NCBI GenBank assembly: GCA_963764165.1
Contig: CAVXRD010000001.1
Location: 224,001-288,000 of the forward strand
Direction: 5' to 3'
Length of the DNA stretch: 64,000 nucleotides
Origin: an uncultured Verrucomicrobiae bacterium
GTDB lineage: Bacteria > Verrucomicrobiota > Verrucomicrobiia > Limisphaerales > Palsa-1400
In this document: positions 1 to 64,000 of the stretch, in pieces
Position numbering within the stretch: position 1 is the first letter of the stretch
Layout of the letters: each line of letters opens with the position of its first letter
The notes under the pieces: model-generated
Database searches by the model: none
Told to the model about the DNA's origin: nothing
What the model saw: only the letters and a program-made list of their open reading frames with translations
Made by a program: the position numbers and the translations under genes

Positions 1-2675
1 CGTTTCCCGGCCTGACTGTGCGCCAAATGCGCGGCCTGGCGGGAAAGCGAGCGGGCTTTCAGGACTTCAGGCAGTGTGCCTTTGGCCAGGTCAGTGGCGG
101 CGGGCCGTTCACCGGAAACCGCGACGGCATCCATGAGGGCGTCTTTGTTGTCGGTGTAAACCTTGATGGCCTCGACACCACGCGAGGCGGACACGTAAAA
201 CTGTTCGCGGGAAGCGGCGGGCAACGAGGCTTCACATTCGGCGACAAACAGGCGCTGAACGGTTTTGCCCTGTGAACTGTGCGACGTGACGCAGTAGCCG
301 TGAGCCAGGTTGCCGAAATTCTTGTCCAGCACCCAACCGTTATCCAAAACGATGTCACCCTCTGCCGTGAATTTCCTCACCCTCCGCAGTTCGCCGTTAT
401 TGACACGATGACCGTCTTTTGTCTGGCCGTTTCGGGTGATGCGGATGTGTTCGCCCGGCGCGAGCGGCAACTTGCCCGCCTCGTACACGTCAAATGAGGC
501 GGAGCTTCGCCCCACCGTCAAAGAGCGTTGCGACCCATCGGCGCGTTGCACGGCAATCTGATTTTGTGCCCGGCCCGTGACCGTGACCTTTTCGCCCCGC
601 GTGAACCCCGCCGTATTTTGGTGGAACTGCACGACCAGCCCCGGTTGATAGTTTTTGACATCCGCGCGTTGCGCTTCCGTCCAGCGGAGATTCTTGAGTT
701 GCACGACCTCCTTTTCTGTTGCGCCGAGTTTTTGCAGAGTTTTCAATTCCGCGCGAATTTTTTCCGTGACGCGCCCGCCTTCGGCGTGGGTGGGCGAGAC
801 GACCAGGGCGGACTTGTTATCCTTGACTGCCTGCAAATAATCGGTGGCGAGCATCTGGTAGCGTTCGTCTGCGGGGACTTCCAGGACCGCGCCGAGCTTT
901 TCCAGACCGGCAAAGCCCCCCTCGACATCGCCATGACGCAGGGCGTTGACGGCTTCCCGATACGTGGCGTCGCGCTGGCGGCGGATCTTTTTTATCTCCA
1001 CGGCTTGCAAGGCGGCATGACGTTCCAGCAGCCGGAGCGCATCGCCCCGTTCGACGGCGCTGTGTTGCGCGGTGTCACCGGAGAGAATGACGCGGCAGTT
1101 CTGTTCTTGCGCCAGTTGCGCGACCTGTTTGAGTTGAGGCACGGACAAAAGCCCGGCCTCATCAATCAGCAGAACGCCATTGCGGATTTCATCCTGCATC
1201 TTGCGGCTGTGCAGCAGCGCGGCGACCGTGGTTGCATTCTCAAAGCCTTCCGACCGGAGGACGCCGCGAGAGGCTTCCGCCGATGGGGCGAAGGCAAAAA
1301 CTTTATGACCAGCAGACTCGATACCGGCGACCGCTTCCTTGAGCATGGTGGTCTTGCCTGTGCCCGCGCCGCCACGGACGGCGATCACGCGATCCGGCGA
1401 CCGGAGAATGTGAAACACGGCGTTGCGTTGCTCCTCAGCTTCTGACGTCCGCAGTTGCGGATTTTGGATCTGATACGGCTTGTCGTTGAGCGGCGGGCAT
1501 TTGCCCTGGCCGTGACCAACGAAATCAATCAGTTGTTTTTCCTCCGCCAAAATCTGTTTTGTCGTGAACCACACCCTGCCATTGCGTTCCCTCTGGATAA
1601 ACTCATCCCGTAGAAGCTGGCGTTTGACCTCGTTGACATTGAGCGAGCCGATGCCGTGGTGCAGGGCTTCGCGCAGCAGTTCCTTGTCTGTGGCGACCGA
1701 GGCGCGTTCGTAACGGTGAGCAATGGCGTAATCCATCGCCAGTTTTGCCGTCATGCTGTTGACCTCAATTTTCGGCGAATCAGGCTTGATGCTGGCCAGA
1801 GCGTTTTTTTCATCAGCCGTGAGGCGACCGTTCCAGATTTCGCGCAGTTGTTCCCTGGTGATGCCGTGCCGTTTGTTTTCCCGCGAGAGCGCGGCCAGCA
1901 TGTCCTTTTCTTTGGCCGACGTAATCCCGCGTTCCGCTGCCAATGCTTCAATTTGTTTGGTGCGGAGCGAAAACTTGTCCAGAATTGTTTGAGACACACC
2001 GGCGATCTCCCAGCCCTTTTCCGTTCGGTCAACTCCGTAGCCAATCTCAGCCAGCCGTTTGGCGAACCGGGCGTGAAAGGCGGCTTCGTAGTAAGGCGCA
2101 TCCCGTTTCAAATCGCCGAACTCCCCGGCCTTCCAGCGTTGCTCCACGTTGTCCCAGGTGGCGTTGAAGGCGAAGCAGTGCGCGTGCAAGTGGGGGTCTG
2201 GAATGCCCTTGACCGGACGCGCCGTAAAATGATGGAACTCCGCCCATACCAGATTGCCGGTATTGCGGCCACTGTTTTCACCGTGAACCCGGACGCGGGT
2301 TCTCATGTCCGTTTCCAGTTCCAGCATCGTCTCCGTGACCGATATTTTGAACGCGCCAAAAATCCGTTCATCCCGGTTTTGCTCGTACACGACCGACACC
2401 GACTTTGGGCAATGGAAATTGAAATCGTACCCGCCCCGCCGGTTCTCCTTCGTTCGCGGCGTTAAGGATTCATCCGAACCCGGTTTCAAATTATCGGCCA
2501 GGGCATCAAAGGAACGCTGGTCAACCCGTCCAGACAGCCCCAACCGTTCCGCGCCCAAACCTTGCCATTGACCGATGACCTCCTGCCCTTCCGAGTAGTA
2601 ATCTTCGCGGCTCAAGCCCTGAGTATAATACTGCTTGGCTTGACCGGCGCTCACACTGGCAACGACTCGCAACAT
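1..2675 (-). CDS. mobF: MOBF (TrwC/TraI-like) conjugative relaxase-helicase, 3' end outside window
   Basis: Hand translation from ATG at 2675, open to the window edge. N-terminus MLRVVASVSAGQAKQYYTQGLSREDYYSEGQE (catalytic YY/DYY), YDFNFHCPKSVS, HUH motif DPHLHAHCFAFN. SF1 helicase motifs RGGAGTGKTT, LIDEAGL, LSGDTAQH, HGYCVTSHSSQGKTV, FYVSASRG. Confidence 0.93.
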   Translation of the reverse strand, partial: MLRVVASVSAGQAKQYYTQGLSREDYYSEGQEVIGQWQGLGAERLGLSGRVDQRSFDALADNLKPGSDESLTPRTKENRRGGYDFNFHCPKSVSVVYEQNRDERIFGAFKISVTETMLELETDMRTRVRVHGENSGRNTGNLVWAEFHHFTARPVKGIPDPHLHAHCFAFNATWDNVEQRWKAGEFGDLKRDAPYYEAAFHARFAKRLAEIGYGVDRTEKGWEIAGVSQTILDKFSLRTKQIEALAAERGITSAKEKDMLAALSRENKRHGITREQLREIWNGRLTADEKNALASIKPDSPKIEVNSMTAKLAMDYAIAHRYERASVATDKELLREALHHGIGSLNVNEVKRQLLRDEFIQRERNGRVWFTTKQILAEEKQLIDFVGHGQGKCPPLNDKPYQIQNPQLRTSEAEEQRNAVFHILRSPDRVIAVRGGAGTGKTTMLKEAVAGIESAGHKVFAFAPSAEASRGVLRSEGFENATTVAALLHSRKMQDEIRNGVLLIDEAGLLSVPQLKQVAQLAQEQNCRVILSGDTAQHSAVERGDALRLLERHAALQAVEIKKIRRQRDATYREAVNALRHGDVEGGFAGLEKLGAVLEVPADERYQMLATDYLQAVKDNKSALVVSPTHAEGGRVTEKIRAELKTLQKLGATEKEVVQLKNLRWTEAQRADVKNYQPGLVVQFHQNTAGFTRGEKVTVTGRAQNQIAVQRADGSQRSLTVGRSSASFDVYEAGKLPLAPGEHIRITRNGQTKDGHRVNNGELRRVRKFTAEGDIVLDNGWVLDKNFGNLAHGYCVTSHSSQGKTVQRLFVAECEASLPAASREQFYVSASRGVEAIKVYTDNKDALMDAVAVSGERPAATDLAKGTLPEVLKARSLSRQAAHLAHSQAGK

Positions 2676-3245
2676 GACACGGCCAATATAAACCGTGCCA
2701 TGAACCAGCGCAAAAAATGGTAATGGTTTGCAACGACCAAGCCATAAACCCAGTGAAATACCGTTTTGCTCAACCGCAATAAGACCGCAACCCCGAACTC
2801 AAATCATGACCAATGCAGCGTGAGCATGGCAACCATGAGCCATGTAACAGCGCAAAGAGCGCAGTGCAGGCTTACAAAAGTTAAGCCTTAAAACTTACAG
2901 ACATCTCTCCTAAGCGGAGCTTGAGGCGGGAAAAACGGGCTGGCACATCACGGCGAAATCGCGTGGAAATCTCCGAGCTTTCCAACGCTCATCCAGCGTT
3001 TTTCCAGCCGAAATCCGAAACCGGTACAGCCGTCGTCTCGCAAGATTGCTCATCAAAAAACCGCGCCGTGACAACGCGAGTCATCTCCGCGTTCCGTTTT
3101 GCGTCATCGTGCTGTTGACCTTCTGGACCACGCCTACTACGGAGCCACCCATTTTCCCAAGCCCGCCAAGCCTGATCCGGCCAGTCGATGCCAACGTCGG
3201 AAAAGAACGGCGCAGGCGTGTATCGTAGGACAGGTCTTGAATTTT

Positions 3246-4621
<1,376 letters not shown>

Positions 4622-4625
<4 letters not shown>

Positions 4626-5734
4626 ATCTCGATCCGCACAAGCGCGCCTCCTTCGGGGCGATTGCCAAGAATAAGACGGCCCCCGTGAGCGCAAACTATG
4701 TTCCGAGCCACGCTGAGTCCGAGGCCCATCCCTCCTTCCTTTTCCGAGTACAACATTTCCGCACCGCGCCGAAGCGCCGTTGGCGAAAAACCACAACCCG
4801 TGTCGGCGAATCTGATGTCGTTTACAGAAACGGTTATGGAGAGCATTCCTCCTTTGGGCATCGCTTGGATCGCGTTCAAGATGATGTTATGAAAGACTTG
4901 GGCAAGACGGTGGATGTCTGCTTGGACACTCCGAGGCGTCGAGGCGGTTACTGCGATACGGACTTTTGCGTGACGAGCGGCGGGCTCGAGTACTCGCACG
5001 ATCTGCTCGATTAGCTCTACCAGAGCAATATCTGTTCGCCGTGGCGGCTCAGGGCGGGCCAGAAACATCCATTGATTGAGCATATCCTCGATTTTGGCGG
5101 CTTCATGGACGATCAATCCCGCGCCAATGGGTTCTTTTTGTTCCAATAATTGGCCGTGCAGCCGAATGGCGGCAATGGGATTGCGAATCTCGTGCGCCAA
5201 AGAAGTCGCGATGGAGCCGAGCAACCCTAAACGTTGGGCGTCGAGATACGGTAGCGTGACCGCCCAAGCCAAGGCAAACCAGAGCGCCCAAAAGGCGGTC
5301 AGAGCGCCCACGGAGATCGGTTGAAGCAAAACATCTCGCAACAGTGGGCGTTTGCGAATCAAAGTCAGTTCCGCTCCCGAATTGATCGGGACAGTCACGG
5401 CTTCGTGGCGAGCATCTGGGGCTGGCAAGCGTTGCAACTGGACTTCAATACCGCGCAATTGGCTAAGGTGTCCCGCAAGAAACTTGGCTTGTACAAGTTG
5501 GGCGGCGCGGATGAAATCGGCGTTGGCCTTGGCCGAAAGCCCTTCAGTGCCTTCTTCCGATTCAATTTTGGTGTTGTCGCGGATATAATCAGCATTGGCT
5601 TCGGCCAGCGCCGCAAGTTCGGAATGCGACTGGCGTTGAAAGGCCGCATTGAGCAAAAAGACCATCCCAACGGTTCCGACCGCCGCAAAGAGCAGGAGCG
5701 GCCCGGCAATACGAATCCAGTGACGCTTATTCAT
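4622..5734 (-). CDS. Membrane sensor histidine kinase
   Basis: Two TM segments, H-box LAHEIRNPI, N-box NIILNAIQAM, G-boxes DTGCGF and GMGLGL. Confidence 0.92.
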
Positions 5735-5858
5735 GGATACATTTTATACTTAACTGGCCCATCATTGAACAAGTTCTATCCACTTTCAAACATTTTTTGG
5801 TCTTTTCGTAGTGACGTAAACTCCTTTCTATATAGGAGTTGTGAATTGCCGTCCGATC

Positions 5859-5874
5859 TGGCCCGTTAAGTGCT
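5859..5874 (+). promoter_or_regulatory. Sigma-54 (-24/-12) promoter for the YVTN/TonB receptor genes
   Basis: TGGCCC-GTTAA-GTGCT matches TGGCAC-N5-TTGCW spacing. It lies ~55 nt before the ORF and is divergent from an NtrC-family activator. Confidence 0.7.
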
Positions 5875-5928
5875 TAGTTTGGCGCTGGCAATTCTTTTCG
5901 GGCCGACATTGATCCATTATTTTGATTT

Positions 5929-7012
5929 GTGAATAGACTTTTGACTGTTTGTGGGTGGGCTTTGGTTTGCGGTTTAGTTCTGTTCGGAACAACCGTAAGA
6001 ATCCAAGCCGACGAGAATTATTACCTCTACGTTTCCAACGAGCGGTCTGATAACCTAACCGTAATTGATGCCGCTACACGCCAGGTCGTAGCCACTATCC
6101 CTGTCGGCAAACGTCCACGCGGCATTCACCTCAGCCCGGACGGTAAAACAGTGTATGTTGCCGTCAGCGGCACGCCCCCTGAACCACCCCCAAAGCTCGA
6201 TGCGAACGGCAATCCCATTTTTCAGAAGGGCCACGACGAGGACGATGACGATAAAAACGCCGACAAGTCCGCTGACGGTATAGCAGTGGTAGATGTCACT
6301 CAACAGAAGCTCACCGGGAAATTGCCCGCAGGTTCAGACCCGGAACAGTTTGCGGTCAGCGCGGATGGCACGCGGCTGTTTATTTCAAATGAAGACGTTG
6401 CCACCGCAAGCGTGCTCAACATCGTCAGCGGCAAAGTGGAAAAAATCATCCCGGTTCACAAGGAACCGGAAGGCGCGGGGGTCCGGCCCGATGGCAAAGT
6501 TTTTTACATCACCTGCGAGACGGACGGAGAAATCTTCGCGGTGGATGCCTCCACTTTCAAGGTGATCACGCGTTTCAATGTAGGCGGTCGGCCTCGCTCT
6601 GTCGATTTTCTGCCGGACGGTTCACGGGCGTTCATTCCCTCTGAATCGGCAGGCCAACTGCACGTCATTGACTCCATCAATCATCAGGTCTTGGAAACGG
6701 TCGAGTTGCCCAAGGGTTCAAGGCCAATGTGCGTAAAAGTTTCGCCCGACGGAAAGAAAGTTTATGCGGGCGCTGGTCGGGCCGGGACGATTTGCGTGAT
6801 GGACGCCCAGAGGCACAAGGTGTTGAACACCATCAAGGCAGGCAAACGGCCCTGGGGCATCATCATTTCACCCGATGGCAGGTTTCTGTACCTCAGCCAA
6901 CGGCCCGTCAAATGACATCTCTGTCATTGATCTGGCGACTGAAACGGAAGTTCAGCGCATCCCGGCAGGAGCAAGCCCTTGGGGAATTCTGCTGGTCCCG
7001 AAAGCTCTTTAG
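5929..7012 (+). pseudogene. YVTN beta-propeller protein (PQQ-catabolism-associated type) with a +1 frameshift near 6892
   Basis: Signal peptide and YVSNE/SPDGK..YV blades. Removing one C at 6891-6892 restores FLYSANGPSNDISVIDLATETEVQRIPAGASPWGILLVPKAL* ending at 7012. Could be a sequencing error. Confidence 0.8.
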
Positions 7013-7115
7013 TAAAATGATGCACAAACGACATTGGATTGAGATCGCCCGCTCTGTCTATTTGACCATTGTATGGCCACGCGCGGTTTGGTCCGCCAGG
7101 CGCGATTCTTGGCCC

Positions 7116-9296
7116 ATGAAATTTTGTTGCGGCGCGCTTGTTATGTTGACACTGTTTGTGCCCTCCCTGCACGCTCAGCAGACCAACACGCCCGCTACCT
7201 CAAGCGGGCCTGAGACCTCGATTCCCTTGCCGCCAGTCACCGTCATTGGCAGAACCAATGGGGGGTCCCTAACTTCACCGCCCATAAGCGACGCGGCCCG
7301 AAAAAAGAAGGAAGTTCCCGGCGGCTTCACAATTCAAGGTATCGACGACCTCAACAAGAGCCGCGCATCCAGCTTGGATGATCTGCTCCAGAACGCACCC
7401 GGCGTTATTATGCTCTCAGAGAACGAGGCCGAAGTGAGCAAGATTTACATGCGCGGCTACGGCGTGATTCAGGAGGATGAGCCGAGCAGTGTGTGGTATT
7501 TGCTTGATGGTCTGAGCCTGAATCAGGCCGACGGTGAAATGATTATCGAAGACCTGGACGTTGGGACGTTTAAATACGCCGAGGTTTACCGCGGCGCGGA
7601 CGCTTTGCAATATGGCGGCTTGACGCTGGGTGGCGCCATTAATTTCGTTCCGTTCACCGGTTACGACGCCTCCCCGTTGAGCGTCAAGACTGAGGGCGGC
7701 AGTTTTGGTTTCGTGCGGTCGACGATCAGCAGCGGCGGCGTGGATGGGCCATTTGATTATTACGTCTCCGGTTCGGTCCGCTACCGCGAAGGCTGGCGCG
7801 ACCATAGCAGGGAAAGCACCGAACTGTTCTTTGGCGATTTCGGCTATAAGTTCAACGACCACCTGGAAAACCGAGTTTATGTTACCATAGATCAAACGGG
7901 TCGTGAACTGCCTGGCGCCCTTACCTTGCAGCAAATGGAGTCAAATCCGCGGCAGGTCGAAACGACCCCGGGAGCGCCGGAGGCCAATGCCATCACTCAG
8001 GATTGGCGCAAGGACTGGTACTATTTTCGCCTGGCCGACAAGCTTAGCTACAAAGAAGGACCGGAAGAAGCGGACGCAGGGTTTTATTGGTGGCACCGCC
8101 AAGCTTACGAACCCAACATATTCATCCCCGACAACACTCTTGCAGGCATCGGTTCATTCTACGCGGATGATTTCGGCGGCTTGTTCAACTCGACTACTCG
8201 CTGGGACTGGCTTGGCGGGGAGAACATACTGACCCTGGGGTTCACCCCCACTGTGGAGGATGAACATGATTTGTACCATGAAAACCTGGACGGTTCGGAG
8301 GGCGCACTGACAGGCAAAGACGGCGAATTGTCCATCAATGCCGTGCTTTACGGGCAATTCCAGCATTATCTGACGGAAAAGTTTTCCATTTTGCTGGGCG
8401 TCCAGGGCATATACGCCCAGCGTCATTTCTCAGATCTTTTCAACACCTCGGTGGATGGCGATCAATCGCGCAACCTGATTTACCGTGGGATCAATCCGAA
8501 GGTCGGGCTGATCTATGAGCTTAACGATAAAAACCAGCTTTTCACGAGTTTCAACCGTGGCTATCAGCCGCCATCATTTGACGACATGGTTTCCTTTGAC
8601 ACCGGCCCCAATACGAGCCAGGTCCTGACACCCGTGGAGGCGCAAACGGCCTGGACGGCCGAAGTCGGCACACGCGGCGAAGAAGGGCGGTTCAAATGGG
8701 AGCTGGCGCTCTACCATGCGTGGGTTCGCCACGAGTTGGTGGATGTTTACAGCGCCGAAACGGACCTCGACCTGGGAAGCCTGAACATTCCTCATTCCAT
8801 GCATCAAGGCGTGGAGGCAAGCTTGGAGTGGCGATTGTTTGATTCGATGTTCACGCAAGGGAACAAAAAGCGCGCCGGAGACCGGTTAACCTTGCGCCAG
8901 AACTTTACGCTCACCGATGCGCACTTCAGTCACGATCCCGATTTTGGAAATGATCGCATCGCCGGGATTCCGATCTACGACTATCAGGCGCAGTTGATGT
9001 ACGAGTCACCCTATGGGTTCTACGCTGGGCCAAATCTGCACTGGATCATGACCCGCTTCCCGGTGGACAATGCCAACACACTCGACTGTCCGGCCTACGT
9101 CCTCCTCGGATTCCGGGCCGGGATGGAATTGGGCAAGGGCTTCTCCATTTTCTTTGACGCGCGAAATTTATTAGACCAGCGGTACGCTTCCTCGGTTGAC
9201 CCGATCTCCAGCGCTTCCGCTTTTCAACCGGATGTAGCAGTCTTCCACCCCGGCGATCCGCGCTCTTTTTATGGCGGCGTGTCTTGGGTTTGGTGA
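7116..9296 (+). CDS. TonB-dependent receptor
   Basis: Signal peptide MKFCCGALVMLTLFVPSLHA, plug motifs LLDGLSLNQADG and EVYRGADALQYG..LGGAINF, C-terminal ARNLLDQRY...PGDPRSFYGGVSWVW. Confidence 0.9.
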   Translation: MKFCCGALVMLTLFVPSLHAQQTNTPATSSGPETSIPLPPVTVIGRTNGGSLTSPPISDAARKKKEVPGGFTIQGIDDLNKSRASSLDDLLQNAPGVIMLSENEAEVSKIYMRGYGVIQEDEPSSVWYLLDGLSLNQADGEMIIEDLDVGTFKYAEVYRGADALQYGGLTLGGAINFVPFTGYDASPLSVKTEGGSFGFVRSTISSGGVDGPFDYYVSGSVRYREGWRDHSRESTELFFGDFGYKFNDHLENRVYVTIDQTGRELPGALTLQQMESNPRQVETTPGAPEANAITQDWRKDWYYFRLADKLSYKEGPEEADAGFYWWHRQAYEPNIFIPDNTLAGIGSFYADDFGGLFNSTTRWDWLGGENILTLGFTPTVEDEHDLYHENLDGSEGALTGKDGELSINAVLYGQFQHYLTEKFSILLGVQGIYAQRHFSDLFNTSVDGDQSRNLIYRGINPKVGLIYELNDKNQLFTSFNRGYQPPSFDDMVSFDTGPNTSQVLTPVEAQTAWTAEVGTRGEEGRFKWELALYHAWVRHELVDVYSAETDLDLGSLNIPHSMHQGVEASLEWRLFDSMFTQGNKKRAGDRLTLRQNFTLTDAHFSHDPDFGNDRIAGIPIYDYQAQLMYESPYGFYAGPNLHWIMTRFPVDNANTLDCPAYVLLGFRAGMELGKGFSIFFDARNLLDQRYASSVDPISSASAFQPDVAVFHPGDPRSFYGGVSWVW

Positions 9297-9560
9297 ATTT
9301 CAGAAGGGTTAACCGTTTCAGATACGTGTCGGAGTGACCACCACTTCCTGACAAAACCAAGCCATTTCGCCCTTCCGGTTCGGCCGTTCGCAAAAGCTGG
9401 CTCGACAACGCCAGGCGTTTCGTCCCAATGACGATTCAACGGACACTTCTTTGTAAACGCGCCAAGCGCCAACCGCACCCTCCGCAATCCTCTGCAAACC
9501 TCTGTTTCCATCTAATTTCCATCCGTTTTCTTGAAAAAATCTATTCGTGACCGACTGGTA

Positions 9561-9896
9561 ATGGCGAAGGACGAGAAAACGATGTCGCAATCATCGATGG
9601 AATTATTATTGACGGAGGCGCAATCCGCGCCCGCCAAACCGAGCCGCAGCAAGCTGGAAACACACCGGGCCGCCATTAGCGAACTGCGCCGCAAACGCTG
9701 GACGTTCGCGGAAATCGCGGACTGGCTCAGAGAGCGAGGCGTGAGCGCCACGACCAGCAATGTGCATCGGTTTTTCCGACAGACTAAACACACGCCGCCA
9801 TCCATTGAGCCGGTGCGGGCGCAATCAGCGTCGCCGTCCGCTCCAGTTGATGCGGAGAAACCGAAGCGCAAAATCCGCTTCAACATTCCATTATGA
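9561..9896 (+). CDS. Small HTH DNA-binding protein of the mobile element
   Basis: SKLETHRAAISELRRKRWTFAEIADWLRERGVS is HTH-like. Stop overlaps the next start (ATGA). Confidence 0.7.
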   Translation: MAKDEKTMSQSSMELLLTEAQSAPAKPSRSKLETHRAAISELRRKRWTFAEIADWLRERGVSATTSNVHRFFRQTKHTPPSIEPVRAQSASPSAPVDAEKPKRKIRFNIPL

Positions 9897-10720
9897 AAAA
9901 CGTAAAACATCGCCTGCTCTTTCCGATGCAGGCCAAAGGAAACGTCGGCAAGAGCCTTGAAATCGCCACGCGCGCTTGCTGGTTCAGCGAGCGCGGCATC
10001 GAATGGCAAGGCTTTGATCTGGATGGCGACAATCGCACGCTATCGCGGCTCTTTCCCGGTGAGGTGCAGCTCGTGCCGATAACGGGCCGGACCGACGACC
10101 AGGACGAACTGGTTTCCATTTTGAAAGAAGTGACAGCCAAGCCCGTCACCATCGTGGACGCCCGCGCCCATCTGGACGGTGTATTGCGAACCGCCCTGCA
10201 AGCCACGCGGTTTTTCAATCTGGCCAAACAGCTAAACATCGGCATCACCGTGACCATGTTCCCGTTGGATGACGTGGACGTGATGACAAATCTGGATGAG
10301 CTTTGCCAATTCTGCGGCAGCCAGGTTGAATACATTGTTGTCAAAAATCCAGCCCGCGCAGCGCGAACAAAGATGTTCGATGGCAGCCCGCTGGATGACG
10401 AACTGAAGGCATTGGGGGCGACCATCATCACGTTGCCGCTCTTGTCGGAAATCGTAAAAATGAATCTGGCCTTTCTCGAAACCAAGCACGAGCGCGGCAT
10501 CCCGTTCAACGAAGCCATTGGCAGCGACGAATTGGGGTTGGACATTATGGCGCGGGGCATGTTGCAGGATTGGACCGGCCAAATGTTCAATCAGTACGAC
10601 CGCATCGCCGGAAGGCTTTTGCCCACGGCGGAAGCTGAGAAGATCAAGCCGAAGGCCGCGCCCGCCTTGGGCGAAGCGCCGCGAGCGCGGCGCGGGGCCA
10701 AGGTCAATTTCGCGCAATAG
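9893..10720 (+). CDS. ParA/MinD-like P-loop NTPase (StbB/TraL-like)
   Basis: Deviant Walker A QAKGNVGKS, followed by GFDLDGDN and TIVD. Confidence 0.75.
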   Translation: MKNVKHRLLFPMQAKGNVGKSLEIATRACWFSERGIEWQGFDLDGDNRTLSRLFPGEVQLVPITGRTDDQDELVSILKEVTAKPVTIVDARAHLDGVLRTALQATRFFNLAKQLNIGITVTMFPLDDVDVMTNLDELCQFCGSQVEYIVVKNPARAARTKMFDGSPLDDELKALGATIITLPLLSEIVKMNLAFLETKHERGIPFNEAIGSDELGLDIMARGMLQDWTGQMFNQYDRIAGRLLPTAEAEKIKPKAAPALGEAPRARRGAKVNFAQ

Positions 10721-10730
10721 GAGTCACCCC

Positions 10731-11684
10731 ATGACCGACAGCCCACCGCTTTTCGAGGAAATGCTGGCCGCGTATCCGGCGGACAAACGCGAATTTGCCC
10801 GCCGCGTCTATGACCGTTTTGCCAACGGCGATGCAACCGAGTTTTTCGCCCAATTGTTCTTGCTGCTCGACGTGTACGCCAATTACGCCAAGCGCATCCC
10901 GCAGGCAGTCAGCGAAACGAACCAGAGCACACTGGTATCATTGAAAAAAGTGCGGGAAGAAATCGGCTTGCTGGCGCAAACCGTGGAAACCCGCAGCGTG
11001 AATCTGGATAATCTTTGCGAGGAAACGACCGCCCTTTGTATGGCCGCCCAGGAGAAATGTGAAGCGGCGGCGGAACGGCTGGCCAAATTGACCAAGGAAA
11101 TCGGCCAGCAAGTGGACACCAAGGCCATTGTCGAAAGCATCCGCCAATCGGTTGACGCCGGCGTGCGGGCCGAAGTGATACAACCGTTCATGCAACGGAC
11201 GGAGGAATTAAGCGCAGACGTGCTGCCGACGCTGGAAAAAATCAGGAACGCGAGCGAGGAAGCCGGGCGGATATGGCCAGGACGCATTTGGAAAATGGCG
11301 TTGACTTGCGGACTGGTTTTGGGCCTGGCCGTGGCGATTGTCGGGACCAGCGCGGCGTATTTCAAAATCAAAAGTCATTACGACCGGACGCTGGCCGAAC
11401 AAATCGCGTCAGCCGAAAAGACGCTGGCGCAGAATCAGGCCGCGTTTCGGGAACTGGCCGTGGCGAATGTGCCCGTCCGAGTAGTGCGGGCGTCTGACGG
11501 CAACACTTTGCGGGGTGGTTACGCGGTGGTTATCGAAGGCATTTACACCACCGAAGAACGAACGAACCAAAACGGAAAGGAGGGAATAATTTACTTTTCC
11601 AGCCAGCGCAAGGAAAGCGAACTGGAAAGCATCCAGCGGGAAGTACAGGACGCCTATCAGAAAATGAAGGAGGCGGGCAAGTGA
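10731..11684 (+). CDS. Hypothetical coiled-coil protein with one TM segment
   Basis: AGGAG RBS, helical N-terminal region, TM LTCGLVLGLAVAIVG; same operon as the ParA-like gene. Confidence 0.7.
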   Translation: MTDSPPLFEEMLAAYPADKREFARRVYDRFANGDATEFFAQLFLLLDVYANYAKRIPQAVSETNQSTLVSLKKVREEIGLLAQTVETRSVNLDNLCEETTALCMAAQEKCEAAAERLAKLTKEIGQQVDTKAIVESIRQSVDAGVRAEVIQPFMQRTEELSADVLPTLEKIRNASEEAGRIWPGRIWKMALTCGLVLGLAVAIVGTSAAYFKIKSHYDRTLAEQIASAEKTLAQNQAAFRELAVANVPVRVVRASDGNTLRGGYAVVIEGIYTTEERTNQNGKEGIIYFSSQRKESELESIQREVQDAYQKMKEAGK

Positions 11685-11693
11685 CGGGGCGGT

Positions 11694-12077
11694 ATGAGGA
11701 AGTTCGGCACGCCTCGATTTTTGCCGGACAAACCGTTTGCACAGAGTTTAGTCATCCCGGCGGGCAGCTTTCTCGCGGGCTTGGTTGTGTCCCAAATCGT
11801 GCGGCCAGTCGGCCTTTACATCTGCATCGGCGCCGTGTTCCAACGCTGGACGTACAGCCGTCTTTACAAAGAGGAACGTACGCGCCAGATGGACCAACAA
11901 GACCGGCAGTTGATGAACGCATGGAAAAGCGGCGAAGCCGAGCGACAAACGCCGCCAATAATCGTTGAAGTGGCGAAGGGAACGCCGAGCCTTCACAGCG
12001 GAGCGGAAGAATCGGCCTTCAACGAACGCTGGCAGCGGGTGTTAAACCACCCACCGCCGCCGCCGGGCCAATCCTGA
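11694..12077 (+). CDS. Hypothetical membrane protein
   Basis: ATG 9 nt after the upstream stop, hydrophobic hairpin. Confidence 0.55.
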   Translation: MRKFGTPRFLPDKPFAQSLVIPAGSFLAGLVVSQIVRPVGLYICIGAVFQRWTYSRLYKEERTRQMDQQDRQLMNAWKSGEAERQTPPIIVEVAKGTPSLHSGAEESAFNERWQRVLNHPPPPPGQS

Positions 12078-12194
12078 AAAATCACCGGCGGCTAAACAAG
12101 TTCCACTCTTTCGCGGCACATAGTTCCCTTTTTATCGAATGCGCACGAAACGTGCTGTTTCCGTTAACATTCGCCATATATGATGCGGGCGGCA

Positions 12195-13169
12195 TCATTG
12201 CTTGTCCCGTTTTACGACAAATTTCGGACCAGTGCGATCCCCGTTCCTCATGAACCCATCCCAGATGATCGTATTGCCATCGTCGCTGATCTCTCCTTTA
12301 ATCTGCTCATCGGCGAGAGTAGATTCCGGGGGGTATTCCTTAATGAACTGATTTCCATGTAAATCATACTCTTCTTGCCGCGTCGTGCCCTTTATGGCCA
12401 ATACGTTGCCGCGGCTGTCCTTTTTAGTTGTGTCGAAGTGCCAAATGATTATCAATTTACTCCCATGTATTTCAAATGTGAAATGGCGATCGTTGGGCCA
12501 GTACCAATGGGATTCTTTAGTTTCGCGATATATTCCTGTTATTTTGCGGTTTAAGTCTTGGGCTTGGGCAGTCGCTTCGGCCTCCCTCCTGCGTTGCTCG
12601 GTCTCGGCATAGTGGCGTTGTCGCTCGGCTTCTTCTTGCCGCCGTTGTTCTTCAGCCCTCATAGCTGCCTGTGCGGCGGCGGCCCTTTCAACGTCCTCTG
12701 CCTTTACTTCGAGAGCATAGATTTTGTCTTGGACAGATCGCGATTCGGTTTCGGGATGCGTAAATAACTGGTAGAGTTTCAGGTTGGCAATAGCATTCGA
12801 GTAATTTCCCCCAGCCTCCCACGCCAAACCAAGATTGTAGCGTGCTTCCGGCCACCAAGGGGCAATACGGCTCGCATCATTAAATTCAGTTACGGCTTGT
12901 GAAAAGTCTTCGGCAGTCTTCGCATCCTTGAAACGCACTCCACCACGCACAAAATGCTTCCGCGCATCTTCGGGAATGGCAGGCAAATGATCAAGTCCAA
13001 CGGCCAGCTTGACAACCTTCTCCGCCGCCTCTCGTGTTGGAGCCTCCGCTCTTTGATATTCGGCCAGCGCCTGCTGAAATGCAGCATTGGTGATGCCATC
13101 GTCCGCCGCGAATGCGGGCTGTGAGGAAATCAAAACAACCAGAGCAATAAAAAGTAAATTCAGTCTCAT
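12195..13169 (-). CDS. Secreted TPR-like protein
   Basis: Signal peptide ending PAFA; TPR motif APWWPEARYNLGLAWEAGGNYSNAI. Confidence 0.8.
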   Translation of the reverse strand: MRLNLLFIALVVLISSQPAFAADDGITNAAFQQALAEYQRAEAPTREAAEKVVKLAVGLDHLPAIPEDARKHFVRGGVRFKDAKTAEDFSQAVTEFNDASRIAPWWPEARYNLGLAWEAGGNYSNAIANLKLYQLFTHPETESRSVQDKIYALEVKAEDVERAAAAQAAMRAEEQRRQEEAERQRHYAETEQRRREAEATAQAQDLNRKITGIYRETKESHWYWPNDRHFTFEIHGSKLIIIWHFDTTKKDSRGNVLAIKGTTRQEEYDLHGNQFIKEYPPESTLADEQIKGEISDDGNTIIWDGFMRNGDRTGPKFVVKRDKQ

Positions 13170-13224
13170 AAAAATCAAAGTGTTCTATCAATAAGCGTGA
13201 CGGCCAAGCCCGTGACGCCAATAA

Positions 13225-14244
13225 TCAACGCTCAACTTTTGTTAAGGTTTCATCTCGAATTAGCCCGTTATCAAATTCTTTGGTGGTTCCATTCATCATG
13301 GACGCCCTCCAATGAATGGAACTCGAAGATTTGTCGATTGTGACTTTGACAGGCTGTTCCGGCACTTCACCACTGGCTGGCTCTTCCCATTTAATATGAT
13401 GATAATCTGATCCGTGGATGATCCCGTGGAGAGACGGCTCATTGTTGCGGCGGCCATCGTTTATAGAATAAATATCAACCGAGGCGTCAGTGACCACAAC
13501 GTCGGCCTCATAAGAGTACACCACTTTGTTGTATAGACCGTCGCCCCTCTCCATTACCCGCCGCCATGAGTACTTTCCGGCGAGAAACCCGAATTGCCGA
13601 TTAAATTCGTCTGTTTTAGCACGTTTAGCTATCTCTAACTTACGCTGTGCGATCAAATAATCCATCTCTCCAAGATGTTTGCGCACATCGCTGGCATCGC
13701 TCGCATTAGGCGCTACCAGAAGATAAAACTGATAGTTTTGTTTTGTTTGTTCCAACTGACCGGCCTTCTCAAACAAAAGCGCCGCATTAAAATAGTAACT
13801 TGAAATCCAAGGAGCAGACAGTGCTGCGAGGACGTACTCTTTGGCCGCCTCAGCATAATCTTGCTGAGAAGTGGCTCCTTTAGCGGTTGCCGTCGCCCGG
13901 CCTTCGTGTATATCCGCCTCGGGAGGAGTCGCCGGTTTCGGTTCCATCGCCAAAGCATACCTGATGATGTGCTCCCTCAAGGAAGCATTCTCCGGCTCTC
14001 GTTGAAGTCGAGACAAAGCCTGCCGAAATCCATCATCGGATGTAATTGGTGCAGCAGAGCTATAAGCAGAGGATTTTGAGGAAACGCTTTCGGATGTGGT
14101 CGTTGCGCAACCTGCTAAAGAGCAGAGCACCAACGCTACCAAGGGTAAAACCGCGATTTTCAAGACCATGTGATTTATTCCTACGTGAGTGTCTGCATAA
14201 ATCAGGCAGGGAGCCGGAAGCTTTTCGGTATCGTTTGTGTTCAT
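13225..14244 (-). CDS. TPR-like lipoprotein, paralogue of 12195-13169
   Basis: Lipobox LAGC; TPR motif APWISSYYFNAALLFEKAGQLEQ. Confidence 0.8.
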   Translation of the reverse strand: MNTNDTEKLPAPCLIYADTHVGINHMVLKIAVLPLVALVLCSLAGCATTTSESVSSKSSAYSSAAPITSDDGFRQALSRLQREPENASLREHIIRYALAMEPKPATPPEADIHEGRATATAKGATSQQDYAEAAKEYVLAALSAPWISSYYFNAALLFEKAGQLEQTKQNYQFYLLVAPNASDASDVRKHLGEMDYLIAQRKLEIAKRAKTDEFNRQFGFLAGKYSWRRVMERGDGLYNKVVYSYEADVVVTDASVDIYSINDGRRNNEPSLHGIIHGSDYHHIKWEEPASGEVPEQPVKVTIDKSSSSIHWRASMMNGTTKEFDNGLIRDETLTKVER

Positions 14245-14261
14245 TGTGTCGAATGGGAGGG

Positions 14262-15590
14262 CTACTGTGTTCGTAATTTTTCCTCGTGCCTAGTAAAAAT
14301 ATCCACGAGGCCTTGTTTCTGCATTTCATTAGGGAGTTCAATAAGGTACGCTTGGGAAATCACGTCGTTGGCTTCCTTTATGGCAGATCGCAAAGCAGCT
14401 TGCTCCGCAGGGTCTTGGGCATGGGTCAGAGCGGCGCTGGCTTGCTTCAAATACGCTTGGGCTTCCTTGAAGGGCGGGTCATGTATGGCCGCCAATTCTT
14501 TAAACTTGTCGGTTGCTTGGCCAATTATTATGCCTCCTGTCTCAATGCACGCCCTTGTCATAGCCGCGTGCCGAGCTTCCGGCGACATCATGGCGTCCCA
14601 AGCGATGCGACTGCTGCTGTTGCCCAGAGCCGGGTCAAGAATGGCTTGGGCGGCTTTCAACATGCCCACATTCACATTCTCGCTGATTGGCTGATGCTCC
14701 CGCAATGCTCGAACCAACAAAGCAAACTCCTTTCGGCTTTCAGGATTCCTCTGGTAAGCCAGAGCCTGGTCGTAACTCTCGTTCTTTTTGACGATATAGA
14801 CATCCGCCGCATCTTCTGCCGCGATGAACGATTTGCCAGCCATAAGAATGAGTCCGACACCTCCAGCAGGCCACTCCATTCCATTGATCTTTGCGTAAAT
14901 CTGGGCAACCGCAGTACCCCCATCCAAACCTTCAAGGACTCTCCTGCTTCGCTCGTCGCTCTTTGCCAGTTGCCCAAAGCCGATTGAAGCAATTTCCGGG
15001 GGTATCGGAGGAGGAACCTGGATTCGATGAATTCCACGATGAATGGAGGCTGCTGTCGGATAACCGGATATGCTGGAATTGATTTCCTTGAGGCCAGAAC
15101 CGTTGCCACCAATAGAAGCAACGGCCGCGCTGCTATCTTTCAGCTTGAGGTTGGTATCGCCGAAGCCTTTCAGTTGACTCAAAACGTCGTTTTTGTCGCG
15201 CTCAAATTGGCGGGCAATTTCGGCGGCTTTGGCTGCGGCTGCATCACGCCTGGCCTGAGCATCACGAGCTTCCTGCGTGTAGTCGGGTTGAGGCTCGCTT
15301 GGTACGGGCCGGGGAGAGCCATCATCCGGTTGAGGAGTCGGAGAACGGGATGGCACATCAATGTAGCCGCTGCCCTTACCGCCGGGTTTGCCCCCACCGC
15401 CCCAACCACCGCACCTTGGGCATCCATAGTAGCTTTGAATTCCATTGAGCACAGGCCCTGGAATCATGCCCGATCCGCCACAACGAGGGCAAACTACCTG
15501 GTCCGCCAATACGTGGAACGTCCACAAACAAATGGCCAGCGCACCTGCCCATCGAAGGAGCCGTTTCATTTTTTCGTTTTTGTCATACAA
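14262..15590 (-). CDS. Secreted hypothetical protein with DnaJ-type CxxCxGxG zinc motif pair
   Basis: Signal peptide, CPRCGGSG and CPRCGGWG, Pro-rich linker, helical C-terminus. Confidence 0.75.
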   Translation of the reverse strand: MYDKNEKMKRLLRWAGALAICLWTFHVLADQVVCPRCGGSGMIPGPVLNGIQSYYGCPRCGGWGGGGKPGGKGSGYIDVPSRSPTPQPDDGSPRPVPSEPQPDYTQEARDAQARRDAAAAKAAEIARQFERDKNDVLSQLKGFGDTNLKLKDSSAAVASIGGNGSGLKEINSSISGYPTAASIHRGIHRIQVPPPIPPEIASIGFGQLAKSDERSRRVLEGLDGGTAVAQIYAKINGMEWPAGGVGLILMAGKSFIAAEDAADVYIVKKNESYDQALAYQRNPESRKEFALLVRALREHQPISENVNVGMLKAAQAILDPALGNSSSRIAWDAMMSPEARHAAMTRACIETGGIIIGQATDKFKELAAIHDPPFKEAQAYLKQASAALTHAQDPAEQAALRSAIKEANDVISQAYLIELPNEMQKQGLVDIFTRHEEKLRTQ

Positions 15591-16444
15591 GTCTTATTCA
15601 AGCTTGTTTAGCGTACCGTGCCACCGGCTGATTTTAGCCGGATGGCAAAGGTTAGGAGCTACCGGCTCCCACCATATAAAGAGGAATCCTTACGGATTCG
15701 TTGCAAACAATTTGCGATTATTCCTAAAACTCGTTGCGAATCAGCCACTCAAAAGACAAGGGGCGTGACCTACTCACGCCCCACGACGGGCACTGGTATG
15801 CCCTTACAGGAACGCTTTGGGGCACGCCCGATTTGGGCGTGCCTCGTTGCGTGTCCTGTACATGAAATTACCAGTTTCGTCGTGGACAGCAGCCGAAGCC
15901 GCAAATCTGTTGTTAATTGTTTCTATCACATACTTTTTTTCTGGACATTTGGATGGAACCACAGACCTCAGTTGGATGCAAGTGGCTATTTTTGACACAT
16001 TTCCGTCATGGGCTTCCGCCCCGCCGCGACACCAAAACGCTTTTCCCTTCACCCCCTGAAAAGCGTTCTCGTGTCACGGCCCCTGGCCGGACTGTTTTCA
16101 ATTCTTCACCGGCGCACCCTCTTGCCCCGCGCTCCGTTCCGAATTGCAAACAGACCGGCATTGGAAAAGGCGGCGCAGTCGCGCCAGCCAATTCCTTTGA
16201 CCAGGAAGCTCAGAATTGCCCAATACCGGGGATGGCCAACAATGGCAGAGGCGCAGACGCGCCTTATTTCAACCGAATTCGTAATGGGGGCTGATTTTGG
16301 CGCGAAACGCTCCGTCCATTGTACAGCCCGTCTGCGCCTGTCAATGTATTGCTCGCCCTGTTCCCTCTGCGCTCCACATTGACAGTGCTCGACAGGCTTG
16401 GGGACTTTGCTTCTAGGATTTCGCGCCGGGAATTCTGCCAAGAA

Positions 16445-17214
16445 GTCGAGTAGAGTGGAGGCGCGAGCGGTTTAGGTCAAAGGCTTCCGTTGTATCCGCC
16501 CTTTCGGGTTTCGTGGCAAATAGCCCCCAGACCGTGCTCTCGTTTCCTCCACCCCCTCTGAAACTCCGTACGGCGGGTTTTCCCCAGTACCGGCTTCAAA
16601 CGGGCTGTCAGCAGCGACCTTCGCGGCTCGCGCCGCTTATACGCTGCCACAGTGGAGATCTCGTCCGTTCGCGTTATTCCGTAGTCGGGCTTGCGCCCGG
16701 CGGCACTCGCGGCTTCTGACACCACACACCCGCCCAGTGGCCCTTGGCTCCGCCAGCGGTTGTTCTGTCCGCCGACCTCATCGCTTACTATGGCCACATC
16801 CGAGTCTCTGCCTCTCCGCTCCGGCTTATGCATTATTCCCGAAGCGTTCAAAGGGGCAGAGAGTCCCCAATTTACTCTGCGTGTCTTTCAGACGTGTCGC
16901 ACTCCTTACCCCGGCGGCTTTCCGGGTGCCTTTGACTGCTTCTTCCCCGGAAATACATGCCTTCGCCATCCTCCTGAGAGGCTCGGCGCCGCGATCCCCT
17001 GCTTTTCGGAACAGCAGGGTGGCCTAACGAGGCTGCAAGTTTCACTTTATGTTACGACCCGTTCTTTTGTTGGCGCGGCTCCGCCCGCGCGTTTACGACC
17101 CAGCTCTCATCCCGCCAGATCGCTCCGCGGGACGTGGGTTATCGCTAAGCGGGTAACAGTCCATTCCCGCTGCCGGACTTTCACCAGCCAGACACACAGC
17201 ATTATGGGCTGCGC
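16445..17214 (-). ncRNA. ORF-less group II intron (~770 nt)
   Basis: 5' GCGCAGCCC...GGTGAAAGTCC; DV-like GAAGCCGGTACTGGGGAAAACCCGCCGTACGGAGTTTC; extended DVI ending CTACTCGAC; short DIV with no RT ORF. EBS1 (16971-16976) and EBS2 (16989-16999) are complementary to the 5' exon (17215-17231). Confidence 0.88.
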
Positions 17215-17448
17215 CAGGAGAGGGACCGCAGACGGACAAAGGCCGGTGGTAATCCAGTCAGAGCGGCGATTTCGCACTTGTTTGGGTACCGGCGAGAAGG
17301 TGCGCACCCAAGGGCGTTTGCAATCTGAAGTGTCCAACGCTACGTCGCGCAAACAAAATATGAACCAAAAGAAGCGGCGGATTGGCGCAACAACTGCGTT
17401 TATTGACGCGCGGCTTGGCGGTTGCAAGCCAGGTTGCCTCTGTGCTTC

Positions 17449-17724
17449 AGAGTGTGCTTTAAAAATCCGAGGGGTTCTGCGGCGAGGGATTTTGGCCGCA
17501 AGCGAGGCGGCGAGGCACGAGAATCCCCGCAGCGGGCTTTGAGTGCCGAGCCAACGAAGGCTGCGGACAAAAGAACCGCCGCCCAATGGGTTTTCGCGCA
17601 AAAGACCCTCTGGCTTCGTTGCGCCTCAGTCACAGCCCCGCTTGGGGATGCTCCTTCGTTGCGCCTCGCCATAGGTTCCTGTGCGTAAAAAAACAGAGAC
17701 CCTCGGATTTTTAAGGCACACTCT
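17449..17724. mobile_element. 276-bp MITE
   Basis: 25-bp terminal inverted repeats AGAGTGTGCTTTAAAAATCCGAGGG / CCCTCGGATTTTTAAGGCACACTCT with 1 mismatch; no transposase. Confidence 0.8.
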
Positions 17725-17961
17725 TGAGCGCCGCACGGCGCGGGCGATTGCTTGCCCCGTCACGATCCGCCGTCGCCTAGCTATGGCGGGACAAGCCCTC
17801 AATCAATCGCTCTTTTTCCGTTGCGTCCGGGTGGTTTCGCCCGCAGAATCGGCACTGTAGCTGGCGACCGGGAGCAAAGCGGGCCAAGGGCGGCTAACGG
17901 CGGCAAAAGCCGGATTTGAGCTACATTCTGGCTACATACTTCGTAAGTGCCTCATTCTCAA

Positions 17962-18035
17962 TGGAGCGGGTGAAGGGAATCGAACCCTCGTCTCAGGCTT
18001 GGGAAGCCCACATTCTACCATTGAACCACACCCGC
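17962..18035 (-). tRNA. tRNA-Gly(CCC)
   Basis: GCGGGTGTGGTTCAATGGTAGAATGTGGGCTTCCCAAGCCTGAGACGAGGGTTCGATTCCCTTCACCCGCTCCA; cloverleaf with encoded CCA. Confidence 0.96.
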
Positions 18036-18109
18036 GCTCTCTCGAACTGCCGCAATATTACTGGCTGCTTCCTCGTCTGCAAGCGCCAATCTTGCGAAGT
18101 CAATCCAAG

Positions 18110-19141
18110 CTAATCACCCGGCGGACCAATCGGATCCTCGCTCAGGGCTTTTTCGAGGGCGTCGACGCGGCGCATCAGTTCGGGGAGTCGTTGCAAGGCA
18201 ATCATTTGGCGTTTCGCTTGACGATCGGGCTGGGCCGGAGCGCCAAGCCATTTGCCGCCGTCCGGAACGTCGTGCATGACGCCGGATTGCGCGGCGATGG
18301 TCACCTTGTTGCCGATCTTCAAATGGCCCGCAATCCCCACCTGGCCGGCCAGCGTCGTGTAATGCCCGATCTTCGTGCTGCCCGCTATCCCGACTTGCGC
18401 CACAACCAAACAATGTTCGCCAATGCTGACGTTGTGCGCGATCTGCACCAGGTTGTCAATTTTTGTGCCTTTGCCAATCGTCGTGGGCCCGAGAGCGCCG
18501 CGGTCGATGCAGACGTTGGCGCCAATTTCGACATCATCCTGAATAATGACCTGGCCGACTTGCGGCACTTTCCGATGCATGCCAGCGTCAAATACATAGC
18601 CAAAGCCGTCGGAGCCAATCACCGCCCCTGCGTGAATGCGGACGCGCTGGCCAATTTGTGTGTGGCCGTAGACCACGACGTTTGGGAACAACCGGCATTG
18701 CGCGCCGATGGTCACATTGCGCCCGATGTGGTTGCCGCCCTGCAGCACAACCCCCGCCCCGATTTTCACGTTCTCGGCAATCACGCAATTCGGCCCGATG
18801 TGCGCCGAGGCATCCACCTGCGCGGTCGGATCGACAATCGCCGACGGATGCGCGCCGGGCGAGAATTTGCGATCGGGAAAAAATAGCGGCAGCACGCGCG
18901 CAAAGGCGATGCGCGCATTGGGCACGCGGATGAGCGTCTTGCTCGCGGCCGCGAACGGGCCATCGATGAGAATGGCCGAGGCGGCGCTTTGTTCGGCTTT
19001 CAAAAAAAATGTCTCGTTCTCCGCGAACGTAAGGTCGCCGGTCTTGGCGGCCGTGGCGGGTGCAAAGCCCGTCAAGCGAATCGAGGCGTCGCCGATGACC
19101 TCGCCGTCCAATTCTTTGGCTATCTCAGCAGTGGTGAACAT
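18110..19141 (-). CDS. lpxD: UDP-3-O-(3-hydroxyacyl)glucosamine N-acyltransferase
   Basis: Hexapeptide repeats, [34 protein letters not shown]. Confidence 0.95.
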
Positions 19142-19254
19142 GTGTGTTTCTAAATTGCGCTGGCCCAAGTCGCCGATTGACTTGAAAAATCCATCCGGGC
19201 CACTATAAAGGCGCAGAACTTTGCAATACAACTCCAACTTTGGCGAGCATTCTT

Positions 19255-20418
19255 ATGAGCAGAAAAATTCGTTACGGGATGATCGGCGGCGGGCGCGGCG
19301 CATTTATTGGCGCGGTGCATCGCATCGCTGCGGCACTGGATCAGCAAATCGAACTTGTATGCGGCGCCTTCAGTTCAGACGCCGCCCGGAGCAAGGCTTC
19401 CGGGGAGGATTTGATGCTGCCTCCAGAGCGCTGTTACGGATCGTTTGACGAGATGATCTGGACGGAAGCCTCACAGCCCGCGGACCGGCGCATGGATTTC
19501 GTTGCCATTGTCACTCCGAATCATATGCATTTCCCGCCGGCGCAATTGGCGCTGCAGCATGGTTTTCACGTCTTAAGCGACAAGCCCGCCACGCTCAATC
19601 TCGCGGAGGCGAAAAAACTCCGCACGCTCGTCAAAAAAACCGGGCTGCTTTACGGCGTCACGTATACATACACGGGATATCCGCTGGTCAAAGAAGCGCG
19701 CGACTTGGTGCGATCTGGCAAGTTGGGCAAGATTCGCAAAGTGGTCGTTGAATACCCGCAAGGCTGGCTGGCTACCCTACTCGAAAGCACGGGGCAGAAG
19801 CAGGCGGGCTGGCGAACGAATCCGAAAAAATCCGGCGCGGGCGGATGTGTCGGCGACATCGGCACTCATGCGGAAAATTTGGTTCATTACGTCACCGGTG
19901 CGGAGATTAAGGAGTTGGCGGCGGATGCCACGATTTTCGTCAAAGGCCGCCGTTTGGATGATGACATCAACGTGCTCGTTCGTCTTGACAACGGAGCCAA
20001 GGGCGTTCTCCACGCTTCGCAAGTTTCCGTCGGCGAGGAGAACAATATCAATATCCGCGTCTGGGGCGAAAACGGCGGACTCGAATGGCATCAGAAAGAA
20101 CCAAACACGCTGCTAGTCAAATGGCCTGATCGTCCGGCGGAAACTTATCGCACCGGCTGGGGTTACTTGGGCGAAGCGGCGAAGGGCGCGACTCGCACGC
20201 CGCCAGCGCACCCGGAAGGCTACCTGGAAGCCTTCGCCAACATTTACAAAAATTTCGCCAACCACATCCGCGCGGTCGAAGAAGGCCGCAAGCTTGCGAA
20301 AACAGATCCTGCGCTGGATTACCCGGGGATTGAGGATGGAGTTCGTGGCATGGCATTCGTCGAGGCGGTTCTGGAGTCGTCGAAGAAAAATGCGAAGTGG
20401 ACGAGGTTGAAGGGTTAA
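19255..20418 (+). CDS. Gfo/Idh/MocA family oxidoreductase
   Basis: [28 protein letters not shown]. Confidence 0.92.
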
Positions 20419-20428
20419 TGGGGTTTGG

Positions 20429-21112
20429 CTAGAACTTCAAAAGGCCAACAAGGTGAACCAAAAATTCCTTCACTCCAAACCGACTGGATTCCGTCTCGTG
20501 ATGTGCCTCGGCCAAAGTTGAACCGCTGTCCACAAATTTTAGAAAGATCGTTTTGTCTACTATATTTCTTAACATCGAGTAAATGGTTCGCGGTTGAACT
20601 GCGGAAGCCGTCAAACTTCGATTTATGTTAAACGAAACAATCCTCTTGGGCTCAAAAATCAGGTCTTCTCTTTCAACGAAGGAGGACGGGCTATATAACA
20701 ACAGGGTGGCTGGTCCCTCGACAACTGTGAAAAAATGCTCGCGCAAACACCAAAAGACTGGATGCAGTTTTATGTGGGTGCAAATCTTTTTGGTAGCATC
20801 CGAGAAACCAACCAAATGGCGGGCGCTGACAAAATGTTTTTCCCCCGGCGAAATTGAAAGTCCGTAAAAGTTGCCGCGGACATGATAGCCAGTGACCGGC
20901 ACCTCCACCTGGTATTCATGACACCGAACCATTCTCATTCCAAAGTAAGATTTATTCAGAATTCGCATAATCGGCCCCCCAAGCGGGAAGGGTGGCCACC
21001 AACACCACTCAAAGTTCGGATAGCCTGTTAAAATCGACTTTTTGAAGTAAAACCCCTCGGAATTTTCCAACGTCACGACCGCCGCGTTACCCTTCGATTC
21101 GATTTTCATCAC
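20429..21112 (-). CDS. Hypothetical protein, possibly AIM24/TRAP-like beta fold
   Basis: 227-aa ORF; the FFTVVEGPATLLL segment resembles AIM24; lower GC than flanks. Confidence 0.5.
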   Translation of the reverse strand: MMKIESKGNAAVVTLENSEGFYFKKSILTGYPNFEWCWWPPFPLGGPIMRILNKSYFGMRMVRCHEYQVEVPVTGYHVRGNFYGLSISPGEKHFVSARHLVGFSDATKKICTHIKLHPVFWCLREHFFTVVEGPATLLLYSPSSFVEREDLIFEPKRIVSFNINRSLTASAVQPRTIYSMLRNIVDKTIFLKFVDSGSTLAEAHHETESSRFGVKEFLVHLVGLLKF

Positions 21113-21635
21113 TTAGACCCGCGTGGTCCCAAACCTGTTTGTGATCAGCAGCCACCTGAAAAAAACCCTCGGTACTGAAACCGATAAATGCGAGAAACAG
21201 GAGCACATCAAGCGCTCGCCGTATAAAAGCGGTCCAGACCCATACAAAGAGCGTTCTTGCTTGCCCGAAGGGCTTCGACCACGATGATTTTCTAAGTGAC
21301 TGAATTGCAGCTTGGTTGTCATCTATTTTCTTCTGTATAACCTTTATCTCGCTTTGAATTTGGTTTCTTCTGTCGACTCGATCCTGCCACCAGTAATGGT
21401 CCCAAATGTGCCACCGAGACGGTTCCGGCCCAGGATCGACCAACTGGGCCAGTTCGTTATCGATCTCCGCTTTTAGATTATCTAATTCATTTCGCAGTTT
21501 CGCGATCTGTTCAGGAATTTCACCGAAAGGGAAAATGGGCAAGGATCCTTCATCGAATAGCGCTCGAGCCATATGAACGGCCCCAAATATGCCCGCTAAC
21601 CCCAACAGAAACATGATCGTCGTTTGCAGTCTCAT
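21087..21635 (-). CDS. Hypothetical membrane coiled-coil protein
   Basis: N-terminal TM, coiled coil, second hydrophobic segment. The overlap with the downstream ORF may reflect a frameshifted single gene. Confidence 0.55.
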   Translation of the reverse strand: MRLQTTIMFLLGLAGIFGAVHMARALFDEGSLPIFPFGEIPEQIAKLRNELDNLKAEIDNELAQLVDPGPEPSRWHIWDHYWWQDRVDRRNQIQSEIKVIQKKIDDNQAAIQSLRKSSWSKPFGQARTLFVWVWTAFIRRALDVLLFLAFIGFSTEGFFQVAADHKQVWDHAGLSDENRIEG

Positions 21636-21914
21636 TCAATAAATCCTCGCGCAAAGCATCTGGTAATAACCATTCAGAGACGCTCAGAATGGAAGCCCAG
21701 AAAACCGGGATGTTTTATTCGCCAAGAATGCGCTTGTCAAGCTGTTTACCGGACAGAGCAAGGCTACGGGCGCATCCTGACGTTGCCCCCGTTCGATGGG
21801 ACGAACCTTCGCCCCCGTTGCGTGGGACGGGGAATCAACAAGTGGCACGGGGGCAGTGTCGAGATGCGCCCCAAGGCCACGCATTTAATTTGCATCAATA
21901 GCAGCAAACAAACT

Positions 21915-22276
21915 TTATCGGCCTCTTTTCTTTTTGACGCGACAGACAGATTCTTCATGGGAAATCGCAGCTACCTTCCCCAAGTCCATCTCCCGCTCCC
22001 GCCGATCTAGTTCTTCATCTGAATCATCCGTCCATGGCGTCAGTTCACCGCGCTCTCGCGCCAATTTGAGTTCATTGTGAATGCGCTTTTCCGCTGCCCC
22101 CATTTCCTTTGGCGTCAGGCCATACTCTTGCAATGCGTAATCCGTCGAATCCACTTCCACAGGACGCAGCGCAACGATTTTGCCGTCTATCACAAAACCA
22201 ATGTCGTGGCCTGCGCTGCTTTGTTTAGCCAATAGCCGAGCCGAGCACGTCCCTCTGTTATCGTCAGCGTTTTCAC
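21915..22276 (-). pseudogene. Frameshifted Phd/YefM-like antitoxin, followed by a decayed toxin-like remnant
   Basis: GTG start MKTLTITEGRARLGYWLNKAA, continuing after a shift near 22212 as GHDIGFVIDGKIVALRPVEV. Confidence 0.6.
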
Positions 22277-22410
22277 ACGTTTATTTTTGCGCACGGGGTC
22301 AGCGTTGCAAGCGTGGAATCCGGTTAACAAAGGATGCGTTGGCAATAGTCGCGTGCCGATCCCCTTCAAGCGCTTGACATCGCATCTTCCCCGGCAGAAA
22401 GCTTTTTGGC

Positions 22411-23583
22411 ATGAGCAAAACACTGCGTGTCGGACTGATCGGCTACAAGTTCATGGGCAAGGCGCATTCGAATGCGTGGCGGCAGGTCAATCATTTTTTC
22501 CCGGAATTGCCCGCCAAAGTGGAATTGACGGCCATTTGCGGGCGCGATGCCGAGGCAGTTGAAAGTGCCCGCGCCACCTTCGGCTGGGCCCGCGCGGAAA
22601 CGGATTGGCGCAAGGTCGCCAGTGCGCCAGATATTGATATTGTTGACATCAGCACGGGCAACGACACCCATTGCGAGATGGCGCTGGCGGCGTTCAAGGC
22701 GGGCAAAGCCGTCATTTGCGAGAAGCCGCTGGCGCGCGATTTGGCCGAGGCGCGGCAGATGCTCGGGGCGGCGCGGAAATCCGGCTTGGTTCACATGGTC
22801 TGCCACAATTACCGGCGCATTCCCGCCCTGGCGCTGGCGCGGCAAATGATCGAGGCGGGCGAACTCGGCGAAAACCTCCGCCATTTTCACGCCCGCTACG
22901 CGCAGGATTGGCTGGTGAATCCGGAATTTCCCCTGACTTGGCGGTTGCAAAAAAATCTCGCGGGTTCGGGCGCTCATGGCGACATCATGGCGCACATTAT
23001 CGACCTCGGGCGTTATCTGGTCGGCGAAGTTTCGGAGGTGTGCGGAATGATGGAGACTTTCATCAAAGAACGTCCCCTGCTCGCCCCGGGGTCTGGCGCG
23101 CCCAAGGCAAATTCCACGGGCAAGAAAGGCAAAGTCACGGTCGATGACGCGGTAAGCTGGATTGGCCGCTTCGAGCGTGGGACGATGGCGACGCTGGAGG
23201 CAACGCGTTTTGCTTACGGGCGCAAAAACCATATCGCGATCGAGATCAACGGGGAAAAAGGCAGCCTCTATTTTGATCTCGAGGACATGAATCGGCTGAA
23301 ATTTTACAATGGCAACGCCGCCGCGGGCCGCAAGGGCTTCACGGATATCATCGTGACGGACCGCGAGACGCACCCGTTCATGAGCCATTGGTGGCCGCCC
23401 GGGCACATCATTGGCTACGAACACACGTTTGTGAACACGTTCGCGGACTTCATCGAGGCAGTCGTGTCAAATAAACCGACACATCCCAATTTTCTGGACG
23501 GCGCGCGCTGCATGGCGGTCATGGAAGCCGTCGCCGAATCAGCCGCCGGCCGCAAGTGGGTCAAAGTCCCGGCGGTGAAATAA
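22411..23583 (+). CDS. Gfo/Idh/MocA family oxidoreductase
   Basis: VGLIGYKFMGKAH, CEKPLA, GAHGDIMAH. Confidence 0.92.
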   Translation: MSKTLRVGLIGYKFMGKAHSNAWRQVNHFFPELPAKVELTAICGRDAEAVESARATFGWARAETDWRKVASAPDIDIVDISTGNDTHCEMALAAFKAGKAVICEKPLARDLAEARQMLGAARKSGLVHMVCHNYRRIPALALARQMIEAGELGENLRHFHARYAQDWLVNPEFPLTWRLQKNLAGSGAHGDIMAHIIDLGRYLVGEVSEVCGMMETFIKERPLLAPGSGAPKANSTGKKGKVTVDDAVSWIGRFERGTMATLEATRFAYGRKNHIAIEINGEKGSLYFDLEDMNRLKFYNGNAAAGRKGFTDIIVTDRETHPFMSHWWPPGHIIGYEHTFVNTFADFIEAVVSNKPTHPNFLDGARCMAVMEAVAESAAGRKWVKVPAVK

Positions 23584-23715
23584 GGAAGGCGATCGGTAAT
23601 CTGGAACGACTGAACTCAGGAACGGAGGTCTGGGAAGGGAAGTGGAGCCTTGTCTATTGTTCCGCCCTGCTGGCTTGCCGAGCCGCAGCTCGGAGCGGCA
23701 GCGGAGAGCGAAGGC

Positions 23716-23791
<76 letters not shown>

Positions 23792-23886
23792 AGCCAAAAA
23801 GGATGGCCAATTTACGCACCCCGCACGCTTTGCGCAAGACAAATGAAACGATTTCTTCGGGCAAATCCCTCCGCCTCCCCCACCCT

Positions 23887-26073
23887 TCACTTTTTCTTCG
23901 GCAGCGCGAAGGCGACGAAGGCATCGCCGCGCGGCGTGCCGAGGTGCAATACTCCAGTCGCTGGGATTACGAGATACTGGCGACCGTGGATTTCATACGT
24001 CGCGGGCGGGGCACTGCCGGCGAAGGGAAGGGTCGCGGACCACAATTCCTTGCCGTCCGTTTTATCGAAGGCTCGGATTTTGTTGTCGCGTGTGCCGGAG
24101 CAGAAGACCAAGCCGCCGGCAGTCACAATGGCGCCGCCATAATTCTCCGTACCTGTCAACGGAATTCCCCTGGCGGTCAATTCGGGATACTCGCCGAGCG
24201 GAACTTTCCATTCCAATTTCCCCGTGTTGAGGTCGATGCAATTGAGCGTGCCCCACGGCGGCTTGTTGGCTGGGTAACCCTCCTGGTCGTAGAATCGCGG
24301 ATAACCGGCGAAACTGTATATGGGCCGCTCCGTCTTCGGAGTCTCGGCGGGAGTCGAACGGTCGCGCAACATAAGATAATCGAGCAGCGCCTTCAACTCC
24401 GTTTCTGTGATCGCGGCATTGGCGGGCATCGCATTCTTCCCGCCACGAACCTGTTTCACGATGGCGTCATCGTTCATGCGATGGCGCAATCCGCGCAGCG
24501 GCGGTGAAATGCCAACGCCCATGCGTTCGCCGCCGTGGCATTGCATGCAGTTTTTTTCGTAGACCATCCTGCCGGATGTCTTGGGTCCCGTCGTATCCTC
24601 CGGCGGATCGTCGTCGCGGAACATGGTGATAGCCCAGCCGATGTGATTCGCTGTCACATAAAGGCGGCCTGTGTCGTAATCAATGCAGGCGCCGGTCCAT
24701 TCCGCGCCGCCGTCTACGTTGAACAGCAGCGTCGGAATGCCGTCGGAGCAAGGGCGAAAACGGCCCGTCCGCATTCCCTTGAACCGGCTCCGCGCGAAAT
24801 CCGCCGCGTCCTCCGTGCGATCGGTCAAATCAGCCTGCGTGAATTCCAGTTTCGCAAACGGCTCGGGCAATTCCACATCCGGCTGATAGGGCCACGTGAC
24901 TTCACCGGGAACATCGCTCGTCGGGACGCGGCTGAGGCGGAACGGATAAATCGGCTTTCCGGTCACGCGATCCAGCAAAAGCGTGTTCCCCATTTTGCTG
25001 ACCGCCGTGACGACGTCGATTTTTTTGCCGTTGCGCGTGATGGTGGTGAGATTCGGCGGCGCGGAAATATCGAGATCCCAAATATCGTGCCGAATTTCTT
25101 GAAAATGCCAAAGCCGTTTGCCGGAAGTGGCGTCAATCGCAATCACGCAATTGGCGAACAAATTCAATCCCCGGTGCCGCATGCCGATGTAATTTGGCTT
25201 TGGCCCCGCAGTCGTGATGTAGGCGATGCCGCGGCTGTCATCAAGCGCCATGCCGGCCCACGCGTTGGCCGCGTAATCCTCCGTTTTGTCCCAGGTGTCG
25301 TAGCCGAATTCGCCTTCGTGCGGGACGGTGTGGAACGTCCAAATCTGCGCCCCTGTCGCTGCGTCAAACGCCCACACGTCCTTCATGTAACCTGGCGCCA
25401 CGAGTATATTTTTGAAAACGACCGGCGCGACGCTGCTGGCTCCATAACCGGGACGATCAACTCCGGGCAATGTGAGCTTCCCGTGTTCGCCAAAACCTTC
25501 GATGGCTTTCCCTGTCTTGGGATTAATCGCATACATCGATGGACCCGAGGAAAAGAAAATTCGCTCCGAGACTTCTTTGGCACCCGCCCAATAGGTTAAT
25601 CCACGAAATGCAGGCCGCCCGTCGGGCTTGAACCGCCACACCTCCGCGCCGTTGACGGCATCGACTCCGACGACATCATTTCCTGGTGTCGGCGTGATCA
25701 TCAGGTCATGCACGATGATGGGGTTGCACTCGAGCGCCACTCCGGAATCGTGCGAATGGTAGGTCCAGGCCGGCGCCAGTTTTGCGACGTTCTTGCGGTT
25801 GATTTGGGTGAGGGGGGAAAAGCGCGTTCCGGCGTCGCTTCCATGCGAGCGCTCCCACGTCGCGAGACTTTTGCGCTTGGGCCAGCCGTCGGCGCGAGTC
25901 AATTCGTCCGGCGGCGCGGCGGGAATAGTCTGGTAAAGCGGAAGTTTTTCGCGGGCGGCGCGATCTTCCACAGCCCAATAATCATTCGTATTGACTTGAG
26001 CGCGGAGGGGAATCGCCGCCGCCACAAGCGCGGCCAGCCATGGGAATCTGCCAGGAAAATTCGTGGGCTTCAT
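23887..26073 (-). CDS. PQQ-dependent (glucose dehydrogenase-like) quinoprotein with inserted cytochrome c domain
   Basis: FSPLTQINRKNV, WHFQEIRHDIWDLD, PPWGTLNCIDLNTGK, heme motif CMQCH. Confidence 0.88.
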   Translation of the reverse strand: MKPTNFPGRFPWLAALVAAAIPLRAQVNTNDYWAVEDRAAREKLPLYQTIPAAPPDELTRADGWPKRKSLATWERSHGSDAGTRFSPLTQINRKNVAKLAPAWTYHSHDSGVALECNPIIVHDLMITPTPGNDVVGVDAVNGAEVWRFKPDGRPAFRGLTYWAGAKEVSERIFFSSGPSMYAINPKTGKAIEGFGEHGKLTLPGVDRPGYGASSVAPVVFKNILVAPGYMKDVWAFDAATGAQIWTFHTVPHEGEFGYDTWDKTEDYAANAWAGMALDDSRGIAYITTAGPKPNYIGMRHRGLNLFANCVIAIDATSGKRLWHFQEIRHDIWDLDISAPPNLTTITRNGKKIDVVTAVSKMGNTLLLDRVTGKPIYPFRLSRVPTSDVPGEVTWPYQPDVELPEPFAKLEFTQADLTDRTEDAADFARSRFKGMRTGRFRPCSDGIPTLLFNVDGGAEWTGACIDYDTGRLYVTANHIGWAITMFRDDDPPEDTTGPKTSGRMVYEKNCMQCHGGERMGVGISPPLRGLRHRMNDDAIVKQVRGGKNAMPANAAITETELKALLDYLMLRDRSTPAETPKTERPIYSFAGYPRFYDQEGYPANKPPWGTLNCIDLNTGKLEWKVPLGEYPELTARGIPLTGTENYGGAIVTAGGLVFCSGTRDNKIRAFDKTDGKELWSATLPFAGSAPPATYEIHGRQYLVIPATGVLHLGTPRGDAFVAFALPKKK

Positions 26074-26145
26074 TCGACGCAAAACATTGCCGCCCGCACG
26101 CGGAAAAGCGAGCCTCTTCTAACAGCAGCTACGGAACGGAAAACG

Positions 26146-26278
26146 GCCACAGATGGACACAGATCAACACAGATTTCTGACAAGACATTTGTTTGACAAG
26201 CTGAGTTCCATTCCTGCGTTATTGGCCCATCTCCCGCCGTAATCGCCCATGAAGTCTTATCTGCTTTAATCTGCGGCT
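26146..26278. repeat. Imperfect inverted repeat with CACAGAT tandem units
   Basis: CACAGAT x3 at 10-bp period, partner ATCTGC...ATCTGCGGC. Confidence 0.55.
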
Positions 26279-26308
26279 AATTCAATGGGGTGAATGGAGC
26301 CTCAACCC

Positions 26309-26334
26309 GGACGCCTCGGCGAGGCGTCCCTACC
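26309..26334. repeat. GTAG-family REP
   Basis: GGACGCCTCGGCGAGGCGTCCCTACC; related copies at 37877-38046 (interrupted), 40016-40117 and 46455-46532. Confidence 0.85.
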
Positions 26335-26342
26335 TTGGGACA

Positions 26343-27854
26343 TCAGTAAACTTTGCGCAGGTTCGAGGGAAGAATGTTCAACTCGTCGCGGTACTTGGCG
26401 ACGGTGCGGCGGGCGATGACGATTCCTTTTTCCTTGAGCATCTTGACTATTTCCTGGTCGGAAAGAGGTTTGCTCGAATTCTCGTTTTTGAACATGTCCG
26501 CCACCATGTCTTTGACACTTGTGTTGGAAATGCCGCCGCCGCTGTCGGTCTGAATGCCGGAGGTGAAAAAGTATTTCATCTCAAAAACCCCCTGCGGGGT
26601 TTGGATGTATTTGTTGGAGACGGCGCGGCTGACAGTTGTCTCATGCACGCCGACCACTTCCGCCACTTGCACCATCGTCATCGGCCGCAGAAAGGCGACG
26701 CCCTTGTCCATGAACTCGCGCTGCCGTTTCACAATCTCGTTGCCGATGTTCAGGATCGTTTGCTGGCGCTGCTGCAAGCTCTTGATCAAAAATTTTCCCG
26801 CCCGAATTTTGTCGCGGATATAATCGCGCACTTCGGCGTTGCTGCCGGATTGCGACATCATGTCCTTGTAGGCGTTGCTGATGCGCAGATGGGGGATTTG
26901 CTCGTTGTTGGTCGTGACGATGTAATCATCGCCCACCTTCTGCACAAAGACTTCCGGCGAAATATAGCGGTCGTTGTCCGGCAGAAATTCGCGGCCGGGG
27001 CGCGGCTCCAAATGCTTGATGCGCTGAAGCGCGGATTGCGCCTGTTCCACTGATATTCCAAGTCCTCGGGCAATCTCGGGCAATTTCCGCTTGAGCAACG
27101 CGTCCATGCAATCGCGAATGATCCGGTACTCGATGGATTTCTCGCGGCCCGCGCGCTGCAATTGGAGAAGCAAGCATTCCTGCAAATCACGCGCCGCCAC
27201 GCCGGGCGGATGAAATTCCTGGATGACCTTAAGCACGTCAACAATCTTTTCCGAGGCGATGTTGGTCGTGTAGGCCAATTCGTCGATGCTGGCCTTGAGA
27301 TAGCCGCGCTCGTCAATGTTGCCGATGATCATTTCGGCAATGGGCCTTTGGTCATCCCGCAAATCGGAGAAACGCATCTGCTCCAGAAGGCTTTCCTGAA
27401 GCGAAGTGCCCGCCACCAGCGAATCAAACATGAATTGTCGGCGCTCCTCCGCTTCCTGTCCATGGCGCGAGGGCAAATTTGTTTGGGCCAGGTGATCCTT
27501 CCATTCCTCGAACTGGACGAGCTTGTCGAACTCGGCCTGAAAATCGTCAACCGGCGCGTTGGTCGGCTTTTCGGTCGCTGGGTCAAATTTCACATCGGCG
27601 GGCGGCTCGGCCAAATCGGCGGCGAACGCCTCGCCATCGCTCTCGCCATCGGTCTTGACCCGTTCGCTCTGCTCGACTTCCGCCGCCGGAACTTCCTCCA
27701 AAATGGGATTCTGAATCAACTCCTGTTCGACGAGGGCTTTCAGTTCAAGGGTAGGCGCTTGCAACAGCGCTAGCGACTGCTGTAATTGCGGCGCCAGAAC
27801 CTGCGACAGCGACATCCTTTGCGATAAATGCAAGCCCTGTGACATCAAGGCCAT
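26343..27854 (-). CDS. rpoN: RNA polymerase sigma-54 factor
   Basis: LAPQLQQSLALLQ, VHETTVSRAVSNKY, RpoN box ARRTVAKYR. Start at 27854 or 27845. Confidence 0.97.
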   Translation of the reverse strand: MALMSQGLHLSQRMSLSQVLAPQLQQSLALLQAPTLELKALVEQELIQNPILEEVPAAEVEQSERVKTDGESDGEAFAADLAEPPADVKFDPATEKPTNAPVDDFQAEFDKLVQFEEWKDHLAQTNLPSRHGQEAEERRQFMFDSLVAGTSLQESLLEQMRFSDLRDDQRPIAEMIIGNIDERGYLKASIDELAYTTNIASEKIVDVLKVIQEFHPPGVAARDLQECLLLQLQRAGREKSIEYRIIRDCMDALLKRKLPEIARGLGISVEQAQSALQRIKHLEPRPGREFLPDNDRYISPEVFVQKVGDDYIVTTNNEQIPHLRISNAYKDMMSQSGSNAEVRDYIRDKIRAGKFLIKSLQQRQQTILNIGNEIVKRQREFMDKGVAFLRPMTMVQVAEVVGVHETTVSRAVSNKYIQTPQGVFEMKYFFTSGIQTDSGGGISNTSVKDMVADMFKNENSSKPLSDQEIVKMLKEKGIVIARRTVAKYRDELNILPSNLRKVY

Positions 27855-27981
27855 ATTACCCTTTTTTCGCGCAGGCTCAAGCACAGATGTCGTTTTTCCC
27901 CAAAAAGGACGGCGGACAAAAATTCTTCGCCGGCCGGAAGGGCGAAGACTGTCTTTGCGTTTGGCATTGCTTAGCCGGGAC

Positions 27982-28193
27982 GACGCAGTCGGATTTGGGA
28001 GCGCTATCGTCCCGGTCGCTCTGGCCGGCCCACGCGAAAGCGTCTTCCCAATAATTTGTTCAGATCTCTCGCCGGACAGTTCAGCAGATCTTTTGCGGTC
28101 ACCGTTTGGTGAAATGCCTTTGCGCGAAGAGTTTTCGGCGGGACGCCGAAAACAGCGGTCGATACGACCGCGCTCCCCAAATCCAACTGCATC
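27982..28193. repeat. REPIN/MITE-like inverted repeat, second family
   Basis: GACGCAGTCGGATTTGGGAGCG...CGCTCCCCAAATCCAACTGCATC; shares GTCCCGGTCGCTCTGGCCGGC with 41896-42057. Confidence 0.7.
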
Positions 28194-28343
28194 GTTCCGG
28201 CTTACGCATGCTGCCTTGAACTCACCCGCGCTTCCAAATACCTGAGTGAAGCATTGAAATACATATAGTCTCCGAAAATCGGTAACATCGGCTGCATCGT
28301 TGATTCCCGGAGAGGTTAGATTGGTTCGATTTCGACGAATATG

Positions 28344-28707
28344 ATATAATCTCCAAAAAGGGGCAACATCCGCTACACTGTTGATTATAAGACATTTAAG
28401 GGGCAACACTTGCCGCTACAGAGCCGCTACAGACCCGCTACATTTCTTCCGAGATGGCAAAGCGCAAATAGTGAGGACACGCGCCTTGTGGCGAAAACCA
28501 AGGGTGCAATAGGGTGCAATAGCGAGCAATGCCCCAATCACGATTTATTTAGTCGCCCTTCCCGCCCGCTCGTTAAAAAACAACCGCTCCCTGGCGTCGG
28601 AATCCGCAAACTGTCAAAGAACACGCCCTGACGGCGGCAGGTGGGAACATAAGGCCGAAAAGTCCCCTTTGTCAATTAAGACAGGAATTGCACGCTTCTG
28701 TGGTATT
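28344..28707 (-). other. Dispersed non-coding element, copy A (promoter + boxA + phased repeats + IHF-like site)
   Basis: Block-wise homology to 58962-59405, including an identical 34-mer ATATAATCTCCAAAAAGGGGCAACATCCGCTACA. Confidence 0.85.
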
Positions 28708-28808
28708 CACTTCGGGATCTGCGGGCGGGCTTTCAGGGCAAGCATCGCGTTCCACCGAAAAGGGCGAGGAACGGGGCGGCTGGACACATTTGAGCAAAAT
28801 GTGTTTAC

Positions 28809-30074
28809 TTGAATCCCATGGCTTGGGTTAAGCGAAAAGGAAGTCATGTTTCTGCCGTTGCGTTTTTGGTTTTGGGACTGTCAAGCGCGCTGCTCATCCA
28901 AGCCGTTCGCACGCCGGCAAGCCGCAGGCAGGTTCTCGCCGATGGCTCGGTGCTGACATTGAATCAGGTCAAGGTTGGCTCAAATGTTTCCTTCGCGCAT
29001 GGAAAACCGATCGAAAAGCTTCTCGGCAATATCATCCCCTCAAATGGCGTTCATGTGCTCAATTTGGACTTGAAACGCCCAACGCGCGAAGCGTTTGGCT
29101 ATTCGGAAAAGAGTTGGTTGGTCGCTGAATTTAATCTTGCCGGACCGAACGCCACAAATCATCCATTGATGAAACCGCTGTTCTTTCGGCAATTTCGAGT
29201 GGTCATTTAGAACGGATTCGAGTTTGCGCAGGAATGGCGGAGCGACAAATTCGGGCCTTACAGAGACGGCGACTTTGGCTATATTCTCACCTCACGATTT
29301 CCTCGCGACTCCCGGTGGCTTGGACTTCGGGTGGAAAAACGCCAAAGCAATGATAAAGGCGGCCCCTGGGAAGTCATTGCCAACCTGAAAATCACCAATC
29401 CGGTCCAGCCCGTCATTCAACCCTGGGTGGCCGATCCGCGAGCGACGATCATATCCATTTGCAGTCTGGATTTGTCGTTGGGCAACGCCGTTGTAAGCAC
29501 GTTTCCCTATAAATCGAATGACATCTGGAACCATCACGTTGATTTGCAAACCGAGGTCAAATCGAGTGGAATCTTGCTCACCAACTGGGAGGCGAGATTC
29601 ACGCAAGCCGAAGATGCCAGTGGCAATTGGGACCGTTTTGCCAGTCATCGAAGCCTCGATCCACACTACGTCTGGAAACTGGAATCGGATTTTGAGATGC
29701 AGTCCGACTTTCCACCGGGAAGCGTCGCGACCGTTTCATTGCCGGCATCAGGCAACACAGCCGTCACGACAAATCTGATGAACCTGCCGATAACCGTTTC
29801 CTGGGACGGAAATTGGATCAATGCCAGCATGCCAACCAACCATCCGGAATTGGCGTTGCGGTGTGTCGCCATCACCAACGACAGCGGCGAAACGGCGAGG
29901 GATGGAAGCGCCAGTTGGAGTCAATATCATTTTCGCAAAGGTGATTTCATGGTCCAAAGAAGCAACGTGCTCTTTACGGGTTTCAAACCCACGAAGGTCG
30001 TCGTTGCGGTGGTTTCAAATTTTCATGCTTCATTCTACACGCAGCCAAAGATTGAGGCCCACCAGAGTGAGTGA
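28809..30074 (+). pseudogene. Membrane-anchored hypothetical protein interrupted by one in-frame TAG (29208-29210)
   Basis: ORFs 28809-29210 and 29331-30074 are in the same frame and the intervening codons are open (*NGFEFAQEWRSDKFG...). Confidence 0.65.
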
Positions 30075-30189
30075 TGGTTTTTAGCGGGCGGATTGCGAAC
30101 TTCCGGACAGACATTTTGTGCCAAAAAAACAGAACCAGAGAACACGGAAAAATCAGAATACGCTGGATATTCCGCCCTAGGATATATAA

Positions 30190-32901
30190 ATGTCTGGCGT
30201 GGAAGCTGCCCGCAATGTTAACGAACGGATTTCAGTTGCGAAATCTCGTCTTTGCAAGGGGCCGGCGCCAGATTGGGTGGCGCCATTAAGTTACGATCCT
30301 CAATTCAAGGTCAGAACCGACAAACAACAGACGCATTTGCTTTTCGAGGATCACCGGCACGCCGAGCGGCAAGAATTTTACGTCCATCAGGTCTACCGGC
30401 TCGAAAACATGGAAGCGGTTCACCAAAATTCCCAGTGGAGGGTTAATTTCGAACCCCGAATTCAATCCGTTACCCTTCACCACATCGTCCTCCGCCGCGG
30501 CGATGTGGAAATGGATCATTTGAATTTGGACCACGGGCAATTTCTTCAGCGCGAGGGCGAACTGGATCGTTTGATTATAAGTGGCTGGATCACTTTTCTG
30601 ATAATTCTTGAGGACGTTCGCGCCGGAGACGTTCTTGATTTTGCCTACACGATAGAATCAAAGCCCGAAGTCATGCCAGAGGCCGCGTCCGGCACGTTTC
30701 AACTGCCTGAACGGATTTCGATCGGAAAATACGTTTGCTCGATCCGGTTTAACTCCACCCGGTCGATGCAGTGGAAATCATCATTCGATCATAAAGAACC
30801 CATCATTTCCGCGGGCGGCGAATTTACAACATGGACGTGGCGCGGAGAAAATTATAAGGGCCCCGAACGCGAGCCTCACACGCCGGATTGGCACACCGAC
30901 GCCCCTTCCGCCCAATACTCCGATTGTCCGGATTGGGGCACTGTCGCAAGAGCCATTGCCAACGCATGGGAACCACAAATCACCAATGTCCCGTTGGGAG
31001 AACTTGCGAGTGAAGTTGAGAAGCACTCGAAAGAACTCGCGGCTCGCATTGATAAATCCATTGAGCTGATTCAGGACACGTTCCGTTATCTGAGCGTCAA
31101 TTTGACATTCGGCGGGCAGATTCCTTCCCCACCCAATGCGGTCGCTCGGAGGCGATACGGTGATTGCAAGGATTTGTCATTCCTTCTGGTCAATCTGCTC
31201 CGACAAATTGGCGTGCAAGCCCGGCCGCTGTTGGTTCACTCGCGGCTGAGAAAATCTCTGGCCGGAACGCTGCCGTCTAACCTGTTGTTCAACCATGTCA
31301 TCGTCGAGTTCGAAGCCGAGGACAAACGACGCTGGATTGACCTGACCTTTCGTCGTCAGGGAGGCGGCGCGTATAATCGTTTTATTCCCAACTACGGTGT
31401 CGGCCTGCCCATTGATTCTTCCGCAACCGGCCTGGTAGAATCGCCTATTATTCCGGGGCAATCGAATGTTCGCGATCATCACGACACGGTCCTCGTGGAT
31501 ACGACGGGAGCGACTTCATTGGTCTCGATAGTCATTCGCGCGGAGGGTTTTCAGGCGGATATCATCCGCAACACGCTGGCGGCTCAGGGACTGGAGGAGC
31601 TTTCGCGCCAGCATTTGAAGAACTGCGCGAATCGCTTCCCAACAGTATGCAGGATTGGTGACTTAAAATATGATGACGACCGCGCCGCCAATAAATTCTA
31701 TATCGCGGAGGTTTTTGAGATCGATAACTTCATGATCAACCACTCCGACGGGTCGAAATTGCAATTTAACATTCCGAATCACTGGATTCAACAGGCGCTA
31801 TTGCTCCCGGAAAACAAAACGCGCAAAAGCCCGTTCGCTCTGCCCTTTCCATATCATTTGGTTCATAGTATTGACGTTCGCGCAGACTCGCTGCGCGCAA
31901 GCACCGGGCAAAATAGCGACCCTGTTTTCACGCTGTCATCCGAGCAGGTTTATTTTCGCCGCACCAAGAAAGCGGGCAATGGCTTTTGGGTGCTGGAAAT
32001 CTCTCTGGATTTCAAAGGGGACGCCGTTCCCGCAGAGGATATCCTGGATCATCGGCAGTTTGTTGAACTCGTAATGCAGAAAGCGCTATGGCACCTCACC
32101 TTGCCACGCGGCGTCGCGAGACCGGCCCAGGATGCTGACTTTGGCGAACTTCCTCATGTGCTTATTCGGGGCAGCGGAACAACGGGCGCGCGGCAGCTTG
32201 AATCTAGCGAGGCGGCGTCGCTCAATGACTTCAAGTCCCGCTGGAAAGAAATCCAATCGTGGCCACTGGTGAAAATTATCGACGCCAAAGTTCCTGTTTA
32301 TGAAGTTGCGCGCTTTGACTCCGGCCTCGTGTGCGTCCTAACGAACTGCCCCGAGGTGAGATTGGGAGCCGAAGTTAACGGCTTTGTTGAAATTGGCCTG
32401 CGCGATGGGCGGGAAGGCTTTATTCGGAATGAATCGAGAATATTTCGGTTGCAGGACGCGTTCCGAAAGGAGAAGCACATCGCCCTTCATAAGGATCCGG
32501 ATTACACATCACTCATTGTCGCCATGGTGACGCGGGGTGACGCATTAAGGTCATCCGAACCTGCCGTCGAGCGAGATGGAATCACTTGGGTGCCGGTGTC
32601 TGGCAATCACGGCAAGAGAGGGTTTATGGCCGCGGAGGCTGAACCCGCGTTTTCGGCTCCGTCCACGCCGGAGGAAAATCGGAAAAGGCGGTCAGGAATG
32701 CAAGACACCGCGCGCGTTTCGTACATCCGTTTAATGGCCGCGCTGGGAAGCGTTGTAGCGGGGATTGTTTTCAAAGGAATTGGCGAGGCGAATCCCAAAA
32801 GGATTATTTTCTGCAACATTTGCGCCGCTGCGTTGTTTGCGCTGGGATTTTTCAAATTCCTTCAGGCGTTCGCCATGTTCTTTCAGAGTCGTAAGGAATA
32901 G
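30190..32901 (+). CDS. DUF3857 + transglutaminase-like protein with C-terminal SH3-like and TM segments
   Basis: DVRAGDVLDFAYT, RRYGDCKD, FNHVIV, WIDLT. Confidence 0.85.
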   Translation: MSGVEAARNVNERISVAKSRLCKGPAPDWVAPLSYDPQFKVRTDKQQTHLLFEDHRHAERQEFYVHQVYRLENMEAVHQNSQWRVNFEPRIQSVTLHHIVLRRGDVEMDHLNLDHGQFLQREGELDRLIISGWITFLIILEDVRAGDVLDFAYTIESKPEVMPEAASGTFQLPERISIGKYVCSIRFNSTRSMQWKSSFDHKEPIISAGGEFTTWTWRGENYKGPEREPHTPDWHTDAPSAQYSDCPDWGTVARAIANAWEPQITNVPLGELASEVEKHSKELAARIDKSIELIQDTFRYLSVNLTFGGQIPSPPNAVARRRYGDCKDLSFLLVNLLRQIGVQARPLLVHSRLRKSLAGTLPSNLLFNHVIVEFEAEDKRRWIDLTFRRQGGGAYNRFIPNYGVGLPIDSSATGLVESPIIPGQSNVRDHHDTVLVDTTGATSLVSIVIRAEGFQADIIRNTLAAQGLEELSRQHLKNCANRFPTVCRIGDLKYDDDRAANKFYIAEVFEIDNFMINHSDGSKLQFNIPNHWIQQALLLPENKTRKSPFALPFPYHLVHSIDVRADSLRASTGQNSDPVFTLSSEQVYFRRTKKAGNGFWVLEISLDFKGDAVPAEDILDHRQFVELVMQKALWHLTLPRGVARPAQDADFGELPHVLIRGSGTTGARQLESSEAASLNDFKSRWKEIQSWPLVKIIDAKVPVYEVARFDSGLVCVLTNCPEVRLGAEVNGFVEIGLRDGREGFIRNESRIFRLQDAFRKEKHIALHKDPDYTSLIVAMVTRGDALRSSEPAVERDGITWVPVSGNHGKRGFMAAEAEPAFSAPSTPEENRKRRSGMQDTARVSYIRLMAALGSVVAGIVFKGIGEANPKRIIFCNICAAALFALGFFKFLQAFAMFFQSRKE

Positions 32902-32944
32902 AATACAATTGTTCAAGAGAGATCATATTCGCCATAGTAATTCC

Positions 32945-33271
32945 ATGAAAACGACCTTCGTGCTTGATGCCTCTAACCGGACCGTGCTTTCGCGGGAACT
33001 GCGGCGGGCGGCCGGGATTTCTCGGCGGCAAAACTATTGGTCTCGGCCACACCGGGGCGCATCGTTTTTGAGATGGAGGCCAATCCATCCGGGCGCGTCG
33101 TTAAACGCGGCAGACTCAAGGTCTGGACGGGTGCCGTTCCGGTCACGCCAATTGAGGTGGCCGTTGCACAATCTCGGCACTGCTAACGATGACCTTTCCG
33201 TCCAGATCGTGACGCGCAACCTGTCGCACTTTCCGCATGTGGCACCGGACATTGAGATTCTGACTCCTTGA
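32945..33271 (+). pseudogene. Decayed VapBC module: frameshifted AbrB-type antitoxin plus C-terminal PIN toxin fragment
   Basis: MKTTFVLDASNRTVLSRELRRAAGI, shift at ~33031, then LLVSATPGRIVFE...* at 33186, followed by QIVTRNLSHFPHVAPDIEILTP*. Confidence 0.65.
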
Positions 33272-33475
33272 GAGGCTTGCAGACTCGGGCACTGGTGTTC
33301 GGGTGTCCGACCAAGCATCGTCGGAAATGCGGATCTCAGCGCGTCTGCCTCGGCGCACTTGCAAATCGTCTCGTCTCTTCCAGCATTGGATTGACGACGC
33401 AGCTAAGCCTCCTACAATGCTGTCCGACGTGGAATAGTGTCGCAAGAAGGCGCAGTTTCCGGCAACCAATTCTCA

Positions 33476-36031
33476 ATGAATCAACTACTACAGAGAACGT
33501 TTACAATCCTGCTATGGGCTATGCTTCTGTCCATTGGAATAACGGGATGTAATAAGAGCAAGGACGACGGAGACCAAAACGGCCAAAAGACGGGATCCCA
33601 ACCGCAGCAGACCTCCCAAGAGGTCTATTTCAAAACCCATTTCCAAGACGAATCCCAGTTCCTGATTGAATCGGTACTGGCAGATGTATCGGAGATGGCA
33701 TATTTCGCCAAACACCATGAATTGCCAAGGGATCTAGCGGTGGACGCGAAGGAAACCGCCCATTCCGACTTGGATGCGCCGTCATACGAAATTACCGTTC
33801 GACTTCCAGAAAAGACGATTCGCGCGAAGTTGCGGGTAGATCAGGCCATCTGGGCGCCGGAACTGTATGCCCCAATTGGAAGCAACATCTTTGAGGCGTT
33901 GAAACTCGCCCCGAGTGCGCCAACCGGCAAGGAGAATGGCGGAACGGAAATGGTTGCGTCGTTGTTGCAATTAACTGCCACCAATATCGAGGCGGAGAAC
34001 GAAAAGCTTTCGGCGGAGTTGGAGCGGAATTTTGATGATCCAAACCTCCACGAACGGGCTGCCATGTTGATAGGCGCGTTCGCGTTTCGGGAGCAATACG
34101 GCGCGTTTGAGGACGTTCGCAATCAACTCTGCCGCATGACCTCCCATTTGACCGTCGCTAGACTTCTCCGGAACGAGGCAAATTACTCGGCCACGGGCAA
34201 AGTGGCGGACGCACTCTTGTTCACGCGAATGGAAAATGCGACCGATGCGATTGGCAAAATTAAATCGCTGGACACTAATGTGGCTGAAGTGGGCGCGTGG
34301 GCGCGCGCCTTATATGCCCGAGACACCAAGGATTATCGCGCACTGGAAGCCGTTCCGCATCGGACGCTGGCGGAGGAGTTTGAGTATTTTCAGGCCCAAG
34401 CCCTGTGTCTGAATCCAGAACTGCCTTGGGAAGCCCTGCCAGAGAATTTGAAGACAAATTACGCTGATTTCTACCACATCCTGGGCCAATCGGAGGAGTC
34501 CATAGAACTCGGCCACACGCTGCTGCAGGAACGCATCCCAATCGAGCTGAAAGAATTCGATGCTGTATACAAAATGACGCACCATGATCGCCAGGCAACG
34601 GGAAGACTGGCGGACGTTCTCAATAACCCGCCCGAACGCTGTTTTTCAGCGACGGCATCTGGTTCCCGCAAGGTATCGGTGATTGGATGGGGACAGTGGG
34701 CCGCCTATTATCAACGGCAGCTTTGCAGCGCGGCCACCGACAATTTTCACTTCCTCCTGGCCCGCTATGGTTCGCCGGAGGACGCCGCGGCCTATAGCGA
34801 GCAGGTGAACAAATTGTTTTCGGGACTAACCCTTTTCCCATTTGTTCTGCGGTCTGACTGCACGAATGAAGCCACTTATCGGTCCTCGATCGACCTTTGT
34901 TATCCAGCAACCCAAGCGTCGCCCCAGGCTTTTAACGCGAATTGCTGGAACCTTATATGCGTTCCCGAGCCTTTCGCCGAGTTCTACCAGCCCTTTCCCA
35001 GCCCGCACTTGGTGGATTGGTTCAAACATGACCCGCCCCCTGGGACGGCGTTCGAAATGGGATGCCGGGAGATTCAACCACCCATTACGGAGCGCGCGGA
35101 CATTGGGCCGTTTCTCGAGTCTCTGCACGAAAAAGATGCAGCCTCCTGGAACATAATCCTGGCGGTTCTGCATTTGAAATACCACGACAATATTACCGCC
35201 GAACAGCTTGAGGCGCTGCTCCGTCCCGTCTTGGATTACGATGCAAGGTCCATGACTTATCTCGCGGGCAAATTCGAAAACGATCCCGTTCGCTATGAAA
35301 AATCGATGCTCAAGGCCGCGGATCTCATGCCTGCCGCCAACACGGGTCTCGGCTATCATTTTGCCCAACTCGGCGATGACCAAAAGGCGATTGAGTATCT
35401 AAAGAAAGGAATGGATTTCGATCACAATGGAGTCGTCGCAGCAGCCAACGCCGGGGCGCTCATGAAGCTTTATTTGAAACATGGCCGCGACAAGGAAGCG
35501 TCTGATCTCGTCGATAAAGCAGCGTCCATCTATTCGGCTGCCGGTTTCAGAGCCAAGGCCGATTATTTGGAAGCGAAAGGGCGGTATAAAGAAGCCCTGA
35601 ATTGCTACGATGAAATCGAGGCGCGATATGGCCCAAGGGAAGACACTGTGGCATTTTTGCTTCGCGCGAAAGCCAAAACCGGCGGAAAGGAATTCGACAA
35701 AATTCTGTCCACTCGCACGGCTGACTTCTTTCCGAACGGCATGGAGAGAGTCACCTTGGCCAGCTTCCGCAAACCACCGGACGACGGGGTAATCCTCGGC
35801 GGCGACAATGCCGAAACTGCCAAGGTTAAGCTGAATATGGGAGACGTGATTGTCGCGCTTCACGGAATCCGCGTCCATAACTTCACCCAGTTTTCATTTG
35901 TTCGCGATACGGCTAGCGAATCTGTATTGGACCTGATCGTTTGGCAAGGCGGCCACTATCATCAGATTAAAGCAAGTCCGCCAAATCGCAAATTCGGAGT
36001 CCAAATGCCCGATTATCATAGGGGCCAATGA
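33476..36031 (+). CDS. Large TPR lipoprotein with C-terminal PDZ-like domain
   Basis: Lipobox ITGC, TPR helices, LNMGDVIVALHGIRV. Confidence 0.8.
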   Translation: MNQLLQRTFTILLWAMLLSIGITGCNKSKDDGDQNGQKTGSQPQQTSQEVYFKTHFQDESQFLIESVLADVSEMAYFAKHHELPRDLAVDAKETAHSDLDAPSYEITVRLPEKTIRAKLRVDQAIWAPELYAPIGSNIFEALKLAPSAPTGKENGGTEMVASLLQLTATNIEAENEKLSAELERNFDDPNLHERAAMLIGAFAFREQYGAFEDVRNQLCRMTSHLTVARLLRNEANYSATGKVADALLFTRMENATDAIGKIKSLDTNVAEVGAWARALYARDTKDYRALEAVPHRTLAEEFEYFQAQALCLNPELPWEALPENLKTNYADFYHILGQSEESIELGHTLLQERIPIELKEFDAVYKMTHHDRQATGRLADVLNNPPERCFSATASGSRKVSVIGWGQWAAYYQRQLCSAATDNFHFLLARYGSPEDAAAYSEQVNKLFSGLTLFPFVLRSDCTNEATYRSSIDLCYPATQASPQAFNANCWNLICVPEPFAEFYQPFPSPHLVDWFKHDPPPGTAFEMGCREIQPPITERADIGPFLESLHEKDAASWNIILAVLHLKYHDNITAEQLEALLRPVLDYDARSMTYLAGKFENDPVRYEKSMLKAADLMPAANTGLGYHFAQLGDDQKAIEYLKKGMDFDHNGVVAAANAGALMKLYLKHGRDKEASDLVDKAASIYSAAGFRAKADYLEAKGRYKEALNCYDEIEARYGPREDTVAFLLRAKAKTGGKEFDKILSTRTADFFPNGMERVTLASFRKPPDDGVILGGDNAETAKVKLNMGDVIVALHGIRVHNFTQFSFVRDTASESVLDLIVWQGGHYHQIKASPPNRKFGVQMPDYHRGQ

Positions 36032-36112
36032 ACCCGCGACGGCATTGCGCCATACGGCAATAGGCATAACTTGACGCGGAATTGAGAAAACCACATTTGT
36101 TGCAGACCCCGT

Positions 36113-37708
36113 ATGCCTCCAAAGTGCGATATTTGCGGAGTTGCCGCGTTGGAAAACGAGCATTTTATCGTGGAGACTTTGCCGTTCCGCGGATCAAAAG
36201 CTTATTGTCCGGCTTGCCGGCAAAGGTTTTATCGCCGGGTTTACACCGTGCTGACGGCAGCCCTTGTGAGCATGGGAATCATTGGTGTGCTCAATGCGAT
36301 ATGGACTCATAGCGGTTTGCTCAAATCGGTTCCGGTGCAACTGGCTTTGCTGGTTGGCGTGCAATGGTTCATGATTCTCCCCCACGAACTCGGCCATGGC
36401 CTGGCAGCACGGTCGCTCGGATACAGCCAGATAAGAATTTTGGTTGGCGCGGGAAGACCGGTCTTCTCACTGAAAATGTTCGGTATTCCAACCCTCTTCA
36501 ACTTGATTCCCTTCGGAGGAGTGACGATTTTTCAAGCGACGGGCCCTTTTACTCGCGGGCGATCATTGCTGTTTGTCAGCGCCGGCTTGGCGGTCAATCT
36601 TGCCGCTGCGGTTTTCGCCCTCTGCCTGGCATCGCCTGCGGTGATTTTCAGCTTTCAGACTGCCAGCGCGGCAAAAATCTTCTTTTGGGCAAACTTGTTT
36701 GTGCTGTTTGAAAATCTGCTCCCTTATCAGGTTCAGACACCGTTTGGCCCCTTGAACTCAGATGGTCGTCATCTATTCAATATTCTGTTCCGCTGGAATA
36801 AGCCGCTCAAGAGTGGAACCACCACTGTTCCTTCATGGGAAATTGCGATTCGACTTTTGCTAAAGTGGACATTGCTCCTGATCATGTGTGTTGGTGCGCT
36901 GCTATTTCTTCTGCTGGCAGCCCTTCCGTTCCTCTCGCGAAGCGGCGAAAGCACTTTGGTGGCGAAAATTGCTCTGCCTGCGATTATGCTGCCGCTGGCG
37001 GCGGTGACCGTTTTCATGTGTGCGCGGATTGCAAAGTCACCCATCTCCCGCGTTCGAACAAACAACACCCCCTCTGGATTTCAATCTGCAATCGTGCTGA
37101 CCCCGGAACTCCATGGACTGTATCTAAGAGCCATTGAGCGCAGCGCGCAGAATGATTTTGACGCGGCCCAAACTTTGCTCGATCAAGTCGTTGCGGGACT
37201 TGCGAACAACCCTCCTGCTAAATACTTGCCTCTTCGGATGTTGAAGCTGGACTTCATGATCACTCAAAGACAGGTTGAACTTGCGGAGAAACTCTGCCGC
37301 GACTGGGTCGAACAGGCGCCCACTCATGCGGAAAAAATCATGATTCTCGACAGTTTTGCCTGCCTGTTCATATACCGGACTCCTCCAACCGATCTGGATG
37401 TCGCGGAGCGCTTCGCGCGAGACGCCCTCGCAATCGCTCCTGGAACCTTAACGCTTATGGGCACGCTCGGCGGAATTCTTACAGAGCAAAAACGCTTTGC
37501 GGAGGCGACGCCATTGTCACAGGAATGCTTCGATCGCACCGCCGTGATTAGAGATCGAGGGATTTCCGCCTATTACCTCGGCGTGTTAAAACTCAATGCC
37601 GGAGACAAAGCCGAAGCCAAAAGACTCATTGATCTCGCGATGCTTCTGAATCCCGCCCCTTGGCTGGTGGCGAAAGCCAAAGCCAAGCTCAAAGAACTGG
37701 ACGCGTGA
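36113..37708 (+). CDS. Site-2 protease (M50) family protein with zinc ribbon and TPR tail
   Basis: CDIC...CPAC, HELGH, NLLP...SDG, multiple TMs. Confidence 0.85.
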   Translation: MPPKCDICGVAALENEHFIVETLPFRGSKAYCPACRQRFYRRVYTVLTAALVSMGIIGVLNAIWTHSGLLKSVPVQLALLVGVQWFMILPHELGHGLAARSLGYSQIRILVGAGRPVFSLKMFGIPTLFNLIPFGGVTIFQATGPFTRGRSLLFVSAGLAVNLAAAVFALCLASPAVIFSFQTASAAKIFFWANLFVLFENLLPYQVQTPFGPLNSDGRHLFNILFRWNKPLKSGTTTVPSWEIAIRLLLKWTLLLIMCVGALLFLLLAALPFLSRSGESTLVAKIALPAIMLPLAAVTVFMCARIAKSPISRVRTNNTPSGFQSAIVLTPELHGLYLRAIERSAQNDFDAAQTLLDQVVAGLANNPPAKYLPLRMLKLDFMITQRQVELAEKLCRDWVEQAPTHAEKIMILDSFACLFIYRTPPTDLDVAERFARDALAIAPGTLTLMGTLGGILTEQKRFAEATPLSQECFDRTAVIRDRGISAYYLGVLKLNAGDKAEAKRLIDLAMLLNPAPWLVAKAKAKLKELDA

Positions 37709-37889
37709 TCGCGCAGAGAGCCCTCGACAGACCGCGCAGCAAGGTAGCGCCTCGCCGAGGCGGCCGGGGACGTGGCACTTTTCACACTCGATCTCCTCTC
37801 AAAGGATTTACCAAAAAATCCTTCTGCTTGGCCAAGTCTTTGCCAGAATCAAACGCCTGCAAACCTTCACGTCCCCGGACGCCTCGGCG

Positions 37890-38029
37890 GAGATTGTCTC
37901 AAAACTACAAAATCCTCAAAGTGTGTCAATACTACTAATCTCTCATTTGCGATATGGCGCATTTTTATTTTCGGCGAGGGTGTTTTGGTGGTGCTTTTTG
38001 AAGCCGTTTTTGAGTTTTGAGACAGACTC
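37890..38029. mobile_element. 140-bp MITE inserted into a REP loop, with 4-bp target duplication GGCG
   Basis: TIRs GAGATTGTCTCAAAACT / AGTTTTGAGACAGACTC; GGCG at 37886-37889 and 38030-38033. Removal restores the exact REP. Confidence 0.88.
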
Positions 38030-38073
38030 GGCGAGGCGTCCCTACCTTTTACCCACTTCCAATCACACTCCTC

Positions 38074-39924
38074 TCATTCCACAGTCACGCTCTTGGCGAG
38101 GTTGCGCGGCTTGTCAACATCACAACCCCGTTGAACGGCGATGTGGTAGGCGAAGAGTTGCAGGGGGACGCTGGCAAGGATTGGATACAACGGTTCAAGC
38201 GTGGCGGGGAGGTAGATGACGTCGTCGGCGAGGTTGGCGATTTCGCTGTCGCCTTCGGTGGCGATGGCGATGATGGGGCCTTTGCGGGCGCGGATCATGG
38301 CCATGTTCGCGAGTGTCTTCTCATGCATTGAATCTTGCGGCACGACGAAGACTGTCGGCGTGGCGGCTTCGATCAGGGCGATGGGGCCGTGCTTCATCTC
38401 GGCGGCGGAATAGCCTTCGGCGTGGATGTAGGATATTTCTTTCAGCTTGAGCGCGCCTTCCAACGCTATCGGAAAGGTGTAGCCGCGGCTCAGGTAGAAA
38501 AAATCGCGCGCGTGGCTGTACTTCGCGGCGAGTTCGCAGATGGCACCGCTTTGCTTCAGCAATGTTTCTATTTGACGCGGAATTTCCTCGAGCGCCTTCA
38601 GAATTTCCCGCGCCCGATGCACCGACAGCATACGCATGCGCCCAAGGTGAATGCCCAGCAATGTAAGAATGACGAGCATCGAAGTGAATGCTTTGGTTGA
38701 CGCCACGCCAATCTCCGGCCCGGCGTGCATGTAAATGCCGCCGTCGGATTCCCGCGCGATGGTGCTGCCGACGACGTTGCAAATGGCCAGCGCGCGGTGG
38801 CCGCGGCGCTTGGCTTCCCGCAATGCGCCGAGCGTGTCCGCCGTTTCGCCGGATTGCGAAATCACCAGCAGCACGGTGTCGCGGTCGAGCGGGGCGTTGC
38901 GATTGTAAAATTCATGCGCGTATTCGACCTCGACGGGAAGGTGCGCCAATTCCTCAATCAAATACTCGCCGACCAGCGCGGCGTGCCAGCTCGTGCCGGT
39001 GGCGGCGATCACAATTCGGTTGATGTTGCGCAATTCCGCCGGGGTCATGTTCAATCCGCCGAAACGCGCGGTCGCGCCCTCGAAATCGATGCGCCCGCGC
39101 AGCGCATTCTCCACCGCGCGCGGCTGTTCGAAAATCTCCTTCAGCATGAAATGCGGGAAGGTCCCGCGCTCGGCATCCTGCGCGTCGAAAGCAAGGTGGC
39201 TGATCTGCACTTGCGCCGTGTCCGCGCCGAGATTCTGAACGTCATAACGCTCGTTGGTGATGGCGGCGACGTCGTAGTCATTCAAGTAAACGACTTGCCG
39301 CGTGTGGGCGACAATGGCATTGGCGTCGCTGGCCAGAAAATTTTCGTCCTCGCCCACGCCGATGATCAGCGGCGAGCCGCGCCGCGCGCCGACGATCAAT
39401 CCCGGATGATCGACGCAAACGAGCGCAAGTCCGTAGGTGCCGATGACCTCGCGCAAGGCATCGCACACCGCTTTCACCAGCGCGGTGGAATCCTGCGATG
39501 CGCCCGCCTTGTAATGCGCGCCAATCAAGTGCGCCAGCACTTCCGTGTCCGTCGCGGATTGAAACGTGTGGCCCTGCGCGAGAAGTTTTTGTTTGAGGCG
39601 GTCGCAATTTTCGATGACGCCATTATGAACGACCGCTATTTTTCCAGATTGATCCAGGTGCGGGTGGGAATTCTCGTCAGAAGGCGGACCGTGCGTGGCC
39701 CATCGCGTGTGGCCGATGCCGATGAATCCCGGGGCGGGCGCGCCGCGCAAATGCGCCGCCAGACCGTCGTCAATGCTGCCGGCCTTTTTCCGCACCTGCA
39801 TGGCGCCTTGTCCCAGAACAGCGAGGCCCGCGCTGTCATAACCGCGATATTGCAACCGGCGCAATCCGTCCACCAGAATTGGGCTCGCATCCTTCCTGCC
39901 GACATATCCGACGATGCCACACAT
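38074..39924 (-). CDS. glmS: Glutamine-fructose-6-phosphate transaminase
   Basis: MCGIVGY, HTRWATHG, SQSGETADT, DKPRNLAKSVTVE. Confidence 0.98.
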   Translation of the reverse strand: MCGIVGYVGRKDASPILVDGLRRLQYRGYDSAGLAVLGQGAMQVRKKAGSIDDGLAAHLRGAPAPGFIGIGHTRWATHGPPSDENSHPHLDQSGKIAVVHNGVIENCDRLKQKLLAQGHTFQSATDTEVLAHLIGAHYKAGASQDSTALVKAVCDALREVIGTYGLALVCVDHPGLIVGARRGSPLIIGVGEDENFLASDANAIVAHTRQVVYLNDYDVAAITNERYDVQNLGADTAQVQISHLAFDAQDAERGTFPHFMLKEIFEQPRAVENALRGRIDFEGATARFGGLNMTPAELRNINRIVIAATGTSWHAALVGEYLIEELAHLPVEVEYAHEFYNRNAPLDRDTVLLVISQSGETADTLGALREAKRRGHRALAICNVVGSTIARESDGGIYMHAGPEIGVASTKAFTSMLVILTLLGIHLGRMRMLSVHRAREILKALEEIPRQIETLLKQSGAICELAAKYSHARDFFYLSRGYTFPIALEGALKLKEISYIHAEGYSAAEMKHGPIALIEAATPTVFVVPQDSMHEKTLANMAMIRARKGPIIAIATEGDSEIANLADDVIYLPATLEPLYPILASVPLQLFAYHIAVQRGCDVDKPRNLAKSVTVE

Positions 39925-40015
39925 AGAGGCGATGGTGCTCGATGCGCAGCCAAATGAACAGTAGGCAAACTGCTTATAGTATGTTTGTCAGGCAGCATCG
40001 CATTCTCGTGGCAAA

Positions 40016-40117
40016 GGTGGGGACGCCTCGCCAAGGCGTCCGGTTGCGTGGGATTTATTCCACGGTCTTCGGATGAGCAGCGCCTCGCCCCGGACGCCTC
40101 GGCGAGGCGTCCCTACC
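40016..40117. repeat. REP doublet (REPIN)
   Basis: Two inverted GGACGCCTCG..AGGCGTCC REPs. Confidence 0.8.
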
Positions 40118-40174
40118 TTCAAACCGAAAAGATTGATGCGGGGCATTCCGGTGGTAATATGAGCGTCAAGGGTC

Positions 40175-41869
40175 ATGTTGTTTACACGATTTAGAAAAAT
40201 TGGCCGCGCGGTCGGGCACTTGCAGCGCCTGCGTGTCATCATCAGCGTCTTTCTGCATTACGGCTACGAGGATCTGGCCCGCCGCCTGCCGATTCCAAGC
40301 CCGTGGCATCTCCCCTTGCGCGCCCAGCGCCGGGCGCAGGAGGAAATCGCCCTGCTGACGGGGCCGGAGCGGTTTCGCAAGGCGCTCGAACAACTCGGCC
40401 CGACGTTCATCAAACTCGGGCAATTGCTGTCAACACGAACTCATCTGCTCCCGCGCGATTTCACGCTCGAGCTGGCCAAATTGCATGATAATGTTCCGCC
40501 CGTTTCCTTCGCGCAGGCCGAGGCCGTGATGACAGCGGAATTGAAGCGCCCGCTGGGCGAAGTCTTTCAAAGCATCGAGGAAACGCCGATCGGCTCAGCC
40601 TCGATTGCGCAGGTGCATCGCGCTGTCTTGGTCAACGGAGAAAAGTGCGTGATCAAAGTGCAGCGGCCCGGCATTGAAAAAACGGTGCGCGTCGATCTTG
40701 AGATCATGGCCTATCTGGCGTCGCTCCTGGAAAACCACGTCGAGGGCTGGCGCATTCATCAGCCAAGCGCCGTGGTGGCGGAATTCGCGCGCAGCATGGA
40801 GCAGGAACTGGATTTTCGCGCCGAGGCCGCGCATATCGAGCGCTTCGCGCATCAGTTTGCCGGCGAACTGACGATTTACGTTCCAATGGTGGTCTCGGGT
40901 TCTGTGACGCGGCGGGTATTGACCATGGAATACATCGAGGCGGTGAAGGCTTCGAATTTTGAATTGCTCGTGGCTTCCGGCTTGGACCGCCGCGAGATCG
41001 CCACCCGCATCACGGATCTCGTAATGAAGCAGATTTTCGTCCACGGCTTTTTCCACGCCGATCCGCACCCCGGCAACATTCACATTCTGCCGGGCAACAT
41101 CATTTGCTTTCTGGATTTCGGCATGATGGGTTTTCTCGACCACCAGACGCGCCAGACGTTTGCGCGCTTTGTGCAGGCCATTGGACAGCGCGATGAGACC
41201 GCCGCCGCCGCCGCCCTGCTCCGCCTCGCGCACGCTGAATTAGACCCGCCGCGCATCGGCTTCGAGGCGGACGTGGCTGAATTCATGCACCGCCATTTTT
41301 ACCGGCCGGCGGGTGAAATGGTCTTTGGCCGCCTGATCAATCATTTATTCACATTGACAGAGCGGCATCAATTGACGCTGCCCGCCGACCTCTCCGTCAT
41401 GCTCAAGGCGCTGGGGCTCATGGAGGATTTGGTCTGCCGCCTTGACCCCGGCCACGACATCATCGCGCAAGCCAAGCCGTTCATGCGCGAGGTTTTGTTC
41501 CGGCAGGTCGGGCCAAAACGGCTGATGCGTTCATGGCTGGAATTTGGCAGCGAGGCCATGAGTCTGGCGCAAGATTTGCCGCTGGAACTTCGCCGGTTGA
41601 TGTCGATTTTCAAAGACGGCCGCGGGCGCCTTCATATACACCATCAGGGCCTGGAGGGGCTGATGAACACACTTGAGCGCATCGTGAACCGCCTCGCGTT
41701 CGCGCTGGTGCTGGCGTCGCTGATTATTTCCTCGTCCGTCATTGTCCACGCGCGCGTCCCTCCGCTTTTGGGCCATCAGGTTTCCGCAATAGGCGTGGTG
41801 GGATACCTGGTGGCTGGCGTGATGGGATTCTGGCTGCTGATAGCCATGCTTCGCCACGGGAAGATGTAG
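40175..41869 (+). CDS. AarF/ABC1/UbiB family kinase
   Basis: LGPTFIKLGQ, SASIAQVH, IKVQRP, FHADPHPGN, LDFGM. Confidence 0.92.
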   Translation: MLFTRFRKIGRAVGHLQRLRVIISVFLHYGYEDLARRLPIPSPWHLPLRAQRRAQEEIALLTGPERFRKALEQLGPTFIKLGQLLSTRTHLLPRDFTLELAKLHDNVPPVSFAQAEAVMTAELKRPLGEVFQSIEETPIGSASIAQVHRAVLVNGEKCVIKVQRPGIEKTVRVDLEIMAYLASLLENHVEGWRIHQPSAVVAEFARSMEQELDFRAEAAHIERFAHQFAGELTIYVPMVVSGSVTRRVLTMEYIEAVKASNFELLVASGLDRREIATRITDLVMKQIFVHGFFHADPHPGNIHILPGNIICFLDFGMMGFLDHQTRQTFARFVQAIGQRDETAAAAALLRLAHAELDPPRIGFEADVAEFMHRHFYRPAGEMVFGRLINHLFTLTERHQLTLPADLSVMLKALGLMEDLVCRLDPGHDIIAQAKPFMREVLFRQVGPKRLMRSWLEFGSEAMSLAQDLPLELRRLMSIFKDGRGRLHIHHQGLEGLMNTLERIVNRLAFALVLASLIISSSVIVHARVPPLLGHQVSAIGVVGYLVAGVMGFWLLIAMLRHGKM

Positions 41870-41895
41870 GAGCGGTTATGACACGAACCCAACTT

Positions 41896-42057
41896 CGCAG
41901 TTGGGTTGGGGACCGCGACCGTCCCGGTCGCTCTGGCCGGCGTCTCGCCGGCCAGTCCTCCGCGACGAGGGGACATCACCGATTAGCGAGAAGCTGGACG
42001 ACGGAGGAATTTAGGCCATACGCCTAAAACGGCGGTCGGGACGACCGCGCTCCCCAT
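41896..42057. repeat. REPIN-like inverted repeat, second family
   Basis: GGGGACCGCGACCGTCCCGGTCGC...GCGGTCGGGACGACCGCGCTCCCC. Confidence 0.7.
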
Positions 42058-42169
42058 ATGCAATCCGGACGGCGAAAACACCCCATTTTCAAATAGTCGC
42101 AGAAAAGCAAATTCGGGTTTGACACTTGTGCGGTGCAATCTTAGGTTTGTGGCGGTAGACAATAAAATT

Positions 42170-42625
42170 ATGGCAGACAATATTCCCACTCCTGGAGGCG
42201 CAGTTCCGCCGAAGCCGGCCGAGGCCGCTAAGGTTCAACCGAAAAAGGAAACTGTCCGCATCAATTTGCCCCCGAAACCAACGTCGGCCCCGACGATCAA
42301 GCTGCCGACGCTGGCTCCCGGCGCTCCGCCGCCCAGCGCTGCGCCCGTTGCGGTGCCCGCCGCGCCGCGCCCTGTAGCCGCCGCTCCTGTCGCCGCGGTG
42401 GCCGCGGCCCCAGCGGCTGCCGCCCCACGCGTGGCCAGCGCCGCGCCCGCCAGTTCCGCCAAACCGGCTCCGGCTGCCGCTGCCCCGCGCCCCGTGGCCG
42501 CGCCCGTCGTCCGTGGCGTGAGTGGATTGGATATTGGCTTGGGCATCGCCGCCTGCGTTTGCAGCCTCGCCGCGCTGGGAAGCGTGATTTATCTGGTGTG
42601 GATTTTGAAGGATACCACCGCTTAA
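42170..42625 (+). CDS. Pro/Ala-rich protein with C-terminal TM
   Basis: KVQPKKETVRINLPPKP followed by a low-complexity linker. Confidence 0.7.
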   Translation: MADNIPTPGGAVPPKPAEAAKVQPKKETVRINLPPKPTSAPTIKLPTLAPGAPPPSAAPVAVPAAPRPVAAAPVAAVAAAPAAAAPRVASAAPASSAKPAPAAAAPRPVAAPVVRGVSGLDIGLGIAACVCSLAALGSVIYLVWILKDTTA

Positions 42626-42684
42626 GCTGGAACTGAGCGGCACGGGATTTGCCATTTTATTAACCAACAAACCAACAACGTTAT

Positions 42685-43014
42685 ATGACCGCGGAAAATA
42701 CTCTTAAGCTGACCCAGGCGAACTTCGCCGAGCAAGTCCTCAACGTGCCCGGTCCTGTCGTGGTGGATTTTTGGGCTGAATGGTGCGGGCCCTGCAAAAT
42801 GATCGCGCCGCTGGTGGAGGAAATCTCCGGCGAATACGACGGCCGCGTCCGCGTTGGCAAAGTCAATATCGATGAGGAGCAGGCGCTGGCCACGCAATAC
42901 GGCGTGCGCGCCATCCCGACGCTGCTGATTTTCAAGGCCGGCGAAGTCGAGGGCCAGATCGTCGGAATGTGCTCAAAGCGCGACCTCAAAGCGAGCATCG
43001 ACCGCCTGCTCTGA
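42685..43014 (+). CDS. trxA: Thioredoxin
   Basis: [12 protein letters not shown]. Confidence 0.95.
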
Positions 43015-43056
43015 GCCACTTCCGGTTTTGCCGGGAGCCAGGCTTGGCGGGATGCT

Positions 43057-44055
43057 ATGCCGCAGATTAATACCCCTCGCACGTTAGAGCGCAGGGGCGA
43101 GCTTTTTCGTCAAATAGGCACCTTTCTGGCGGCGGGCATGACGATCAGGCAGGGGCTCGAGCATCTCAAGCGCAATCCTCCCAGCTATGCGCTGCGCCAG
43201 AAAATTTCCCAGTGGCTGGAATACCTTGAGAGGGGACTGACCGTCACCGACTCCGTCCGCGCGCTCGGTTCGTGGACGTCCGATTTTGATCTCGCATTGA
43301 TTGAAGCCGGGGAGAAAAGCGGACGGCTTGATGCCGCTTTTAAGATGCTCGCGCTGCATTACGAGGAACAGGCGCGGCTGATCAAACAAATCATCTCGGA
43401 TTTGCTATACCCGCTGTTTGTTTTTCATTTCGCGATTGTGCTGTTTCCGTTCATCAGCTTTCTGCAAACGGGCAATGTGTTTAAGTTCGTTACCTCTGTC
43501 TTGCTGGTGCTTGGGCCATTGTATGTGGCGGTTTACTGTCTGATTTTGGCCTGCCAGGGCCGGCATGGCGAAGCTTGGCGGGCGCGGCTGGAAGACATTC
43601 TGCGAATCGTGCCCGTTCTCGGCACGGCGCGAAAGGACCTCGCCATCGCGCGATTGTCGAGCGCGCTGGAAGCCTTGCTGAATGCGGGCGTGCCGATTGT
43701 TGGCGCATGGGAACTGGCTGCCACCGCCAGCGGATCGCCCGCGCTCAAACGCATTGTCCAAACGTGGCGGCCGCGCATCGACAATGGCTTCACTCCGGCG
43801 GGATTGATTTCCGAATCGCCGGAATTTCCCACCGTCTTTCACAATCTTTACCACACCGGCGAAATCAGCGGGCAGCTTGACCAGGTGTTGAAGCGGCTGC
43901 ACGAGATGTACCTCGAAGAAGGCACCCGCCGGATGCGGCTTGTTTCGCGCTGGGGCCCGCAAATTCTCTATTTCGGCGTGGCGATTTATGTTGGATTCAA
44001 AGTAATTTCCTACTACATCGGTTACTTCAACATGATCGATCAAATCTCCAAGTAA
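43057..44055 (+). CDS. Type II secretion system F / PilC family protein
   Basis: Two repeats, AGEKSGRLD and TGEISGQLD. Confidence 0.88.
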   Translation: MPQINTPRTLERRGELFRQIGTFLAAGMTIRQGLEHLKRNPPSYALRQKISQWLEYLERGLTVTDSVRALGSWTSDFDLALIEAGEKSGRLDAAFKMLALHYEEQARLIKQIISDLLYPLFVFHFAIVLFPFISFLQTGNVFKFVTSVLLVLGPLYVAVYCLILACQGRHGEAWRARLEDILRIVPVLGTARKDLAIARLSSALEALLNAGVPIVGAWELAATASGSPALKRIVQTWRPRIDNGFTPAGLISESPEFPTVFHNLYHTGEISGQLDQVLKRLHEMYLEEGTRRMRLVSRWGPQILYFGVAIYVGFKVISYYIGYFNMIDQISK

Positions 44056-44075
44056 TCTCGTTTATTCTATTTGAC

Positions 44076-45242
44076 ATGACGGTTTCCGAAATCCTCACCA
44101 ACGAAGAATTGCGCCGGCACGAATTTCCCGTGGCCGGCGAACGAATTTTCATGGCCCATGCCGCCGTCTGCCCCCTGCCCCGGCGGGTGGCGCACGCCGT
44201 TTCCCAGCACTGCGAGGGCGCGATGCTTGACGATCAGGAGGGGCTGAATCCGGCGGCCCCGCTCAAGCGCGCCCGCGAAGCCGCCGCCCGACTCATCCAC
44301 GCCAAGCCCGAGGAAATCGCGCTGGTCGGACCGACGTCGCTGGCGCTGAGTTTCATCGCCGCCGGATTGCCGTGGCGCAAGGGCGATAACATGCTCGTCT
44401 ATTTCGACGATTATCCCTCGAATGTTTATCCGTGGATGGCATTGGCGGAGCGCGGCGTGCAGGTGCGTTTTCTCAACATTCGCGATTACGGGCGCATCCG
44501 CACAGTGGACGTTCTCGGGCAGGTGGATGAGCAGACGAAATTGGTGGCGCTGGCGTCGAACCATTTCATTTCCGGCTGGCGCACAGAAATCGACGCCATT
44601 GGAAAACAATTGCGCGAGCGGAATATCTTGTTTTGCGTGGACGCCATTCAAACGCTGGGCGCCTTTCCGACCACGGTTGAAAACGTCGATTTCCTGGCCG
44701 CCGACGCGCACAAATGGATGCTCGGCCCGTGCGGCGCGGGAATCATGTATGTCCGGCAATCGATCCAGGAGAAGTTGCGCCCCATCGTGCATGGCTGGCA
44801 CAACGTGCGCTGCCCCGACTTTGTTTCGCAGGAGCGCCTCGAATTTCAACGTGACGCGCGCCGCTACGAAGCCGGCTCAGCCAGCCTCGTGGGCGTGGCC
44901 GGTCTGACCGCGTGCATGGAATTGCTACTGGAAGTCGGCGTGGAAAACATCGCCGCCGAATTGCTGCGCAAACGCGCGCTCCTCGTGCCAGCACTGCGCG
45001 CCCAAGGCTGGACAATCCTGCACGGCGACTCCCCCGCCGCCAACCAAAGTGGCATCCTTAGTCTTTACAAACAAGACGCGAGCATGGTGGAAATCCGCCA
45101 GAAGCTTCTAGTGGAGAAAATCCAAACCTCACTGCGAACCGACCGCGAAAATCGGCAATACCTCCGGCTGTCTCCGCATTTCTATAACACGGATGCCGAG
45201 TTGCATCGGTTCTTGGATACTCTGGAGAAGACAAAGGGATAG
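44076..45242 (+). CDS. Class V PLP-dependent aminotransferase (cysteine desulfurase-like)
   Basis: VDAIQTLG, DAHKWMLGP, RLSPHFYN. Confidence 0.9.
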   Translation: MTVSEILTNEELRRHEFPVAGERIFMAHAAVCPLPRRVAHAVSQHCEGAMLDDQEGLNPAAPLKRAREAAARLIHAKPEEIALVGPTSLALSFIAAGLPWRKGDNMLVYFDDYPSNVYPWMALAERGVQVRFLNIRDYGRIRTVDVLGQVDEQTKLVALASNHFISGWRTEIDAIGKQLRERNILFCVDAIQTLGAFPTTVENVDFLAADAHKWMLGPCGAGIMYVRQSIQEKLRPIVHGWHNVRCPDFVSQERLEFQRDARRYEAGSASLVGVAGLTACMELLLEVGVENIAAELLRKRALLVPALRAQGWTILHGDSPAANQSGILSLYKQDASMVEIRQKLLVEKIQTSLRTDRENRQYLRLSPHFYNTDAELHRFLDTLEKTKG

Positions 45243-45264
45243 CGCCTGTCGGCAGGCACATTTC

Positions 45265-45510
45265 TCATCTCGGCCGGCCGCTGGGTCGATCATCGCCGTA
45301 ATCTCCACCCTTCGCGTCAAAAATTCCCCATTCTTGCCTTTGATCAGGCGGGAAAGGCGAGGTGTAAGTCGGATTCATCTGCTTCCATTGCCAATCCGAT
45401 TCTGCCCGCTCATTCGCGCAACCACCGCAGATGCATCCGCCCAAAACGGCACCAAGTGCGAAATATAGCCACGCAAGTCTCGTTGAAAAGATGCTATGTA
45501 TGCGGCGCAT
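45265..45510 (-). CDS. Small putative lipoprotein
   Basis: Hydrophobic leader followed by GGC. Confidence 0.45.
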   Translation of the reverse strand: MRRIHSIFSTRLAWLYFALGAVLGGCICGGCANERAESDWQWKQMNPTYTSPFPPDQRQEWGIFDAKGGDYGDDRPSGRPR

Positions 45511-45632
45511 TCAAGAAAAATGCTTCCATCCGCAAGCCTTGTCAAATGATTTGAGAAACAGCCCATCGGATTTGCATTACTCATGATATGGGTGGATAGA
45601 TAGGCCAGGCAAACGGCAACGCAAGACGACAT

Positions 45633-45815
45633 ATGAAAGCATTTGCACTCCAGTATCCGCCGTGCCCCAAATGCCGCGCGCAAGCCACGCGCTTTGATTG
45701 GGGACTCGCTTCAAATTATTGGCGTGTTCCCATCGCGCTGGTTACGGGCTTCCTGTTGGTTCCTGTCGGAAGTGCGGGCCTTGTGTGCAATCGTTGCGGG
45801 AAAAAGTTTCATTAG
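45633..45815 (+). CDS. Small zinc-ribbon membrane protein
   Basis: CPKC...TM...CNRCGKKF. Confidence 0.6.
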   Translation: MKAFALQYPPCPKCRAQATRFDWGLASNYWRVPIALVTGFLLVPVGSAGLVCNRCGKKFH

Positions 45816-45859
45816 CCCTGTGAATGTGGGTCGGCGATGCAGTAGGAAAGTGAGTATGT

Positions 45860-46372
45860 TCACGGCCTAAGCATCATTCCGTTGTCAAAAGCCGTCCGGA
45901 AAACTCTCACTAGAAAAGGCTGCGCGAATTCATTCAATTGCCTTCGATGCAATTCATATTCCTCGTCCCAGAAAAAGTCCTCGCACGGCTCCTGCGTGCT
46001 TCTAATTTCGAGTTTCGCGAGAAGATGGCCTTTCGGCTTGTCGTTGGGACTGCCCTCGTAGCTGAGATGATACGCGGAAAGTCTTGCGCTGATCTTCAAG
46101 TATGGAAAGACGAGATGCTCCGCTGAATCGGAGTGCATCGGCGATTGGGCTTTGGCTTCTATCTCCACGCAAAACAGGATTTCGTAACCATGGTAGCAAA
46201 CTTTCATGGTTCCCTTTGACGATCCGTCTTTTAGCTCGATAAAGCACTGATTGAATTCCGACGACGCGATCGCTTTCCTTAATTCCGAGATGGCTTGCGC
46301 TCCGAAATCCGCGACGCGTTGCACTCTCCGGTTGCGGTCCAATACGAGTTTATTCTGTTCTTCGAATGTCAT
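45860..46372 (-). CDS. Hypothetical protein
   Basis: 170-aa ORF with ATG start and globular composition. Confidence 0.55.
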   Translation of the reverse strand: MTFEEQNKLVLDRNRRVQRVADFGAQAISELRKAIASSEFNQCFIELKDGSSKGTMKVCYHGYEILFCVEIEAKAQSPMHSDSAEHLVFPYLKISARLSAYHLSYEGSPNDKPKGHLLAKLEIRSTQEPCEDFFWDEEYELHRRQLNEFAQPFLVRVFRTAFDNGMMLRP

Positions 46373-46454
46373 AAGAATGATCCCACCAGTTTCATCGCGT
46401 GCGGCATGTTAAGCCCGATTGCGTTCCGATCAACTCACTTTTCCGCCGCAGAAC

Positions 46455-46532
46455 GTAGAGATGCCTCGCCCAGACTTCCGCCTGCGCGTGAATGACGCTT
46501 CACCGCGGACGCCTCGGCAAGGTGTCCCTACC
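46455..46532. repeat. Degenerate REP doublet
   Basis: GTAGAGATGCCTCGCC...GGACGCCTCGGCAAGGTGTCCCTACC. Confidence 0.65.
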
Positions 46533-46582
46533 ATTAATGACGTTTATACAAATCCGAATGCGCCCGGTGTCTCTACTGATGG

Positions 46583-48064
46583 ATGGCAGATGCAATAGCG
46601 GCAAATGAAGGAGAATTGGACTCTGTGGCGGAGGACCTGCCAATTCTTTCGCCATTCTATCGACGGGTCGATTGGTGGACGTTTTCAGCAACGGCCCTTG
46701 TGGCGGTCATGGTCTATTTGCTGACGCTTGCGCCCGAGGTAACGTTGGAACAATCGGGACAGTACGTTACCGCTTCCATGTGGGCGGCTGTGCCGAATCC
46801 ACCCGGGCATCCGTTCTGGACCATTGTGACGTGGTTTTTCGTGAAGCTTATTCCGTTCTCCAATGCCGCCTATCGCGTTGCCCTGGCTTCCGCGGTGGCC
46901 TCGGCGCTGGCTTGCGGCATCGTTGCGATGATGGTGTCGCGCGGAAGCTCCTTGATGATCGAGTCGGCGGAGGATTTCAAAGGCATTGATCCGCGGCGTC
47001 TCAGTGCAATTTGCTCTGTGTCGGGTGTCAGCGCGGGGCTTATGATGGGCTTCACCGGTGTTATTTGGAGCCAGGCGGTGGTCGTGCAGACATACGCCCT
47101 GAGTGTGTTGCTTCTGGCATCGGCACTGGCACTGACGCTGCGTTGGATTTACTCACCGCAAAGGCGGCGGTATATCTATTTGACTGCGATGCTTTTCGGA
47201 CTCTGCATCACAAGCCATCAATTGATGATTGTCGCCATGGGGCTTGAGGTGGCGATTATCGCCGGCGACCTCAAATTGGGCCGGGATATTCTGGGATTTA
47301 ATTGCCTTTGCTGGTTCGCAGGCGCCTGCGATAAATGGAGTCATCTTATCGGTATTTTTGATGGAACCAACCCCTTCCTCTCCGTCCTATTTCACATGAT
47401 TGGCGGACTATCGCTTCTAGGATTTGCCGCGTTGATTTTCATAACGCGCGGCTTTTTCACTGAGTGGAAATCTGTTCTGATCATGGTGGCACTGTGGTTC
47501 GCGGGAGCGGCGTTCTATTTCTATCCAGCGCTGGCATCGATGACGAATCCGCCGATTAATTGGGGCTATCCGCGCACGGTGCAGGGCTTTTGGCACGTCC
47601 TCATGCGCGGGCAATATGACAGGATGAATCCCATCGATTTTATTCACGAACCGGCCGCCCTGCTTCAGGCGTGTCATCAGTATCTGGGTTGGCTTGCAAG
47701 CGAGTTTCCTGCGGTTTGCCTCCCGGCGGCCCTTGGTCCGTTTTTATTTTTGCCCAAGATGCGAAAGCGCGAGCGAGGTTGGTTGATTGGGCTGGGCAGC
47801 GTGTTTTTTTGTTTGTCCGTGCTGACGTTGGATTTGCTCCGCCCCTCGCGCGACCGCCAGACCGATTCGCTTGTGCAGCCATTCTTCGGTCCATCCTACG
47901 CCCTTGTCGCGCTGTTGATGGGCTGCGGGTTTGCCTTGGCGGCGGCGTGGATGGAATCGCGACCGGCAGGCAACAGCCCGCGTCAAACAGCCCCTGACAA
48001 TCCACCGCCAATCCATTCACTGCCGCACAACCCACCGGTTATCCGTCCATCGGCATTTCACTGA
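46583..48064 (+). CDS. DUF2723 (TMEM260-like GT-C) membrane protein
   Basis: YLLTLAPEVTLEQSG...VPNPPGHP, WSQAVV, PPINWG. Confidence 0.82.
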   Translation: MADAIAANEGELDSVAEDLPILSPFYRRVDWWTFSATALVAVMVYLLTLAPEVTLEQSGQYVTASMWAAVPNPPGHPFWTIVTWFFVKLIPFSNAAYRVALASAVASALACGIVAMMVSRGSSLMIESAEDFKGIDPRRLSAICSVSGVSAGLMMGFTGVIWSQAVVVQTYALSVLLLASALALTLRWIYSPQRRRYIYLTAMLFGLCITSHQLMIVAMGLEVAIIAGDLKLGRDILGFNCLCWFAGACDKWSHLIGIFDGTNPFLSVLFHMIGGLSLLGFAALIFITRGFFTEWKSVLIMVALWFAGAAFYFYPALASMTNPPINWGYPRTVQGFWHVLMRGQYDRMNPIDFIHEPAALLQACHQYLGWLASEFPAVCLPAALGPFLFLPKMRKRERGWLIGLGSVFFCLSVLTLDLLRPSRDRQTDSLVQPFFGPSYALVALLMGCGFALAAAWMESRPAGNSPRQTAPDNPPPIHSLPHNPPVIRPSAFH

Positions 48065-49846
48065 GGCCCCATTTGTCAATACTACTGTATCGCCGGTCGA
48101 ATATCTCAGGGAGGACAGGCCAATTGTCACCGGAACCGCTTGCATGTTCGTCACTCCCATGACTGCGCCGGCAGGAATTTGCCACGGATGCGAGTCGTCC
48201 AACACCCAGGTGGAATTTGTCCGCGAGGCGCTGATGAATTGCCGCAAGCCCCAGGCATAGCTGATCGAATTGCTCCTGCCGTCGTAATCGAAATAATTGT
48301 GCGGCGGAAACTGGTTGGAGGGATCGTCCAGGTAAAATTGCCCGCGCAGAAGCGTGCTGTTCAATCCGTCGCGCATGTTATCAGCCACGTTGTTCTTGAA
48401 TAGGACGTTTGTCCCCCAGCCGTAGCCGTAAGCAAATCCGCTCCCGCCGGAAACCGCCATGCGGGAGGTGTTATTGCTGATGGTGGCGTTGTAAAGCGCG
48501 TTCTTTCCGGTGCCCTCCACCTGGAGCAAGTAATAAACATTGGAGGAAATATTATCCGCGATGTTGATGTTCTTGTTGGCCGCAGTGCCCTGGTAACCCG
48601 CCGTTCCTATGGCAATCGCCGTTCCCGATCCATTGCCGACGAAACTATTGCTGATGATGTCCACATTCTGGGCGGGTGAGATTTGAATGCCATTCCCGCT
48701 GTTCATCATGTGGAAGACGTTGTTCCGAATCGTGTACTCAGGGTTTGGGCTTCCTGTCTCGGCGCCATTCAACGCATAAAGCGCCTGCACGATGTTCGTC
48801 GCGAAATTATTGCTGAACGCCGACGGCAAGGAAGCATAAGCCTCGTAGAACTCGGCGATTTGCACGAGGTTCGAAAATTGGCAATAAGAGATTGTGTGGG
48901 GAAAGGTCAGATTGAATGCTGTGGCGTTGCCGTTGAAAAAAGAGCAATGAGTGATGAGCGCATAGCCGTTGCCATTGGCGTTGATGCTCTTGAGCATTTC
49001 GCCGCGCCAATTCTTGACAATGCAATTGGTGAAAACGAGCGGGCAAAACTTGCCGTCGCCCGTGATGATGACGGCGTCATGCGTTTCGTCCCAGCCGGTG
49101 CCGTCTTTGGTCGAAGCTGGGAAATAAAGGTGGGCGCTCAATCCCGGCCTCGCGCCGCCATCCATGGTCAGCGACTCAAAAACCAAAGGCTCCGAGGGTG
49201 TGGAAATCGGGCCGTGAATGTCAAACATAAATCCCCGATAGGCAAACCGGCCCTTGAGCTGCCACGCGCCGCAGCCGGAGAGAATCGTGGAGCCGTCCGG
49301 CGCGCCAATAAGGCGGATCCCTCCTCGCTTGAAGGTAACAGCCGGATGCGTAACACCTTCGTTGGCCATTTTGAAATTGGCCGCCGCCTCCGGGGAAATC
49401 AGCAGAAAATTGCCGCCCGGGATTCGAATCGTCGTGTCTTTGCCACGGGCGGCGTCAATGCAGTGCTGGAAGGCGCTTGCGTTGTTATGCCCGCAGATCG
49501 CCAAGAGACCCGAACCGTCAGCCCCGCACGCCTGCGACAGCACGGCATTCGTTCCGTCGAGGCGAACGATTGCGGCGACGAGATCGGAATGGTTCGTGGG
49601 CGAAGTGCGGGGGCCCCCGCCAAAAATCTCGACCCATTTTCCAATGTCAGCGCTGGAGAAGGCGCGCCCTGCCCGGCTCACGATGGGAGAATTGCGGGTG
49701 GTGCTAACACCCATTTCAGCAGCATCGCCAACGGCTCCGTAATCGGCCATGGAAAGAACTGTTTGCGCGGAAAGGGTGTGATTCAACGCCGCGCAAACAA
49801 AGGCCATCAAAACCCAAAATCGCCCGTTGCTCGTGTGGTGTTTCAC
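48017..49846 (-). CDS. Secreted pectin-lyase-fold (beta-helix) protein
   Basis: Signal peptide, DYGAVGD, AFQHCID...IPGGNF, Asn-rich coils. Confidence 0.75.
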   Translation of the reverse strand: MKHHTSNGRFWVLMAFVCAALNHTLSAQTVLSMADYGAVGDAAEMGVSTTRNSPIVSRAGRAFSSADIGKWVEIFGGGPRTSPTNHSDLVAAIVRLDGTNAVLSQACGADGSGLLAICGHNNASAFQHCIDAARGKDTTIRIPGGNFLLISPEAAANFKMANEGVTHPAVTFKRGGIRLIGAPDGSTILSGCGAWQLKGRFAYRGFMFDIHGPISTPSEPLVFESLTMDGGARPGLSAHLYFPASTKDGTGWDETHDAVIITGDGKFCPLVFTNCIVKNWRGEMLKSINANGNGYALITHCSFFNGNATAFNLTFPHTISYCQFSNLVQIAEFYEAYASLPSAFSNNFATNIVQALYALNGAETGSPNPEYTIRNNVFHMMNSGNGIQISPAQNVDIISNSFVGNGSGTAIAIGTAGYQGTAANKNINIADNISSNVYYLLQVEGTGKNALYNATISNNTSRMAVSGGSGFAYGYGWGTNVLFKNNVADNMRDGLNSTLLRGQFYLDDPSNQFPPHNYFDYDGRSNSISYAWGLRQFISASRTNSTWVLDDSHPWQIPAGAVMGVTNMQAVPVTIGLSSLRYSTGDTVVLTNGASVKCRWTDNRWVVRQ

Positions 49847-49915
49847 AAATTCGTTGGATTGTTGCGCTCAAACCGCCCCACGGCAAGGCAGGACACGAGC
49901 AAGACTTGAAAATTA

Positions 49916-50004
49916 AACAGGAGGAAAACCGAGAGCGCAGAGAAGAATGTCATTTTTCCAAAGATAATTTTTCCCATCTCCGCGCCCTCGGTCTTCCTCC
50001 TGTT
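49916..50004. repeat. 28-bp inverted repeat
   Basis: AACAGGAGGAAAACCGAGAGCGCAGAGA / TCTCCGCGCCCTCGGTCTTCCTCCTGTT with 3 mismatches. Confidence 0.7.
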
Positions 50005-50099
50005 CAAAATTTTTTGTTTCAAAATGAGCCAATTGCCCCCTCTTGCCATTTGCTCAATGTCGAATAAAATGGCGCTCCAATTCGTCAATAATCCGCCCA

Positions 50100-53000
50100 A
50101 TGTCGATGCGCAAGCCAGGCTTTATCCGAATCGGGAAATTCGTTTCCCGCGCACTGTTGGCTGCTTCCTGCGTCTCAGCGGGCGCCGCCGAATTGCCCCC
50201 CGCCGCGGCCACCAACGTGGATTTCGTCCGCGATGTCCAGCCGATTCTCGGCGAAAATTGCTACGGCTGCCACGGGCCGCGCAAACACGAGTCCGAACTT
50301 CGCTGGGACAACAAGCAAATCGCCATGCGCGGGGGCGATCTCGGCCCTGACATTATTCCCGGGCGCAGCGCGGACAGCCGGATGATCCGATCCGTCGCCG
50401 GTTTGATCCCGGATCTTGTCATGCCCAAATCCAGCGAACGGCTGAACGGCAAACAAATTGGAATTTTGCGGGCCTGGATCGACCAGGGTGCGGTGTGGCC
50501 GGACAGCGCATCCGTCAAGGTCGCCGATCCGCGCGAACATTGGGCTTTCAAAGCGCCCGTCAAACCGCCGCTCCCTTCCGTCAAATCGAAAAAATGGGCG
50601 CGCAATCCGGTTGATGAGTTTATTCTCGCGAAGCTTCAAGCCGAGAAATTGCGCCCGTCGCCGATGGCAGACCGCCCCACGCTTCTTCGCCGTCTGAGCC
50701 TCGATTTGACGGGATTGCCGCCGACCATTGAGGAGGTCGACGATTTCGTGGCCGACCGCTCGCCGAATGCGTATTCCAAACAAGTCGAGCGCCTGCTGGC
50801 CTCGCCGCATTTTGGCGAATGCTGGGCGCGGCATTGGCTGGACGTGGCGCGTTACGCGGATTCCAACGGCTACGAAAAGGATCTTGCGCGCACCATCTGG
50901 CCATATCGCGATTGGGTCATCGACGCCTTCAACCGCAATCTTCCTTACGACCAATTCGCCATCGATCAAGTCGCGGGCGACATGCTGCCCGATGCCACCA
51001 TCGAGGACAAAGTGGCGACCGGTTTTTTTCGGAACTCGATGCTGAACGAGGAAGGCGGCATTGACCCGGAGGAATTTCGCAACGCCGCGATCATCGAGCG
51101 GATGGATGTTTTGGGGAAGGCGTTTTTAGGTTTGACGCTGAATTGCTGCCAGTGCCACAACCACAAATACGACCCGATTTCGCAAAAGGAGTATTACCAA
51201 TTCTTCGCCTTCCTTAACAACGACGACGAGCCGGAGATGGAGGTTCCCGACAAATCCGCGCAGGCAAAACAGGCGGAAATTAAAAAGAACATCGCCAGAA
51301 TGGAAGACGAACTGCTCGCCAAATATGACGATGTGCCGAAGAAAATGGAAGCGTGGGAAAAGGAAATGAAGGCGGCGGCGGGCGACTGGACGGTGCTCGA
51401 ACCGGAAGCATTCTATGCCAGCGTGGGAACAAAATTCACCAAGCTGGAAGACCATTCGCTGCTGGCCACCGGCTCCAATCCCGGCGTTTCAGAATACACG
51501 GTCACCGCGCGCACAGCGTTGAAAGGCATCACGGGTTTTCGGCTGGAGGCGCTGGCGGATCCGAATCTGCCGGCCTACGGGCCGGGACGCGCCGGCAACG
51601 GGAATTTCGTCTTGTCAGAGTTTATTGTCCAGGCCGGGCCGGTTATCCCCGGCGCGACGAATACAGCGACGAACACCATCACGCTGACGAATGCAACCGC
51701 TGATTATTTTCAAGCCAGCTTCCCACCCTCCGCCGCGATTGATGGAATCATCACGAACAAAACCGGCTGGGCCGTCGACGACTTGCCGGGCCGCCGCAAT
51801 CGAAGCCACCAGGCGGTCTTCGAGGCGAAAAACCCCGTGAATTACGACAGCGGAACAATCTTGAAATTTACGCTCAATCACAGTTTCGGCGATGTCCATA
51901 CGCTCGGCCGGTTCCGCATTTCGGCAACGACTTCGCCGCAGCCGCTGCGGGCGGACCCGCTGAGCCGCCATGCGCGGGAGATTCTCGGGGTGCCACATGA
52001 TCAACGGACGGCAGCGCAGCAGCGCGAGTTGTTCAGTTTCTACCGGGCCACGGATTCGCGGATGGCCGACGTCAATAAGAAGATCGACGAGGAGCAGGCC
52101 AAGTGGCCCTCGGCCCCGAGCAGTTTGGTTTTGGTGGCGCGGGAGCATCCGCGCCAGTCGCACATTTTCATCCGGGGCGATTGGCAGAAAGAAGGCGCGC
52201 CAGTGAAACCGGGCGTGCCTGCCGTCCTGCCCCCGCTCCCTGCCGACGCGCCCCTGAACCGGCTGACGCTCGCGCGCTGGCTGGTTGACAAAAGGAACCC
52301 CACTGTGGCGCGGGTCATGGTCAATCGCCTCTGGCAGGAAATTTTTGGGCGCGGATTGGTGGCGACTTCCGAGGATTTCGGAACGCAATGCGACAAGCCC
52401 ACCCATCCGGAATTGCTGGATTGGCTTGCCTGCGAGTTCATGGACAGCGGCTGGGATGTCAAACATATCATTCGCCTGATGGTCGAATCGGCCACCTACC
52501 AGCAGTCGTCCGTGGTGGCGCCGGAAATGGTGGAGCGCGATCCCGACGACCGGCTGCTGGAGCGCGGCCCGCGCGTGCGGGTGGACGCGGAAATTATTCG
52601 CGACATCGCGCTGAGCGCGGGCGGATTGCTGCAGGAAAAACTTGGCGGGCCGCCCGTTTATCCGCCTATTCCCGAGGGCGTCATGAGCCTTGGCTACGGC
52701 GCGCCGATGGCTTGGGAAACGAAAGCGCACGACCGTTACCGCCGGGCGATCTACACTTTTGTCAAGCGTTCCGTGCCGTATCCTTCGCTGAACGTTTTCG
52801 ACGGGCCGACGGGCGAAAGCGCCTGCCCGCGCCGGACTCGATCCAACACCCCGTTGCAGGCCCTCACGACGCTGGATGATCCGGTCTTTGTGGAGGCCGC
52901 CCAGGCGCTGGCTTTGCGCGTTTGGAAAAACGGCGGCCATAACGATCACGACCGCATCAATTACGCCTTCGAGCTTTGCACGGGACGCAAGCCGAACGCT

Positions 53001-53195
53001 TCCGAGGCGGCGACGATTTCCTCGCTGTTGATCGAGGAGCAGGACTTCTTCGCGGATCGAACAGCGCGCGCGGTGCAGGTGGCGGTGCAAGACGTGAAAA
53101 ATCTGCCGGAGGATGTGAATCTCGAAAAGGTGGCCGCCTGGACGATGGTGGCGCGGGTGTTGCTAAATTTGGACGAAACCATTACCAAGGAATGA
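50100..53195 (+). CDS. Planctomycete cytochrome c / DUF1549 / DUF1553 (PSD1) protein
   Basis: [46 protein letters not shown]. Confidence 0.93.
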
Positions 53196-53199
53196 TCCA

Positions 53200-54648
53200 G
53201 TGAGCTTTGCCGAACATTATTGCAACGAACGCCGCGCGGGCGTGACGCGCCGCTATTTTTTCCGCCAATGCGGAATGGGCCTCGGCGCGATGGCGCTCGC
53301 CTCGCTGCTGCGCGGCACCGATGCCCTTGGCGCGGCGGTTACAGGTGGAAATCCGCTCGTGGCGCATGCGCCACAATTTCCAGCCAAAGCCAAGCGGATC
53401 ATTTATCTCTTTCAAGCCGGCGGGCCGAGCCAGTTGGATTTGTTCAATCACCGCCCTGCCCTCGCGAAATACGACGGCCAGCCAATTCCGAAGGAAATCG
53501 TCAAAGACCAGAAATACGCCTTCATCAAGCCGGACGCGGCGCTGTTTGCCTCGAAGTTTGAGTTTGCCCGCCACGGCCAATGCGGAGCGGAAATTTCAGA
53601 GGCGCTCCCGCACCTTTCGGAAATCGTGGATGACATCGCGATCATCAACTCGATGAACACGCCCGCTTTCAATCACGCCCCTGCGCAAATTTTCATGAAC
53701 ACCGGCTCGACTGTGTTCGGCCGCCCAAGCATGGGATCGTGGGTGACATACGGGCTTGGCAGCGAGTCGCAGAATTTGCCGGCGTTTGTCGTGCTGAGTT
53801 CGGCGGGTGGAACCAGCGGCGGCGCGGGGAATTGGGGCGCGGGCTTTTTGCCGACGGTGTACCAGGGCGTCCCGTTCCGGCGCAGCGGCGATCCAATTTT
53901 ATATTTGACTAATCCTCCGGGGGTGACGCAAGCCATGCAGCGGCGCGAACTGGACGCGCTGCATCAACTGAACCAGCAGCGCCTCGGCGTGGTGGGTGAT
54001 CCGGAAATTGCCACCCGCATCAACGCTTACGAGATGGCGTATCGCATGCAAACCAGCGCGCCCGAGCTGATGGATTTGTCGAAGGAATCGAAGGAGACTT
54101 TGGAGATGTACGGCGCGAAACCAGGCGAAAGCTCGTTCGCCAACAATTGCCTCCTCGCCCGGCGATTGGCCGAGCGCGGCGTGCGTTTCATCCAGCTTTT
54201 TCACGAGGCGTGGGATCACCACAGCGACGTCACCAACGGGATTAAGAAGGAGTGCGCCACCACCGACAAACCTTGCGCCGCCTTGATCAAGGATTTGAAA
54301 CAGCGCGGCATGCTCGAGGATACCTTGGTGATTTGGGGCGGGGAATTCGGCCGCACTCCGATGGTCGAAACGAACAAGGAAGCTGGGCGCAAGCTCGGGC
54401 GCGATCATCATCCGCAGGCATTTTCGATGTGGCTGGCCGGTGGCGGCATCAAGCCCGGCCAGACCATCGGCAAGACGGATGATTTTGGCTTCAACATCAC
54501 CGAAGACCCCGTGCCCGTGCATGATCTGCACGCCACCATCCTGCGCCTGCTTGGCTTTGACCACACCAAATTGACCTATCATTCCCAAGGCCGCGACTTT
54601 CGGTTGACAGATGTTGAGGGCGAGCTGGTCTCCAAACTGATTGTGTGA
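53200..54648 (+). CDS. DUF1501 protein (Tat signal)
   Basis: [29 protein letters not shown]. Confidence 0.93.
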
Positions 54649-55664
54649 AAGCCGCTGTATTGCACGGACGTGAGGACATCCGGGTTGAGCACATCGAGCC
54701 TCCCAAAATCGGCGCCGGCGAAGTCCGGGTGAACATCGAAGCCGCGCTGACCTGCGGCACCGACCTGAAGGTTTACAGGCGCGGCTATCATGCGCGCATG
54801 ATCGTCCCCCCGTCCGTTTTCGGGCATGAATTTGCGGGTTCCATTTGCGAAATGGGCCCTGAAACGAGCGGCTGGAGTCTGGGCGACCGTGTCGTGGTGG
54901 CCAATTCGGCTCCGTGCGGAGAGTGTCTGTATTGCAAGAACGGGCAGGATAATTTGTGCGATGATTTGCTTTTTCTGAACGGCGCTTACGCGGAAACAAT
55001 TATTGTGCCCGCGCGCTTGGTGAAGAAAAACATGCTTCGCCTCGGTCCGAAAACGCGGGCCGCCGACGCCGCGCTGACCGAGCCGCTGGCGTGCGTGGTG
55101 CAAGGCTGGGAGGAAGTCGCGCCGAAAAAAGGGCAAAGCGTTCTTATACTTGGCAGCGGGCCGATTGGCTTGATGTTTGCCGCCGTCGCCCGCCACGAGG
55201 GCTGCAACATCACGATGGCCGGCCGGGGGCCTCGATTGGAAACGGCACGGAAGCTCGGCGCGGATTATGTTGTTGACGTTGGCGCATCGGGCGATTTGGT
55301 CGGTGCTGTCAATAAGACAAGCCACATTTATGACGTGGTGATCGAGGCGGTCGGAAAGCCGGAAGCGTGGCAGGCCGCATCGATGCTCGTGCGCAAGGGC
55401 GGCAAGGTGAATTTCTTCGGAGGCTGCCCGGCGGGAACCACGGTGACGCTCGACACAAGCCGGCTGCACTATTCGAGCATCACGCTGTATTCGAGTTTTC
55501 ACCACAGCCCCCGCACGATCCGCCGAGCCCTTTCGCTGATTGAAGAAGGCGTGATCAAAGCCGCCGATTTTGTCGATGGCGAGGCATTGCTTGATGATCT
55601 CCCGAATGTGTTCCGCTCGATGGCGGCCGGAAACCGCGCTGTCAAGACTTTGATTCGAAGGTAG
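54645..55664 (+). CDS. Zn-dependent alcohol/sugar dehydrogenase
   Basis: CGTD, GHE, CGECLYC..C, GSGPIG. Confidence 0.92.
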
Positions 55665-55684
55665 GGATGCCGATCCCCATTCTT

Positions 55685-55762
55685 GGTAGGGCGAGACTCT
55701 GTCGAGCCCTGACTAAATTTGGTCCAAAATCCGATCAGGTCTCGACAGAGTCTCGCCCTACC
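55685..55762. repeat. GTAG REP doublet, third family, between convergent genes
   Basis: GGTAGGGCGAGACTCTGTCGAG / CTCGACAGAGTCTCGCCCTACC, perfect inverted repeat. Confidence 0.8.
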
Positions 55763-55769
55763 GGTGAAG

Positions 55770-58001
55770 TCATTTCCCATTGTAGGAAATGCGCCACATC
55801 GTGTTGTTTCCATCGTCGGTGATAAGCAGCGCGCCATCATGCGCGACCGTGACTCCGACAGGCCGCCCCCACACGCTGGCATTGTCAACAACAAAACCTG
55901 TCATGAAGTCCTCGTATTCGCCCGTCGCCACGCCGTTTTTGCAATGGACGCGGACAACCTTGTAGCCGGTGCGGTTGTTGCGATTCCACGATCCGTGAAA
56001 GCACGCAAAAATGTCGCCCTGATATTCCGCCGGAAATGCGGAAACGCCGGAAGCCGCGGTGTAAAACGCAATTCCGAGCGAGGCGGAATGGGCTTGCAGC
56101 GGGACATCAGGAATCGTCGCTTTTCCGGCGAGATCAGGGCGTTCGCCCGCGTGCCGCGGGTCTTCGTGATTGCCCATGTAATACCATGGCCAGCCGTAAT
56201 AGCAGCCTTCCTTCAAATGCGTGATGTAATCGGGAACAAGGTCGTCGCCCAAGCCGTCGCGCTCGTTGGTTGACACCCACAAATCACCTGTGTCGGGATG
56301 GATCGCGAGCACAGCGCCGTTGCGAACACCGGTCGCGTAAGGATGCATCGGCGTCTTGCCTTCCGGGTCGGTGATGAGGATGTTTGCGCGGTTGCTCTCC
56401 GTATCCCACGCCGCGCCGAGGCCGCGTTCAGCTTCCCATTCGCGAATCGCATCGGGTTCCTTCTTCTTCATTTCTTCCGCCACGTTCGATCCGGAACCAA
56501 CCGTGATAAACATCCGCTTTCCATCTTTCGTAAACGCCACGTCGCGGGTAGTGTGCCCGCCAGTTGTGTTGGCGAGGTGCGGCACAATAACTTCCGGCTT
56601 TTGATCCGTCTTCAAATCGCCGTTGGAATAGGGCACGCGCACGATGGAATTGTTATTGGCAATATACATCCATTTTGGATCAGGGCCCGGCGGATAAAAC
56701 GCCATGCCGAACGGCCTGTTCAACCCGCTCACAAAAATCTGGTTTTCCGCGGGCGCATCGGCTCCGTCCGTCGTGCGCATGACGCGAATGCGATTCTGCC
56801 CCGTCTCGGCAATGAAGATGTCGCCGTTCGGAGCCGTCCGCAACAAACGCGGGCCGGACAATCCGCTGGCGAATTGCTTCACGGTGAAATTGGGCGGGAC
56901 GGACAATTTCGCGTCAGGGGGAGCGGGAACGACTTTCGGTCCATTTCCTGCCGATGGCGTGGCGAACGGCGGAGGCAATGTTGCCACATCCACCCGATGT
57001 TTGACACCGGGCTTGGCGTGATGCCAGTCGCCCTCGTCGGTTTCCGGGTTCGGAGCCGCGGGCGCGGGCGTCGACGCTGCAACTGCGCCTGGCTCCGCCT
57101 TCAACGTCGCCAGGTAAGCGACAAGATTGCGCCGATTCGTCTCGTCCGGCACCGACACCAGCATCGTCGTGCCAGGGACGGCGGACACCGGATTTGCCAG
57201 GAAGCGATTCAACGCCTCCGCGTTCCAAACCAAACCAGAATCGGCCAGCGCCTTGGTGTAATTAAAATTCGGGCCGGAGCCGGCCCGGCGTCCGGCCACT
57301 CCGACAAGGCTCGGCCCCTGCCCGCCGATGGCGTTGTTCCGCGGCCCGAGCACCGCCGCGTGGCACAAGGCGCAGTTCTGCCGGAAAAACGCCTTGCCCC
57401 GGCTCACTTCATCCGTCATCCCCCCCGCCTCCGCGCCCTCTTCGGTCCCGGAAATATTGATGACATTGACGCTGGGAAATTCTGGAATTCGCACTTTGAG
57501 AAACGGCTTTTCCGCCGCCGTGTGGCACGCGTAACAGCCGGCGATCGTCTGTTTGTAAGCCGTCTCGAATCCCGGCTCATCCTTTTTCTCGATGGCGGTG
57601 GCGACCGATTTGAGTATCGTATTGGTGACAGCCTCCAGGATGCCGCCGAGATTTACCTGGTCCCCAGCTTTCGTCACATAAACCGGCTTCACCTGAACCG
57701 CCCACGCCAGATGCGCGCGCGTCGTGTCAAGGTAATAGCTGGCCAGCGGCCAATTCTGGTTTGTCCCCGCAAACCACAGATTGCCGAAGTGATAACCCAC
57801 ATCCGCCATGACGTGCGCCTGATCCGGCGCGGGTGAGCCCGCCTGCGCCGCGGCCTTCTGCGAAAAGGCTCCAACGCCTCCGATCACGAACAAAGCGGCC
57901 GGAAGAATCCGTCCACCGACGCCACGCACAGCAGAGATTGACGCCGCAAAGCGACCAGCCGAAAATCGGCCCCAGAAAAAATGAGATGAGTTACACACCA
58001 T
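55770..58001 (-). CDS. Sorbosone/glucose dehydrogenase-type beta-propeller fused to two cytochrome c domains
   Basis: CYACH, CALCH, TNERDGLGDDLVPDY, YGWPWYY, FHGSWNR, GRPVGV. Confidence 0.88.
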   Translation of the reverse strand: MVCNSSHFFWGRFSAGRFAASISAVRGVGGRILPAALFVIGGVGAFSQKAAAQAGSPAPDQAHVMADVGYHFGNLWFAGTNQNWPLASYYLDTTRAHLAWAVQVKPVYVTKAGDQVNLGGILEAVTNTILKSVATAIEKKDEPGFETAYKQTIAGCYACHTAAEKPFLKVRIPEFPSVNVINISGTEEGAEAGGMTDEVSRGKAFFRQNCALCHAAVLGPRNNAIGGQGPSLVGVAGRRAGSGPNFNYTKALADSGLVWNAEALNRFLANPVSAVPGTTMLVSVPDETNRRNLVAYLATLKAEPGAVAASTPAPAAPNPETDEGDWHHAKPGVKHRVDVATLPPPFATPSAGNGPKVVPAPPDAKLSVPPNFTVKQFASGLSGPRLLRTAPNGDIFIAETGQNRIRVMRTTDGADAPAENQIFVSGLNRPFGMAFYPPGPDPKWMYIANNNSIVRVPYSNGDLKTDQKPEVIVPHLANTTGGHTTRDVAFTKDGKRMFITVGSGSNVAEEMKKKEPDAIREWEAERGLGAAWDTESNRANILITDPEGKTPMHPYATGVRNGAVLAIHPDTGDLWVSTNERDGLGDDLVPDYITHLKEGCYYGWPWYYMGNHEDPRHAGERPDLAGKATIPDVPLQAHSASLGIAFYTAASGVSAFPAEYQGDIFACFHGSWNRNNRTGYKVVRVHCKNGVATGEYEDFMTGFVVDNASVWGRPVGVTVAHDGALLITDDGNNTMWRISYNGK

Positions 58002-58078
58002 CGCAAACTATCTGACGCCTATTTGACATTCAACCTTCAACAAAATTTTGCCACGGCGCAAAGCGGCCGGAAAAAGTT

Positions 58079-58269
58079 AATCAGGAACGCCCGAACTCAG
58101 GAAAAGAGGCCGTGGATCATTTCTTGATGAAATTATTTTCCACGCGACAGCGCAAAATCTAATCCGACTGGCGAAAATCTGGAGGAAAGTTTCGGCTGAG
58201 GCGCACGAATCCAAGGCGCGCCCCGCAACCAAGATTAGTCTCTTTTCCTGAGTTCGGGCGTTCCTGATT
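58079..58269. repeat. Perfect 30-bp inverted repeat around a 131-bp spacer (MITE-like)
   Basis: AATCAGGAACGCCCGAACTCAGGAAAAGAG at 58079-58108 and its reverse complement at 58240-58269. Confidence 0.85.
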
Positions 58270-58368
58270 CAATTTTTCAGCCCAGGTCCCCTTCGGACAA
58301 ACGCTGTCGACTCCGCCGTTTTATTCTGGCAAATAGCAGGGATTGTCTTTCAAAGCCGCGGTTTGTTC

Positions 58369-58860
58369 ATGAAAAGCTGGTTTCAATCACTGGTAAGCAC
58401 TGGCTGGTTGGCGCATTCGATTCGAACGGCGCTGGCCGCCTCGGTCTCGCTGGCGTTTGCGCGACTTTTCAAAATGCCCCAGCCTTATTGGGCGGCTGTC
58501 ACGACCATGATCGTGACACAATCGACTTTGGGCGCCGCCTGGAAAATTGCGCGCCGCCGTCTCATCGGCACAGCGATTGGTGCGACGGCAGGCGGGCTGG
58601 TGGCCACGTTTTTCGGGCCGAATGCGTTGGCCGTCGGCCTCACCATCTTTGCGCTCGGCATCGTATGCGGTTCGCTGAAGCTCGATGTAGCCGCGTATCG
58701 GTTCGCTGGGGTCGCGCTCATTATAGTGACGCTGGTGAGCGCCGGAATATCACCGCCAGCAACCATCGCCTTCCACCGATTCGCGGAAGTTGCGATCGGA
58801 ATTTTGGTGGGCCTCCTTTTCTCCGCCATTTGGCCGACGCAGGAATTAAAGTCAACTTGA
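58369..58860 (+). CDS. FUSC / aromatic acid exporter family membrane protein
   Basis: YWAAVTTMIV, RRLIGTAIGA, RFAEVAIG. Confidence 0.82.
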   Translation: MKSWFQSLVSTGWLAHSIRTALAASVSLAFARLFKMPQPYWAAVTTMIVTQSTLGAAWKIARRRLIGTAIGATAGGLVATFFGPNALAVGLTIFALGIVCGSLKLDVAAYRFAGVALIIVTLVSAGISPPATIAFHRFAEVAIGILVGLLFSAIWPTQELKST

Positions 58861-58961
58861 GGGGGTTTAGGGCTTGTTAGATTGGGTGAAAACGCGCAAC
58901 CACCTAGCGCTGACGCAGCGGCATCTTGCCCGCATGGCAGACACTTGCGCGCATATTATAT

Positions 58962-59405
58962 ATATAATCTCCAAAAAGGGGCAACATCCGCTACATCATT
59001 GATTATCAGGCGTTTAAGGGGCAACAAAAATGGCAACAAGGTGGCAACAAACCCGCAACATTTTCGGAACACAAGGGGATTTCTACACCAAGGAAACAAA
59101 AGGGCACGAAGAATTCTGTCGCGCACGCCATTGATTTTGGGAGCGCAACCATCCGCAGATATTGGGCGATGGCGACGAGATTTTTGCCGTGAAAACCAAG
59201 GGTGCAATAGGGTGAAATAGCGTGCAATGCCCCGATCACGACCTATTTAACCCCTGTGCCTGATGGCCCGTTAAAAACAACTGCATCGCTGCCGCGGAAA
59301 TCCGCAAAATATCAAAGAACACGCCTCGGGGGGCGACAGGGAGAAAAATAAGGCCGAAAATCCCTTGCGTCAAATAAGATTGTAATTGCACTCTTACGTG
59401 GTATT
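58962..59405 (-). other. Dispersed non-coding element, copy B
   Basis: Same ordered blocks as 28344-28707, with a longer unrelated central spacer. Confidence 0.85.
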
Positions 59406-59698
59406 TCGTGGCATGACAAACGAAACATCGATTGCTCAGGGGGGACTGGAAGCAAAAACATCGCCGGGGGCGCCCGGGGGCAGGAGTGTTGCGGGCGGAC
59501 GGGCCGCGCTCGCATGAGCAAGATTGCGCTGCTATTCCACTGAAAACAGCGCCCCCACCATCGCACGATTACGCATTTTTCTTTGATTCATCGCCGCGAC
59601 TTGCGATAAGAATGGAATGGCAACGGACAACAACACCAAATCCTCCGGCGATTCGGGCAACATGGCCGAGACAAAGCCGCCATTCAGTTAGCTGTCGC

Positions 59699-60502
59699 AT
59701 GGAGGTTCTGCAACTTACCGCCACGCAATTCATCAAGCCGATGTCAACGGGGAGAAACCGTCCACTCTTGCTTGGATGTGAGGACAACGCTGCCAACTCC
59801 TTTGAAGTGGTGGTAAAATTTCGTGGCAGAGAAATGGACGCGAGGGCGCAGATTGCAGAGTTGGTTACAGCGCAACTGGCCGACGACTTGGGATTGCAAG
59901 TTCCGCAAGCGGTCGTGGTGGACGTCCCAGCCGGATTCGAAGCCATCTTCGCCGAAAAAGAATTGGCAGAGATGGTGAGAATGAGCCCCGGATTAAATTT
60001 CGGTTCCGTAAACATTGGTGCGGGCTTCACGACATGGCCACCCGGGCGCAATCCCGTTGGCATGCAACGGGATCAGGCAGCGGATGTATTCGCCTTCGAC
60101 ACGCTCATCCAGAATCCCGACCGACGCGCATCGAATCCAAATTTGTGGGCACGATCGGACAAAATCGGCGTCTACGATCACGAGCAGGCCTTTTCGTTTC
60201 TAGCTCTGCCGATTATTGGCGGCGCGGCCAAGCCGTGGGAGGCGGCGACATTGGCCAAGACCTTCCAATTTTTGGAACAGCATCTATTTTACCGGAGCCT
60301 GCGCGGCGGTCGATTGAATTTCGGCCCATTCATGGAAAATTTGGGCAAGATTACAGACGGACAACTGCAAGGATATTTCGACATGGTTCCGCCCGCCTGG
60401 AAATGCCAAGGCGATTTATGCGAGCAAATCGTTGCATATTTGTCTGAGGCTCGCAATCACAGGGAAACTTTGATACAGTTCATTAAACACTTGCTACGAT
60501 GA
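59699..60502 (+). CDS. HipA-family (HipA_2-like) Ser/Thr kinase
   Basis: GRNRP, VVKF, AELV...LGL, FDTLIQNPDRRASNPN, YDHEQAF. Confidence 0.85.
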   Translation: MEVLQLTATQFIKPMSTGRNRPLLLGCEDNAANSFEVVVKFRGREMDARAQIAELVTAQLADDLGLQVPQAVVVDVPAGFEAIFAEKELAEMVRMSPGLNFGSVNIGAGFTTWPPGRNPVGMQRDQAADVFAFDTLIQNPDRRASNPNLWARSDKIGVYDHEQAFSFLALPIIGGAAKPWEAATLAKTFQFLEQHLFYRSLRGGRLNFGPFMENLGKITDGQLQGYFDMVPPAWKCQGDLCEQIVAYLSEARNHRETLIQFIKHLLR

Positions 60503-61368
60503 AAACAAATTATAGCACCATCATCCTGCGTTACGTTCACGATGTGGTGACCGGCGAGTTTGCCAACATTGGAGTGGTGCTCTATGCGCCTGACCAGCGG
60601 TTTTTGGAGGCGCGCTTCACCGCCTCGTACGAACGGCTCAACGCCATCTTTCTCAAGATCGATCATCTGCATTTCCGCGCGTTGATGCGTTACATGACCC
60701 ATCGGTTCGAGGAATTGGGCGCGGAAATCCGCAACGAATTGCATATTCCCCCGGTAAATGCCTTGTCGGAAATTGTCAAAAAGGTTTTGCCGCCGGACGA
60801 TAGTTCGCTCCAATGGTCGCAGCAAGGCGGCGGCATCACCGAGGACCCGGCGCGCGTGTTGGGCGAAACATATAAACGATTAGTCGAGCGCTTTGTCGCG
60901 GGCGCAACACAAGTGAGCCGCAGCGATGAGGAGGTCGCCAAACCTTTTAAGGCCAAGCTGGGCAAGATGGTCGATAAGCTTTCGGAGAAGACGATCAAGA
61001 CAAAGGACTACCAATACGATTTCCAATTCGCGTGGAAAAATGACGTTTGGCATCTCTACGAGCCCGTTTCATTTGATTTGGTTGACCCAAACAGCATCCG
61101 GGAAAAAGCAAATCGCTGGCTTGGCCGCGGCGTGGCGCTGCACGATGCGGAAGAGAGCTTTAAAATTCATTTCATCCTCGGCGAACCACGCCAGGAAGGC
61201 ACGAAGGCGGCGTTTGAGAATGCACTGCATTTGCTGCAAAAGATTCCAAGCCAGAAACATCTAGTCCGCGAAAACGAGGTGGACAGCTTTGCGGAACGTG
61301 TCTCGGAAGAGATCACAGCCCACGATGCCGAGGCACTTCCATTACGCGACAAAGCAAAACAGACATGA
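60499..61368 (+). CDS. DUF3037 domain protein
   Basis: YSTIILRYVHDVVTGEFANIGVVL; start overlaps the kinase stop (ATGA). Confidence 0.85.
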   Translation: MKTNYSTIILRYVHDVVTGEFANIGVVLYAPDQRFLEARFTASYERLNAIFLKIDHLHFRALMRYMTHRFEELGAEIRNELHIPPVNALSEIVKKVLPPDDSSLQWSQQGGGITEDPARVLGETYKRLVERFVAGATQVSRSDEEVAKPFKAKLGKMVDKLSEKTIKTKDYQYDFQFAWKNDVWHLYEPVSFDLVDPNSIREKANRWLGRGVALHDAEESFKIHFILGEPRQEGTKAAFENALHLLQKIPSQKHLVRENEVDSFAERVSEEITAHDAEALPLRDKAKQT

Positions 61369-61397
61369 CCGATGCGGTATTTTAGACCAAATTACAC

Positions 61398-61895
61398 GTG
61401 CCTTTCACACTACAGGAACCGAGCGAGTATGAGGTTTACGATGCCTATCTAACAAATCTCTATGGCAACAGATCGGCCAAAATTGTCGTTTCATGCGGGA
61501 CAATCCCGCCCGATCCCAAACCGAGCAAGGCCTATATCCGACGCGGTTTGCCAGGCGTGAGACCTGACACCCTCGCGAACTTCGATCGAGCCTGTAAGCG
61601 ACGGAAGGAACTGCACAGGGAGTTTTTCAAGTGCGCCGCCCGTATTCAGCTCACTCCACAGCCAGCGAGCGAGACATACGGTTTGCATAGCATTCGTACT
61701 GATTTTCCTACCGGTAATGGCATTGTTTACTTCTCATGCATCGGATTCTCCAAGGATGGTCGCCAGGCGCTCGGAAGTGTTGATACATTTTCTAACAAAT
61801 CGTTTCCGAACGCGGGATTCGGTTGGTTTATCCTAGCGAACTTTGTTCGTGGAGCTTGGCAGGTGGTCGAGAAGAAAATGGCTTGGATTGCATAG
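61398..61895 (+). CDS. Hypothetical protein
   Basis: 165-aa ORF containing FSCIGFSKDGRQAL...W. Confidence 0.6.
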   Translation: MPFTLQEPSEYEVYDAYLTNLYGNRSAKIVVSCGTIPPDPKPSKAYIRRGLPGVRPDTLANFDRACKRRKELHREFFKCAARIQLTPQPASETYGLHSIRTDFPTGNGIVYFSCIGFSKDGRQALGSVDTFSNKSFPNAGFGWFILANFVRGAWQVVEKKMAWIA

Positions 61896-61974
61896 GTCGA
61901 GCCTCATTTTTTATGCGTCGAATAATCGCAAATGTTTACTGGCCCAAGACTGAAGAAAAGCCCGTCGTTTCGAA

Positions 61975-62289
61975 TTGCTTCTGTTCTTGGTTTGGGCGAT
62001 CGCGACCCTTGAGTTCTCGGTATTGGTGATCGGGGGCAAAATTTTTCTGATCAGCCTTTATGGGTGGACAAACGTGCACGAACAAGGGTTGGTGATATTG
62101 GCGATGCCCAAGGGTCGCCCCTGGCCTCTTTCTAACGGAGATGTTGTTCCAGCAGGTCTGACATTCTACCATTACGCGATCTCGCCGGTGTGCTGGCTCG
62201 CGATATTTTTCATTACAGATCTCCCACTTCGGCTAGCCTTACCAAAAAAGAACCCAAAGTCCTCATGGAAAATATTCTTAAAAAAATAA
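61975..62289 (+). CDS. Hypothetical membrane protein
   Basis: Two hydrophobic segments; start uncertain. Confidence 0.45.
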   Translation: MLLFLVWAIATLEFSVLVIGGKIFLISLYGWTNVHEQGLVILAMPKGRPWPLSNGDVVPAGLTFYHYAISPVCWLAIFFITDLPLRLALPKKNPKSSWKIFLKK

Positions 62290-62290
62290 G

Positions 62291-62306
62291 TTGACCGTTC
62301 GGTCAA
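62291..62306. promoter_or_regulatory. Putative TetR operator
   Basis: Palindrome TTGACCG-TT-CGGTCAA; related sites at ~62391 and ~63089. Confidence 0.65.
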
Positions 62307-62420
62307 ATTGTGGCAGATTGGTTGCGTCGAGAGAAAAAATGACGAAGGAAATAACAGTCAATTGGCCTGCGAGTAAGGCAAGATGGCCCGCCGACCGGAA
62401 TCGGTAAGGGAATCACGTTT

Positions 62421-63029
62421 ATGGCTAAGCCTGGCATCACTAAAGATAAACTCGTGGAAGTCGCTTTCGATCTTATTTGGGATCAGGGCTACGGGTCGGT
62501 GAGCGTGGGGGATATTTGTGAGCGGGCGGGCGTCAATAAGGGCAGTTTTTATCACTTTTTTGAGTCGAAGACGGATCTCGTCATTGCGGCGCATGAGCAT
62601 TTTTGGGAGGTGAAGCGGCCCGAGATGGATCGGATTTTTTCGTCGCAAGTGCCTCCGCTGGAACGCATTCACTTGTGGTGTGAATGGGTTTACGCGACGC
62701 AGAAGGAGCGATTGGAGATGCACGGCCACGTTTGCGGCTGCCCCTATGCAAGCGTGGGCACGGAAGTCGCCGGGTGCGATGATCGCATTCGGGCCACCAG
62801 CGAGCGGTTGATGGCGCGCGGGTTGAAGTATTTTGAGAATACCATCGCGGATGCGATTCGCGAGGGGCTTGTTTCGGTCACAGACCCGGCTCAGGCGGCG
62901 CAGAGGATTTGTTGTTTGATTACCGGGATCATGGTTTCGGCCAAGGTTCAGAATAGTTTGGATGTGTTCAAGGACTTGGAACCGTCTATTTTGAATCAAC
63001 TGGGCGCAAAAGTCCCGGCAGTGTCCTAA
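62421..63029 (+). CDS. TetR/AcrR family regulator
   Basis: GYGSVSVGDICERAGVNKGSFYHFFESK. Confidence 0.93.
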   Translation: MAKPGITKDKLVEVAFDLIWDQGYGSVSVGDICERAGVNKGSFYHFFESKTDLVIAAHEHFWEVKRPEMDRIFSSQVPPLERIHLWCEWVYATQKERLEMHGHVCGCPYASVGTEVAGCDDRIRATSERLMARGLKYFENTIADAIREGLVSVTDPAQAAQRICCLITGIMVSAKVQNSLDVFKDLEPSILNQLGAKVPAVS

Positions 63030-63123
63030 TCGTTGTTCGCCATTCGTTTTAATTGTGTAAATAGGCCAGAGGTTTGTTCAAAAAAGAATTGACCGGTCAG
63101 TTTAAAGTTGAAGGAAAAAATTT

Positions 63124-63456
63124 ATGAAAACGCCAAATAATAGATGCTTGGAACACACAAATTCAGTGAGTCAAACGCAAACTCAAACGCGGTTCGCGGC
63201 GCTGGTCAGCCATTGCCGTGATGGATTGGAAAAATTGAAGGGCCAGCTCGTGCAGCGGTTCACTTCGGAATTCGCCGATGTCAACGCGCACATCATCCGC
63301 CAGGCGGTCAATGAAGCGGACGCACTGGCGGCTTTGACCGACATACCCCACCTTGTCCTGCCCGTGCTGGCGGAAGAGAAGGTGCAAGGGGTGCGCGAGT
63401 GGGCGCGCAGGCAGCAGGAAATCCGCGAACGGTCGCAATTCAGTTTCGCCGCTTGA
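63124..63456 (+). CDS. Hypothetical protein
   Basis: AAGGA RBS; RQAVNEADALAALTDIPHLVLPVLAEEKV. Confidence 0.65.
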   Translation: MKTPNNRCLEHTNSVSQTQTQTRFAALVSHCRDGLEKLKGQLVQRFTSEFADVNAHIIRQAVNEADALAALTDIPHLVLPVLAEEKVQGVREWARRQQEIRERSQFSFAA

Positions 63457-63519
63457 TGCGCCCGGCGCGGATTCGGTTCAACTGGCAACTAAACCAAACC
63501 AAACTAAACCAAAAACGTT

Positions 63520-64000
63520 ATGTCGCTATTTATGTCTTTGTCTTTGAAAAATTCCTGGAAGTCGTCCGTGGCAATTCTGGCGCTGGCTGCGGCCACGACG
63601 GGTTGCGAAAAGAAAATCGAACAGAAACCGCCGCCTCCCCCAGAGGTGACGGTCGCGCCGGTGGAGCAGCGCCCGCTCATCGAGTGGAGCGAATTCACCG
63701 GGCGCACGGAGGCGGTTGAGTCGGTCGAGGTGCGCCCGCGCGTTTCCGGCTACATTCAGAAGGTCTGCTTTCAATCCGGCCAGCTTGTGAAGAAAGGCGA
63801 CGTGCTCTTCAAAATCGATCCTCGCTGGCACAAGGCGGATTTCGACCGCCTTCAAGCCGAGGCCGACCGGGCCAAGGTCCAACTCGACATCGCCAAGCGC
63901 GAAGCGGATCGCACCAAGGATTTGCTCGAGAACAAAGCCATTTCCATCGAGGAGGCCGATCAGCGCGTTGCCCGGTATAACGAAGCCAAAGCGGCACTGC
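63520..64000 (+). CDS. RND efflux periplasmic adaptor (MexE-like), partial
   Basis: Hand translation: lipobox-like TTGC, EWSEFTGRTEAVESVEVRPRVSGYI..GQLVKKGDVLFKIDPR; runs off the right edge. Confidence 0.92.
   Translation, partial: MSLFMSLSLKNSWKSSVAILALAAATTGCEKKIEQKPPPPPEVTVAPVEQRPLIEWSEFTGRTEAVESVEVRPRVSGYIQKVCFQSGQLVKKGDVLFKIDPRWHKADFDRLQAEADRAKVQLDIAKREADRTKDLLENKAISIEEADQRVARYNEAKAAL

Follow-up and report, generated by a model that had tools for sequence, protein, structure and literature searches.

Promoter-boxA cassettes that lead into candidate terminase docking arrays in a verrucomicrobial genome

Nus factors and boxA bring about antitermination in rRNA operons, in lambdoid phages, at CRISPR arrays and on a few mRNAs. 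Dispersed repeats, some of them promoter-bearing, make up the Correia elements and the REP and MITE families. The boxA machinery (NusB, NusE, NusA and NusG together with SuhB) acts in rrn leaders and also at CRISPR arrays and suhB (PMC13753749, PMC12360218, 10.1101/091223). The rrn leaders of B. subtilis are described as opening with a small hairpin followed by a boxA that NusB binds (PMC13753749). In gammaproteobacteria boxA regulates protein genes, with a count per genome of 0-7 boxA sites that lie no more than 50 bp from a start codon (10.1101/091223). As for phage packaging, in Mu-like phages it begins with a cut in host DNA past the phage end (PMC5557969), the TerS of PICIs pairs with the TerL of a helper and packages from pseudo-pac sites (PMC9006064), and T7 RNA polymerase recruits terminase (PMC4281155).

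The cassette described here is built from parts of known kinds and, by the features tested, its sequence places it outside the rrn leader, the CRISPR leader, the PICI and the mini-Mu; we class it by its architecture. Like an rrn leader, it combines a predicted promoter, a small 5' hairpin and a boxA equal to the rrn boxA of its lineage, but no rRNA, CRISPR array or ORF follows the boxA, which always leads into a 10-bp array. Its 50 copies in one genome contrast with the 0-7 boxA sites per gammaproteobacterial genome, a count that is defined differently (10.1101/091223). Like the Correia, REP and MITE families, it is a multi-copy intergenic repeat with promoters; unlike them, it has no terminal inverted repeats that we could see, its promoter faces inward to a fixed array, and it derives from a protein-coding cassette. 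With PICIs and SaPIs (PMC9006064) it shares a small-terminase-like gene outside a phage, candidate chromosomal sites and a proposed helper large terminase, but it lacks the integrase, repressor and primase-helicase operon, its protein is of the Mu gp27 type and its sites carry a promoter and boxA. With a Mu-like phage end or mini-Mu it shares a gp27 family gene and related 10-bp arrays, which in several Verrucomicrobia-type phages lie just inside one end; it differs in that no conserved end-type site follows the array, the phage loci are without boxA and the array is of another sequence subtype. Such cassettes were not found described in the literature searched, which lacked most subscription journals; DUF3486 turned up there in one paper, on a halovirus genome, and DUF3631 likewise in one.

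Copies A and B and the family they belong to

Two copies, A and B, lie in the window, the whole 64,000-nt stretch of DNA analysed here. A first-pass annotation had placed a promoter, a hairpin and a boxA on the minus strand of both copies, and all of these were recovered at the positions it gave. The features are as follows.

28691..28707, strand not assigned: copy A, conserved CAC-N6-GTG dyad that overlaps the extended -10 box of a predicted back-to-back plus-strand promoter whose -35 box is degenerate
28646..28675, minus strand: copy A, sigma70-type promoter (TTGACA 28675-28670, 18-nt spacer, TATGTT 28651-28646), predicted transcription start near 28640
28624..28636, minus strand: copy A, hairpin CGCC-N5-GGCG with a 4-bp stem
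28611..28624, minus strand: copy A, boxA, GTGTTCTTTGACAG, identical to the genome's pre-23S boxA at 12 of 13 bases
28486..28548, minus strand: copy A, module M2, a candidate terminase docking array with a T-run and three 10-bp repeats in phase (28530-28501)
28344..28445, minus strand: copy A, module M3, AT-rich segment flanked by octamer repeats
59413..59534, plus strand: copy B, frameshifted 5' remnant of a gp27-like (small-terminase-like) gene
59380..59407, plus strand: copy B, predicted back-to-back promoter, TTGTAA-16-TATTTC as read from the sequence, containing the CAC-N6-GTG dyad and ending 5 nt ahead of the remnant's ATG
59345..59373, minus strand: copy B, sigma70-type promoter (TTGACG 59373-59368, 17 nt, TATTTT 59350-59345), predicted transcription start near 59339
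59322..59335, minus strand: copy B, hairpin CGCC-N6-GGCG with a 4-bp stem
59309..59322, minus strand: copy B, boxA, GTGTTCTTTGATAT
59184..59246, minus strand: copy B, module M2, 10-bp repeats at 59228-59199
58962..59063, minus strand: copy B, module M3, shared with copy A

The two copies have two repeat blocks in common (222 nt at 72% and 102 nt at 80%), and the cassette splits into three modules: M1 (promoter, hairpin and boxA), M2 (three 10-bp repeats) and M3 (octamer repeats flanking an AT-rich segment), the last being optional in the family. The absence of rRNA and CRISPR downstream, also claimed at first pass, is borne out. At the gathering score, Rfam matches in the window are two tRNAs and a group II intron fragment, with no rRNA and nothing near copies A and B. 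Neither a CRISPR-like array among the window's repeat families nor a CRISPR family in Rfam was found; unlike a CRISPR repeat-spacer array, the array after boxA is made of head-to-tail 10-bp repeats without spacers. The intron fragment (D1-D4, 17047-17190) lies beside a 36-bp inverted repeat pair and a tRNA-Gly (window 16691-17729). REP- or MITE-like families occur at window positions 26288-26336, 38027-38048, 40014-40119, 46486-46534 and 58065-58283, and one of them often adjoins the M3 end.

A lone promoter-like match is weak evidence, 0.7 being expected by chance per region; the M1 family, in contrast, is beyond chance. Iterated profiles, that for M1 being built from copies A and B, gave at E<=0.01 in the 7.0-Mb genome 52 matches for M1 (50 strong), 86 for M2 and 125 for M3. 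TTGAC is present in 49 of the 50 copies and is followed in all 50 by a TAnnnT box 16-18 nt behind it. The word GTTCTTTGA is exact in 46 copies, one base off in two and missing in two; these 46 account for 46 of the 106 genome occurrences of the 9-mer, and boxA lies 22-24 nt past the -10 box in 46 of 48 copies.

The -35 and -10 boxes, hairpin stem and boxA are strongly conserved relative to spacer and loop. Across the 48 copies with boxA, parsimony requires three steps over the 14 columns of the -35 pentamer and boxA as against 180 over 21 spacer and loop columns, and private changes number 3/672 and 106/1008, respectively; the -10 box, as the anchor, was not scored here, and well-conserved copies are the ones that profile searches tend to pick up. 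The inner three pairs of the hairpin are intact in 42-47 of 48 copies and the loop is free, with six steps in six stem columns versus 42 in five loop columns. Overall, M1 copies have a mean pairwise identity of 76%.

The family is confined to this genome in the searches made. BLAST with M1 found nothing in four congeners and a 29-nt match in one of 40 relatives, and an exact 23-letter module pattern returned six unrelated matches from a species-genome collection, outside the group where named. No replication-strand bias of the copies was found (29/50), nor a one-sided compositional mark at their flanks (2 of 25 unadjusted tests at p<0.05).

boxA, the arrays and the neighbouring genes

Comparison with the genome's own rrn boxA was a check set beforehand, and it identified the cassette boxA as the boxA of the lineage. 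The single rrn operon, on contig C2, carries TGTTCTTTGACA directly ahead of the 23S gene and a second boxA site earlier in the spacer, and its 16S leader has a hairpin and then ATGATCATTGAAA. In 31 family genomes searched, GTTCTTTGACAAC stands 80-103 nt upstream of 23S in all six rrn loci found. NusB and Rho families are encoded in the genome, which has two genes with a Rho RNA-binding domain (G000:C1:1050169 and C2:2563522). Nine predicted tRNA genes are clustered at G000:C2:1559019-1561230; several of their anticodons duplicate ones present elsewhere and one was read as a stop anticodon.

The boxA-like word might instead be a DNA-binding site, either a LexA half-site or an IHF-like site. It contains TGTTC, which we take to be the left half of the Verrucomicrobia LexA motif TGTTC-N4-GAACA, and its reverse complement begins in a way that presumably corresponds to the IHF consensus. 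We consider this very improbable: no right LexA half-site is present, so that the palindrome with its free spacer is missing, and the central TTT is invariant where that spacer would be free. Moreover, the word precedes 23S in six of six rrn loci, and in the cassette it follows a predicted start and a hairpin, as is described for the rrn leaders of B. subtilis (PMC13753749). Taken as read from sequence, M1 is likely to be a working promoter with a boxA.

M2 lies downstream of M1 on the same strand in 50 of 50 copies (profile matches at E<=0.01), at a distance of 23-828 nt except in one copy, where 1989 nt separate the two across an insertion. Several of these spacers contain other repeat families. 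No conservation extends beyond the M2 tail, and no conserved end-type site follows the array in the cassettes. The first-pass proposal of an antiterminated non-coding RNA stands in part. It is borne out that the motif is the boxA of the lineage, that promoter boxes and boxA are constrained and that NusB and Rho families are present; a conserved RNA of 300-400 nt is doubtful because the distance from M1 to the next block varies so widely and the spacers carry other repeats. The predicted transcript is not C-rich (12 of 50), which weakens the need for Rho protection and led us to reject a model in which the array loads Rho.

A short hairpin-boxA-repeat transcript could itself be the product, a decoy that would bind NusB/NusE or else some repeat-binding protein. 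The conserved stem with its free loop would fit, as would the occurrence of different hairpin sequences in the same place in three other organisms and the constant position of the array on the transcribed strand. We regard this as unlikely, given that the copies in the genome show hardly any compensatory change (one T-A for C-G), that the spacer is free in length and content, and that the element has no Rfam match and, in copies A and B, no terminator-like site closing it.

Of the 50 clusters with the promoter module, 30 include M3, which has roughly 125 matches genome-wide and stands alone in 48 clusters. In two copies it starts where a DUF3631 gene has its stop codon; these stand-alone genes (G000:C4:314824-316266 and G000:C2:1440563-1442015), with M3 immediately after the stop, are separate from the promoter module, as are the DUF3631 genes of this genome generally. 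By eye, with no profile match, M3 resembles arrays at the 3' end of six of 11 DUF3631 loci elsewhere, and 72 gp27-like loci contained no DUF3631 match. To judge from these sequences, M3 was borrowed separately. At G000:C2:17114-17432 and about 15 other sites there is a 320-bp unit with an M3 variant, near-identical between sites (93-98%), which suggests that it spread recently without coding sequence. Nine clusters have M3 followed on the same strand by a second M2 subtype, without the promoter module (G000:C2:213623-214132, C2:381696-382207, C2:940551-941054 and others).

Could the cassette be a selfish non-coding mobile unit, in which promoter, boxA and arrays serve its own copying through an RNA intermediate or through transcription-activated initiation at M2 or M3? 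Constraint would then reflect selection on active parents alone. Its restriction to one genome, its ragged left ends, the co-orientation of modules in 58 of 59 mixed clusters and the placement of M3 after DUF3631 stop codons, like the 3'-end arrays of such genes elsewhere, all agree with such a unit. We nevertheless judge it rather unlikely. Even private changes avoid the boxes, though nearest neighbours differ at a median of 13 of 97 columns; with 50 of 52 matches strong, decayed copies do not form a tail; the 82 flanking proteins scanned include no recurring transposase, integrase or reverse transcriptase; and terminal conservation after M2 is lacking.

M1 does not serve the neighbouring genes. 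Called with a purpose-built codon model, the downstream gene is in the sense orientation in 29 of 50 copies, against an expected fraction of 0.607 from gap geometry (p=0.77). Roles suggested at first pass toward rpoN, downstream of copy A, and against the FUSC gene, antisense to copy B, find no support. rpoN has its own promoter-like site at 27880-27853, kept in four of four congeners; all four are without the element and have another gene upstream of rpoN where copy A sits. For FUSC, the orientation of downstream genes across the 50 copies is random. A clean empty site was not found, the congeners carrying other genes upstream of rpoN and the FUSC homologues, present in two of four congeners, being too distant (36-43% identity). 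A cargo model was rejected, since the divergent neighbours include housekeeping as well as accessory genes. Toxin-antitoxin or defence-like genes are among the neighbours, namely a HipA-like kinase and DUF3037 at copy B and HicB and PIN elsewhere; the HipA-like kinase and DUF3037 pair (window 59432-61368) comes straight after the broken start of the gp27-like gene in copy B and shares its strand.

A portable antiterminated promoter, retained for driving neighbouring host genes, is accordingly improbable. The 29 copies that face a sense gene would suit it, as would the regulation of gammaproteobacterial protein genes by boxA (10.1101/091223), but neighbour orientation equals chance and rpoN retains its own promoter-like site. 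Where the next gene is antisense, 20 copies carry 21 mismatches, versus 21 in the 28 others (with stem columns slightly offset), so the boxes are about equally kept.

The divergent gp27-like gene and Mu-like phages

In seven copies a divergent gp27-like ORF starts 11-12 nt from M1; three of these encode 369 aa and the others are shortened or broken. Intact copies thus stand back to back with M1, and the first codons of the gene are kept in 29 of 50 copies, copy B included (null 64/5000). The 369-aa protein (G000:C4:77602-78711), predicted to be mainly helical, matches the terminase small subunit family phrog_426 at E 4.5e-8 and Pfam Mu gp27 at E 2e-5 with 25.4 bits, below the curated cut-off of 28 bits. 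Foldseek against PDB and viral libraries returned nothing at E<=0.001 (best DUF3486 row: probability 0.97, E 0.083), and the Atlas neighbours of the protein include a cluster with PF11985 on 17% of its members. Verrucomicrobia are the most frequent phylum among these neighbours, and from this too the host looks verrucomicrobial. With a dN/dS of about 0.2 (0.15-0.32 in 14 of 15 pairs), the gp27-like protein shows purifying selection. Of 151 sampled genomes of the order, 20 have homologues, often multicopy and often broken, which stand among ordinary chromosomal genes. A second gp27-like subfamily has a conserved upstream palindrome instead of M1 (loci L044, L117, L128, L137 and L140; G000:C1:1236158 and C2:1192498).

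Gene, promoter, a different hairpin, boxA and 10-bp array stand in the same order in three metagenome loci out of 44, with protein identities of 71, 56 and 47%; their profile E values are 1e-16, 0.027 and 0.68, the last two being judged by eye. The module is missing from the other 41, many of which have little upstream DNA, from all congener loci examined and, in the order and genus, from the DNA ahead of distant gp27-like genes. Of 201 genomes of the order, 128 contain a 14-letter boxA pattern, which was counted 42 times in this genome and 7-13 times in six others (reversed control 0-1 in those genomes). We examined 60 boxA sites in nine other genomes, chosen for high counts or kinship. Of the 56 with enough DNA, 27 have 10-bp arrays after boxA, compared with 2/52 upstream and 26/644 intergenic controls. 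None of the 60 loci has a gp27-like gene within the DNA fetched around it, and several are without an obvious promoter directly before boxA. Arrays with a 10-bp period follow chromosomal gp27-like genes in 31 of 58 cases. In a sister genus (L148-L177; G011, G017, G022 and G176) each genome has 15-24 boxA matches; many of them are preceded by a promoter whose spacer holds a CCCA-N6/7-TGGG dyad, and have behind them 10-bp arrays that surround AT-rich segments. A dyad like this one forms the left half of M1.

Among viral contigs the 369-aa protein has no close relative, but distant alignment recovered gp27-like homologues in 62. In phage contig L233 the homologue directly precedes the large terminase and portal, and 14 of the 62 viral loci were matched by this genome's terminase or portal queries. 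By eye, in several Mu-like phages no gene follows the portal, and a phased array is placed between the terminus and inner end-type repeats, a position that we take to be the place of pac in Mu. In 4 of 54 phage loci (8 of the 62 were too short and left out) a matrix derived from chromosomal arrays scored at least 10 bits at a point 3.6-5 kb past the gene, against 0/54 on the other strand and 0/52 control loci. At a post-hoc cut of at least 7 bits it matched 10 of 20 loci with end-type repeats (two of them duplicates) versus 2 of 34 without, the controls giving 4/54 on the other strand and 1/52. A cruder phage-end test gave 3/32, with 27 of 62 loci missed through rigid ORF rules and three more dropped at contig ends. 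Of this genome's M2 arrays, only one of 50 reached 10 bits with the chromosomal-array matrix, and the M2 profile does not find phage ends; what ties M2 to phage ends is its period and polarity, its linkage to the gene and, by eye, a likeness to L254, L280 and L283. None of the 62 phage loci contains boxA, and 45 phage records show no enrichment of it (7 versus 6 in the control), so the leader was not inherited from those phages.

A Mu-like prophage is resident at about G000:C4:316500-352000, with transposase, MuB, Gam, large terminase, portal, capsid and inverted end-type repeats, and a DUF3631 gene with its M3 array lies directly to its left. Its large terminase closely resembles the ones encoded behind gp27-like genes in L228 and L282; the gene in its small-terminase position has no profile-detectable similarity to the gp27-like protein, and its end motif was not found at the cassettes. 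Nor do the cassettes have the phage ends, with transposase sites and terminal dinucleotides, that would mark a mini-Mu, and without any integrase family among the 82 flanking proteins they do not form a PICI island. Another large terminase gene, at G000:C2:560783-564279, has a few phage-type genes before it and no portal or capsid that we could find after it.

Transcription into a putative packaging site

Our preferred reading, which we put forward tentatively, is that M1 provides Nus-protected transcription into a terminase docking (pac-like) array that is used with the large terminase of a helper phage. Both back-to-back promoters would fire. boxA would load NusB/NusE, rendering the polymerase Rho-resistant over an untranslated spacer of 23-828 nt until it reaches M2. 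The gp27-like protein made by the few intact copies would bind the arrays of all copies in trans and there recruit the large terminase of a helper Mu-like phage, and the DNA beside the array would be packaged and transduced. That the array is the site of the gp27-like protein we hold at an even chance. Transcription would enter the array from the same side in phages, in gene-then-array cassettes and in the inverted form with M1. In phages and in the gene-then-array cassettes, the commoner cassette form, packaging-gene transcription would run into the array, and M1 may stand in for this read-through of the packaging operon where the gene has been turned round or lost.

The same anatomy would serve a defence in which arrays and orphan protein soak up or misdirect phage terminase and the arrays stay accessible through antiterminated transcription. 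With fifty or more sites titration would work well, the gp27-like protein is kept by selection and some neighbours are toxin-antitoxin or defence-like. On the other hand, housekeeping genes are neighbours equally often, most copies of the gp27-like gene are broken, and a sink does not require a fixed polarity of promoter into array, so we think this decoy unlikely.

Fifty selected boxA leaders without a gene, tied to a repeat array of the packaging family, would be a new use of Nus and boxA. If the arrays are packaging sites as in our preferred reading, the positions and direction of host DNA transduction would be predictable, and many orphan DUF3486/gp27-like genes would be given a role. A wider proposal, conceivable but doubtful at present, is packaging on the scale of the chromosome, in which orphan Mu-type small terminases and dozens of gene-less docking arrays redirect the terminases of Mu-like phages, whether resident or infecting, to host DNA. 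Were this true, each array would be licensed by an rRNA-style antiterminated promoter and host DNA would be packaged from many fixed sites, a dispersed, transcription-gated form of gene transfer with neither an island nor a dedicated gene transfer agent.

Follow-up and report, generated by a model that had tools for sequence, protein, structure and literature searches.

The unannotated element seen in two copies (A and B) belongs to a repeat family of 131 loci in its own genome (referred to as G000), as found by an nhmmer profile search, and this family is assembled from three blocks, tentatively referred to as L, M, and R, which largely keep their order and strand and come from two different sources. 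Based on sequence comparisons, block L very probably originated as one arm of a RepAM/DUF3631 replication origin, and blocks M and R as the array and promoter region of a solo gene encoding a small-terminase-like protein (terS). The repeat appears to work like high-copy, modular, non-autonomous mobile DNA, and not like an intact RepAM origin, a satellite, or an attachment (att) site. The initial annotation described a single unit and raised the possibility that only two copies existed; both copies are real and their block order and architecture stand, but they are two among 131 loci, and the unit is a fusion.

Composition of the repeat family

The blocks, as delimited in copy A in the window, i.e., the whole stretch of 64,000 nucleotides that was analysed (L, 28344-28445; M, 28493-28544; R, about 28594-28707), gave 121, 83, and 52 matches respectively in profile searches of G000. 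Among the 131 loci, 52 consist of L only, 32 of L, M, and R, 17 of M and R, 16 of L and M, and 14 of M only, and R is accompanied by M in all 49 loci that contain it. For blocks no more than 1 kb apart, the most common adjacent orders are MR (47), LM (33), LL (17), and ML (13), besides nine others; only three of 122 adjacent pairs lie on opposite strands, the blocks otherwise sharing one strand. The features of the window are as follows.

28263..28310, + strand: truncated extra L block upstream of copy A, with two GTAACA-type units and the start of the core (nhmmer, L model positions 1-48)
28344..28445, + strand: copy A block L, probable single arm of a RepAM/DUF3631-type origin array (sequence, gene-tail alignment)
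28446..28492, no strand: copy A variable spacer, 47 bp (sequence)
28493..28544, + strand: copy A block M, GAAAACCA and three 10-bp-period units at 28504, 28514, and 28524 (sequence)
28594..28707, no strand: copy A block R (consensus matches only)
28749..28772, + strand: ISL3-type right-end remnant to the right of copy A (sequence)
58962..59063, + strand: copy B block L (sequence)
59064..59190, no strand: copy B variable spacer, 127 bp (sequence)
59191..59242, + strand: copy B block M, GAAAACCA and three units at 59202, 59212, and 59222 (sequence)
59293..59405, no strand: copy B block R (consensus matches)
59413..59533, + strand: broken 5' stub of a Mu gp27-like small-terminase gene, right after copy B (by comparison with intact paralogues)
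59534..59551, + strand: partial ISL3-type right end where the copy B terminase stub stops (sequence)

Copies A and B align block by block, and each sequence feature initially read from them was confirmed at its position. The identical 34-mer is present at 28344 and 58962; the core matches the IHF consensus WATCAR-N4-TTR exactly in copy B (59004-59016) and with one mismatch in copy A (28386); the four GCWACA units are spaced 12, 11, and 11 bp (28403, 28415, 28426, and 28437 in copy A; 59021, 59033, 59044, and 59055 in copy B); the variable insert, estimated at about 50 versus 130 bp, measures 47 and 127 bp; and GAAAACCA with its three 10-bp units, as well as the promoter and boxA-like blocks (as consensus matches), are found in both copies. 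Beyond the four units noted, two further hexamer units, 9 bp apart, lie inside the 34-mer (28363 and 28372 in copy A; 58981 and 58990 in copy B). A scan likewise found no tRNA on either copy, and no Rfam family matched (copy A searched down to E 5). The description as ORF-free fails at copy B, which continues into what is left of the 5' part of a small-terminase-like gene (59413-59533), frameshifted near 59478 and cut off after a KIAxL motif.

In block R of copy A, a leftward promoter-like site has its -35 at 28675 and a -10 ending at 28646, with a boxA-like box at 28614-28622 and a rightward promoter-like site near 28682-28710. The corresponding leftward site in copy B has its -35 at 59373, a -10 ending at 59345, and a boxA-like box at 59312-59320, and the rightward site ends near 59407; directly 3' of the latter is a gene pair encoding a HipA-like kinase and a DUF3037 protein (59600-61368).

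REP-like palindromic repeats lie at 27955-28200, between rpoN and copy A, and similar repeats fill many of the inter-block spacers of the family. In five relatives, rpoN is head to head with a hydrolase gene and the element is absent; since this hydrolase gene is 780 kb away in G000, copy A sits at a rearrangement break. An empty-site search for copy B found FUSC relatives just 36-43% identical, in a different context. Elsewhere in the window are a TrwC relaxase/helicase (3-2675), which may be part of an integrative element, since integrase matches lie a short way before the window (C1:196-217 kb), and a Group II intron D1-D4-4 fragment (Rfam RF02003, 17047-17190) near a tRNA-Gly (17962-18035).

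Block L and the tails of DUF3631 genes

In the available text of PMC3218068, DUF3631 is the domain of RepAM, the replication initiator of pMEA300, and in that of PMC2440964, the 3' end of the gene for RepAM holds multiple 8-bp repeats to which RepAM binds, the proposed origin. All four DUF3631 matches in G000 are within 2 kb of an L, and two of them have L at or just past the stop codon. For solo DUF3631 genes, L starts 4 bp past the stop codon in G000 and G018 and lies at the 3' end in G013 and G016, in each case on the opposite strand. Tails with at least four units of the L hexamer family were found in 20 of 40 DUF3631 genes (3 from G000), compared with none of 40 matched gene-body controls.

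Full-length DUF3631 genes from the same order encode a primase domain and, in the three cases looked at, have an integrase as a neighbour. Their tails have units at about 25, 33, and 77, followed by inverted units at 94, 138, and 146, forming a fixed two-arm palindrome; the hexamer alphabet of these tails is that of L, and L aligns with one arm. L itself consists of direct units only, with a GTTGA-N3-TCAAC core and no inverted arrangement, so that a hairpin is impossible. CTTGAT, the pC194-like and nick-like motif between the repeats of pMEA origins, has a counterpart in only two of 17 left and one of 17 right arms of the full-length relatives; TTGAT lies in the L core.

The solo RepAM-like protein (G000 C2:1440675-1442126) shares 33% identity with a primase-DUF3631 protein over the ATPase/DUF3631 part of the latter. 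It lacks the primase part and retains the nucleotide-binding P-loop ATPase motifs (read by eye) and the DUF3631 domain; a sequence search of the PDB with this protein gave no match at E 1. For block L, the initial annotation's idea of an iteron origin served by a protein encoded elsewhere has support, the block very probably going back to the tails of RepAM/DUF3631 genes. In a second DUF3631 subfamily (G000 C2:2985453-2987427; L049; L050), a GTCACA-type L is located upstream, not downstream, of the gene.

The L core pattern occurs 5 to 41 times per genome in six of 31 family genomes, all six of which have a DUF3631 match; orphan pattern matches number 41, 39, 14, 8, and 5 in five other genomes from other genera. 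The pattern is absent from all 13 genomes without a DUF3631 match (Fisher p 0.03, with kin that are not independent) and also from 12 of the 18 with one, and no match was found in viral contigs. The hexamer units vary in concert within an array (pair identity 0.70 vs. 0.33 in shuffles), and several hexamer spellings coexist within one genome. In the 15 L copies viewed in G018, most share a short left extension and have nested right ends.

Phased direct repeats around an IHF site resemble arm-type sites, and 39 of 73 distinct L cores are within one mismatch of IHF on the forward strand (background 1.2%), both of which would suit arms of a tyrosine-integrase att site, as initially considered. 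Such an identity is very improbable, given that the same architecture and hexamer alphabet recur in DUF3631 gene tails, that the four DUF3631 loci are more than 100 kb from any of 22 integrase matches, that one of 130 loci is within 1 kb of a tRNA (random, 1.3%), and that no paired attL/attR was seen. Nor does any integrase ORF recur at the 131 loci.

Blocks M and R and the solo small-terminase gene

R runs into the start of terS in 29 of 50 copies, compared with 0.4% of random stretches. Of the alternatives named in the initial annotation, a coding remnant is partly borne out, as M and R are parts of a coding cassette and what remains of it comes after these R copies. The recurring ORF after R encodes 369 aa. 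Three loci have it intact, five have a shortened, split, or frameshifted version, and elsewhere it is reduced to a stub; among the matches listed, broken terS copies are in the majority. In profile searches, the protein hits PHROG 426 (terminase small subunit; E 1.3e-7) and Pfam PF11985 (Phage_Mu_Gp27/DUF3486) at E 4.1e-5 with a score of 24.5, below the cut-off of 28. A Foldseek search with its structural model (pLDDT 84.9) yielded nothing in PDB or BFVD at E 0.001; a DUF3486 model ranked fourth in BFVD (E 0.057). A gp27-like profile finds 4467 clusters at 50% identity, and a 343-aa protein (P0046) has four matches to the N-terminal part of this profile.

A TerL-like ORF follows terS in 35 of 36 phage relatives (of 32 scanned, ten match a TerL profile at E 1e-12, and the rest are linked to those by BLASTP), compared with a TerL match directly downstream in four of 46 chromosomal terS loci of relatives; terS is solo in G000. 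The chromosomal gp27-like gene is multicopy, with matches in 15 of 30 relatives and up to 12 per genome. Period-10 arrays were found beside 22 of 46 distinct chromosomal gp27-like genes of relatives and beside none of 36 phage ones, and control periods of 7, 8, 11, 13, and 14 gave 4, 3, 0, 0, and 3 respectively at the same chromosomal genes. The M array of copy A is of the type present at solo gp27-like genes, and at two G014 loci an M-like array, a TCAAAGA box, and a gp27-like gene follow in the same order.

The back-to-back promoter-like sites and the boxA-like box are near-invariant in R copies that are otherwise 22% diverged. A TTGACN-type -35, a 16-18 bp spacer, and a TA..T -10 are kept in 48 of 50 copies, and a boxA-like box lies 20-24 bp downstream of the leftward promoter-like site in 45; these calls are consensus matches, and a search with 16S primers found no rRNA gene from which the host's own boxA could be read. 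Transcription leftward from R through M and L could yield a structured non-coding RNA, for which these same sites would serve, but this is hardly credible: neither copy matches Rfam, the consensus fold of 47 leader sequences reaches -0.57 kcal/mol with two pairs, and the conserved units are helically phased direct repeats. As a separate observation, one genome (L161, L091; G006:C8) has this promoter-like module ahead of both a solo TerL and a solo terS, i.e., the module can carry different cargo.

A large terminase is also conserved in these bacteria. In an orphan cluster of G000 (C2:560400-564300; L073:5400-9280), an apparently intact Mu gp28-like TerL (C2:562768-564276) is accompanied by small genes, a terS-like gene, and a gene for a lipase-fold protein, with no portal adjacent; G006 has up to four copies. 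TerL proteins 61-77% identical were found in nine of 18 family genomes searched, across several genera, with a fragment in a tenth; all TerL-bearing genomes have gp27-like copies, none of the six genomes without gp27-like copies has the TerL, and three genomes with gp27-like copies lack it. Solo TerS copies share a C-terminal "RI.QILG" motif with the TerS beside the conserved TerL. G000 also harbors a Mu-like prophage with a Gam-like protein, TerL, portal, and major head gene (C4:322000-340000, L072).

The repeats may be packaging addresses: M, and perhaps L, would be pac-like, bound by the solo TerS, which would recruit the orphan TerL, with a resident Mu-like prophage packaging pieces of the chromosome for transduction. 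The PHROG match, the TerL following terS in phage relatives, the co-occurrence of TerL with gp27-like copies, and the shared C-terminal motif all agree with this, as does an analogy with P1 pac, described in the available text of PMC10028697 as hexamer arrays with an IHF site. We nonetheless consider it quite unlikely. No portal is adjacent to the TerL cluster in most genomes viewed, although a putative portal-like frame follows one TerL in G018, and a query with the prophage portal found nothing in G001, G003, G004, G006, G013, and G018; arrays are absent from the phage terS genes; and transduction alone makes no new copies within a genome.

The fusion of L with M and R looks specific to the species of G000, judging from DNA-level searches. 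Copy B matched two of 30 relatives, weakly; an M 15-mer has 52 matches in G000 and none in four congeners; an M-type pattern gave one match in five relatives, and a strict L pattern matched two of five; and the 11-bp hexamer array was found at one of 46 terS loci of relatives. None of the genomes searched has a single parent that combines L, DUF3631, M, R, and terS, nor did a DUF3631 gene turn up between M and L. A further strand-biased module of G000 (m11/m12/m15; 27 of 27 on the same strand) is often near M or L, and congeners have a comparable motif ahead of their terS genes.

The host might also retain the many half-origins, arrays, and truncated proteins as decoys, titrating or poisoning the Rep and terminase proteins of satellites and phages that invade it. 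A decoy would need or use sites for binding that lack a full origin, proteins deprived of their primase or partner, and a choice of hexamer spellings such as coexist here. The expansions are patchy, as with the M 15-mer, and most of the listed terS copies are broken; the picture is more like selfish spread than kept function, and we regard decoy immunity as improbable.

Routes of spread and comparison with known systems

Some L copies evidently move inside an ISL3 MITE of about 318 bp, as judged from its sequence. An L lies inside 12 of the 19 paired elements with ISL3 ends, and eight of these 12 have an 8-9 bp target duplication; several of these MITEs sit at one position inside another L, and just one longer element shares their ends, coding for a split ISL3 transposase. 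ISL3 end cores lie no more than 600 bp from a locus in 68 of 148 cases, and end remnants are found to the right of both window copies (28749 and 59534). Pairs of copies with high identity break off at block borders. The entire family might accordingly be inert leftovers of RepAM elements and terminase cassettes, moved only by ISL3, other IS, or REP transposases and homogenized by gene conversion. Such passive hitch-hiking is fairly unlikely in our estimation: the ISL3 MITE route directly accounts for 12 of 121 L hits, about a tenth, and at 86 of 131 loci a stretch of 600 bp to either side is free of ISL3 end cores. It also leaves unexplained the same-strand order of the blocks, the co-occurrence with solo DUF3631 genes, and the near-invariant promoter boxes.

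Movement of the fused L-M-R unit as a whole is likewise unsupported, since L and R distances are uncorrelated across 27 fused loci (Mantel r 0.04), a weak test in that the two halves of R are also uncorrelated (r 0.09). No terminal inverted repeats or target duplication were seen by eye around the whole unit in the flanks viewed. On the left of L, repeated DNA extends for a median of 38 bp, compared with 209 bp on the right (86 loci), the rightward extension being partly REP-like palindromes and IS ends, so that placement by other enzymes is possible. The left neighbour gene points away from the locus in 98 of 131 cases (expected 56%, p 7e-6), while the orientation of the right-hand gene is not significant (77 of 131, p 0.10). 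By replichore, 34 loci are leading, 54 lagging, and 43 flat (genes 496 and 475), with a skew too flat for a bias call.

Our preferred explanation, a tentative one at slightly less than even odds, is that the family spreads as non-autonomous mobile DNA driven in trans by the primase-less RepAM-like ATPase. We infer this main route because of the co-occurrence of L with DUF3631, the concerted hexamer change, the shorter left extension, and the upstream-of-gene bias. The solo RepAM-like protein would bind the hexamers, and IHF would bend the core; from the single arm, copying would proceed to one side only, beginning at a fixed end and yielding pieces of variable length that would re-integrate, mostly just upstream of a gene. 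In this species, L would have joined the M-R-terS cassette, after which terS would have decayed in most copies, with gene conversion and IS insertion reshuffling the blocks.

A bolder proposal, which we consider unlikely, is an undescribed protein-free class of element in which a domesticated RepAM ATPase without primase would fire a half-origin in trans, the half-origin being fused to a 10-bp array read by TerS, such that about 100 sites would be amplified locally and handed to a host-kept terminase. If true, this would be a dispersed, self-spreading gene-transfer system made from satellite and phage parts; were the packaging reading true, soil and peat Verrucomicrobiota-type bacteria would carry many built-in start points for gene transfer. 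In any case, an otherwise unexplained high-copy intergenic repeat is now tied to named proteins and thereby testable. The data suggest half an origin becoming a dispersed mobile repeat, by a route unlike that of transposon-end MITEs and REPs, and the natural panel of hexamer spellings paired with DUF3631 proteins would be useful for studying how RepAM initiates replication. We found no report of the RepAM link of L or of the L-M-R fusion in the literature searched, most subscription papers being outside it.

Several known systems share parts of this architecture. The terS protein resembles the Mu gp27-like small terminases by family match (PHROG 426; PF11985/DUF3486 below the cut-off), whereas the gene here, unlike its phage relatives, is solo, present in many copies, and equipped with its own promoter and a 10-bp array that those relatives lack. 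Phage pac sites such as P1 pac, in the available text of PMC10028697, combine phased short repeats with an IHF-type site near terS, as is the case here. Phage satellites and hitcher elements, as far as described in the available text of PMC10803314 (PICMI) and PMC11389934, similarly hold origin and packaging parts that rely on helpers in trans; in contrast to PICI/PICMI satellites as described there, the family has no integrase, no fixed attachment site, and no intact rep inside, and is dispersed in about 130 copies.

MITEs and Correia-type repeats are short, high-copy, intergenic, and promoter-bearing. The family resembles them in being short, high-copy, and intergenic with back-to-back promoter-like sites, but the L-M-R unit is modular and lacks terminal inverted repeats in the flanks viewed, and only the nested ISL3 element of about 318 bp is a true MITE.

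The closest counterpart of L is the RepAM origin of pMEA300-type integrative elements (DUF3631, PF12307), in which short identical repeats lie at the 3' end of DUF3631, as in the source tails of L. Compared with that origin, L is a single arm with extra 11-bp-phased units and a GTTGA-N3-TCAAC core and without a hairpin; most copies, A and B included, have no rep gene, and most also no integrase or tRNA site; and, going by the source names of TerL relatives, the host of L here is a Verrucomicrobiota-type bacterium.
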